Shown here: positions 1 through 64,000 of the stretch, one piece after another
Numbering within the stretch: position 1 is the stretch's first letter
How the letters are laid out: every line of letters starts with the position of its first letter
Source: Pelomyxa schiedti
Taxonomy: Eukaryota; Protista; Evosea
Reading direction: 5' to 3'
DNA: 64,000 nucleotides
NCBI GenBank assembly: GCA_020536535.1
Contig: JAHLWZ010000666.1
Location: 40,340-104,339, forward strand
Made by a program: the position numbers and the translations under genes
The notes under the pieces: model-generated
The model's input: the letters and a program-made list of their open reading frames with translations, nothing else
Told to the model about the DNA's origin: nothing
Databases searched by the model: none

Positions 1-1189
1 TGCCCCGCTTATTCTACGTACTTTTCTTTCTCTATGTATTGGAGTAACACTCAGATTTCTTCTTTTCTTTTCCCTTCCTCTCTGAAGGTCCAGAATATCG
101 TGGGACAGGTCTTCCAATCCATGGAGTTGGTAAAAACTCTTCTTTTTTCCATTTTTTAAGCTAATGTTGTTAACCTTTTAGCCCGGCTTCAAGCCACTGA
201 AAATAGTAATACCACTGAAGTACATTTAAAAACCTCAGAGCATTTTGGAAATTGCAAGAAGCTCAGAAATTCCGGTTCAATTCCCTTTGTTTATCAGCTG
301 AACTTACTCCCGTTTAGGTGTTAACGGCATGATTTCTGACGCCAATTTCATGACACATGGGGCAGCAGATCTGGATGTATACTTGAATGAAAAGGCACCA
401 CAGGAGGAGGTATTTTCTGAAATGCCAGATTCCAAGTATTTCTAATATCTGCCAATACAACAGGGTTACAGTGCCTCCTACGTCATCTTGTGCGGCTATA
501 AACTGTGGCAAACCTGTCCCAGTGCTGCGCTAGTTTCTCTACCTCCACCAATGGACCAAGTTGCCCTGAGTGTGTAACTCTTCAGTCTGGTACTTTACCT
601 TACTTCACTTTTTAGGTGACGAGTATATGAAAGAAGTGTTCAGTATAGGGGCGAAGAGGCGGCGAACTGAGCCGGTAGTATCCCCAAATACAGCGGCAAA
701 AAGTGCCGATCTGCCGGTTGACACTGCCAAAGGTAATGGGTTTGGATTCTCTCTGTATTCTTAAACGTCACTCAATCCTCAGCAAACTGGAGGAACCTCT
801 TAAAAACGGTCGAGACTTCTGAAAGAGTCGATATGCAAGTTCTGGAAGCTCGCGTAATTGATGCCCAAAGATCTGCTTTAGAGGATCTAGATACATTCTC
901 ACTGGAGACAGCTCGTGCTGTGTTTAAGATGACATTACAGCCACTGATGAACGTAGAGGTATACTGCTGAACTCAGCAGAACTAATACCCACGTTTGCAG
1001 ATTCACAGAATAAGGGAACTTGCCCCCAAGCCTATCTCAACTGCTTTGGAATACATTTTGATGCACATGCCACTCAAAACAGCTGTTTGGCTCCAACTGA
1101 CTCTGATTGTTCATCCACCCCTGGTTGAGGAGGGCCTTAAGCAAATTGCCAAGGACTATGACATCGTCATCCCACCAAAGTTTCTGTAA
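1..1189 (+). CDS. 3' part of an uncharacterised multi-exon gene (starts before or near the window edge)
   Basis: Open segments separated by short GT..AG intron-like stretches; last exon IHRIRELAPKPISTALEYILMHMPLK...IVIPPKFL ends at TAA 1189. No recognisable domain. Confidence 0.4.
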
Positions 1190-1390
1190 TTGCAGAAAAA
1201 AATACTGTTGTTTCTAATTACTGTATCTCTAGAGTCGATGCCAATTTTGGGCAAGGAAGGAACTACACAAGAAGAGTGCAATTGGTTGATTGGATCAAGT
1301 CAAGCTGGTGGTCGGCATTACTTTCCTGGTTAATATTTTTAACTGGGTAGGTTTACCTTCAACTCTTTTTACTGGAAAAGGAGTTAATTA

Positions 1391-2720
1391 CTAGAACGGT
1401 GGTGCTGTGCACCACGTAATGGGAGCGAAGCGTAGAATTTTTTAAAGAAACAACTGCAGTTTATATGAAAGTCTCTTTTCTTGGTTTGAGTGAGGTGGGT
1501 GCGCGTTTGAATCGTTATAAACAGTTGGAAGGATTGTGACATATGCGTTGTTGAATGCATCTGCATACTGCTGTACAGGGTCGGTTGTTGCGAGTGCATG
1601 TACGGCATGTCTTTGTGGAACAGGCATTCGTACTGCTGCACGTACAGCCCTGGCGTGGATGTTTAGTGATAGAAGTCTGGCATGCTGTAGATGGTCTTTT
1701 GCTCGGAAGTATACGTTCATCAAATTCGGATGAGACGGAGGAATTCACGGGCAGGGAGTTAATGAGCCGTTCTGAGGAGCAAGCAGGATCTACTCTTAAC
1801 GGTGGGATTATAGTATTATGCAGAACAGGTGAAGTTTGGTTATCTCGCTGTGCGGAATTACGTATAGCCGAAGAGGAAGTAGCATCTTTTTAGCTGATTA
1901 GATAGGGTTTGTATGTGGCTGAATAAAATAATCAACAGACCAGAACGCTGTCCTTTTCGTTATCACCGCTCAGGATCGGCGGTCTGGTGTTTTTTTTATT
2001 CAGCCATTTGGTATACATGCCGCGGGATGGTATGGCAGCAAATGTGGTATTCTCATGTGTACCAAGTATTGCACGGCAATCTGGTACTGTATGAGACGTC
2101 ATCGCGGTTACCATATGTAGTAAAGTGATCGATGCTGCGAGTCGTTAAAAGTAGTATGTACACGATATACAGACCATTGAATACACGTGTGGCCTGGACT
2201 AAAGTGGCTGTGTTCTCTGCTAAAGTATTCTGTCTAGCGAGTTCTGCACGTAATTCTGCAGGTAAACCTTGCGTAAGAACTTTGTCTGGAATGCTGCACA
2301 GTAAGTATAGGCTGTTTCAATTTTTACAGCGAGACAATGCTACAATGGCATCCATCGTACTTGGGGCTGGCCCCGTAGGTGGTATGGCTAGATCAACTAC
2401 TGTACTACCAAGCGTCTGTCCTTGCGCTTTGTGATTTGTTAAGACAATGCTATGGTCAATGGGTATTTGTCGCCGATGAACGGCGTAGTGTGCGTAGTGG
2501 AATGTACTATTTTCGGGGAAAATGACCATGTCTTCTGTCCCAAATGCCGTTTCTGGTGCAGCCGGTGGTAGAGCTGCACGGCGTGTCGCGTCGGTTGTGG
2601 AGGTGTTTGTAGAAATACACACAGTGATGTAATCAGGCATTGTAGGCAATAAGGTGTAGTTTTGAAGCTTCATTTGTAGCTGTATGTGCTGGATAGCAGT
2701 CATTAAAGCGGGTGTACACC
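1391..2720 (-). mobile_element. Helitron2/Helentron-type element, copy 1 (3' part, truncated by assembly gap)
   Basis: Minus strand ends in subterminal repeat CGCTTCGCTCCCATTA, hairpin GTGGTGC-ACA-GCACCAC (1399-1415) and terminal CTAG (1391-1394) followed by T. Encodes PIF1 helicase C-terminal motifs (TNHKAQGQTL..VVDL; IVALSR). Near-identical to 24030-25220. Confidence 0.92.
1916..2006. mobile_element. 91-bp MITE-like insertion nested in Helitron copy 1
   Basis: Absent at the homologous position of copy 2 (about 24553, gtatttgg); bounded by a 13-bp perfect inverted repeat TGGCTGAATAAAA...TTTTATTCAGCCA. Target-site duplication is unclear. Confidence 0.8.
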
Positions 2721-2820
2721 NNNNNNNNNNNNNNNNNNNNNNNNNNNNNNNNNNNNNNNNNNNNNNNNNNNNNNNNNNNNNNNNNNNNNNNNNNNNNNNN
2801 NNNNNNNNNNNNNNNNNNNN
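2721..2820. other. Assembly gap (100 N)
   Basis: Run of N adjoining a repetitive Helitron copy. Confidence 1.
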
Positions 2821-4968
2821 GGACCAAGCTGGAACTGCATGTACCTTCTCTGTTTTTCTTTTTCGCGTTCTTACATTTGAAAACCAGCTGGTGCTGGGGA
2901 CATTGCAGACACAGACAGGAACAGGGAGCAGAGCTGACAATCGAGCCCACAGTTATCCAATCACTCTCTACTTCATGCCACTCATCTTCCCTTTAGATGA
3001 CCTAATCCAGAGGACCACATTCATTTCTGGCAGCTTGGCCACTGGTATATTTCTTATTTCTTCTTTTTCCCAGTTTCACCTTGAGTACTAGATGATGGAC
3101 TTACCGACTGCTGAGATGACAGCTGAGGTCAACGTTCCTGTCCCTTTGTGTCGGCATACCACACTCAGGGCTATTAGATACAGACAGTGCATGCCAGGTC
3201 CTGGAAATATGTGGGCTCCTCCTCCACATCCTTTCTGCATTTCCACACCTTGTCACACTGGTATGTGTGGCTTCTTTTTTCTTTCTTCAGTCTGACGTAC
3301 TTTATTTAGGTTGTGGGATTTCCGGCTGAGAATAGGATGTCGCCAAGGTACTGTCTCCCTTTTTATAATCACCCAACTCAGCAATAACAGTTACCTCCAC
3401 TGCTGGAATGAGCATCACACCAGGCCAGACTTCCACTCACCCACATTCTCACTCTACTTCCCCACACCGTGCCCCCCCAAATCTCACACTCCAATCCTGC
3501 TCTCAAGTGGGAAAAAACAATATGGAGAAGGTGGTGTTTGGCACTTAAAGACACTTTTTTTTTTTTTGCCTGAAGTCGAAAATCGACTTCAGGCCAGGGC
3601 ACATCAGGGGAGAAGTGGACTCTGGCATGTAGGGGCCAAGTGAGGAAGGTGCTGGAAATGCATCGAAGATGTTTGAATGCGGGAAAAAAAAACCTGGGAG
3701 TGGAGGTTGTGTACTTCCACAAAGTACACGAACTCGGCCTTGCTCGCGAGGCTCTGAAGTCTGGCGCGCTTTAGCGGGATTGGAGAGACTGAGGACTGAG
3801 CCGAATCTGGACTATTACCAGAATGAGACAGCGAAGGTAATGATCAGCGCACAGCGCAGCTGGGCGCACAAATACAGCAATAAGAACGCGGCAGGCGGTT
3901 TTGATCACATGCACACTTGTCCGAGAATCCATTTGAACATCGCAGCCTTTTAACCCAATCGCACAACCGCTCTGCGAGATTTTACACACTCCCTTTTTAT
4001 CCCCTTACAACAACGACCAAACAAACAAGAGAACCCTTTATTCTCCGATGCCAGCACTCCCACTGCATACAGGCTGAGTGCGGGAAAGGATCTAGAGATT
4101 GGAGGTGAGTATATTGGGTAACTCAAAGAAGAAGAGGAATACCGCTGGAATGGAGCTGAGCTGCACACACATTCTTCTGGGTGCGTGCTCGCTTCTGCCT
4201 TCAGGTCTCCCTGCTCCTGTCTGCCTCTCAACTAACATCTAAAACACCACCTGGTTATCAAATGTGAGAAGTCGAAAAAGAAAACCAGAGAAGATAAATG
4301 GAAACCTACCAGAGCACCAGCACCCCTGCCCATTATCTTCAAGGACCTGTGTTGATGTGGGAATAAAAAACAAAACCAAACTAAACAAAAACGAAAACGA
4401 AATAAAACAAACTTAAATAGCAGGAGACAAAGTGAGAAACAAAAAAAATACTGACTGAGGTGTTTAAATTAAAGTAAATTACATTAATAAATAAATAAGC
4501 ATACCAATGGCGGAGCCCTTTCAGGAGGAGAAACTTGAAAATGGTGGTACGCTGCTGGGATTGAGAGGCCGAAACTGTGAAGTATGAGATGAAGAGCGAA
4601 AAGGCGTTAAGAAGGGATGTTGAAAATTACCGGCATAGTGGACCCAAACCATAGATTTTTTGTTTTTTTTCCTTTTTCCTCCCCCAACGCCAACCGCAAA
4701 CAAACGACCCCTCCCAAGTGTAAAACCTCCTGCCCGCTCCAGTTTTTTGTACGCGGTTTTTCAAAATTTGGGGCTTTATGCCTGACGAAATGAAGGCCTC
4801 ATTCTCATCACATTTGCACACCGGTGTAATCAACGGACCGGAACGCTGTCACTTTCGTTGCTCGAAAATTTCAAAAGTTCCGAAGTCTTTCACCGGGCGG
4901 AAACTGTGAAACAAACCATTGCCGTTAACGGCTTGCACGAGCATCGGAACATGTCGCACTCGACACTT

Positions 4969-6171
4969 ATGGGTGACATTGTCGCGTTTGAGCCCCGAGT
5001 GGTGGGTGTTTTGTTATGAAGGGAATTGACACCTCTAATTATGGGATGCTATCAGCGTCTATCTGACGAATGGCGAGAAATATTCACCAGAGCAGGGCTG
5101 GTTGCCGAGGATTTTTCTTATGAGCCAGTTCGAGGAAGTTTGTTCCTCTGATCTGATACATAATATGTTAATCAAACCATTCAGGGGTTATTACTTCACT
5201 CCAACAGCTTTTGGCTCGTAGAATTACTGAAAATCCACACATGGAAGCAGAGTTGAGGGGCTATTGCAGCCAATTGGAAAATGTCAGACAGAAATCTTTT
5301 GGATATGGTCTCCCAGACCCTTCTGCTTTTGGTAAAATATGTGTGGGCTTCAAAGTTCTGTGACTCAGTGAAGCACTTCAGGTCCTAAAAATCAAATGAT
5401 AGAGAAACTTAGTTTCCACACCTCGCATGAGGACCCAGATAGACAGGTTCCCACCCCCACAATAACTCACTGTGGTCTTCCACTGTCCACCAAATCTTCT
5501 CTTCTTCGCATTGAGGCAAATCGAGTGACATACACTGGTGCATACAACAAACCTCCAGGGTGTGTTCAGGTACCTTGAATACAAGGGCTTTTTGATTTTC
5601 ACACTTTTTACACACACAAGGTTCAGATTGCCAAGAATACCGACTTCCGTTTTGAAGTATGTAAATCCAACCAGCTGCTTTAAGTCTTATAAAAACACCA
5701 GGTGAAGGTTCTAAAATTGCCCCTCTGTGAAAGCGCTACACACTCCTTTTTTTAAGATTGACAATTTGGGTGCCATGGGCACAATTGGTGTTGGAATAGC
5801 TCCATGGAAATATGACCATGATAAGCAACCGGGCTGGCTTCCAAAATCGTACGATTCCTTGACTTTTATAATGCCTCCTAAGCGGTGCTTAGAATTGGAT
5901 ACCACGGTGATGACGGGAACATTTTCCAAGTTTTCCACATCTTCCTTACGAAATTTAACCCCAAATACAGGATGGAAATGTAGTCAACCGGGGGCCAACA
6001 TGGGAAGCCGGTGATGTACTTGCATGTTACTATGAGCACACCACTCACACACTCACAATTCTCCGGAATTCAAGCCAAGTGTGGCGCGGAACAGCTCAGC
6101 CACACCCTCAAATGTGCCCAACAGTGGGATTCCACAGCCCATGTGAGTCTGTCAGGCTCTTTGTATTGTAA
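4969..6171 (+). CDS. SPRY-domain protein (RanBP9/SPRYD3-like), multi-exon; 3' end may extend to about 6310
   Basis: Spliced translation gives IGVGIAPWKYDHDKQPGWLPKS.GYHGDDGNIFQ...GPTWEAGDVL...MCPTVGFHSPCESVRL, the SPRY signature. Confidence 0.75.
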
Positions 6172-6325
6172 CCCAAAAGCCGAAACAGCACCACCAATCT
6201 GTATCTAATCGTTCTATTCCGCCTGTAGAACGAAAAACCCCATTGAATTTTCCACTCACTGGCCTTTTATTGTGCATTTCTTTTTTCCCCAAAACAAACA
6301 CAATTAATTAATTAAACACTATTGG

Positions 6326-7831
6326 ATGAGTGCCACACTACCTCCACAGCAGAATACCATTTTTGAACAAGTCCGAGAGAGTTGTGCCAGAGTCAGCCTC
6401 GTTGCCACGGACTGTCAAATTTCACAGGTGATTGTTCACAACTGCACTAGTCATTTGCTTTGCTTTGCTTTGAATGAATGGAAGTATGAGAGCACCTAAC
6501 AACCAAGCAAACACCTGTCCTTTCGTTGTCATCTACTGTGAATGTTGGTTTCGCATTTTAATCGTTTCTTGAAGGATGGGATTGAGAGGTTTGTGAAATT
6601 TCTGGAAGACGATCAAAGTGGGACATGGACTAACATTGCCACAACTCAACCTTTCATTTTTGGAGCTAATGTTGCAGCAAATAAAGTACTTGTGCAATTT
6701 ATACTTCTTCCACACAATAATTAAAGTTTAATTGGGAAATTCAACTTACATCGGGATTTTAGGTTACTCTGGAATTTGTCAGTGTGGATGCTGAAATAAA
6801 TATGCTTTCAGTATTGGATGTACTTCAGATTGGTTGTGGTTACAGAAAGATTCTACACCATTACTGCAGTAACTCCCTTTTCTTGTTTTGAGACAAATCA
6901 ATTGACCTCGAGTTTAGACCTTGGAGCCTCTGACGTTATGACAAGAGGGATAACATCTCTGCATAAAGAAATGTCTAATTTAACTGCTTCTGCCCTGAAC
7001 ACAATCAATGCTGCCGCAGTTGCACGGCATTTTGGCTTTAGTGAGGAAGCAATGAGCAATCCACTGATTCGTCAACTTACAGAGATAATTGTAAGTGTTC
7101 TCGTTGGGAGTGGCAATGCACTACTTTCTGCGGGCTATCCAGATTTTTCTTCTATGGTGAGACACTGCAGCACAATTCATACCCCACCTTTGGCCAATGA
7201 TCTCGTCTCCACTTTGTTTGAAAAGATACCAGGTAAAAGGAATTGGCCACTAACAAATAACCTCACACTCAAAAAGCCTTCAAGGATATGGCCGAGTATC
7301 CAACTGGCCAGCCAGTCTATCTAATGAAAAAGGCACAACTTCTTGCTGGTGACTTGTATAGACGTTTTGCCAAAGAGCTTCCAGACTTGTTTGCCTACAG
7401 TGACATAACAGAATTGACAGGTTTCCGGTCCACTATAAATTGTTGCACAATGTGTAACTCCCTCATAGTATTCGTTGACAATGTACTACCGGCTGTACTA
7501 CGCCACTTTGGGGTCATCATTCCATCTTCTCGCCTTACAGTGTGTAACAATATTCTTTAAGTCCGAACTGAATCACTAATTCAATCATCCACAGAGTGCA
7601 ATTGAGGGGCAAGTTGACATTCCGGCTCAAGGCGAATTGGAAGTTCAATTACGTGCTGTTGCAGTAAGAGCATGTGAGCTTATAATCAAACACACCAGAA
7701 CACTACCGGAGAGCAACCCACTCCATCACCTGACTACTTTGGATCTCGACTGGTTCCTGTGGGTGGTAGGCAAAAGACCAGGGATTCGCTCAGTGGAGAG
7801 GCATGTATGCCAAACTACTGTCTACTACTAG
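6326..7831 (+). CDS. Queuosine salvage protein family (QNG1/DUF2419-like), multi-exon
   Basis: N-terminal FEQVRESC; AFKD...VYLMKKAQLLAGDL; ITELT/VFVDNVLPAVLRHFGVI; EVQLRAVAVRACE; LDWFLW...RH....TVYY C-terminus match the DUF2419 motif series. Confidence 0.85.
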
Positions 7832-7967
7832 GGCATACAAAGTCATTTTGACAAAAAAAATTGAATTTTGCAATTCCAAAATCAAATTTTATTTCTATTC
7901 TTGGGGAAAAATACATGGTGTTGGTAAACAAAAGAGAGTTCCAGAGTAACGCGTGGAATAATGAAAT

Positions 7968-10101
7968 TCAGAGGTGGAGAAGGTTTTCCAACTTTACACG
8001 TTCTGCTGCGAGCGCTGCCCGCTCCTTCTTCAGCCTTTGCAAAGTGTCTTCAAATTCCCTGTTCGTGACGGGATTAGGGAAGGTAAGCTCATTGCTGGTC
8101 ATACCTAATGAAGGTATTGCAAGCTTTCTCGCGCTCCCGGAGACTCTCGAGGTCAAAGTCACCAGACCTATCTGCACGAGGCCGCTTTCTTGGGGGCTCT
8201 TGCAGAAGGGCTGGAGGGGGGGTAATTGTGTTTACTTTGGCAGTTGGTGCCGTTGGTTGTGGTTTCGCGGGCTGGTGTTTCTGGGGTGCATTTTGAGCTT
8301 GCTTATTTTGTTCATTTTCTACTTTGCCTTTTGCTGCCTGTGTGGTTGTTGGGTGTGTATGCTGTACAGGGGGCAACATTGAAACCTGGGGAGTTCCTTC
8401 AGACTTCTGTGCCTTTTTTGATTGTGGCTTCTGCTGAGGTTGTGTGAATTTCGGAGTTTGTCTGGTTGATGGCTGAGAAGGTGGTGAGCCATGTTGTTCA
8501 GGGGAAGGTTGATGGTTTGGAGGTTGAGAGTTGGAGTGATGAGGTTTTTGTTGTGGGTGATGTGGTTGATGATGATGCTGGGAATTATTTGCACCTGGCT
8601 TTGGAGAACCAGGTTTTGTGGGTGGGGAAGAAGCTTGGTTAGTCGGGGTTGGGGTGCCTCCTGCAGAAGTTGCTGAGGAAGGTGCAGACCGACGAACTGC
8701 CTCAGGAGAAGAAGTAGGCGAAGGTGAAGGAGACGAAGAGTAGGACGATGAAGCTGAGGAAGTTGCCGATGACAGAGAGCGAGATCGGGAGTGAGATTGC
8801 GAATGAGAATGGGAGCGTGACCGAGACCTCGACCAAGAGCGTCCCCGTGACGGCGACCTGGAGTGCGAGTGTGACCTGGAAGGCGACGGCGACGGAGAGG
8901 GGGACTGCGAGGGCGACCTCGAGTGCTGCGGAGAGTGCGACGGGGAGCGGGAGCACGACGGCGAGTGGGAGCGAGACGGGGAGCGTGAGCGGGAGTTGGA
9001 GCGGGAGTGCGACGGGGTCCTGGAGTTGGACCGCGAGTGTGACCCCGACTGCGACCTGGAGCGCGAGCGCGAGGACGCCGACCTGGAGGGGGACCTGCTG
9101 GGCGGGGAAGACGAGGAGCCAGAGGACCTGGGCGAGGCCCCCGCCTGGTCAGCGGACGACGCCGAGGAGGTGCCGGCGGTGGCCGCCGCGGCGCCGCGGG
9201 GGAGCGGCGGGGCCTTGGCGGAAGGCTGCGGCGGCGGCGGCGCGGCGGCGGCAGGCGAGGGGGACACGTCGGGGGAGCGCGAGGGGGAGACGGGGGACCA
9301 GGTGCGGGCCGGGGGCGACGGGGAGGACGACGGCGACGAGGAGCGGGCGGGGGAGACCTGGCGCATCCTCTTCCTGCGGACTGAGAGTGGCTGCTGTTGC
9401 GGGGGCGGCTGCTGGTGCTGCTGGGGGGCCTCGGCCGCGGCCCCGCCAGAGGAAGAGGAGTCATGGCCAGGGGAGGCCGCGGTGCCAGTTTGCTGTGGCG
9501 CGGCGGCGTGGGTTTGGTGCGCGGAAGATGCAGCAGGAGGGGTCGACGGCCTGGCCTTGGTCTCATTCCCAGAGGCCCCCTGCTCTTTCTGCTTGCCGCC
9601 ACTCACAGCACCAGACGTGGCTTGTTGTTGTTGTTGCTGTTGCTGCGGCGGGGGTTTCTGCTGGGCGCCACCACCGTTGCCGCCGCCTCCCCGTGCCGCC
9701 GCGGGCTGTTGGATCCTGGGCTGGTGGGGCCTGTGCTGCGCGCCTCCCCCCCCGCCGTTTGCGCTGGCCGCAGACCCGCCGGGCGCCTGCTGCTGCTGCG
9801 GCGGCGGCTTGGCAGTGCCCGAGGTGGAGGAGCCCCCTGGCTTGGGCTGCTGCGACTGCGGGGGGGACTGCTTGCTGCTGCCGCCGCTGCTCGCGGGGGC
9901 CACAGGCGCCTGCCTCGGCGGCGACGACGACGGCGAAGACGAGGACGACGCGCGGCCCGGCTGCGGGGGCGCAGGGGCAGCCCCGGGCCCACTGCCGCGG
10001 GGCGCCTGCGAGCCGCCGCCCGTGGCCTTGGCGTTGGCCGCGTCGCCTGATGTTGGTGTGGTGCCACGTGGTCCTGAGGCACGACGCATCACCCAAGTCA
10101 C
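7968..10101 (-). CDS. Low-complexity Ser/Pro/Gln/Arg (RS-like) protein with short C-terminal coiled coil; 5' end uncertain
   Basis: 670-aa ORF 8089-10101 with RS/SH/SP dipeptide runs and polyQ; probable last exon EFEDTLQRLKKERAALAAERVKLENLLHL ends at 7968. Confidence 0.65.
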
Positions 10102-10631
10102 TCGGAGAATTTGTTTTTCTAGTGTGTTTTGTTTTCACACTGGCACCAGGTTGCGGTCTCAATCAACGGGATGATTACCTGCATCAGCTTCTGTAAGGGA
10201 GATCTGGGCTCGCTTGGCTCGATTTGTGTGTCGATCTTTGGGGTTGTCGTGTGGAGCTTATTTGACTTCGTGACTAACTAACTGGCTTGACATTGTCAAG
10301 CACTTCTTGCCAATTGAATCTTAGATCGGCCGTTGGGTTCTTCAGATCTCTTTGTGTTCGGAGAGGTTCATTTTTGTTTTTTCAAGTCCGGTGCACCTGC
10401 GGGACACTAGCGCACACCGCAACCACGTGCGAAGCAGATCGCCACTGCACACGTACACGTACGTTCCTGAGATCTTTAGATCTAGCACGCGGTTTCTTGC
10501 ACGGAAATACGACAAAGTTTGTTTCGCGAGGCCGACGCGGTACTGACTGCGGAAAGGACCGGCGACACCAACACGTTATCGTTGCTCGTTTCCTTTTATT
10601 GCTTTTTCGGCAGTCGTGACTGAGCGCAATT

Positions 10632-11868
10632 ATGGCATCGCGAAAACGATGGATCACTCCTTTAACCTCCTCCACAATTCAGCCTGCGCGAAATACCCCA
10701 GCACTCACTCCTCCGTTCGTTTCCGAGCGAGATACGCCTCCCCCTCTTTTCATCACCCTCAATCACGCTCCTAATCCCCCTCCTCATGCTTATTCATCAG
10801 CCTCTACCTCGGTAACCCCCCCGCCGGTAATGGCTTGGCAACTCCGCCCTGGTGCAACTTTGGGCTCCAATGAGGAGGAAACATTGATGTCTGACCCAAG
10901 TGTCACTAACTCCCCTACACTTGAAAGGCGCCCGCCTTGGCCATATCTCGTTCAGAACTCAACAACTCCCTCTCATCTTTCAACCAGTACCACTTCTCAA
11001 GCAATTCCCTTACAGAGGCACCAGTCCTTGTCAACTTCCCAGAATGCTGTATCTTGGCCGATTCGGAGTTTGAGTGCTCCGCCATTGATTCCCTCCTTTT
11101 TACAAGGTTGGCCTTTTTATGTACACTATCATTTCCTGAGATTCTTCAGGTTGCGACTTGGAGTTCAGGCCTTCTCGTCGATCTTCAATTCCCGTTGAAT
11201 TCCCTTCTGAGGTACTGAATTCAGGCAGCGCGCAGGTGTTGAGTTCCCATCCTGAAGTACATTCCCTCGCGTACCCTCAACAATAATAACAGGTTTTTTT
11301 CAGGAAAAAGACCCCGCCAGTCTATACAAGACTGAACTGTGCCGCTCTTTTATGGAGAACGGATCATGTCGCTATGGATTCAAATGCCAGTTTGCACATG
11401 GAACTGCTGAGTTGCGCCCTGTACAGCGACATCCAAGATACAAGACAGAGATTTGCAAAACTTTTCACACAATTGGTGAGTCCCCATAACTTTGGATTGT
11501 AATCACCTTCCCAAGGTACTTGCAAGTATGGCACAAGGTGTCGGTTCATCCACATGAAGCCAACAGCGGAGGTTTCCCAACACCTATTAAGATTAATTCT
11601 CATTTTTCATGTAACTGAAGCCGTTCGTTCTACGGGATCCAGATGGGACTCTCAAGGAGGACAAGCCAACTCACCCTCAGCCTCCTCCCCTCAATGTACC
11701 CTCTACTGCGGCTGTAAGTTCTACTCAAACTGGGGACCCGCGTATGCCTTCCTTTCTAGCACAATAGCAGAGACCTAATCCAAATGCACAGCTGTGGATG
11801 GTAGACGACCTGGAAGGGCCTCCAGTAGTTCCCGTCTGGAAGTATTCCGCCACCTCACTTCTTCCTAG
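10632..11868 (+). CDS. Tandem CCCH zinc-finger protein, TTP/ZFP36/TIS11 family
   Basis: [27 protein letters not shown]...[26 protein letters not shown] at about 11320-11555; C-terminal RLEVFRHL resembles the CNOT1-binding motif; TAG at 11866-11868. Confidence 0.92.
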
Positions 11869-12013
11869 TGGGTTCTGTTGTTGTTACTTTCTACTGTCTC
11901 CTGAGGTTGTTTATAGAGGATTCCTCCGGATTAATTTGAAACTAAATAAACCAACCATAAAAGAAAGTGTTGTACACTTTTGGAACACTGAATCCATCTT
12001 TTTTTTCCTTTTT

Positions 12014-14688
12014 TCAAAATGCCGTTGTGCTGTTGGTGGCACTGCCACCTTCTTGGCTCTGTCTGGTTTTCTCATCCAGCAGTTGAAGCTGTGTCAAAAC
12101 TGCTGTTGGTTCTGTGTCAGTTGTTGTTGTTGCTTGGTGATCCTGTTGAAGGGTGCTGGATTCTTCTGATACTGGTGTAGGTGAAGTTTGGGGTGCGGGT
12201 TCTTCAGTAGACGGTGCACTCTGCCCGATAGTGTTGTCAGTTGTTGGAGTTGTGCTGCTGGAGTGATCAGTGTTCTGTGTGTTTGTGTTTGACGGGATAG
12301 CACCGTAGGCCATTGTGCAAGTTGTGGCCGTAGTGGTGGAGGACGGTATGAATTGTGGCGTGTGATCTGAAGTGAGTGTGACAGGAGGGGCATTCTTGAT
12401 AGATGCAGTGTAGTACTTGGCGGGAAGGGAACCAAGGTGATCACATAGAATAAGCTGGGTGCGCGGCTGGAGGAAGGTGTGCAGTGCTGCAAAATTTAAA
12501 GATGAGAAGAGGGACCGGCGGTTTTCAGCAGAGATTGGAGGTGCACTTATTGCTGCAGAAGCTGTACGATTTGAGGGTGCTGATGCTGTCAAAACTGTTG
12601 TGTGGCTGGTAGAGGTGGCAGATGAAGTTGCTTTCAGAGATGGGCTGGATTTAGAGTGTTTCATTTCGGCACTACTAATTGGTCTTGATGAAGAGGAGTC
12701 CGGGTAATTAATTAACCCAAATGGGTCGGATCCAGTGTGTGGGAAAAATTGGAACTGGAAAAACTCTCTTGCTAGAATGGAGCCTGATTTCTTGGGCGCC
12801 ACTACTGCAGGCTAATGCCAAAGTAAGGGTAAGAATGCGAAAAGAAAGAAACCTTGCTATCAGAGCTTTTCTTCAGTGCAGATAGAAATTTGTTTGCTGT
12901 TGTAGGAGGTTGGGGAGTGTTTTTGCACACTATACAATTTGCTGCATGGTGGTTCACAAGTTCGATTTTACCGGAGTTGAAGAATTCATGGCATGCTATG
13001 TAGAATGTGAAGTGGAATCAGGCTTGAAAAGAAAGAAACCTTCATATCCCTTGTGGATAACAGACACCCTGGGTACGTTACTGGAGATAAGGTAGGCAAC
13101 CATGAGGAAAATTTCTGCCGCACCTTGCGCTGGAGGTTCATGTGACCCCATTCCATATACAACAACATGCATTTTTTTGTTGCCTTTCTCGGTTGCCGTC
13201 GTCGATAATTGCATTAACATTGTAGCTACTTCTTCCCCTCCATTTTTTTTCTGGAGCTGGAATAGAGTTATTACTAATCAAATTTTCTAGTGGTACCAAG
13301 TCTGGGGACAAATGGTAGGCAATAGGCAATCTTCCTGCTCCAAATTCTTTTTTGGAACGGCAATCACAAACAAAGAATGGGGTCGTTCGTTTTCCCTTTA
13401 TATGGCAATTTTAGATAAGGAAATATATTGAACGAGTGGCCTACTTTATCTCTAAATATATCCAAGACTGATATGTGAAGGCAAGGCGAGTATTGTAAAT
13501 ACCTTTGAATCCACGAAGTAAATTTGGCCTAAGACTTTTGTAACTAAACTAACATGGCAGAGGCAGATACTGTGTGGAACATAATCTCATGTAGTTGCTC
13601 ACTGTGGTGAAGCTAAGGGATTTGAGGGGAAAAGTGAAAGAACCTGAAAGAGGGAGGCGTATCAGTAGAAAGAGTCATAGCATACGATAATACAGTATCC
13701 ATTTGATCAAGAGTCTTTATTTGGATTGATGACAAGTAAGAGTCCATGGCACTCCCCGTGATAGTGAAAATGTCATTTCTTTGAAAATTGTTCTTGTTCA
13801 TTCCCGAAGTCTTAGGTAAAGTGATACCGATGAAGCAATACAACTGCTGCCGAAATAAACATGAACATGCCGGGCTGAGCCAAAGAAAAGTAAGTATCAC
13901 ACAAATGAAGTAGCACTGCTATTGTTTGGCAAGTATTGGCAAAAAACGAGCAAAACTTTTGCCTGTAAGTTTAAAGGGAATGGGAAGTGAGTTACCCAAT
14001 CTTTCGGGAAAATACTAAAATTTCTTGTCATTTTGGATACATGTGTTGCCAAAAGCGGGTCGTGGTAAACAAGAAGTAAACCAAATAACCTACTTAACCC
14101 TAAAGGTGTAAGGACAATGTGCTACGGAAAATTTACATACTAACCGGTTAGAACCTCATCTGAAGGAATTGATAAAGAGTGTGGCAGGTATCGTTCTGAT
14201 AGTAATATAGCGGACTCAGTAGCCTGAATTTCAGGCATTCCAGAAGCAGAAAGGATGACAGCAACTTCAGCAAGGGACTTGCATTTTACAGCTTCCCTGT
14301 GAAGATAAAATAGATTAAGGAGGGGTTGCAGTAATGGCCACACTCACTTGGACGGGAGTTTCTTCTCGCAACAAAATCTGGTCCATATACCAGAAGCAAG
14401 GTTTATTTGTTCAGATGATAATTCTTCGATTAATTTCAGTGTCCAAAACAGTAATAACGCCGAGGTTACCTGAGCCGTGACTAGATGCAACAATTTGGTG
14501 TTTAGAAATATCACTGAATAAAATAGGGCCGCTAACGGCGGTGGCACACAAACTTCCTCGGTGCTCACCCTTTATCATATTCTGCACCCAACGTTAATGC
14601 ACTCAAATTAGTACTACCCGTTCCACTCCTTTAACAGTACCGCCCACGCTCCTGCCCTTGTGGCGTCAGTAACAGGCACCCTCGCCAT
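12014..14688 (-). CDS. TBC1D23-like protein (degenerate TBC domain plus rhodanese-like domain), multi-exon
   Basis: N-terminal RAGAWAVLL (TBC motif A-like); FFVCDCRSKKEFGAGRLPIAYHLSP, HVVVYGMG, VSVIHKGY and HHAANCIVC match the TBC1D23 rhodanese region. Confidence 0.7.
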
Positions 14689-14822
14689 CAGATCTTCCTT
14701 TGTGTATTATTTTGAATTTATGCTTCTTCGAATTTCCATGGAAACGTTCGCCGGGGAATTCTGTTTTTTTTTTGGCAGGATGGCTTCATAATAAGAAAAA
14801 GGCATGCGCTGTGTGAGGTTTG

Positions 14823-15561
14823 TCAGTGGAGAAGAAACGTGTCAGGAAAGAGATCTTTGGCCACATGCAGCATAGTATGTTGCTCTTCTTCTGAATAGGC
14901 AACCATGTGAACAGACTCCAATCCTTCATAGCACGAGTCCAGAACTGTCTGAAATCCTACTCTAATGATATCGTCTAGTGGTCTTTGCCCTCGAAAAACG
15001 CCCGCACTGAGCAGAGAAAACGCGAGGCTGTGGAAGGAGTGCTCTTGTGAGATCTGCATCGAGTTCCGGTACGCCATGGCCAGCAGCCGATCCCTCTCCT
15101 CAAAGAACTCCCTGACTTGGTCATCCGTCGAGGGGCTCTTCGCGGACAATGGGTTTATCCTGTACACAGGCCCCACGGCGTGAATGATGTACCTCACTTT
15201 TCTGTGCTCAAAGCTCGGTGTTATCTAAGGCACGTGCGTATCACAATCCAAGCAAGCAAGGCAATCAGTCAAATCATTGGGTGAATTTTACAATGGCATT
15301 TGATTTGGGGCTGGGGGATTCCACTACCTTGGCGTTTCCTGTGGCGCACCCTCCCAGTGCCTTGCGCGCCTCTTTGAGTTGGAAACCCCCGGCTCGGTTG
15401 ACGACCTCGTCGACGCCGAATCCGCCTGTGCAGCCCTCGTTGGCTGCGTTGACGATGGCGTCGCCGGTGAAGTCCAGTATGCTGCCGAACGACGCGCACA
15501 CGTGCGTCCCTGTGCGGGCCACGACGTGACCAACAACTGAAACCCCGGCGTTGCCCTGCAT
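14823..15561 (-). CDS. Macro domain protein (MacroD-type ADP-ribose binding/hydrolase)
   Basis: GSILDFTGDAIVNAANEGCTGGFGVD; GGCATGNAK; RYIIHAVGPVY; SLAFSLLSAGVF. Spliced between about 15200 and 15330. Confidence 0.92.
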
Positions 15562-15719
15562 TCCAACTACAACGGCTTCTGCCCTAAGGAATTTCGCAGC
15601 AGAATTCTAGAGTTCCGAAGGCACAACCCACAAGTGACAAAGGTCAGATTCCAGAGGAACCTCAACCCCACCGGCAGCGCGAGTCTGAGTATCAGTGCTG
15701 ATTCGTTGAACAACGAAAA

Positions 15720-15787
15720 TGGCCAGTAACAACAGAACGCTGTCATTTTCGTTATCGGTCTGGTGTTTTTTTTTTTTTGTTCGGCCA
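15720..15787. repeat. Degenerate relative of the 1916-2006 MITE, directly upstream of an ATG
   Basis: CAGAACGCTGTCATTTTCGTTATC-GGTCTGGTG(T)n-GTTCGGCCA aligns with MITE CAGAACGCTGTCCTTTTCGTTATC...CGGTCTGGTG(T)n-ATTCAGCCA. Confidence 0.7.
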
Positions 15788-15788
15788 A

Positions 15789-17033
15789 ATGGGCGATGTT
15801 CCGAAGGAACCAGCACCAAAGAGACCAAGGACCACGAGGGCAAAAAAACCGGCACCTCTGATGCCGTGGCAGGGCACGCCCGACTTGGTCGCCCTCCGCG
15901 CGCGGGACCAGGTTGGAGCCCTCCTCATGGCGACGCACCCTCGCTGCTGCAACCGCGATGGGGCCGCGACGGCTGCGGCAGCGGTTTTGACCGGGCACGT
16001 GGCGAGGCACTTGTGGGACGAGTGGGTGATGGGGACCGTGAGGTGGTTCGCGGTCGAGACGAGGGTGACGAAGGAATCAGGGAGACTCATCAAGCAGTCT
16101 TGCCTTTTTGGGCTCGGAATGTCGATGTTGACCATGGGAGTGACCCATGAGCTGGTTGTGAGGGAGTCCCCAGAGTACGGCTACAGGCTGGACTTCTCAC
16201 GTGGATTGCAGCGCCTTAGCAGCTCAGAGTTGCACCTGGTGGATTTTGTGAGAGGCACTGAGACCTTTTTGCTTCCCACGAGTGACATAGAGGGGGTGTT
16301 CTGTGGCAACTGCAAGTGGTTTGTGGGTTGCTGTTACTGCGGCGGCCGTTCTACAAGAAGTATTGCCATGGGGAGTATCTCCGCGCACCAGGGCGGTTCT
16401 GCTGCAGTTGATATCTTCCAGTTTCCTCCCGATAGGGCCCCTTGCTTCGTGTGCTTCAACAAGCTGGTCGAGAACGAAGCGTTTCTGATGTTCCCTAATG
16501 CCGATGGGGTGTCACTATGGATCATAGATGTGGCTCAATCCTGCTCAACAAAGTGCCTCACGATGAGCTCCATAAGGTGTAAGGCACGTAGTGCCCCAGT
16601 CGTCTTCGAGATTCTGGCAATGAGAAAACAGGACACCAAGGCCATATTCCTTTCATATTCCTCATTTTCACAGAGCATTGCGGACACAGTCTATGCACTT
16701 AAGGAAAATGGTGACCAAGAAGCAACCTTTACCATTGTTGCAGCCAACGCTGAAGGCCTGTACCAACTGAGTGAGTCTCTGTTCTGTGTTTTGCAAAGAA
16801 GGAGGGCGTTCATATTTGATTGCAACAACCTAGAAACTGCAATTTCGTGCATTCAGGTGGGAATGTTGGGCAGCTTGATGGTTGGCCTTGGGTGCTTCCT
16901 CAAACTTAGTGAAGACAGGATTTCAGTGATTGATGCTTCATCTTCACCAAGGAAGGAGGTGGCCTCTATTGAGTTCCTCCTACCTGGTTGCTCTTTTCGT
17001 TCCTTCCTCCACCGCACTTCTCGCATTTGGTGA
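15789..17033 (+). CDS. Intronless uncharacterised protein with N-terminal ARDQVGALLMATHPRC motif
   Basis: Uninterrupted 414-codon frame from ATG 15789; C-terminal part is rich in beta-strand-like segments. No function assignable. Confidence 0.75.
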   Translation: MGDVPKEPAPKRPRTTRAKKPAPLMPWQGTPDLVALRARDQVGALLMATHPRCCNRDGAATAAAAVLTGHVARHLWDEWVMGTVRWFAVETRVTKESGRLIKQSCLFGLGMSMLTMGVTHELVVRESPEYGYRLDFSRGLQRLSSSELHLVDFVRGTETFLLPTSDIEGVFCGNCKWFVGCCYCGGRSTRSIAMGSISAHQGGSAAVDIFQFPPDRAPCFVCFNKLVENEAFLMFPNADGVSLWIIDVAQSCSTKCLTMSSIRCKARSAPVVFEILAMRKQDTKAIFLSYSSFSQSIADTVYALKENGDQEATFTIVAANAEGLYQLSESLFCVLQRRRAFIFDCNNLETAISCIQVGMLGSLMVGLGCFLKLSEDRISVIDASSSPRKEVASIEFLLPGCSFRSFLHRTSRIW

Positions 17034-17074
17034 TAGGAAAATGTCAAGAAAGGAACCCATCTAGCTCTGGCATA

Positions 17075-19072
17075 TCAACGACTCGGCACCACTTTTGAGA
17101 CTCTTCTTGACTTTCGTCTGAGATTCATCAGACCCGCATGGAATTGCCAAAAAAAAATAGTTGTGGTGATGTCGGAGATGGCATCAGTCGGTTCTGACTA
17201 TTTTTAGTTACAGAATGACCAAGGGTGAGCACAGCCTCCTGCAAGTGGCACCTTGGAAATTCACGTATTTCTCTGTTTTTCTTTGCCCAAAAAGGTAGAA
17301 AGCTGGCAACCCCACATAAAGTGAGGAGTTGTCGCAGGGCTCGACTGCACGAGTGTCGTGATACTACAAATAATGGGAATAGTACTGACATCCAGCCCCA
17401 AGGAATGTACGAACGGAGCAAATGAGATCAGCAAACAAAGGCACAGCACATTTGGCAAGGCCTCTGGACTCATAATGGAGTTCAGCGTCCTCATGACCAA
17501 ATTTATACAAGTACCTGTAAAATAACTTGAAAGGAATTAAATCAGGTGCGGAAGGAGTGAACGACAGTTTACCAGTATAACAATGAAGCTATGCATGAAT
17601 ACTACATATAATGGGAACAGTACTGACATCCAGCCCCAAGAAATGTACGAATCAAGCCTCAAAATGGAAAAGACCAGAGAATAGATAAGAAGGCTCGCAT
17701 ACAGAAAGTCCCAGAATCTGCATGAAGCGAAACGGATTCTGTCCCGCGCAATTGATCTTTTATGCTACAGTGAAATGTTTGCCGTAAGTTTCTTAACAAA
17801 AGTTTATAGATTTTTAAATTAATACAGGAGCGTCAATGATTACCGCGCCATGTAGGCTCTTAATACTGTATCTAATATTGAATCTCCTGGTTTTTCTTTT
17901 CGTTTTTTCCAGTGCAAAACTGGGGGTGTGATTAACGGTTAAATTTATTAGGCTAACACACAGGGCTTTGGATGTGTCTTCTGGAAGATGGTATTTTACT
18001 GCAAGGTTTTTCCACACTGCTGTATCATATATCAAACAATGCAATCTTTTACACGTCTGATGAAAATTAACTTCCCACTCTCAATAAAAAAATTAAACAC
18101 ACCACACTTGTTCTGAGGATGCCACGAAGCCCTAAAAACGAGACAATCCTCAAAATAAGTTCGTCTTGCATTACTATGAGACCATTTTGAAGGGGGTTAG
18201 AACCAACCTGGCAGGTCCAGCAAGGGAGAGTCTCCATCACTGGACATTGGAGGTGACATAGGTGCAACCTTCGTTCTTCTGAAGTTGAATAACCATCCCT
18301 TGCCTTTATGAGTGTTCGCTTCCAAATATCCTTTTACATCAATCAAATCCAACTTCGAACTGCCTGCAGGCACAATTTTGGGCTCGATGTCCAGAACCAA
18401 CGTGCCACCCCTGTCATCATCATCATCCGCAGTTGCAATCGTGATGTCGCTGACACTTTCGGCCCTCGGGCAGTGGCCAGCAGTCGGCCGCGCCCATTGC
18501 TGTCCCGGTGACGTCACGTGGTGCGCAATTGCAACTGCGTCCATCAGCGATGACGGCGACCCCGAAGAGGCCGACTCTCCTTGGTCTCCCCCTTGTGCTT
18601 TTGGAGGATGGTGGAACCTGAGCCCGTTGAAATATTCGCTGCTGCTACTGCTATTGCTATTGTTGCTGCTGCTGCTGCCACCAAGTTGGGCCCCGTCGGC
18701 GCTCTTGGCACACGGGTGGGTCGCAGACTCCCAGTCGTCGTCGTCGTCGTCGGAATCGGATCCGTCGCTGTTGTTGCTCTGCTTATCGACCTCGGCATCG
18801 CCGTCGCCGTCATCCCCGCTGTCGTAGTCGGGCTCGTGGTCGCTGTTGCCGTTATTCCCATCTTGGTCGTCCTCTTGTTGCGTTGCGGAGCCTAGGGGGC
18901 TGGAAGCCGGGTGCTTGTGTGTGCCTCGTCGTTTGGCTTTGTGGTGTCGGTGGCGCCGGGTCTTGTGGTGGGTCGGGTCTGCATCGCTGCCGTCGGGATT
19001 ATGGGGCACCCGGGCCTGCTCCCCGGGCGCACCCCAAGAAAACGGACACTCGGTTGGTCCATCATCCGACAT
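17075..19072 (-). CDS. F-box protein with C-terminal TMEM185-like transmembrane repeats
   Basis: Spliced LLDLP/DELILRIVSFLGLRGILRTSVVC is an F-box; two repeats LRLDSYISWGWMSVLFPL and LRSYIPWGWMSVLFPL (duplicated at DNA level, about 17371-17413 and 17610-17651). Confidence 0.75.
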
Positions 19073-19228
19073 GGGTTATTACGAAAGCTGGTCTGCGAAG
19101 CACAACGGAGTTGATTACCCGCGTAAACTGGCACTGACATTTTGCAAATCTGACACAAGTCATCGAAAACCTGAAAGCCGGTGGTGCAGTGAACAAGCAG
19201 GTGTCGCGCCAAAGTTCTTTCTTGTTGA

Positions 19229-21874
19229 ATGCCTAAGAAAACAGCTCATAACAATAACAAACAAGCTCAACACACTGGTGTTGTTGCGCACCATCACGCC
19301 GTAGATCCTCACGTTTCACACGCGACTGTGAACAAATCTGGGGCCGCTACGAACACGCAGAGTTACGTCAAAAAGACAACTGTGAGATCCGAGCCAACGA
19401 CCACTACAACGACGACTACGACTACTACGAGCACAAACACAAATGCAAAACCGAGTGAGATCTCAGCACATACAAAACTTGAGCCGAGGAAAGGTCGTGG
19501 GTGCCCTGTGGCGTGTTGGGTGCTGCTCGGAGTTTTGGTTGGTATCACCTTGGCACTGGTTTACTTGAGCCTGTATCCCAGCGAATACTCGGACAACAAC
19601 CCATACACTTCTCCTGTTACCAACGTACTGGCCGGTGTTGTCTCCCTTATGCCAGCATTTGCCTCCAGGGATGTTGGTGCGAGTGTTGTGGGTGCAAAAG
19701 ATCTGAATTCCACCATTATGCAACAACTGGGAAATATGCTGAGCCAACAAAAGCTTCACGACATGTTAGGATTGGAGCTATCTGTCGTCTCACCGGTTTC
19801 TCTTATTACCTTCCACCTCGTTTCCTTATTATTCCATAGGGTTACAAACCACGGTACCCAGTGCTATTTGTACCTGGAGCAATTTCCACAGGCCTGGAGC
19901 TGTGGCAGGGGAAAGACTGCGCCAAACGCTACTTCAGACAACGCATGTGGGGCACGTTGACCATGATGGAAAGTGTGCTTTTACAAGCAAATGCTGGTAT
20001 TTAACAATTAGGTTTACATTTTATTTTAACCTTTCATGAAGGATTGAGCACTTGATGCTTGACCCAGTCACTGGGTTAGATCCTGATGGCGTGAAATTGC
20101 GCCCTGCTATGGGAATGTAAGCTGCTGATTACTTAGTACCGGGATACTGGGTAATAGAGCGCCGATCTTTTCTTTCTTACACATTTGTAATTAATTTTTC
20201 TCCCAGATTTGGGGGAAAATCATTGAAGCCCTTGCAGATGTAGGATACGATAGCAATAATATGTTTATGTGGGGATATGACTGGCGCCTTCACTTTGAAA
20301 ACATAGAAGTGAGGGATGCCGTGAGTACAATTAAACTCTTGGTTTCATTCTTACACAATGCAGGGCCTTACTAAGCTTAAAATGGTACCTACTCAGCTCA
20401 ATGATATCTTTAAATAAGATAACTCAAGACGTTTTATTGCTTGTATAAAACTCCAGATGATAGAAATGGCAAAGTCTGTTCAACGTGAACGAGTGGTCCT
20501 ACTTGCTCACAGCATGGGGTCTCCCCTTCTATTTTATTTCTTCAAATGGGTTGAGAGCCCTCTGGGTGGCAGTAAGTATGTAACTTAATATCCCCAAGTT
20601 AAGAATAATCCAGACGGAGGACCCAACTGGGTGAATGATCATGATCATGTTCATGCGTTCATCAACATCGGAGGTGCCTTCCTTGGTGCCCCTAAATCTG
20701 TTAGTGCGTTATTCTCGGGAGAGATGAGAGATACCGCACACCTGGGCCCCTTACAAGGCTATCTCGTAGACAGCTTAATTTCCAAAGTGCAAAGGCGGGA
20801 GCTTTTTCACTCATGGCGAAGTCTTGGTGCATTGATGCCCAGGGTAAGGAAAAAGGGGAGCGAGGGAAAAGACTGAAGGGGAAAAAGGGAGGAAATGCCA
20901 TATGGGGTAATCTTACACATGCACCCGATGACTCCACAAACGGGTTGATGACCAACGGTAGAATGTTTAGATTTGATCATAATAACACCTATCTGACAAT
21001 GGACGAAGTACGATGTCCACAAGGAATTTGGTAATGAGATTTCACACAACACAGGTCTTAAATTTACTCATGTCTGTGCCGATTCTGAAGCAATCCTTAT
21101 CCAAGTAATATATCAAGAAAACTGCCTATTCTCATTAATCTCCACAAGATATTCTTTTGGGTCAAAATTCGAACCCTACATGGAAAATAATCCCTCTTAT
21201 TGGAGCAACCCACTTGAGTCACCCCTACCTAATGCGCCTGATATGACTGTTTACTGTTTGTATGGTGTTGGAAAGAGCACTGAAAGAGCGTATGTTTTCG
21301 ATTTGTTAATCCGTTTCCAACTTTTTCATCAAGGTACCACTACAACCACGACGGATCCGCACAGGGGGAAGTCATAAACTACGAGTGTGTATTTTTTTTT
21401 GCCCCCATTACAGTAACAAACAAGTGTTTATTTATTGTAGAGTTTTTAATTCCACTGCGAGGGTATTCTCAGGTGTTCAAGATGTGGATGGAGATGGAAC
21501 AATACCACTAATCAGTTTGGGGTACCCTCCTTTTCTTATTTGCAAGATTTGGCTAATTTCTTGCACAGGTACATGTGCGTGAAGGGATGGCCTGACAATG
21601 ATGTCCTGAATCCAGGCAGGTCTCCAGTTGTTACAAAAGAGTGTATGTGCCTCTGAATTCTATGTGTTACATACCTGAGAGCTACCACAGATCAACACCA
21701 TCCCGCTTCCCTGAACATCAGAGGAGGCCACTCGACAGGAGACCACGTAGACATCATGGGAAACAGACAGCTCTCCTCACCGACATTTTACACGTGGTCG
21801 CGGATCACGAGCACAACGTTCAAAGCACCATTCTGTCTGATTTGCCCAGCATGGTAAACAACGTACAACTCTAA
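19229..21874 (+). pseudogene. Phospholipid:diacylglycerol acyltransferase (PDAT/LRO1, LCAT family) with an in-frame stop and a frameshift
   Basis: N-terminal TM helix; PVLFVPGAISTGLELW, GLDPDGVKLRP, GYDWRL, AHSMG, DGDGTIP, DHVDIMG motifs. TAA at 20118-20120 in GM*AADY; frameshift near 21761-21770. Family certain, pseudogene status less so. Confidence 0.75.
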
Positions 21875-24029
21875 AGAAGAAACCCTTCATCTCTTCAGGA
21901 AAGAATAAAACTGAAAAAAAAATTCGTTGGAATGTGTTAAAGTCAGACACAGTCGGTTGAAGAGGATTTGGGGTTGTGAGGTGCCTACAACTCGGGAGGA
22001 ACTTGGGAGGCCGGAATTTGGGGGTACTGGGGGATCCCCAAAGCAGCGCGTACCTCACTTTGCAGTTCTAGGAGCTTGGAGTAGATGGACTCTAGTGTCA
22101 CGGGAGCTGAAGTACTCGTTGAAGAGTACCCAACTTGTGGCAATCCAAAAGAGGGAGCGGTAGAGCGAGACGACGCTGGAGAAGTAGCCGAAAATGCTGA
22201 CAGCGTTACCGGAAGAGCACTTGCGTCCCTGTGAGAACTGTGGCCAGACGCGTAAGGCGGAGGTATAAGGGATGGCAACAGAAAGGGTTGCCCAGGAGAT
22301 TCCACTGCATCAGACCTAGAGGTCGGGGCGGCGGACTGGCTCCTCTCAGCTCTCACTTGTTTCAATTCCGGAGCATGCGTGACACCTGTAATACGTGACA
22401 CCTTCTTCCTTGGCTTACGGGGTGAAGAATCTTCATTTCCAATGGGAGCTGTGCACAAATTAGAAAGTAATTGGAGTTGTTTTTTAATTTATGTGAGGTT
22501 CTTGTTTTCATTTTACTTTATATCTCCTTTAACTTGAACATTTTTATGTACCATTATCTGGTATCTCGCGATTCGGTAGGGCTAGTTTGATCATTTTCCT
22601 CGATTTTGAGTACACAATAATTGCAAGTTGACCACCCATGATGGCATTCCTATGCGCCGCACTGTACAGGGTAATGAAACCCGCAATGCAGCCGGACTCC
22701 ACGTTTGCATTGTGTATTGGGCTCCACTTTGCACTAAAAGAAAGATTAGGACAAAAACAAAAAAAAAAAAAATACAAACATAGGTGTGCCATTGACAGTA
22801 AACCATTCCTCTAATTCCTCGTAGGGCGCAGTACTAGTGACATGTAGTTGTTTGCCAATTGCGCTCATCTTTGTCGTGTTTCCGGCTCTTGTGTTTCCTT
22901 GATATGGGTGTTGGCTTCCGGGTTTTTTTTTTTTTATCCTTCATGTGTGCCGTACGTAATTGTTGGTAGATATTTCCAGGTGCTTTTCGGCCCCGAAAAG
23001 GTGGCCCCAGAACTGAAAATTGGGCCCTGAGATCTTCCTCTCCTCCTCCTACTGCCTCAGCCCATCAGAATTATGTCCTGGGCTAAGAGCAGGGCGGCAC
23101 CCACTCCATAACAATCGTGATGATCGGAATTGATTGTGACACCGTGAATGTGACAGGGAACTGACCAGCGATTCCACGAACCCGTTCTTCGCTTTTTCTT
23201 GGGGTTTTTTTGCGGGCGTCCACTGAGAATATCTTGTTGATGACGTTGTGGCACTCTCACTGTGTTGGGGTATCCTCTGGGTCTATGTGCGGCTGGCGCT
23301 GCTTTTGCCAGCCACCAACTGGGGTTGCCAAACTGGTGGTTGGGTGACTGTTGGGGTGGGTTCCTTTCCTTCTGGAGGTGTACCAGATGGTAAGGGGCTA
23401 GGAGCTAGGCTCGCCGTGAGTAGCCCTCGCCCATCACCACAAGTAGTGACTGAGCCAACTGATTGGCGAGTTGTCCAGGCATCGCTGAATCCTTCCATCC
23501 AATGGCTGTCCTGGCCACTTGAGTGTGAGACAGGACAGGGAAGACCGCACAAGGTATAGAGAACGTCCAAGGCACATCAGCCCGAGGAAGAGGCGTCAGT
23601 ACTCCCATTTCGGTGACTGTTTGCTGTGTTGGCAGGACTCGGGTCTGTAAAGCTCAATAGTGTCGAAACATCTTAACGCGGGGCAACCAACGATAAATGA
23701 CTCTTATCCGTTTGTTTGGTGTGTTGGTTGATTGTTTGCTTGCTATGGTGCATCCAAATAAACAAAAAAAAAACCAAATCGCGGGAGAGATAAAGAGAGG
23801 GAATGCATGGGAGACGAGAATTTTAACGGCCAAGACACGGCTACGCCATCGTTCAAGAACCCGAAAAAAAAAATCGCAATTACATCGTTCGCACCCGATT
23901 TACAAGAAAGAAAAAAAAACTTTGGCGTGAAAACGACAACTGCAGACGAAAGTGAGATGGCCTAACCCTGATTTGGAGAAGCAATTGTTGAAAGGAATTA
24001 TTTATTATTCACTCCTCTTGATTCAATAA

Positions 24030-27000
24030 CTAGAACGGTGGTGCTGTGCACCACGCAATGGGAGCGAAGCGTAGAATTTTTTAAAGAAACAACTGCAGTT
24101 TATATGAAAGTCTCTTTTCTTGGTTTGAGTGAGGTGGGTGCGCGATGGAATCGTTATAAGCAGTTGGAAGGATTGTGACATATGTGTTGTTGAATGCATC
24201 TGCATACTGCTGTACAGGGTCTGTTGTTGCGAGTGCATGTACGGCATGTCTTTGTGGAACAGGCATTCATACTGCTGCACGTACAGCCCTGGCGTGGAGG
24301 TTTAGTGATAGAAGTCTGGCATGCTGTAGACGGTCTTTTGCTTGGAAGTATACGTTCATCAAATTCGTATGAGATGGAGGAATTCACGGGCAGGGAGTTA
24401 ATGAGCTGTTCTGAGGAGCAAGCAGGATCTACTCTTAACGGTGGGATTATAGTATTATGCAGAACAGGTGAAGTTTGGTTATCTCGCTGTGCGGAATTAT
24501 GTATAGCCGAAGAGGAAGTAGCATCTTTTTAGCCGATTAGATAGTGTTTGTATTTGGTATACATGCCGCGGGATGGTATGGCAGCAAATGTGGTATTCTC
24601 AAGTGTACCAAGTATTGCACGGCAATCTGGTACTGTATGAGACGTCATCGCGGTTACCATATGTAGTAAAGTGATCGATGCTGTGAGTCGTTAAAAGTAG
24701 TATGTACACGATATACACACCATTGAATACATGTGTCGCCTGGACTAAAGTGGCTGTGTTCTCTGCTAAAGTATTCTGTCTAGCGAGTTCTACACGTAAT
24801 TCTGCAGGTAGACCTTGCGTAAGAACTTTGTCCGGAATGCTACAATGGCATCCATCGTACTTGATCTAGCCATACCACCTACGGGGCCAGCCCCAACTAC
24901 TGTACTACCAAGTGTCTGTCCTTGCGCTTTGTGATTTGTTAAGACAATGCTGTGGTCAATGGGCGTTTGACGCCGATGAACGGCGTAGTGTGCGTAGCGG
25001 AATGTACTATTTTCGGGGAAAATGACCATGTCTTCTGTCCCAAATGCCGTTTCTGGTGCAGACGGTGGTAGAGCTGCACGGCGTGTCGCGTCTGTTGCAG
25101 AGGTGTTTGTAGAAATACACACAGTGATGTAATCAGGCATTGTAGGCAATAAGGTGTAGTTTTGAAGCTTCATTTGTAGCTGTATGTGCTGGATAGCAGT
25201 CATTAAAGCGGGTGTACACCGCTGCGTAGCTTTAGTTGTATAGTGTATACTACGTAGTGTACAGCGTCCGCCATTGACAATATTGAGTTGTGTATAGAGA
25301 TTTTTCGTCAAAATGTATTGTTGCTGCGGAGCTAGTAGTAGTAAGCCAGCCAGGCCTTCTGTCTGACTGCCGGCTGCCATTGATTTCAGTTCTTGTAGCA
25401 CGGAACACGGAAGCTCTTGTGCTTTCCTATCACTCGTAACGATGTCCTCCGATGTTAGCAGAAATGCCGACGCATGAGAGTTTGCTGTTCTCACTGACTG
25501 TATACGCTGTCCTGTCAGTAGAAGATTTAGGCGATGTCGTTCGTCGTTTCGCAATACGATGAAGGTGGAGTCGACCGGTGGTCGCAGATGAGTACTTATA
25601 ACACGTGTGACTAAACGTCGCCTGTCATCGTCTGTGACTGTGGCAGAACATAGTCGTGAAATAAACGCACTGTATGATGCATCGTTAAATCTATCACCGT
25701 TAGGGACGCAGAAACTCCTATCAAAAACCTGTGTGTGACTTGTAGCCGGAATACCATTCTGATTTGCTGCCACAATAGAATGTTTCGCCGACTTGTTGAG
25801 TTCTTCTATAGTATATTGTTGAAAATCGCCGGTAAACAGTTGGTCTATGCCTCCGAAAGGCAGTGTAGGATTATTCGTACCACTGTATACTTGTATGTTT
25901 GTGTTCATTTGCTGAAATACATTGGCGCATATCATGGATATTTCATCGTGTACAGCTAAGTCTATGTCAGTCCAGTCTATCTGAATCATACATGTAAGAT
26001 ACTGCAACTGACTGTGTAATACCTGGCTGTTCGCTGTTATGGTGTGCGTATCCTTCCGTCTAATTTTGCAAGCACTGTGCGTTGTGAAGCCCTGTAAATT
26101 CGTGGCCACAACTCCTGAATATGATTAATTATTGAATGTAAGAAACATGACTGAACCTGTAGATGCCGTTACTATTATTTTATGCGGTATACCCAATTTG
26201 CCATATGCAGTTCTAAGTGCTAGTATAACCCTAGACTTTCCCGTACCAGGACCGCCTGTAAGTAAAGCCAGAAGTTGTGGAACAGTATTTGATGGATACG
26301 TTGCTCGTAGAAATTGTTGCTGCAAGAAGAGAGCGACTGGCATAGTATGTTCCACTGTTAACGTGTACTGATCGACGATGTCCTGCAAAAGTTGTAAATA
26401 GCGCAGACTCACGTCTGTTAGTGTATGAGGCACATGGAGCACTGCCGCCGTAGCTGCGTGTTGCAATAGACGTTGTGCTGCAGCCTCGTTAGCATCCTTC
26501 ATAGTCGCTCGTAATTTAGCAATTGTGCTTGGAGGTTCATTCCTGATAAGGAATGGTGAGCTAGATACATCATAAACAGCCGTCGTGTTTGTAGCAGCAA
26601 GTGTAGAATCAGTTTCGGCATTAGTTGTCGTTTGCCCGCAAAATTCTTGTATTAGATGACAGGCTTCACCAATGAAGTCGTCCGCGACGGATGAGTCATT
26701 CGTGTCCTGAAGGTGCATGTCCTGCAGTTCGTCTGATTGGTGTAGTAGAAAACTCCAGTCAATGAGACCTTCTCGTAGCTCCGCCACACTGCCCATACTA
26801 AATTCCGTTTCCTCAAATGCTTTGTTAGCATCGATCGATGCTTCGTTAGCATGGACAAATCCAGTTTGCTGTTCCTCATACTGTTTCTGGGCCTTAGAAC
26901 GTGTCTCCTGCAGTGTTAGCAGGCGATCGTGTACAGAATGTTCTAGCGTAGATGTAGTCTCCGAACACCAATCACGGTAGTGTGTCTCCCAATTACCGTC

Positions 27001-28193
27001 CGTATGTCGTTGATCCCAGGGTATAAGTAGCATCATAACTAAAACACACCAGTCGTGATAGTTCGTCCGATGTGAAGGTATCCCTTTTACATATATTCGA
27101 GGAACGACTTCTGTAGTACGGGTCAAAACACACCACGTGTTGTAGTTAGGGTGTTGTTGCTGATATTGCATTGCGGAGTTGTCCTCAGCGTGAACTAATT
27201 TTGTAGGCAATGAAAAGTATTTGCATATATAAGAATAGTAGCTACAGGATGCCTGCAGTGCAGTGGGTCTGTAAAAGTAGTCGACAATTGTACTGTTCTA
27301 CAGAGAACGATTGTTAAGAGTGCGGAATAGTGTTGTACAATGATACTGCATTACAAGATGTACGGCATCGTCTGTGCTTCGTAGTAGAAACGTACAGTTG
27401 CTATGTATGTCGATTGTAAGCTGGTTTGCGCATTTTAGTAAATCCGATATGTTGCAGGATCGGAATTCGTGTTGGATGTGATTTACGAAGCAGGTAGAAG
27501 AGTACGTACTTGGTTATATGTACCCAACGAATTGCAAATAGCGGTGAGAATACGTTTGGCACGTAGAAGAGTATCTGTGCACGCTTCGTTTGAGCTACTG
27601 GTGCAAGATTGCTGTTTCTCCGCAGTACCAAGGGCACCTGCAACAGGTAATGCTAACGGTAAGGCTAACTTGCAACACTCCTTATATTATTAGCAGCGCT
27701 CCTTACTTACTGTGTATTACCTACATTCATATATGATATTCATAGATTACATACTCGTTCGCCTTGTATCGGAAGTTTGTTCTCTATGCTCCAACGCGCG
27801 TAGTACATGAAATACTATATCCTGAAGTGATCCTGTGTACTTATCCGTCTGTAGGAACGTCGGTAATAACAGCATATTGTGGACAACGTGTACCTTAGAT
27901 ATGTACTGCGTTGTATAGAACCTATGCAATCTAGCAGCATCTCCATTTGTAAGTGCGATTTTGACATCCGTGTTGCTACCCAGCATACACTGATGGCATT
28001 AGTGGCAGTCAGCAGAGGTCTAGGGAATCTATATGACATAGATCTGCAAACCTAAAGGCGGTCTACCGGGTGATGCACCATATCCCTTGTCCTTCGTGGT
28101 ACCCTTTGGTCGTCCCGATGACAGGTGGTACCCTTATAATTCCCCCCGGACCTCTTCCCCCCTTTAGGTAGAGTGTCGCTTCGCTCCCATTAA
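24030..28193 (-). mobile_element. Helitron2/Helentron-type element, copy 2, both termini present, internally deleted (non-autonomous)
   Basis: 5' end (T)TAATGGGAGCGAAGCG at 28193/28192-28177 is the inverted match of the subterminal sequence at 24057-24071; 3' hairpin 24038-24054 and CTAG 24030-24033; no target-site duplication. Confidence 0.93.
24154..28039 (-). pseudogene. Disrupted, intron-containing RepHel (HUH Rep C-terminal part, PIF1 helicase, C-terminal CXC-like Cys cluster)
   Basis: RFPRPL, SNTDVK...FYTTQYISK (Rep two-Tyr motif), DYFYRP, Walker A LTGGPGTGKS, TASTG/VVA, DEISM, PFGG...GDFQQ, HKAQGQTL. No N-terminal HUH motif found; frameshifts and deletions present. Confidence 0.9.
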
Positions 28194-28710
28194 TAATTCC
28201 GATGGAAATAAGGTATATGAGTACTCTGTAGAGGAAGCATTCCCGTGGGTGTGCTGTTAAAGGAAAGCCAAGAGAACTGGAGGTAACACAGCCATGAGGC
28301 TGAAGAAAGGTCAGAAGAAGGAGAGGAAATTATGTTTACCTTTTCTAATTGGAATCACAAGAAGATCCACTGTAGCAGCACTCGGGTACCCATCCACAAC
28401 TGCCAATGGATTAACTTGGTACTGGGTAGTCATTACATACACCCACAAAGCTGCATGTCACCCAAAGCTGACAGCCCAGTCAACAGAGTGGAAGAAGAGA
28501 TTCATCGGAATGCTGGGAAGGTAGACCACCATGAGCACTGAGTCCACAGCGAGCAGTGCAGATGGGCCCTACAAGTAGGAGGAATAAGGGAGAACACCCA
28601 GCCATGGGAAAAAAACAGTACCTCGCTGTGAAAGAGAGAATCTTCGAGTGTGAGCAATGAAGAAGAACCTTGAAGGACTGCCTGATAGATCAGAGCTCTG
28701 AATAAATGTG

Positions 28711-28970
28711 ACAGCTGGTAACACACTGTTGTTGGGGCAACAGCCAGGCCGACTGGTAGCAAAGTCAGTCACTGGACCACCGCCAACAAAAGATTGTCAG
28801 TGATTTGCAATGCTGTTAACGAAGTGACAGGATAAGCTGGTAACGGATGACAGCAAAGGCTGGTAACGATGTGATAGCCAATGACTGGTAACAGGACTCA
28901 ATCAGAACAGTCCATAATGCAACTGGTAACAAGACAGTTGCTAAATTGCCAACTGGTAACAGGGCAGTTG
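28711..28970 (+). repeat. Array of short hairpins sharing a CTG-GTAAC...CAG core
   Basis: CTGGTAAC at 28715, 28837, 28860, 28885, 28923, 28953, with variants at 28753 and 28813; most are closed by a complementary downstream arm. Confidence 0.75.
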
Positions 28971-30388
28971 CGAAACCTAAACTTCATTAGCTCACGCAAG
29001 AACAATTTCTCTAACATACTTGCAAATTTACATCGAAGTACAAAGGAAAGATGGAAGGAGAAACAAACTGTAACGCATGTGACCACATACCCATGAGAGT
29101 TGCACAAAGCCCAATCACACATCTCACAAGGCACCATAGAACCATGACTGAATGCAAGGCCAGAGACCAGTATTCAAGCTTGCCGGACAAGGAAATTACC
29201 AGGACCCCAGCGATTTAAAATCAGACCTGCAGCTGGAAGTAAAAAGTAAGCTCTAAGAAGGGGAATATACTATTGGGCTCTTACAGAGAGAATCTAGCAC
29301 TGTAATATATGGCGAAGTGCTGTTGCCAAGAGGAAATTCTTGTGGTGAGGCAAGGCCTATTATCTTAGGAGTGGTAAGATAATAGTAGAGGAAGAATAGA
29401 CATACGTGACACTGTCGCACATGAGGTGCTTTCTCCTGGTGCCAAGGTGTTGCTCTAAGCCCCTTGACTTATTGGGAACTTTAGGTAACCATGGTGGAGC
29501 AGTCATTACTCGGCATTCACACTCAAGCTCCTGGGATGGGAATCAGGGGCAAATTTATGTAGTAGAAGAAACTCAAGCCTGTTGGTGATTAAGTGTGAAG
29601 ATGCATGAAGGGCATTCTATACTAACAAATTGTATGCAATCCAACAAGGTACAAACGAGTGCAGCTCCTCAGAGATGAAAACAGTCCAAGATACAGCAAT
29701 GATCCACCTTGAACAGTTCGACTACAAGTTACTGGTACCTGCACTTGAAATCAAAGTACTTTCCATCCTGAAGTAGGAGTGAGATATAAGCTTTCCCCTT
29801 TGCATTTCAAACAAACCAGCCCGCTATGCCCTTCCACACAGAGTTGCACTGTCTTGATTTGATAGAGATAGAAAAAAAGAGTAGTACCTTGGTGAGGAGC
29901 GAGATTGCTGCTGGAGCGTTGGCGTCTACCACATTGAGTAGCACAGAAGAAATTAGTGGGTGGGCAACTACGTATTTTTACTAAGAATAGTGTCATCGTT
30001 GTGTCTTATTTCCCTCTCATGTGCTTGAGAGGCAGCATAGCTGACTTTGAGGTTCTTTGTTCACAGGTAGCACTGACCCCTAGCCGATGACTGCCATCAT
30101 CCCAATCAATCAAGTGAATTCACAGAACACAGAAAGAGGAAATCAATGCGGAGCCGCTGTGACTGACCAACCGTCGCCTCGTGGCAAGTACCTGGTTCTG
30201 TTCCCTCAGCGTCACCTAGAAGAACCAAAAAAAAGGTCCGGGTGCCAAAACTGAATTGTTTTCCGATGTAACTTGAACTAACTCGACACCAACAAACACC
30301 CTCGACAAGTCTACTCTACTACACCGTTCTGGAGGAGCACGAACACTCCAAGCCACCCTCCAGAGGGCCTCGTAGCTACGAGATGCAA

Positions 30389-30689
30389 AGAAGTAAATTG
30401 TGAAGAGAAGTTGGGCTCCAGACTGGAGTGCAAAGTAGAAGTAAATTGTGAAGATGCCTCCGGAGACACTCCGGAGTAATAGAAGTTGGGCTCCAGAGAC
30501 TGGAGTGCGAAGAATCCAGAGACTGGAGTGCAAAGAAGTAAATTGTGAAGATGCCTCCAGAGACACTCCGGAGTAATAGAAGTTGGGCTCCAGAGACTGG
30601 AGTGCTAAGAATCCAGAGACTGGAGTGCAAAGTAGAAGTAAATTGTGAAGATGCCTCCAGAGACACTCCGGAGTAATAGAAGTTGGGCC
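30389..30689. repeat. Tandem repeat, about 97-100-bp unit, roughly three copies plus a partial, rich in CTCCAG-AGA-CTGGAG palindromes
   Basis: AAGTAAATTGTGAAGA recurs at 30391, 30439, 30536 and 30636. Confidence 0.9.
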
Positions 30690-30763
30690 AAAGAATATGA
30701 TCAAAGAAGAGGAAACCAAACCTGGGTAGTTACATACGCTTCCTGCTTGCTGACTTGCTGACC

Positions 30764-30880
30764 GCCGCTCGCCTTGCCACGTAGATCTAGAAGCAGCTCG
30801 CCTCGCCACGCAGATCTAGAAGCCGCTCGCCTCGCCACGCAGATCTGGATCGCCACGCATATCTAGAAGCCGCTCCGCCA
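30764..30880. repeat. 29-bp tandem repeat GCCGCTCGCCTCGCCACGCAGATCTAGAA, about four copies
   Basis: Units start at 30764, 30793 and 30822, followed by a degenerate copy. Confidence 0.9.
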
Positions 30881-31822
30881 GTACGCCTCGCCAGTAAGCG
30901 ACACCACCAGACCAGCCCCTCGCCCATTGGTTTGCATCTAGATGGTGCGTGAGACCACAAATGACAATGCTCAAAAAAACACGAACAACCAAACAAGAAA
31001 CCAACCAAACAAACCCAAAGAGGGGGTCTTACCTTCCGCTGTGGACACGGCATTGGTGTTGTTGCCGGCCCCGATGTGCGTTCGGGTTGTTTTAATTAAT
31101 TAATTAATTAAGAAAAATGATGTATCCCTTTGATCTCGGCTTATGAAGGAATAATCATTATTCATCTTTATGCAACTGCGCACTCCTTCCTTCTTTTTTA
31201 TAAAAAAATCAGGAGAAAAAAACTGATCAAACACAAAAAGACTCTTGAAGCCGACAGAGTCTCAGAGCTGAGGAGGGTTCTTTGTTCCATTCGGATTGCA
31301 TCTCATTGTGAATGGTCGGGTGGCCTTCTGACCCTTGCCTTGTTTCTGTACAAAGCTGAATTATTCTTGTACATTTAGTCATTTGAAGGAAAGGTTTAGA
31401 GAAAGAAATTTGGGTGCATCTTCCATTGGATACAGGAATTCTCCCACTATGTCTGGCAATGGAGCAGTTTTGTCAAGGTGATCAAGGGAATTGCAATTGC
31501 TCACTACAGTGGAACGCTCTGGTGATTGGATAAATTAATCAGGATATGTGCCACAAACAACAGGAACAATACTGAACGCACCATACACCAGCGGAAGCCC
31601 CTGAGACTCCCTTGGTGAGTTCTTCAGCGAGTGCGGAGTTGATTTCTGTTTCGTGCCCGATCGCTCCAATGGTTTGTACTGTGCCTGAGTTAGGAAGGTT
31701 AGAGTGCATTCAATGACAAGGCACTTCGCTGGGGGGTCCAACTGGTGGCACAGAATAGAAATCAAATCCTCTGTGTGGTGCTTGAGTGGAACTGTGTTCG
31801 CGAAATTCCACGATTTGATTCA

Positions 31823-33642
31823 ATGAGTGGCCACAACGAAGGGATTGGCGACGGCGTGGGTGCCGTGGACCAGGACGACGAGGACAACAGGGGGGGCGGT
31901 GGTGGCGGCGGCGGTGCGCTCGGCGGCAGCGAAGGCGACGGCGACGACGAGGAGGTGGTGTTCACGATGAAGAACGACGGGGGCAGCTCGGGCGACGTGT
32001 GCTGCGCCGACCCCCGCGGGGGAACCCCGTCCTCGAGCGGCAGCCCCTTGGACGACGTGGTCTTCGCCCCCTCCCTGCTGCTCGCAGGCGACGACGACGA
32101 CCACAGCCAAGACGACGACGCCGAGGACCCTGGCGGCGCCGCGCACAGTACCTCCACGTCGGCGACATCATCGGCGGCGGCCAAGACACCCACAATTACG
32201 TCTGCGGCGGCGGCAACCCCAACAAAGCGCGGGCGCGGCGTGGCGGGAGTGGGAGTGGGAGTGGGTGTGAGTTCAGCTTCGGCGAACGACGGGGGTGACG
32301 GGGAAATTGTTGTTGGCGTTACAGTTAACTCGCCGTCGTGTTCTATTCCTGACCCTGCCAAGATTCTGGCTGAACACAGTACTTTCTTTGTTTTTTTATT
32401 TCCCCGGTTTTGGGGCCAATCATGCTTTTTTCGCAGCTATTCCGTCTGAAAATTTGGTGATTGGAGCATGGATTGGCTCAGGGACTTTTGCTATTGTATA
32501 TGCTGCGGCCTATAAGGGAAAATCCGTTGCTGTTAAAGTGTTCAATAACAAGGCCTCACATGCTTCATTACTGTATGAGATACGGGTTCTCAAGTGCGTA
32601 CCTCAAAGATTTCACCTCAATTTCCCCCATTCCCACAAACCACACGACACCTTTATGAAGCTTGCATCACAATGACACCTACAGTAATCTCCCAGGGAAT
32701 TGCAGCATGAAAATATTATTGGATTCATTGGTGTGATACAAAAGCAAAATTCACTTTCCCTTGTTATGGATGTGAGGCATTCCTTCTCAAAGTTTTTTCT
32801 AACTTTTCTGAAGTACTGCTCCTTGGGTTCTCTGTTTGAACAGCTTCATCCCCAGGGAGGTTTGTTGAAAGTTACTAAACAATTGTGAGCTAAAAACAAT
32901 ACAGATAAAACACGTAAGACATCAGTGGAAGGGATGCGCCGATTTGCTCCAAGAGTACCAAAGATAGCTATCGGAATTGCCAGTGGTCTGCATCATCTGC
33001 ACTCTTTGGGCTATATCCACTGTGATCTGTGTTCGTCAAATGTGTTGGTGCGCTTTCTGTATTTCTTTGAGCTTTTGTAATTCTTTCTCACAGTTGGCAT
33101 CTGACTATACTCCCAAAGTGAACAACTCCATTATTAACTCTCACCAACGCATTCACAGATAGCTGACTTTGGGCAAGTTAGAAGAGAAGGTGGAGTTTCC
33201 CAACAAAGGTTTGGACATCAAAACTACAGAGCCCCTGAAATGTACATTTGCCTGCTTTTCTCTGGTTTTTCACCTGGACATTCAATTGGCAGGTGCGCAA
33301 AAAGAGGGCCAAGAAAAGTTTATCACTTCAGCAATAAGATTGATCTCTTCAGTTACGGAATAGTATTATGGGAGCTCCTTCACGCCGGCCGCACTCCATG
33401 GGAAGGTGTTACCGACGTAGAAGCTGCCACGCTCTCTGGATTCAGGTTCCCAATCCCAGCCTTTTTTACTTCCCTATCTAATCAATAAAAATTACAGACC
33501 AGCCATTGACTCGCGGGTTTCTGTCCGCTGGGCCAAAATCGTCGAGGCCTGCTGGGATCAGAACCCCCACGCAAGACCTCCCTTTGAAGACGTTGTTGTA
33601 ATGCTAAAGGCTCTTGAAGGCGTCCCCTTTCTGGACCAATGA
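31823..33642 (+). CDS. Tyrosine-kinase-like (TKL) protein kinase, non-RD (HCD), multi-exon
   Basis: IGSGTFAIVY, VAVK, HENIIGFIG, IHCDLCSSNVL, IADFG, YRAPE, DLFSYGIVLWE, CWDQNPHARPPF. Confidence 0.93.
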
Positions 33643-33714
33643 AAAAAAAAAACCGCTTCTCCTAAACAGATAACAGATTGTTTTTTTTTTTGTTTTTCCC
33701 ACACATTGAACCAA

Positions 33715-35592
33715 TCAATCATGGCGTCGCCTGGCGGACTGGGTTTGAGACTGAGACTGGGGCGGAGGCTGGTTCTCAGTCTCGGACCGGGGCCGGGTCT
33801 GTTGGCGGGGAAGAGATTCAGCCAGAGCCACGGCGACTGAGACCACGAAGACCTGGTCAGGGTGCTGTGCGGCCCTCTGAGCCGCCATCAGAGCCAGTCT
33901 CGACGCCACGGAGTAGTACATGTCCCTCTTGGCCTTGGTGTCCAGAACCACCTGCCTCTGCTTGTTGTTGCCACTATTCTTCGACTCTGAGGAATCTGCA
34001 TTGGCAGGAGCACCAGCTGATGATGTTGTAGTGTTTGTAGTTGTTGATGTTGATGTTGATGTGGCAGCAGAGGATGATGATGATGATGAGGGGGAGGAGG
34101 AGGATGTGGAACCAGTGTTGTGGTGCTGAAGGAGCTTGTGGAATATCTGGTGGTCGTTGTGTCTCCTGATCACGTTTGCACACCACTGCCTGAGGGTCTC
34201 CTGTGCCCGCATGCGGACGACCGCCGCGGCCTTGTGAAGCACGCCAACGACCACGCCGCGCACGGCCGTGCACTGCAGCGCCTTGAGGCTGTTCACGCAG
34301 ACCTTGGACGCCAGCCCCCGCGCGGAAATGTCCTGCCCGCCGCCGGCTACTGATGATGTGAGAGCTTCCAGGGCTGAGTCTAGCAGAATCCGGCCTATTC
34401 CAGAGGCCACCCTTTTTTTAAAGAAAATGGGTAAGTAGGGGGATGAGAATTCAATTCACTATCAATAGGTAATGCACTGTTTATCAAGACCCATTAAATT
34501 GAATTCTTATGTAGTAGCGTTGTGGGGAAGTATGGCTTACTCGGAGAAGGTTGGAAGTTCAATGGGCGGAGCTGAGGCACATGCTGCAATGGGGGAAGAC
34601 GAATTCTCAGTAGGGTATATTCTTGTCACACTATCTCGTTCATCAAGTGGCTCCACTGTGGCGGTGCTAACTACATTACTGCGAATGGCCTTCCTTGCTC
34701 CATGTGTACCATGTTTGCCCTTTTGGCGTCTGTTGAGCAGGTATACACGTCTAATAAAGGGACGTGAAACTACACAAGGTTTCCTCACTGACACCTATTA
34801 CAGAATTGAGTATTGGGAACCGTACGTGAGCAAAGAAAGAACCTGGTTTGAAGAACTGGGAGTAATATCTGAGGAACTGGTAATACAAGAAACAGCATCA
34901 CTACTATTTACGGGGGTACTATCTACAATATCCGGCCCTGCGGAAGGCTCGGAACAGTCAACCTCTTGAACCCTGGAATCACTCAAGTTACTGTCACTCG
35001 AGGTACTCAAGGATTCCTCCATAGACAACTCAGTAGCAGATTCCTCACACCCAACATAAGCAACATCAACCGGCAGCAAGTGACCATTTGAACCCCGAGC
35101 CAGAACTTCTACAACGCGGCCGCCGTCGGGCTGCTCAGATACAATTACAACCGGAACTTCGATTCCGGAAATTCCTTCATCCTCCTGCAGAATAATTCCG
35201 CCGCAGCTCCCGGCGGAATTCGCGCTCGAATTCAGGTCCAAGTCCAGGTTCGCGTTCACGTATTCTTCGGCAGAGTTGACCACTTCGAGCTCCTCGGACG
35301 AGACTGGAGCCTTTCTTTTCAGGGAGATAACTTTGAACTGGGAGCCAGATCTAGACTTTGATTTGCGATGTAGACTGGGACGTGGTAGTTCCAGGCTCCT
35401 TCGGCATTGTTGCTCGAGTGACTCGGTCACTTCGGGCGATTTGGCCCTGTGTCTGTGTCGTGTGGCGTTAGTGAGAAAAATTATTAATGTTGTGACGCGC
35501 TTGTTTGGTGATGAGGGCACAAGAGAAAAAGTCACTCACAGTTGATCTGCGGAAATCCGTAAAAAGTTGGGGATGGATGTCGATCGACGCAT
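33715..35592 (-). CDS. Uncharacterised Ser-rich multi-exon protein
   Basis: Consecutive long minus-strand ORFs 34798-35535, 34537-34794 and 33715-34410; no recognised domain; start uncertain. Confidence 0.55.
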
Positions 35593-35835
35593 CGGTGCGC
35601 TTCTATCGCTTCTCTTTTTTTTTTCTCTTTCCAACTGCTCGTTCTTATTTTTAAACGCTCTAGTCTGGGGATTGGTGTCAAGCACAGGAGTGGAGGAACT
35701 CAAAGAAGTAGCTGTGAGATGCAGTGGGATGTTATTCTCTCAGATGTTTCCGGATAGTGGGGCCAGAAGATCTGAGTTGATAAGATTTTCACATTAACTT
35801 CAAATTAAAAGGAATTTCGAAAATTGGTTGTTGCA

Positions 35836-36868
35836 ATGGACTACGACGAACAAGAAGAGCTTCTTGTCAAAGGTAATTAGGTTCCCTGCCTGTCATTTCT
35901 ATGTGTACACACTTCAGGTGGGACTAATAATTTTTTTCCAAAAATCAGTGGTTGTTCTGGGCGATAGTGGCGTTGGCAAGAGCGGTTTGTTGATGCGATT
36001 CACAAAGTACTTTTTCTTAATCTCCTTAAGTAGTATTATTGCTCACTTAGAGATGCTGTAGGAATGAATTCAGCTTACACTTAGACATGACTGTTGGTGT
36101 TGAGTTCGAAACCAAAACCATCATGCTCGATGGAAAAGCAGTGAAACTCCAAATTTGGGACACTGGTTAGTATTTAGTATTACACTTTGTGATTGGGAAA
36201 TCTCATTTTATTTGGATCCAAAGCTGGGCAGGAGAGATATCGCTCTATCACTTCGGTTTATTATAGAGGGACTGCTGCGGCAATATTAGGTGTGCTTCCA
36301 GTAACTGGTGGGATATCACTTATTACAATATAGTGTATGATATCACAAAAAGACAGACATTCACAAATATTGTAAAGTGGCTTCATGATATCCGGTTGGT
36401 ACACAACTTCTTCAACCCTTCACCCAACAAATACCAAAAGGACAAACGCCGAAAAGGAAATTGTTGTTATGCTATTAGGGAATAAGACTGATTTGGTGGA
36501 CTGTCGTGAGGTCACTACTGAAGAGGCGCAGGCATACGCCTATACCAACAACCTGTTGTTTTTCGAAACATCCGGTAAAAGATCCTCAACATAAGATGGT
36601 CTGATAAAGATAAAAGCCCTCAGTGATATAAATGTCAACACGGCTTTCACCGAACTTCTCAAAGGTACTGCTTCTAAATACAACACACTCCCAAATCAAC
36701 TTAACAACCAAACAAACAAAACCAGAACACTTAACCCAACAAGAGCAGCGTCCACAGCCCCTCATCACCTCCCCATCAAACCGCATAATTCTTTCTGAAA
36801 ACTACCTTCCCAGCCTTTCTGCTGCCCCAGAACCCCCACCCCCACCCAAACGCACTTGTGGTTGTTAA
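35836..36868 (+). CDS. Rab GTPase (Rab11-like), multi-exon
   Basis: [45 protein letters not shown]-terminal CGC prenylation motif. Confidence 0.95.
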
Positions 36869-37032
36869 ATGTCTGCTATCCACTGCACTACACTCCCCAC
36901 TTCTCCACCCCACACCATCTCGTTTTGTATTTCAACCTAATAATCAATCTATCTTCCCGTAAACCCAGAAAACTAGGAAAAAAACCACAAAACAAAGTTG
37001 GGGCCGTATAGCCACACACAATTACACTCAAA

Positions 37033-38033
37033 ATGTCGTTGCAAAAGGAGGGGTACTTGTACAAACCAGGGAAACACAACCACAGCCTTCTTAAGAAACG
37101 TTTTTACATGATTCAGCGCAATTTGCTACTGCGCATGGACAGTGCTCCAACGTCGGTATGATTTGTCACTCACTCCTCCCATAATCGCGTGTTGGTGTGA
37201 AAACGATTGGTTTTATGTTTTTCCAGCGAAAAAACCCTCGGCATTCTAAAAGTAATGAATTAATTTAGGTTTCTAGGTCTACATTGAAACCAAAAGAATC
37301 CATTTCCCTGTCATTGTGCACAGTGTCAAGAACACACATATCACCACTTAGTCCGTTTGGCATTATTCTACATACACTTGACGGGAACATATATGAACTA
37401 TTTGCAAAGGATGAGGAGGAAGTGACCGGGTGGGTTCAAGCACTTCAGGCTGCCGCTGGTGTTGCAAAAACTGGCAGTGCCTCTGCTAGTATACCCCTCA
37501 TTTACCTTTGAATGCCTTCTCATTCAACTCAGAATTGGGACCTCGTGTGTACTCAGAGAAGATGACACCGCCAGCTTCCTCGAGTAATAATAGCTCACCT
37601 TCCCTAACTACTTCAAACCCCCTACAACCTTCAGGTTTACACTTTCCAGTTGTGTATTTTCTTAATTTTCCCTATAGTCCAACCACGATATTACGAACTT
37701 CACCAAGACGCTCGCCAATCCGCACCACAAGTAACTCAGTACGCTCAGTATAGCTCGCAACTTCCCTACACACCACAACCGTACACAGCACAGCCGTACC
37801 CACCGCAGCCCCCCATACAGTATTCTCCACAGCCACCCCAGTATGCACTTCCACCTCAACAGTATTACACTCAGCCATACATTCCCCAGCCGCAACCACA
37901 AGTATATATACCACAACCAGCTTACACTCCTCAATACCCGCCATGCGAAACAACCTCTCAACCTGCTTTCATAATTCCCAAGTTTTCAGCCATTTCCGCT
38001 CTTACTGGATCCACTCCTTCACAGAGGAGCTGA
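37033..38033 (+). CDS. PH-domain protein with Pro/Gln/Tyr-rich tail
   Basis: KEGYLYKPG...KKRFYMI...YELFAKDEEEVTGWVQALQ is a PH signature. Confidence 0.85.
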
Positions 38034-38136
38034 GTCAAGAAATGATTGTTACTGTGAAACAAAGCCGTGTATATCATCCACAATAAAAAATAAAACAAAT
38101 TTGTTAGATGTATGTGGTTGGATGGGATTTGCTTCT

Positions 38137-40376
38137 TCAGGATTTCTTTGGTTTTGGTGGTGGAATTATCGTGATGTCATCCTTCTTATCCTCATGCACA
38201 AAGTGTATGTTGGTTGTGGAGTCTGGCATAATTTCCAAGTAAGTGTAGGGTGGATTCCTGACCCAGCTCCCGCTGTTGACATAGTTGTATCCATTCATCT
38301 CTTTGTACAGGTACCTGTGTGTATGACCCAGAACGACGAGTTGGTTGTTGCTGGAGAGTACACCTTCTGCAACGTTTTCTTGGCTGTGCATTATGGTCAC
38401 AAGAGGATCAGGTTGTTCCAATACACCAGAGCTGAGTAGTTCTTCAGCCTCAGCCTTTCTCGTAACACTCATCACACCACGCGTGGGTTTCGCGGTGTGC
38501 TTGGCAAAGCGGAGGGCACCCCAGGTGACAAACCTATCCAATACACATTTGTGGGGTACAAGCGGCCTTTTCTGTGGAGCAATCACAGGTGGTGCGGTGG
38601 GGCTGGTTGAAGTTTGCGCTGGTGTATCACAGGAACCAGTTGCAGCCATGCACCCTTCAAAAGCTACCAGTATATCCTGCAAAGTAACTTCAACAATCTT
38701 CCCTGTGCCATTAGCTGGGAACTGCACGGGAACAGACAAATCGGGTTCATCAGGATCAAGCCTCAGATCGCCAGCCACAGAGATAGCTAGGAAAACCCAG
38801 AGAAGCCACAGATTTTGCTTCAAAGCTTTTTATATGAGTGAGTGTATTTCAGTGGGGGTTAGTTACACACCTCTAGTGGGATCAGTGGCAGCCACACCCA
38901 ATTCCGAAACTTGCATTGACGAAGCAATTTGTTTCCATGCCCACCGTCCAAAGAGGAAATTAATTGCGTTTTTCTGTACGCTAGTAAGTCCATCAACCGG
39001 GTTGCGGGAAGCAAATCGAGCAACGAAATAACCAACAGGTAGAGGAGTCTGAAGAATAGTGAAAAATACGAAAGGTACATAGAAAAGAGCACTTACAATT
39101 AACTGGCTGATGGGGGATGAAATAGAGGGGTAGTAAGCACGGTTGAAAATATCTGATTGGTGTCCATGTGCAGCTCGTACCCGTCCAAGAAGTACTTCGC
39201 CAGATGGCAGTTCCTCTTCACTGAACCACATGGTATCTTCTCCATTAACATATTCGATTTCATCTGATAGTGTGTGATGAACTTGATCCTCAAGGACTTG
39301 TTGGTCATGGTTCTGATAGGAAGTGTTAGAGGCATGGAGGTAGTTCAGAGCTCGAACATACTCCAGCAATGTATACAACGTGAATGCCGGCTCTAATTAA
39401 ACCCCGAATGGCAGCTTTTATACTGGAAACGGAGTCTTTTGCCCAAATTTGATCAAAGGTGGGAGGTGGCTCATCTGGATCGTGGACCCACAAATCAACT
39501 GTGATCTCAGTAAGTACAAACGAGAAAAGAAATTAGATGATGGCAACCAATATCCCCATTGAAAACAACACAGCTTATAGGAAGGCGGTCAGTGCGAACA
39601 AGATTCTCTTCGGCAATGCTTCTTAAGGTTTTTACAAACATTCTTGTCCCAGTCTAAGGATGTGAATTCAGAAGAAGGAAAGATTTTAGAATAATTGCCT
39701 CAGTGAGCCATGGGAATTGACCAGTTGTGCCTATGTGTATGTCCGACATCAAGATGATTCTGCTGTTATGTGGTATCTTTGAAGTCCGCCTAATAGTTGA
39801 TTGCGGTACGGAGCTGGAGGTGCTTGTCACAGGTGTGGATGTTGCTTTTACGGTGGAGGCCGAAGTCGAAGTGGACGAAGAAGTAGAAGTAGAAGTAGGA
39901 GTTAAAGTAGATGCTGCTGTAGGTCTGGGTGCAGGTGATGAAGGCGGTTTGTCCATGCTACTACTTGCAGCTGTACTAGCTGGTAGAGATGCAGCTGGTA
40001 CAGTGGCAACACAGTCATTGGGTACTTTTCCTACACACTTACGGTGCACAGAGTAGTCTTTGCAGTCTATATATTTAAAAGTCAATCCACGAAATTAGGA
40101 AGAAACCCAAATCAAGTCAAAACAAAACAAAATATATTTTGATAGTATCAATTTATAATTTTGGGGTTTAAATTTTGTAACCAAATATACGTAGGTTTTC
40201 ATACCGTAACACCAATACCCTTGGTGGTACATGCCCCATATCATTCCTCTGAAACCAACATCAGAAATAAAACTAAAAGCGAACGAGTAGCCGGAAACTA
40301 ACCCACAGAAATTGCACCATGTTGGCTTGTGGAAAGTTGCAATTTGAAGGTTATGTGGTTTGGATGGAAAGCTCAT
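38137..40376 (-). CDS. C1 (DAG/phorbol-binding) zinc finger fused to an LpxH/YbbF-like calcineurin-type metallophosphoesterase
   Basis: HNLQIATFHKPTWCNFCG/GMIWG...QGYWC..DC...VHRKC...VPNDC; then SDIH, NGDI/FDLW, YIAG/NHD (split by an intron), AHGHQSD, GHTH, YVNSGSW. Confidence 0.88.
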
Positions 40377-40618
40377 TTCTAATCTCCGTTTATTTCCCTA
40401 CCAGCAACAACCGTCGGTTTCTCCCTTGATTTTATTTTGTTTTTTGTGGGCCGAGCGTAGGCGTTTTCTTCTACGACGTTGTCCCAAGTTTGTTTTCAGA
40501 AAAATCAACGTCAAATTGATGATGGAGAAAACCTCGGAAGAATCTTTCAACACCAGTACTTTTAATTTTGTTTGTTTTCTGAATTACATGTAACAGGGGA
40601 GGGTGGGTATAGTTTATT

Positions 40619-43908
<3,290 letters not shown>

Positions 43909-44226
43909 CTCTCCTCTACTTGGTTGATTTTTTTCCTGATTATTAAAACCAAGCCATATTTTTTTCTCCCCCTTTGCTTTGATCGCTCAGTGTCGGGGTG
44001 AGTAGATTGAGAAGTTGCGCTCCAGGGTTATTTTTACCTTTCGCCTCTTCACAGTTGCACTTCATATCACGCTTGGGCCAAAATAGCGCCACCCGTATCT
44101 TGTGCGCAAATTCCGCCTGCGCCGAAATAGAAGCAGGGATTTATAAGGGTTATTTTTGCCCTGTTCGTTTTTTATTCTGGCAGAAAATCAAAAACCCCCG
44201 CAAGCAAAATTACAGAACGGACCGAC

Positions 44227-45792
44227 GATGAGTTGCTCACAACGTGATACACTCGAGGGCGCTGAGATCCGCAGAAAAACACATCGTCGACGTACAGAAA
44301 GGCAAGATCGAACTAAGATCCGTAAAACCGAGCTCACAGACGACGTCGCGCTGGCGCCGACGACCAACCTCGCGATGAAACTTGAGCAGCCCTCTCCCAT
44401 AACTGTATCATCCTCTACCTCGACTGTTTCCGCGTCCCCAGCTGTCGAGCCGACCAACTTCGTTTTCCCGAGCGCCCCTTCATTTGAATTTTCTGCCCCT
44501 CTGAGTGTTCCCAGTGGCTCTCCCGAATTCGAATCCGCCGCGCCTGCTGTGACTCCGCCCGCTGCGTATCCCACTCATGGGAAACATTCTCGCCGTAACC
44601 GAAGCAAACCAGCCAAAGCAGCCGCGAAAGAATGGCAGCGAGTTGCAGCGAAAACGACGCCGCCGAAATCGTTCAACTTTCTGCAGGACGTGAGCAACAA
44701 ACATTGGGATTTCCTTGGCAATTTGTCGTGTGCTGAATTCGTAGTGTTGCTGAAGAAGGCTTATAAGGAGAAGCGCTTGTCTGCTTCAGATACTTCTGAC
44801 AATTTTGAATGTACTGTGAAGAGCAGGCGCCATTCCTCCAGTAAAAGCAGGTAATTCGAGTGATACATTTCTAACAATTATTATATTTATTATTATGGCA
44901 CACGTACTTACTTTTTTGTAGTTCGCACAACTTCTACCACAAAGATAAGTTTTACCTATCTGGACAAGCAAACTTCGCTAAACAAGAACCACTTTCTCCT
45001 GCCCCTGTTGTGGCCTGCCCTGTAGAGGACGCAGTTACTGTTCCTAACCCCCCGACACCGCGGCTCCACCCTCTCCCTGAGGAACCCACCCTTCCGTCAT
45101 TAGACATATCAGCTACTCTGGAGCAGGTCTCGTCACTTGGCAACAGTCCAACCCCAGTTCATAATGCTGTTAGTCCACTGGCACCATCGTTACATATTGA
45201 GCCTTCAGTGGAATTCCAGTTGGTTTCTCCGCTGATGAGCGCCAGCTGTCCTACTTTTGTGCCCCCTGTGCAATCTGTTTCCAATCCCCCTGCCATTCAT
45301 CCTTCTCCTTCCGTGTCTCCGGGATGTCCCACCCCGGTACCTTCTCCGGCTTCACCACTCTCTCAAGGTTGCATCCCTGCATCCCATCAGACTATCCCAT
45401 TGCTCAGGGGCGGAATTGCTGTCTATGACCCACACATAACAATCGCTCCTATCTTCGGTGGCTCTTTTTTGACCGCGTGTGACCCTTTATCCCAGTATGC
45501 TTACCAGCCAACTGTGAGTGATCAGCACGACCGTACTCTCTCTTATCTCCTTGATGAGAATTCAAGCCAAGTCCTCCCATTTGACTCTTATGTGGAAGAC
45601 CTCACTGCACCCTTCCCTTGCCCAGTATTCCAGCCCCCATTTAGTCACGTTGAAAGTCTATACTCCGCCCTTTACGAGAGCGTTCAGGAAGCAAAGAATT
45701 ACTCTCTACCCGCGAACCAAAATTCCGGGTCTCAAGCAGTGTCTGACTCTTTGATGAGCACTCTTCTTTACATCAAGGTAGAGCACCCATAA
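44227..45792 (+). CDS. Uncharacterised Pro/Ser-rich protein (spliced; 3' end may extend to about 45911)
   Basis: Two long plus-strand ORFs, 44156-44854 and 45010-45792, separated by intron-like AT-rich sequence. Confidence 0.55.
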
Positions 45793-46114
45793 TTTTTCTT
45801 TTCCACCGCGATCCTAAATCTCTATTCAGTGTGCGGCCTATAGTGCACGAGACAATGGAATGGTGCCCGAATGGGAACTCTCCAAGTTTGACCAGTTGTT
45901 GGACTGTGTGATTCAAATTGAAAGGGCACTTCTGGCCAACAATGTGATGTTCGTCCTACAGCTGGAACTTCCAACACACTTGGGCTAAAAACTGTGTTTG
46001 TACCACTAGCTTGCTAGCAGTATCCTCAGTTGTGAAAGAGGAAAGAAATAAAAAAGCTTTTTTCTTTCGAAAGTTGAATTTTATTTGTTATTAAAGCCTC
46101 CAATAGTGTATTAT

Positions 46115-47597
46115 TTACCACATAGAGTCTTGCTCGTGGAATTCAGGGAGTGTCCAGTCTAACTTTGCTGTGGATATTACCGTCTCAAGGGGCACAATGT
46201 AGTCATTGAGGTCGTAAATGGAGGAGCTTGAGGAGTCCGAATCCTCGGCTCCGGTTCCTGTTTGTTGCCACTCGTTGCCGTCTTTGTCGGTGCGGTGGTT
46301 GAACAGGAATGCCAGGAGTTCGAGGTGGCCACTATCCTCGCGGATGATGACTTTCCAGAACATGTCCGGAACCCAGACGGCGAATTCATTGCCTGTGCCC
46401 ATTGTCTCCACATCGGCTGAGGTTCGCTCGAATGCCGGGCCAGCAATCACCCAGATTTTGCCGAATGTATCGGCCCATTTGCTGCATTTCTGCTCCAGCA
46501 TCAACCATATTCCGGCATTGAATACTTGGGTTTGAGGGCAAGCATTCATCATGTTGTGGGTCTCTTTTCCAGCAGTTTCACTGATGCGGTCTGCATGCTT
46601 TTTCATGCACATGTGACCTCTGGTTTCCGGCCTAACGTTAGGGTTATTTCAAGAAATCCAAGGCTTTTTTAAAAACAGTAACATACATCTTTCCCTTGTA
46701 GGATTTGTCATCAGGGGCCTCATGATTGTCAAACAAGCCCTTATCTGTTGCCCATTTTGGCCTTTGGTATTTCGGGAAGACGTAGTTCGAAGACACGGCC
46801 TTTATTTCATAGCTGACCCAGGTGGGTACTCCCATAAGGTCGCTTATCCCGTCGCCGTCGTCGTCATCCGGCCCATCAAAGCAAGAAGTGTAGGCAGTGA
46901 AGTTCCGAATGTAGTCGTCGCCAGCCTTTGGAGCATACTTTGCATGCGAGTACCCTGAGTCAGCAACAACTGCGCCGGTTTTCGGCTTGGGCTTGGGCTT
47001 GGACTTTGCCGACACTGGGTCGTCGGCCTCGGCGACGGCCTCGGGTAGGGCCTTCAGGGGCCCCAGAGAATCTGAAGCAGCGAGTGCCGAAGCACTAGCA
47101 GCAGTCGCGGAAGTAGACGAAGAAGAAGGGGTAGGAGTCCCGGAAGGGACGGTTAGTGACACCTTCAGAAGGAGGAAAGCGGGGGGCATGGAGGGCCGCT
47201 TGAGGGGCAGCTCCAGGTCGTAGTCCCCAGGTAAGGAGTTGGTTAGGGACAACTTGAGGCGCCACTGGGGCGCGGAGGAGGGGGACTCGGCGGCGTCGCC
47301 TGGCCAGACCTCGAGGAGCACGCGGCAGCGCGAGTGCGTCTCGTGCTCGAACTCGGCGGCGGGCGGCGGCGACGGCTGCGGCTGCCCGTGGGCGACGTGG
47401 ACGAGGCGGCGCGAGAGCTCGACCACCGCTGCTGGAGGTGTAAGAGCCGCGGCGGAAGATGAAGACGAAGTGGACTCGGGTGGCGGGATTATGGGTCGCC
47501 GGGGCACGTACTGGGTCACACAACGAATAACGAGGCCTGTGGACGTGGTGACATCACCGGACTTTACTCCCACCACCTCGACGCGAACTATACCCAT
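46115..47597 (-). CDS. DNA/RNA non-specific endonuclease (NucA/EndoG His-Me finger family) with N-terminal extension; one intron
   Basis: PTWVSYE, ETRGHM, HNMMNACPQ..VFNAGIWLMLE, IWVIAGP, VPDMFWKVII. Confidence 0.92.
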
Positions 47598-47826
47598 CGG
47601 CGCAGGCTTTTGTTTTGTTTTTCCTTTTGCTTTGGTTTTGCCCTTTCGTCGTTGACTTCGTTCGAACGGTTTTCTTACTGGAAATTACCTGGAACGTTTC
47701 GGTGCAGCCGTTTTTTTTTTATTCGTAGTGCTCAATACATTCGGTCGACAATGGTGTTGATGATGGCGACATCCAGTGTGACATTGGCGGAATTGACCCA
47801 TTGAAAGAGCACGCAAGTTCAAAAAA

Positions 47827-49803
47827 ATGCAAAAATTGAAGAGGGTGACGCGACAAAAACTTTATTTCCTCAAATAAAAAAGCGAGGGGGCACTTTTTTA
47901 CTCGCCACGTCCTTTTGTGCCAGATCTGCGTCGTTGGTCTCGTCATGGCTGCATTCGGTCACATAGATCTTCGTATGTTGACGAAGAAAAACGACCACGT
48001 TGTATGAGGTCTTTTTTTCCCTTTGTTGTGAGGTTGAGACGTGATAGGCTCAACTGCAAGAGTTGTATGGAGAAGCATGCAAACGGTTTTCTGTTAACCC
48101 AGACATTGCAGTGCACATATGTTTGCAAACCGGTTCCGAGTTCTTCAGATCAACCAGGCGTTACACTGACAGTGACCTTTTGCCACTCTGTGTGCTTGTT
48201 CAGAAAATGCAAGAAATTGTGAGATTCTTGGTGCTTGTTACTTTCTCAAACCTAGCAGAACAATCCTTGCAGTCCTTCCTTCAAAGGATTGAGCTTTAAG
48301 AATGGAGATATATCATCCAATGGGGCTCTTCTTCTTGCAAATGTATTGGCGACTGATAAACAGATAAAGTAGACAATAGATTGCATTTTGTTTCTCCCAC
48401 TGGATCTCACAGGAAAACAAAAGGTTACTTGACCTTTCAGAAAATAAGATAGGCACAAGAGGTTTTATAGCCCTAGCAGATGGTACCTTCACTACCTCAC
48501 GAAAAAAGAGTAAACCATTTTAGCCCTCCGTGAAAACACCACGCTCCTTCACCTTGACATGCATAGTAACAAATGTGGCTTTTATGGGGCTCAATATTTA
48601 GCACGGGCACTCGAGAGCTCTGCTCACTGTCTTGTTGATTTAAATATGGCCGATACTAGTATTGGCTTTGAAGGTGTTAGGTATCATAAGTGAACACTTC
48701 AGATTTCACACTTATATGGCGCAGACTTATGAGTGCTGCAGTGAAAGTCTTCAATGATGGAGTTAAAAAGCTAAACCATAATAAGACCACAATTAAGAAG
48801 AACTATCTTAACGTCAACTTGCTTACTAATTTTGTCCGTGAGGAGGTTTGTATCTATTACATGTTCTCTTCTCGCTTTTTATGAAAAAAAAAAAAACAGG
48901 TGTTGAATAGTATAACACATGGACTTGGCCTAATTTTGTCCATAATTGGGACTATAATACTTCTGGTGTCTTACTCCGATCAGGTGAACTCACTGTACGG
49001 TTTTGCTGGAGGCATATTCTGTTTCTCTATGATCGCCGTGTATTTGAACTCGTTTTGCTACCACACCTTTTTCAAGTTCCCTCTGGTGAAAAAGGTTGAC
49101 TGTATTCCTTTCAGCACTTTTTAACGGCTTTCAGTTGTTCCATCGTTTAGATAAACTGTCAATCTATTTTTTGATAGCAGGAACATATACACCTTATTCC
49201 CTTATTGCATTGCATGGCAATGTGAATTTCCTCTCCCAGACCAAGATCTTACATGCTGCAGGTTGGATGGGCCTTATGTGGATTTGTCTGGGCTCTTGCT
49301 GTAATTGGAGTGTACCTTGACTTTGCTTATTGGGGACAGTATACTCCCCCTCTTTTGTTTTATCTCCTTTTCATACCCGCAGGTTTGACAATATAAAGCT
49401 GGTCCTGTATGTAAGTATGTGAAATTAAATATTAAATCTCGCTATTTACTCTTGTTCTGCAGCTATGGGATGGTCAGCCGTAACAGTTGTCGTCCCTGTC
49501 ATTACGCACCCGACTTTACCATTATCCATGTTTGGTGCTTTATTCCTACTTCTGGGTGGAATCAGTTACACCGGGGGTGTCTATTTCTTCGTTAAGGATT
49601 CCGAGATTCCGGTATTTCTTTCCCACACTCCACCCACTTGCTTCTCTCCAACACCACTCACAACAAACCATTAGTTGTATCACAGCTACTGGCACGTCTT
49701 TGTTGTCCTAGGGACAGTCTGTCACTGGCTATCCATTTACTACTCCGTTATGACCATACCCACTGATGGACCCAGATACGACCACTTCATTTTCAGTCCA
49801 TAA
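47827..49803 (+). CDS. RNI-like leucine-rich repeats fused to a hemolysin III/PAQR seven-TM domain
   Basis: ISSNGALLLANVL, LRENTTLLHLDMHSNKCGFYGAQYLARAL; then REE/VLNSITHG, SFCYH, LDKLSIYFLIAGTYTP, AMGW, YTGGVYFF, HSYWHVFV. Start codon uncertain. Confidence 0.85.
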
Positions 49804-49983
49804 AAAAAAAACCTCGTCACCCTTGGGTCGGACAAAACAACAGAACACTTCAATTCAGGAGAAGAAATAAAATCTTCATTTTTTTTAAAAAAGCTTTTTC
49901 CAGCTCTCTCTACTGCTGTCGGCTGTGGGTTGAGGGCATAATTAAATTACACACGCCATACATAAAATATCGTCTCCTCGGCA

Positions 49984-51852
49984 CTACACAGCACCAACCT
50001 TCATTGGGTGTGCGTTCTCAATGGCTTCGATGAAGTCAGGAGGGAATATGTTCCTGTCATAGAAGCAGCAGCCGCGCACATCAAGTTCCTGATACACGCT
50101 TTTGGTTATTTTTTCCTCATAGGCAACCATCTCGTCTTGGAATAGTTTCTTGGCAGCCGGCTCAGGCTCAGATGGGAAGTACGGTACTTCCCCGATTGTG
50201 TGTAACAGAGTCTTGCCTGAATCAGCCATTGCCTTTCTGCATACCTCATAACCCCACTGTTCTCTCACAGTGGCCTTGACCCCCATCTAGACAGATAGTT
50301 AATAGAACTGCTGAACACGTGGGGGAAGAGTACCATCTCTGGAGTGGTATAACAGTCGTTGGGAACAATGTTGACTCTATGAGAGTCAAGTAGAAGCTTC
50401 GTGTTGATTCCCAATTGGCTTAGAATTCCAAAAATGTCGTCTATTTGCTTCTGTGATCGTAAAATGAGGAATGCTGCGCCAAGTGTAAGACCACGCAAGA
50501 TGTGCTCAACGGCAATTAGTAGTGCTATTTGTGGATGTGAATAACAGATGACACAGTGATCATGCACTTTAAGACTGTCCTATGTTTGTGGTGAGCTTAA
50601 GACATGGCTGTGAAAGGAAGGTAAACAATTGCGTCTTTTGCCGGAAGTACAGAAGAGTCAAGGCCGCGATACAGGCGTATAGGAGTTTCAGGTATATGAG
50701 CCGCAGTGGGCTAGTTGATGGAGATTAACACTTTTAAAATTTTAGTTATATATCACGAAATAATTCAATATATTCAACTACACACAGTAACAACTGGACG
50801 GGTTGGTCTATGAATCTTTGTAGCCTGTATGGCAACAACACCATCTGGTGTCATTGAAAGAAAACCAGAAGCACTGGAACCAGAAAAATTTACTAGGGTG
50901 CAACCCATGATGCCTAGTACAACTGCTGTTTTTTGGCAAGCGGGAGCAAGCTTCGTTGATGCTTCCCGAATTGCTTCCCTGCGGCACAGCTAAATAGAAC
51001 AGAAATCACGATGGAACGTGTACCACTCTGGCGATCCGATCGTTAGTGTTGCTATCATTTCTGAAAGTTTTCCAAGATCGCTTTGGATAGAAGAGAGGGA
51101 TGTACAGGTCTGGGAGAGTGTTTGTGCTGGTATTTAGGTAAGAAAGAATAAGTTGCTGATTCAAAGGCAGTTACCAAGTTCTTGTTGTGATGGGGCGACT
51201 GGCGGCAAATTTTGTAATTGTCTCGTGTATGCTAACCCCTGTATTATAGAGGTGGTACATCAGTAGAGGTGGATAGGGAACAACGTATACCGTTTCCCAT
51301 CCCACAGGATTGGGACTGCTCCCAACAACAGAAGAAAGGTGCTTAGTAAGAGTTTTGCACATCTTTTATTTGTTGGCGTTTTTTGTTTGGTTAGAGTAGC
51401 TGTTGGTGACTGATCAGAAGTGCCAACCTCCACAGGGTCAACGTTTTCCCCCGGTTCCAATGAATCACAAGAAAAAGTGCCACATGACAATTGGTGACTT
51501 GGTAATGCTGGGTCGGGTGTGCTTTGCAAGATGGCAAACAGTGTGTCCCCATCTACCACGCCCAGAGATTGCAACAAAGTACTTTCCAGAGACCTCAATT
51601 TTCTCCCCTTGTAAACGAATGACGTTTTGGCCTGGGGCCACTTCCGTTCTACACTCACTCTACTCGTCAGGTCTGACAGCGTCGCCTTTGGCTCATTTAA
51701 AAAAAAAGTGCAACCAACAAAAAAAAAAGGGGGGGGGGGGAAATGAATAAACGAAACGACATGCTTCATACATGCTGTGGCAACTCTACATCGAGTGTCT
51801 CCTTCTCCTTAGGAAATCGCACGGACAAATGAAGGCCCGCATGCTCCGTCAT
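49984..51852 (-). CDS. Ubiquitin-like domain, helical middle region and C-terminal MEDS (DcmR-type sensory) domain; multi-exon
   Basis: UBL: LSVRF...TLSDLTSRV...FVYKGRKL...LQSLGVVDGDTLFAI. MEDS: LKVHDHCVICY...HILRGL...HTIGEV...VAYEEKI...GCCFYDRNIFPPDFIEAIENAHP. Joined by a phase-0 intron at 50711-50785. Confidence 0.75.
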
Positions 51853-52207
51853 GCGGGAACGCTAGATCTCGTTTGTTTTTTTGTGCAAAAAGGAGGAACT
51901 TCGGAGGAAGTCGGAAGATCCAGCGACTTATTTGCCATAATCATAATCCCAATAGACGAAGATGCTTAATGCATTTTTTTTCATCACGCCTTTCGAGTAA
52001 CTCTGATCCTCGGGTTTGATATTATTCGCTTTACGCGATGTCAGGGTGGATAGACGAGTTTTCCTTGCGGAGGAGGAATAGAAATTCTGGATCGTTGTGT
52101 TTGGGAATGGTTTTTCTTACAAATCCCTCTACTGGTAATTAGAGTTCAGGTGTTTGTGTATTTATTTGTTGGTGGTGTGATAGGGTTGTGGTTGTTGTTT
52201 GTTATGT

Positions 52208-55200
52208 TCATGATGAACCAGTCATACTGGGAACAATTTCAAGTAGTATTTTAGCAAGGCGTTGTCTTTCTCTGGTAGGGACTGATGACGGATTATCACG
52301 ATATTGTACAAACAATCCAGTGGTGAGCCGAGTCACACACACAGCCTTTACGTCAATCAACCGGTGTCTATCAGAATCACTGAGACTGCCGAATGTATCC
52401 GCGCTGTTGCGCGAAGCTTCTGTTACTGTTGTGAAGAGTCCCTTTATCTTCAGTGCGGAATCTGGAAAGAGGTTTGACTTTTCCATGATCTAGTTAGTGT
52501 TCAGTTTTAAATCGGACAGTGGTTTCTTTGATTCACACCTTATGGACTGATAAAACCCGAAGCCACATTGTGAGTGAGCTTTTATCTGTAGTACTTGAAA
52601 TAATAGCTACTACAGATGTGATTTTCTCCTTGATTTCTTCGTCCTCTACAGGATGTCAAAGCCAAAGTCACAACCAAACGGAATAACCATTTCTTTTGCA
52701 GGCCGACATAATCGAATACACCGATTCGTGATTGTTATTTGTCTGAGGTGGTGTGAGGCCATTACATTTACAACACAAGATATGCCTTGTTTCTACTTGC
52801 TCCGAGGTCCAGTAAGGCATCTAGAACTTTTGTATTTCCCTGGTTATGATTGAGTAGGAAAACGTGAGGGAGTGTTTCTCTCTACCGATCGAACGGCAAT
52901 GTGACAGGGAGTGTCACCACTTATCCGAGGAAGTTAGACACAATTTACAATGGCAGATGAGTTACTTGTTGTCTACAGCATGTAGGTCGATGCCTCGTTG
53001 GACTAAGGCAAAGCATATGTGTTCACAATTGGCAAAAGGGTGCTTAGCCACCAAATGCAAAAGTGTTGATCCTTCAATCAGAGTTGACCAAACTAGCTTG
53101 ATTGATACAATTGTAAATACCATCCTCTAGTTTTGTGGTCACATCGATTGGATGACTGCTGATTAGTATGGACATCGCGCAATCAACTTTCTCGCCAGAA
53201 GAAAGTGCCAACATTAGTGGTGTCATGCCACTAGTGTTCTTTTGTGTGGATACATGCTGAGACAACAGAAGTGCCTTAGAAATTTGAGTCAACGCTCGAA
53301 GAGGATCAGCTAATTACCTTTGTCATGCCAAGATGGTTAGAGGATACAGCAATATGGAGCGCTGTATTGCCATTGGGGTCAGTTGCTTGTGACAGATTCC
53401 TTTTTTGTTTTTAAACTCTGTTAGGGATATATTGAAAAGGAAAAGACTCACGGGTCATTGCGCAACATTTCCTTCATAAGGGGCACGTTGCCTTCAGATA
53501 CAGTTTCAAGGAATTTTTTGCACTGTGAAGTTGAATATAATGAAGGAGTGATGAAAATATTGTACCACTTGACTTGGGTCAACGGGTTTTGAGGCCTCCT
53601 TAGGTCGAATTAGTTTTGAAAAGGTATTTTTTTAATTTTTGTTTACATCCAATGCTTTTTGTAAAAGAGCAGTAATGGCGGGGTTATTCAATCTGGCAGC
53701 CCAAACCATGGGAGACTCGGACTTGGCGTTTGTCTTAGTTGGGTCGGCCCCATGGAGCAATAGTTGTTCTATTACTTCTTGATTTCCCTCCGAAATGCTC
53801 AGAATCTGTCAATTGAAAGGATTGCATACCTTCATTACTGCTAGATGAAGAGGGGTCTCTCCATTTGCATTTTGGGCGTTGATGTGTCCATGTCTAGAAA
53901 GTGTAAGTCTCGGAGATGTGTTAGGAAACTACTTTTTCTTAAAAATTGGTAAAAATCGAGGTAGAGAAGGGTGCCGCGACAAGTAGTGAAGTGGTGTATT
54001 ATCTGTAGAATTGAATGTCAGTGAACTGTGAGTGTGTAAAGGTAGTCTTTCCATCTTCGTTAGTAGCATTCAAGTCAATGTGTTCTTGTTGTATAAGTTC
54101 CCAGATAATTTCCTATGCGACCCATTAATTATAGTAAGGTCGGAACAAGCAAGTGTACTTCGTGGTTTTCTGAAGCTGCAATGTGAAGGCATGTCCACAT
54201 TCTGTCGTCCTGTAATGGGAAAAGAATGAGTTTGATAACATTAGACACAATCCTACAGTGAGATAGCAGGAGGCCTCGTATCTTAGCAGAAGCTTGACAC
54301 TCTTTAGTTGTCCTGCTTTGCATGCATAGTGTAATGCTAAAAGGGTGTGACAAATATGACGAATTAACTTCGTATACCTGTCATGTCGTGTGTGGCTGGT
54401 GAATTTATATACTTCCTGTTTGCATCAAGGAGTTCCTCTAATTCGTCAGCTCCTGGGAAAAATTTCTAGTTGGAACAAAAGGGACTGGAGAAGATTGCTC
54501 ACCTGCTTGGGCCGCCTCTATTATCCGCGATACGATGGCCTTTTTATAGAGTTCGCGATCTTTTTTCTTTAGGAGTAAACACTGTTATTTGTTACATCAG
54601 TGTTGTGGGGAATTTGGTTACATCGGAAGAAGGTGTAGTTCTGAATATCCGAATTCTGGACTTTTCCAGTTTCTGTCAAGAGGTTATTGGCAATACCCTA
54701 GGGAAATATGAACAAACTGTGGAGCTTGATGACCGTGTTGCTGACTTTTCAACCTTTTCAACCGTTTTTTGTACTTCTTTATCTCTTTTCCGTTGTTCTT
54801 TTTCTGATATCAGTGTAATGGTGGCTACTTTGGGCACTAATGCTTTGATTTCGTCAGTAGTGGTTTTCTTTTTAAAAATGTCAATGTAAATAGGGAAACA
54901 ATTTGTTACCTTCTGTGCGGGGTCAGATAAAGGATATTTGTCCAAGTGCGGATTTGTCAAATATGAATTACATAATTGTGCAAGTGCAACAAGTGATGAT
55001 TCTCGTTCCTCCACAGGCACTTGAGCAGGTGGAGGCACTTGTCCAGGGGTTGTTATTTGCTAAATTGCATCAGTGAGAAGAATGTAACCCTTAAAAAAAG
55101 AGCAAACTGATATGCTGTCCAAGTATCCTTTCATCCGTCCTTGATTGGAGTCAAGGAACGAATTTAAAGGCATCATAAAGGATTCTCTGAATGTTACACA

Positions 55201-56291
55201 GTTTGCAAGGTTCTGTATTGTCTTGGAAATAAGTACTAGGTTGCGCCTTGTATCCAATGAAGGTGATTCTAAGTGAACTTAATCTAAACATTTTCTTTCA
55301 CATAAAGAATACCCTCCAAAATTCCTGTGTTGTCTGGGGCAACAATTGCTGGACAAAAATATCGAAGAACTACAAATCCTCCCACACAAATGAGTGCCGA
55401 TTCAGGGAATCTAGTGTGGAAAAAAACCAAACAACGCGGGATAACGGTTATTGGTCAAACAAAAGATGAGGTGGTTACTTTTCTCCACAGTACTGCTTCA
55501 AATACGAACATGCTATCCTGAATCGTCTGGGTCCACTTAGGTTAAAGAAAATGTCAACGACCAACATACAAAGGATATTTGTCGGCACTTGCTACAATTG
55601 CATCGAACACTCTCTGTATAATTTGTTGTAGCTGAGCAACATTTCTTTCTAGCATACTTGGATCAACCAAATTAATGGGATTGATCTATGTTGTTGGTAG
55701 ATTTAACAGCGGGAACACAGAGCAAGTGACACACTTCAAGTGAGCCAAAGTTCCCTGCAACAATAGCCTTAATAGGCTCTATCAAGGTCTGTTGGAGGTA
55801 CAGCTGCCCATCTTCCAACTTCGACCAGGCTGACATCATTTTTGATGCCAAACTATTTGATCGGAACAGAGTGCCGGGTTGACCTTTGTGTGATAATAAG
55901 CACATTGTGTCCTTGGAATAGAGCAAGGCTGCATACTGGTGGATTTAATTTCCTTCTTTATGAGGAATTCTATCAGAGGAAGAGCGCGACCCTCAGGCTC
56001 CAGTACTTTTACACACAGATCAGCAATAAGCTGAGAGTCTTTTGTAGCAGCTACTGTGCATAGCCATTCCCCAAATTCCGGGGTCAGCACAATCTATAGT
56101 AAGTGTTGGGTTTTGTTATTGTTTGGAACTTTTCCCTACACAACAAAGAGCCTATTAAAAAACAAAACGAAACAACACGAACCAAAACCAAAAAAAAAAG
56201 TGTTCTTTGTTTGGTTTGGTTTGGTTTATGTTGTGGCACCACACCCACAATACAAAATCAGTAGACCACGTACCCTTCGGAACTCTTCCAT
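52208..56291 (-). CDS. RasGAP-domain protein with ankyrin repeats, multi-exon
   Basis: GTLFRSNSLASKM, VVLRYFCPAIVAP, RNLVLISKTIQNLAN; ankyrin motifs WTCLHIAA, NTPLHY, GETPLHLA, GMTPLMLA, GDTPCHIA. Confidence 0.92.
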
Positions 56292-56497
56292 CTACTTGAT
56301 AGCGGTACGATCACAAAAAAAATTTAGTTGCTTGGCAAAAGCAGCGACAACAGCGAAGCTTTATCCTAATTGTTTATTTTCTTTTTTTTTTGTTCCTTGT
56401 CTTTTTGGTTAAGGCCGATGAGAGCCAAACTTGGGCTTTTCGTCTATTACCGGAAAAGGAACTCTCATGAGGTTCTTTGGGTGTATAGAATATGTTC

Positions 56498-57883
56498 CTA
56501 GTGTGCAAAGGGAGTGTAGTGGTATGCAAAGGAGAGCAGCCATAGGGCTAATAGAAATAGTAGCAGCAGGACAATGTGTTTTGGTAGCCACAGTAAATAG
56601 CGGGGGGGCTGATTTGAAGGTGTGAGTGAGGGTGACAATGCGGGAGTGGGTTCTTGGGGAAGAGGGGTGCCGTGGCTTTGTTGTGGTGTTTGGATTGTTT
56701 GGATTGTTAGAGCTCCGGCTGATGATATAAATGTAGGAATGGGGGGTCCTTGGGCTACCTGGTCCGCATCGAATCCTTCCCAAAGGGCAAGAAGTTCGTA
56801 CTTGACCTTGGGGGGAAGAAGACGGATTACTGACATATCAAGTCCTTTCAGTTGGGAATAATCGTAATTGCTCTTTGCAAGATTGTTGGCTGCTTGGTAG
56901 AGTATCTGGAAGAAACTGTTACGCTCTTTTGCAGGAAGTACGAATCATGCTGGTAGTTGGTCTTTCTCCGGTGGCGTATCAGAAGAAACACAACTCCAGA
57001 AGTACAGTAATCTCTTTTCCAGCCAGTTCCAGAAATCTTTGCTTCGATAAACCCTCCAAATCTTTGCTTGTGTCAGAAGTTGCCAGTGTTGAGCAACACT
57101 AGAACCTTGGCCACATGAATTCTACAAAAATAGGCAATCAAATCACAAGTGTTGGAGTTTGTGACTTCCAATTGCATCTGAACTTGAACCTGAGGATTTT
57201 AAATCCTCAATAACAACTTTCAATTTGGTAACCATCACGTGCGGCGGAATGTGATCTTCCCACACCGCATACAAGGGGCACTGAATCAAAGAATGGTAAG
57301 TATTCAAAGGGAGCCGAACATATATACCTTGACCTCCAGCATCCTTTTCTCTCCTGTTAGGGAGTCATGGGTAACTCCATCAGGAGTGGCACCAAAGAAT
57401 GGCTTCACTTAACTTCATCAACTAAATTAGAACATGTAAATTTAGCCTTACAAGGGTGCCACAACGTTGGCGACGATTTAACAGGGCATCCTGACAGTTA
57501 AAGTTAATCTAAGCAATCAACAACACATGTCACAACCAACCAGTAACCAGCTCATAGAATTTCAACATTTTGGGTTCACAACTGAAACCTATTGTATTTC
57601 TCGTTAAAAATTTGTGGAGCAGATATTTTTCAAAAAAGAAAAAAAAAAATCCTTCGGACGAGAATGGGAAGTACCGTGAGAAGTGGCGTCACTGGGCTCA
57701 GAGCCTCGCTGTACACGTCCAGTTTTGGCCTCCCACAATGATGTTGGAGAGGCGTAATTCGACAACCCACAAGCCGCTGGAGCTACAAAAAAAAAGTTGG
57801 CCTTCGTAGTCCCACAATTCGTGTGGAGTACCGTCACTAGCTGTTAGGCCCCTCTGTCTCGACGTTACCCACACGTCCTGCAT
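56498..57883 (-). CDS. YqaJ/lambda-exonuclease-like (PD-(D/E)xK) nuclease, multi-exon; both ends approximate
   Basis: WVTSRQRGLTASD/APAACGLSNYASPTSLWEAKTG; FGATPDG; LEVK/CP; IPPHVM/VQVQMQLEV; IWRVYRSKDFW...FW. Confidence 0.88.
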
Positions 57884-58086
57884 CCTTTTTTTACACAAAA
57901 AAAAAACCCGAGTAGATACGAGATTGATTGCCTTGACACAGCCCCAACTTAATCAGACAAGTATAGTGCGAGGTTCCATCTTCATTAAAGCCCTCAGATA
58001 CTGCCAGGATAGGAGTGTCGGGTTCTTTCCTCTCAGTTCCTCATCACTAGTTGTGAGATAACAACGAAAAGCAAATCGCTAGTTGA

Positions 58087-59351
58087 ATGGACGACAAAGC
58101 CAAGCACGTGGAAGCAGAAGGGGACGCGGGGCCTACTACTACTGTAGTAGGCTCGCACGGCTGCGAGCTCACCATCCGCGACAGCACGTCGCGCGACCGC
58201 CGCGTCGTCTCGCTCTCCTCGTCCTCCTCGTTGCCGTTGCCCCTGCTCTCGTCCCCGTCCCCACTGCCCTCGTCCGCCCCCGTAGCCTCGGCCCCCTCGT
58301 CGATCTTCGCTGCCCCGATGCCCGTGCCGATGCCGATGCCGATGCACGTGCCCGCTACTAGCAGCGCGACTGTTTCGGGGGCGGGAGGTGGGGGCGCGGA
58401 GCTGCTGCCGTTCCCACAATTCGTGTCGCTGCCGCCGTTTGTGGTGCGCGGCGTTGGTCCCACTGGCAATGTGGCTTCCCATAATGACAGTAACGAGGCC
58501 AGGCAGCCATGGCGGGACGACACCCCCAAAACCAAAAACAACAAGGACGACGACGACGACGACCACAACAACAACGAAGACTACGACGACGACGACGACG
58601 TCGTCGATGTGGAGGAGGGTGTTGGGGGTAATGGCGAAGATAGCGCCAGGAATTCCTCGCTGTCATCCTCGTCGTCGCTATCCCCCCTGTCCAGGTGGAG
58701 CAGGAATTCCCCTTCGCAGAAGTCACAGAGGGGCAGTAGCAGCAGAGCAGTTGGGAAGCAGAACCAATCGAAAAGAAGAGGAGGGGCCGCAGGGGGAGGG
58801 GGAAGCAGGGGCGGGAGCAGGTGCTTGAATGTGTTGAGGTACTCCGCTTTGTATGCATGCACTGCTGTGCCTAGTGCTTTGTTCGGCTGCTTCATTGGTT
58901 GGGCTTTTGGTGCTAGAATTGCTGCACATCCGTGGGTATGTTGTTGTTGCTTCCTTGTTTGTTTCTTTTTTGCTTGCTTGCTTGTTTGTTGTTATGGCAG
59001 GTTCTTTGTTTTTGCTTTCCTGATTTCCTTTTCTCAGGTATCTCGTGGAGTGAGAGTGGTTTTACTCACACTGGTAGCTGGAGCTTGGTTCCGGGCACAC
59101 ACACCCCGTGCAAAACATTTCAAGGTTACTGTATCTGTGACATCTTTCTCTCTGGGGATGCTTCCCTGGCTATCGATTTTGAAATGGTGACACCTTTAAG
59201 AGCCTCACCTCAATTGTACTTTTTTTTAACTTCAATAAAAACGCTTGCACCTGTGGTGCAAAAAAAGCCAAAGAAAGATGATGACGTTGGCCAATGTAAT
59301 ACATGTGGCTGGGACCAACAGACGAGGGCTACTAAACCGAAATTAACCTAA
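58087..59351 (+). CDS. Low-complexity acidic/Ser-rich protein with C-terminal transmembrane helices
   Basis: 367-aa ORF from ATG 58087; hydrophobic segments near 58840-58930; probable introns in the 3' part. Confidence 0.55.
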
Positions 59352-59466
59352 TCTTCGGCACTGAAAAAACCAAAGGACGCTCAGGCTGGCTAGGTGCCGG
59401 ATTAATCAAGTGACAGAAGGGCAACACACAGGTTTTTTTTTTTGAAATTCCTAGTGCTTGGGGGTG

Positions 59467-60760
59467 TCAATTTGTGGTAAAAGGGGCTGGTTGTTCTGGA
59501 ATTTTGAGGAGTTTGTGCTGTGTGCTATTTGTCTGCCTCCACCTCTGGAATATAACTACAATAACAATGGCTATCAATGCTGCACTCACAATCAGAACTC
59601 CAACAAAAATGATGATAAGGGACCACTGATCACCCTGAGTAGTGGAGGATGATGAGGATGTAAGATTTTCTGTGGAGGAGTGAGGAAGAAAAGAAAGAAA
59701 AGAATAGGTTAGTGGCTAGGTTTGTGTTGACCTGGGTATTGGTAATCAGAAACTATGGACAGTGATACAATCTTTGTGTAATAGGGGAAGTCCTCTATGG
59801 CGTTTGATGTCCCAGTGGATGTGTTCGTTACACAGAGTTGGCTTCGTAATGAGGTATAGTAGGCAACCATATACAAAACGTGGTTTCCCTCGTCAAAATC
59901 GAGTCCAACAGCGTAGCTGGCACTGAGCCCAAGAGGGCCTATGGTTGTTGGTTGGGCTGTATTTGGGTCAACTCTGACAAGGGTGTCAGAAACAGAGTCC
60001 AGAGCATATAATATCCCTTCCGCAGCATTCGAAGTAATTCCAACAAATACTGCCCCAGGTACAGCCCCTACTTCTGTTGCCACGACGACATCTGAATATA
60101 AATCAAGCTGATAAAGTATAGATATAGTCTCGCTATCAGTAGCTGTAATAAATGCACAGCCGGTCTTGCAGGCACCTTGACTGTGACTGGAGCCACTCCA
60201 CCACGTAAGTCCGCTCACAGGAAGAGAGACTTTTATATTGCCGAGAAAGGTAGAAGCACAACTGTCAATATTCACAGAATAGAGTCCACCAGAGGCATCA
60301 ATCATGTACATGTAAACTTCATCCTTCGCAAAATCACCAGCAACAAAAGAACTCTCAGAGTCAAGGAAGCACAAGGTTCGCCAGTCTTTCAGCGACGGGA
60401 TCATAAAAGTTACAATAATGTGGGATATTGCATCAAAAGCATATGTCAATGTATCCCCTGGATAAGAAGACGACGACGTAGAACGAGAAGACGAGGATGC
60501 AGAATGAGACGAAGACAATGTTATAGAGTCAGAATGAGACTGAGAAGACACTGAGGAAGAAAAGGAACTAGACTGGCTTTCTGAACTCAACAAGATACCA
60601 TTCACACAACACCCTGTAAAAAAAAAGTCAGTAACAGTACATTAATGCCATTGATTATATTTTCGTTCGAAATTCAAATTCACTTTACGAGGCAGTCTAC
60701 CCACAGAGGCCCACAGGAAATAATAGCATGAAGACAATCCCATAATCCCGGTGTCTCCAT
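59467..60760 (-). CDS. Single-pass membrane protein with Ser-rich stalk and probable beta-propeller ectodomain
   Basis: Repeats such as GILYALDSVSDTLVRVDPNTAQPTTIG and GLDFD....LY; TM helix SLIIIFVGVLIVSAALIAIVIVVIF followed by QRWR. Start uncertain. Confidence 0.7.
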
Positions 60761-60878
60761 GGCATCGCTGACGCTTGCGTTGATGTTAATCGGTGTTTCA
60801 TTTTATCACATTCGCTGCACCTTCTTTTTTTTTCCCGTACTTTCCGACGGTTCAAAGCTTGTGATCATCAAAAACGAG

Positions 60879-62923
60879 ATGAAGTCAACGGAAAGGAGGA
60901 GCGTGGGTTGCACCAACGAATGGGATGAGGTGCCTGACGAAGTAGTGAGGAGGATAGAAGGAATGTTGGTGAGTGACATCACTTCCCTGTTCAACTTTGG
61001 TTGCGCTTGCCGCCGTTTCAGATCCTCTTTCCTTGATCTGATTGCGTCCTTTGAATCGGCAGCTGCTCGAAATTGGCCTTTGGTTGCGACCGCAAAGAAG
61101 ACAGACGACGCCCCAGAAGCGGAGTCACGACAGGCAAACAGAGGAGCCAACGGAGCCACCACAATTGTGGGAAGTGGACCGACATCAGAGTACACTTTGG
61201 AAACGGAATTCGGTGAAACTTGCATTGCAACGCGGGAGATTGAGGCCAGGAGGCGTGATGCCCCAACTGAGGCTGCAGATAGGAGATCTATTGAGAGTAT
61301 GTTCTTCAGCCTCGTGATATCTAATTTTGGGCACCTTCTTGTAACAAATGTACTCCATAGAGTCACTACCACAGGTTGTTTCTTGTTTTCTCCCTTCCTG
61401 TGGCTTTGGAACAGAGATTTTTTCCTGTTAGAATACTCACATCTTCGGAAGTTGTTCCTGTTGGATGTGTATCCTCTCCTTCAGTGTGGCTCGTCAGTGG
61501 ATTGTCTCACGACTTTGAAAGAAGTAGATACCGGTTCTCCCAAGCTGTTGTTGGGATTTTGACAGTCCCAAATATCAACTTATTGAAGATGTTGAGGACT
61601 GCTGTGGAACGGCTCCTTTTGACACCTGCTTTCCATAAGCTGCATCACTCGTTGCAATTGAGTGTACAAGGGACATATGCTGGAGCTTTTTCATCATCAC
61701 TACACTTTGTCATGCAGTACCCCTGGGAATGGCTTAATCTACAAAAAGTGAATAAGGCTCACTTTTCCTCCTTACGTAGGAACTTTCCTGTTACCTTCCA
61801 AGGGTCTCCCAGAGGCGGAATTGTGAACTTAAGGGGTGCATCATTCTGCCATTCTAGTGTGATAGAAGCAGTCTTCCGAAACTGTTGTATGATAAGTTCC
61901 ACTCTTTCCTGGGTGGCAGTAAAAAACCTACTTCTGGATCACTGTGACTTATCTGGAGCAGACATTTCACATGCAACCCTAGCTACCCTACATGTAAGAA
62001 ACTGTTTATTCACCTCTTCGAATATATCACGTGTGTGGATTGAAACCACCAAAGTCAAAGAAGTTGATTATTGTGATTTCACTGGTAGCCATTTTGCAAA
62101 CGCACTCCTCTGGAATGTATCATTTAGAAAAACAAAGTTCTGCAATTCCTCTGAACTAAGGTCCGTGTTTAAAGTGCCCATTCATGTGCATGGATGTAAC
62201 TTCATGGGTTCAGACCTACGCGCCTCCAAAATTAGAGTTGCTGTTGACTGCAACTTCCGGAATTCCAGCCTATGCTTCTCCAAGTTGGGAGACCTGTCAT
62301 ATTCCGACCTGACAGATGCCGATCTCCGTCATTCCGATCTCTCTGAGGCCATTTTGACTGGAGTCAAGATGCAACACTGTAGTTTTGCAGGTGCCACTCT
62401 TTGCCTTCCACTAATTGCACCCAATGCATCAGTTCTACGTCATACGGCGATTCACTCCACGATACTGAAGATTCCTAACCTGCGGAATTGCTACTGGCTA
62501 TACTCACAGACAAAAGCGCGGACCTTCCGCGTGTTCTATTCCGTGCTGGCCTGGATTGTGCAACTTCTTATTCTACCAATTTTCAGCCTCTTGATTTCTG
62601 AGGCCTTTTGCCGTGCTCTGGCTGGCCACAGTCTGTCTCACGCGGCAGTGACTCAAATTCTGCTGTTTTACGCGGTACTTGCCGCGATTACGGGAGCATG
62701 GTGCTTCTTTAAGCGCAAATCGGCGCCGGACTGTTGGCTATTTCTTGTAACGTTGGTTTTCCTGTTTCTGACCTGCAGAGCTCCCACCAAAGAAAGAATG
62801 TTGCGTGAATTGATTGCAGGGATTGGTTATGGCATCAGTCTTTCACCCAAGCCAGATTATGTCTCTTTGTGGCCATCAAAGCATGCTCTCACGGGCGAGT
62901 ACTTCACAATCAACAAAAAGTAA
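60879..62923 (+). CDS. F-box-like protein with pentapeptide repeats and C-terminal transmembrane helices
   Basis: WDEVPDEVVRRI....DITSLFNFGCACRRFR; LSYSDLTDADLRHSDLSEAILTG and CDLSGADISHA; hydrophobic C-terminus; intron near 61374. Confidence 0.75.
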
Positions 62924-63377
62924 AACGTGCCAAATGGTTGCGGCAGAACAATGACAAACAGTGGTAGGAATCCCTGTGCAACTCCTTTGGACCTCTGCAC
63001 TATTATTGAAAAACCAAATGACATGGTCTAAACACGGTGCCAAACATACCAAGCAAACAAACACCACTTAATGTCCTCAACGTCTGACGAGGATTGCAGC
63101 GAAAAGGCACACCCCGCGGTATCCCTTGATTGAGGTAGCGAGGTGATCTAAATATTTGGATAGAAAATATAAGCCCGTTTGGCACCTGTCATTATGTCAT
63201 CCTCCAGACTCCACTTCCCTGCCGCCTACCTTTGTGAACCCCTCTTTTCCCTAGATTGTCAGAGAGCAAGTTCCAAGAATCATCGGGGAACTTGGTTCGG
63301 GACATAGCCGGCCATTCACAGGAACGGCCGGAGCGTTCATTCTAATGGCCTTTCCTTGAATCACCCGCCGTTGTACC

Positions 63378-63477
63378 NNNNNNNNNNNNNNNNNNNNNNN
63401 NNNNNNNNNNNNNNNNNNNNNNNNNNNNNNNNNNNNNNNNNNNNNNNNNNNNNNNNNNNNNNNNNNNNNNNNNNNNN
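63378..63477. other. Assembly gap (100 N)
   Basis: Run of N adjoining Helitron copy 3. Confidence 1.
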
Positions 63478-64000
63478 ATAAACGCACTGTATGATGCATC
63501 GTTAAATCTATCACCGTTAGGGACGCAGAAACTCCTATCAAAAACCTGTGTGTGACTTGTAGCCGGAATACCATTCTGATTTGCTGCCACAATAGAATAC
63601 CCCTTTGCGTTTCGCCGACTTGTTGAGTTCTTCTATACAGAGGTATTTGCAAAGCTGGAGTATATTGTTGAAAATCGCCGGTAAACAGTTGGTCTATGCC
63701 TCCGAAAGGCAGTGTAGGATTATTCGTACCACTGTATACTTGTATGTTTGTGTTCATTTGCTGAAATACATTGGCGCCTATAATGGATATTTCATCGTGT
63801 ACAGCTAAGTCTATGTCAGTCCAGTCTATCTGAATCATACATGTAAGATACTGCAACTGACTGTGTAATACCTGGCTGGTCGCTGTTATGGTGTGCGTAT
63901 CCTTCCGTCTAATTTTGCAAGCACTGTGCGTTGTGAAGCCCTGTAAATTCGTGGCCACAACTCCTGAATATGATTAATTATTGAATGTAAGAAACATGAC
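63478..64000 (-). mobile_element. Helitron2/Helentron-type element, copy 3 (internal helicase part, runs off the window)
   Basis: Near-identical to 25661-26151; retains 10-bp and 22-bp segments missing from copy 2 (GDFQQYTPALQIPLY). Confidence 0.93.

Follow-up and report, generated by a model that had tools for sequence, protein, structure and literature searches.

A spliced gene of Pelomyxa schiedti combines a ubiquitin-like domain with a prokaryote-type MEDS domain

The amoeba Pelomyxa schiedti has a spliced gene of nine exons in which a ubiquitin-like (UBL) domain and a MEDS domain (Pfam: PF14417) are encoded in one frame, as confirmed by RNA contigs. The encoded protein, Pelo_8467, is no singleton: it is one member of a small, old family that we detected in three eukaryote datasets. 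Positions are given for the window, the 64,000-nucleotide stretch of contig JAHLWZ010000666.1 that was analysed, and the features of the gene are collected in Table 1.

Gene structure and transcript evidence

Joining the exons at the junctions of the RNA contigs gives 1404 nt and 467 amino acids without internal stops. This frame is identical to GenBank entry KAH3759750.1 (Pelo_8467, Pelomyxa schiedti), which is annotated as a hypothetical protein and in which all exon translations are found at the expected places. Four single-cell RNA runs from public data, all of one sample, contain the stretch, and contigs of three of these runs provided the junctions. As assembled contigs from one study, they show junctions and not expression level or transcript ends. 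Three contigs of 1311, 1369 and 1327 nt each extend from the UBL exon (exon 2) past the MEDS stop. Seven introns are skipped in the contigs (introns 2 to 8 in Table 1), all of which have GT-AG ends on the minus strand. For the eighth, at 51771-51686, a contig of run X2 has a loose end that corresponds to the last 10 bases of exon 1. Window position 50490 is G instead of A in runs X2 and X3, a synonymous difference in Gly315 which is probably allele or strain variation.

The first-pass annotation, made from the DNA letters and a list of open reading frames, had proposed that unconnected reading frame fragments are spliced into one frame, and it had named three of the eight introns. The RNA contigs bear this out: the 75-nt GT-AG intron in phase 0 at 50785-50711, which links the two halves of the gene, is skipped, as are the introns at 50626-50580 and 50333-50287, and the exon preceding MEDS has no Met, in line with the missing ATG it had pointed out. 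It had also considered a transcript that ends at a TGA near 50775, accompanied by a separate MEDS transcript. The contigs speak against this, as they connect the UBL exon with the MEDS stop and none of the RNA contigs of the one sample represents a separate MEDS transcript. That the combination is an artefact, made up of two adjacent genes or of prokaryotic contamination, is negligibly probable in our view. The RNA comes from one sample and in the form of contigs rather than reads, but spliced contigs span both halves, an intron lies within MEDS itself, the 104-kb contig carries eukaryotic neighbour genes, and paralogs as well as a second genome share the layout.

Table 1. Features of the UBL-MEDS gene in the window, with the corresponding residues of Pelo_8467 (aa)
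Feature	Window positions	Strand	Remarks
Whole coding span	49984..51852	-	9 exons, 467 aa, equals KAH3759750.1
Exon 1, aa 1-27	51772..51852	-	ATG and UBL strands one and two
Intron 1, 86 nt, phase 0	51686..51771	-	
Exon 2, aa 28-113	51428..51685	-	remaining UBL, linker, short conserved strand
Intron 2, 65 nt, phase 0	51363..51427	-	
Exon 3, aa 114-137	51291..51362	-	first middle helix, conserved Trp135
Intron 3, 52 nt, phase 0	51239..51290	-	
Exon 4, aa 138-158	51175..51238	-	
Intron 4, 48 nt, phase 1	51127..51174	-	
Exon 5, aa 159-192	51024..51126	-	long helix one of the hairpin
Intron 5, 45 nt, phase 2	50979..51023	-	
Exon 6, aa 193-257	50786..50978	-	long helix two, beta-hairpin
Intron 6, 75 nt, phase 0, 24% GC, stops in 3/3 frames	50711..50785	-	its splicing links UBL half to MEDS half
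Exon 7, aa 258-285	50627..50710	-	linker, low model confidence, without Met
Intron 7, 47 nt, phase 0	50580..50626	-	
Exon 8, aa 286-367	50334..50579	-	MEDS first half, His293
Intron 8, 47 nt, phase 0	50287..50333	-	within MEDS
Exon 9, aa 368-467 and TAG	49984..50286	-	MEDS second half; Tyr423-Glu424, Cys441, His460
UBL domain, aa 5-84, split by intron 1	51515..51840	-	fold and family profile
Conserved middle, aa about 93-245	50822..51490	-	four helices and beta-hairpin
MEDS domain (PF14417), aa 292-461	50005..50561	-	KaiC/RecA-like fold without P-loop

Among the neighbouring genes, a spliced gene for a membrane protein of the HlyIII/PAQR family is found on the plus strand at window 48900-49874. 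It is convergent with the UBL-MEDS gene, and the ends of the RNA contigs of both genes are about 25 bases apart. Further away, the minus-strand frames at window 46115-47597 end with a DNA/RNA non-specific endonuclease domain (Pfam: PF01223, E 1e-22) and lie in a GC-richer stretch.

Ubiquitin-like domain

Domain profile searches were run on our own model exon by exon, and the whole-protein work was done with the KAH3759750.1 record. Structure modelling and alignment show that the front of the protein is a ubiquitin fold which is non-conjugatable and retains the hydrophobic patch. For the predicted model of aa 5-84, the best Foldseek rows are ubiquilin-3 and ubiquitin, with a TM of 0.85-0.9 by target and an rmsd of 1.2-1.9. 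In exhaustive structure alignments with Z 13-14, the UBLs of ubiquitin, BAG6, Dsk2, BAG1 and midnolin are tied. The Pfam ubiquitin model scores 19.3 bits, which is under its curated cut-off of 25.4, and reaches 25.3 bits in a relative from a metagenome eukaryote. A profile of six family UBLs matches ubiquilin-3 at E 3e-6. Both the fold and this profile support the UBL which the first-pass annotation had placed from 51852 to about 51530.

In the family UBL profile V51, F77 and I79 align to I44, H68 and V70 of ubiquitin, and the I44-equivalent strand together with the Gly-Arg loop is better kept in the family than the rest of the UBL. The di-glycine after the UBL is absent, and the domain ends with Leu80-Gln81-Ser82-Thr83. 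N-terminal UBLs without a di-glycine often bind proteasome receptors or p97 cofactors via the I44 patch. Rad23, Dsk2/ubiquilin, Ddi1 and midnolin have such an N-terminal ubiquitin fold with a hydrophobic patch, followed by a flexible linker and a C-terminal folded module, and Pelo_8467 shares this layout. Unlike in these proteins, the C-terminal module of Pelo_8467 is a prokaryote-type pseudo-ATPase, and binding by its UBL is a prediction. Neither UBA nor STI1 domains gave a profile match, and a retroviral-protease domain was not detected in the protein. A structural match to the Catch domain of midnolin was not observed: the midnolin chain 9wbg matches the UBL alone and is not among the best rows for the model of the middle region, where its absence does not exclude a match.

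MEDS domain

The Pfam MEDS model covers the domain completely (profile positions 1-161) and scores 50.1 bits on the whole protein (cut-off 29.8, E 3.6e-13). Searched separately, exon 8 matches with E 7e-4 and exon 9 with E 4e-7 and 30.3 bits. In the predicted model, aa 282-467 superpose on KaiC (8dba) with Z 13.1 and rmsd 3.3 over 163 aligned residues, and also on SSO2452 and FlaH (Z 12-13 for the KaiC-like ATPases, at 8-12% identity). The complete MEDS domain described in the first-pass annotation is thus present, with a KaiC-like fold. This fold agrees with the classification in PMC5847659, where MEDS is listed as an inactivated KaiC-like ATPase domain (iKaiC) and is reported to occur also as a response-regulator output. 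KaiC, FlaH and SSO2452 have the fold in common with the MEDS of Pelo_8467, but the P-loop (Walker A) after the first MEDS strand is absent. The domain is therefore not expected to hydrolyse ATP, which points to a regulatory or structural role. We rejected a Walker A look-alike at aa 386-393 (window 50209-50232) as a chance match, since it lies at the wrong position of the fold and is found in two of seven members.

His293, Tyr423, Glu424, Cys441 and His460 are 95-99% conserved in 77 prokaryotic MEDS domains and present in all eukaryotic rows covering them. Tyr362, Gly391 and Tyr443 of the MEDS family are also kept in Pelo_8467. Other prokaryotic MEDS invariants have changed, namely Arg at 396, Trp at 403 and Asn at 428, and in Pelo_8467 Cys at 295. 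Going by the alignment, a binding site is favoured, since two His, a Cys and a Glu have persisted over a long branch; the kept residues may also have a structural role. PMC11507031 describes the sensor role of MEDS as predicted, with Anantharaman and Aravind 2005 as its source. Small hydrocarbon derivatives as ligands are likewise a prediction at the level of the family, and we found no ligand for any MEDS domain in the literature searched.

We compared Pelo_8467 with prokaryotic MEDS systems, which are DcmR-type regulators, archaeal MEDS-PAS-histidine kinases, actinobacterial anti-sigma factors of the RsbA/PrsR type and MEDS-REC proteins. They have the invariant His, Tyr-Glu, Cys-x-Tyr and His in common with Pelo_8467, as well as the KaiC-like fold without P-loop. 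In contrast to them, Pelo_8467 has introns, the fusion to a UBL, an insertion ahead of the Tyr-Glu helix and at most 25% identity. Furthermore, its MEDS is C-terminal, whereas most of the prokaryotic proteins fetched have it at the N-terminus. Kinase, PAS, REC, HTH or anti-sigma partner domains were not found in Pelo_8467 by Pfam and NCBIfam; there is a weak match of the NCBIfam model RsbA_anti_sig with E 4e-4 in Pelo_8467 and 3e-7 in a paralog.

Middle region

The conserved middle is predicted to fold into two short helices, a long antiparallel helical hairpin and a beta-hairpin. Compared by shape with the PDB and the Atlas, it matched generic helical hairpins only (Z up to 8.7, TM up to 0.45), and we found no internal duplication between the middle and MEDS. 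The first-pass annotation had called the region possibly BAG6-like, and a relationship to BAG6 is plausible at the level of a lead. A language-model feature search with aa 88-250 ranks two clusters annotated with Pfam BAG6 highest (0.81 and 0.78), ahead of a third cluster, a plant UBL-domain protein (0.76). These are lead-level scores, all within the range of shuffled sequences, and a single family is common to just four of the ten best matches. The Pfam BAG6 model (PF12057) matches 18 residues of the first long helix in one paralog only, with E 0.048, and ten of the 11 aligned family members have no BAG6 profile match. Searched in the P. schiedti genome, the model gave no match, and neither did the control. 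The structure search of the Atlas with the middle returned no BAG6 cluster. Moreover, the C-terminal BAG-similar region of BAG6 is absent, as the C-terminal 176 residues are MEDS.

BAG6 (BAT3/Scythe) and the plant BAG6-like UBL proteins have the order of UBL, linker and helical region in common with Pelo_8467, which differs by having MEDS in the place of the C-terminal region of BAG6 and by its length of 467 aa. Animal BAG6 is far longer than that. One could go further than a relationship of the middle and regard the whole front half as a divergent BAG6 copy (UBL and BAG6 helical domain) in which MEDS has replaced the C-terminal half. The protein would then act in triage or as a holdase in the manner of BAG6, and MEDS would be its new module for regulation or client binding. 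The feature-search clusters, the short profile match and the BAG6 UBL among the tied best folds agree with such a descent, but we regard it as rather unlikely given the range of the shuffled scores, the structure search, the ten members without a match and the missing C-terminal domain. It is compatible with the explanation of function preferred below, of which it is a stronger version, and its probability overlaps with those of the adaptor and scaffold readings given there.

Family members and shared architecture

At least seven MEDS loci were found in the P. schiedti genome (52.4 Mb in 5337 contigs), five of which combine UBL, middle and MEDS. In the two divergent loci (L028 on contig C1071 and L029 on contig C891) there is a helical hairpin with MEDS and no UBL was detected. 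Mastigella eilhardi has two proteins with middle and MEDS, also without a detected UBL, and these proteins may be incomplete at the 5' end. The third dataset is a metagenome eukaryote (ENA ERZ21831265 and related Logan runs including ERR12015700) with 38-40% GC, introns of 35-40 nt and contigs of up to 200 kb, which is rich in introns and possibly an archamoeba. It has five loci, at least three of them with UBL.

Overall identity among the paralogs is 27-56%, and their UBLs are more divergent than that of Pelo_8467. The nearest paralog is Pelo_11478, which is about 50% identical with dN about 0.29 and dS about 2.8, the latter being near saturation. Comparison of the coding sequences shows a duplicated family under purifying selection. 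Pelo_11478 is preceded by a copy of the ankyrin gene that lies upstream of Pelo_8467, which marks it as a segmental duplicate, and the pair of UBL-MEDS gene and ankyrin gene is, to judge by the alignment, an old segmental duplication. A phase-0 intron can be drawn at nearly the same place of MEDS in all 12 genomic loci, and this position is read-backed for the Pelo_8467 junction only. It lies two codons past the conserved Tyr362 in ten of the 12 loci and five codons past it in Pelo_8467 and its duplicate.

Several observations concern the loci and their annotation. The ankyrin-repeat gene at window 52210-56061 and its counterpart at L024:3539-7501 (contig C817) have 65-69% DNA identity. KAH3759008.1, annotated as 'beta-galactosidase bgaB' with 1448 aa (L025:1120-2960, C721), is a UBL-MEDS paralog that is apparently merged with the next gene; there is a genomic stop directly after MEDS, and a spliced Logan protein ends at the same point. 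KAH3758906.1 (L027:4638-4900, C729) begins in the middle of the UBL, and an upstream ATG exon and the missing part of the UBL are present in the genome. The loci of the metagenome eukaryote (L030, L032, L034, L036 and L037) are cut up by prokaryotic gene calling.

No other eukaryotes were found among 1.84 billion representatives, in a search that found one prokaryotic MEDS and would miss distant members. Word searches with family alignments yielded sequences of P. schiedti, Mastigella and the metagenome eukaryote plus a single bacterial MEDS and nothing else, and a word search with exon 9 gave no candidates. Two pattern scans of JGI metagenomes, which are weak because introns can split exact patterns, confirmed nothing, and a genome scan with the nearest prokaryotic match found nothing. 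For the first-pass annotation, a wide distribution of UBL with MEDS in eukaryotes would have counted against its proposal; among the datasets searched, relatives occur in the three named above.

Origin of the eukaryotic MEDS

For the phylogeny, 77 prokaryotic MEDS domains were collected from about 1,290 genome searches, a sample in which Bacillota, Desulfobacterota and Actinomycetota are barely covered and symbiont genomes are not included by name. The eukaryotic MEDS form one clade, with SH-aLRT 97 in a tree of 89 rows and 100/99 in a tree of 58 rows, on a stem of 0.9-1.3 changes per site. None of the prokaryotic MEDS in the sample is more than 24.6% identical to them. Within the clade, a Mastigella protein groups with one of the P. 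schiedti paralogs (98/93 in the 58-row tree, 68 in another tree), and this suggests a duplication before the genera split.

The simplest reading of these trees is that MEDS came from a prokaryote by lateral transfer in one old event, because its eukaryotic range is narrow and its prokaryotic range wide. As best explanation, the fusion would have happened once, in or before the common ancestor of Pelomyxa and Mastigella. The horizontal acquisition proposed in the first-pass annotation is supported as far as a prokaryotic origin is the simplest reading, and no specific donor is supported. We did not accept an actinobacterial donor: under LG+G4 the clade groups with one Streptantibioticus MEDS and a metagenomic MEDS-kinase (99/97), but support drops to 57 and 27/87 under mixture models, and all three are long branches. 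In the Pseudomonadota sample, none of 251 genomes had MEDS at E 1e-8.

The first-pass annotation had also brought up methanogenic symbionts. The host does carry one, as P. schiedti depends on the methanogen Ca. Methanoregula pelomyxae (PMC10579272). If MEDS had come from the lineage of this endosymbiont, the amoeba could monitor metabolites of its symbiont, and it would fit that MEDS occurs commonly among Halobacteriota (29 of the 121 genomes) and that the profile scores are highest for archaeal proteins (about 65-76 bits). We nevertheless consider such a descent very unlikely. No prokaryotic MEDS comes closer than the identity given above, the eukaryotic stem is long, its sister row is never archaeal, and an AU test of one archaeal pair, picked once the tree was known, rejects it as sister (p 0.007). 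A recent gain from a methanogen symbiont is not supported, nor is the link of the symbiont to MEDS, given a family older than the split of Pelomyxa and Mastigella and no close archaeal MEDS in the sample.

Proposed function and alternatives

Our preferred reading, held tentatively and short of calling it probable, is a soluble three-part UBL adaptor in which MEDS is a ligand- or metal-gated regulatory pseudo-ATPase domain. The UBL would dock the protein on ubiquitin-binding machinery, such as proteasome receptors or p97 cofactors, and the helical hairpin would dimerise or hold a client. MEDS would bind a small ligand or a metal via the kept polar residues, and this binding could switch the docking of the UBL or the turnover of the protein itself. 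A soluble protein is suggested by the absence of any strongly hydrophobic stretch of 19 residues. The recurrence of UBL, middle and MEDS in five P. schiedti loci and in three loci of the metagenome eukaryote argues for an adaptor, and the two P. schiedti loci and both Mastigella proteins without a detected UBL argue against it. As there is no UBA or STI1, the holding of clients has no visible module, and the low pTM of the predicted model (0.43) gives no support for contacts between the domains.

With the same origin and anatomy, MEDS might sense nothing at all and offer, like other inactivated KaiC/RecA folds, a pseudo-ATPase surface for protein binding or oligomerisation, in which case the protein would be a constitutive scaffold or substrate adaptor. 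This is a credible if doubtful alternative. It is in agreement with a KaiC fold that lacks the P-loop, with the iKaiC and response-regulator output listing (PMC5847659), with the C-terminal place of MEDS and with the loss of Arg396, Trp403 and Asn428. What tips us towards the gated adaptor is that His293, Glu424, Cys441 and His460 are kept over the long branch and in all paralogs at 27-56% identity, which seems to exceed the need of a plain surface. Quite unlikely in comparison is a UBL unrelated to the proteasome, serving as a generic interaction module in some other signalling or chaperone pathway. The UBL scores below the Pfam cut-off, the paralogs are still more divergent, and the UBLs of BAG1, SUMO-like proteins and splicing factors score like those of shuttle proteins, but the strand equivalent to I44 and the Gly-Arg loop are just the part that was kept best. 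The gated adaptor can also be taken a step further, to a MEDS ligand (e.g. a fermentation or symbiont-derived metabolite) that gates a BAG6-like UBL adaptor, with seven paralogs reading different signals. We consider this a long shot; if true, a single component would form a ligand-gated degradation switch, which would also provide a handle on the ligand of MEDS.

Significance

In the literature searched we found no report of a eukaryotic MEDS or of a MEDS-UBL fusion and no mention of MEDS together with Pelomyxa; the MEDS papers found concern prokaryotes. New are the UBL-MEDS architecture and its small family; both domains were known before, as were UBL adaptors whose C-terminal modules vary. 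The family clearly illustrates how a prokaryotic domain with a regulatory role, and not an enzyme, gained introns, joined a eukaryotic module, was duplicated and was kept. Residues retained after the transfer point to the functional core of MEDS, and the proteins make the question of its predicted ligand testable. If MEDS gates a proteasome adaptor, an anaerobic host would have a novel means of coupling protein turnover and metabolism; if the protein is a scaffold only, it would be an interesting lineage-specific domain shuffle.
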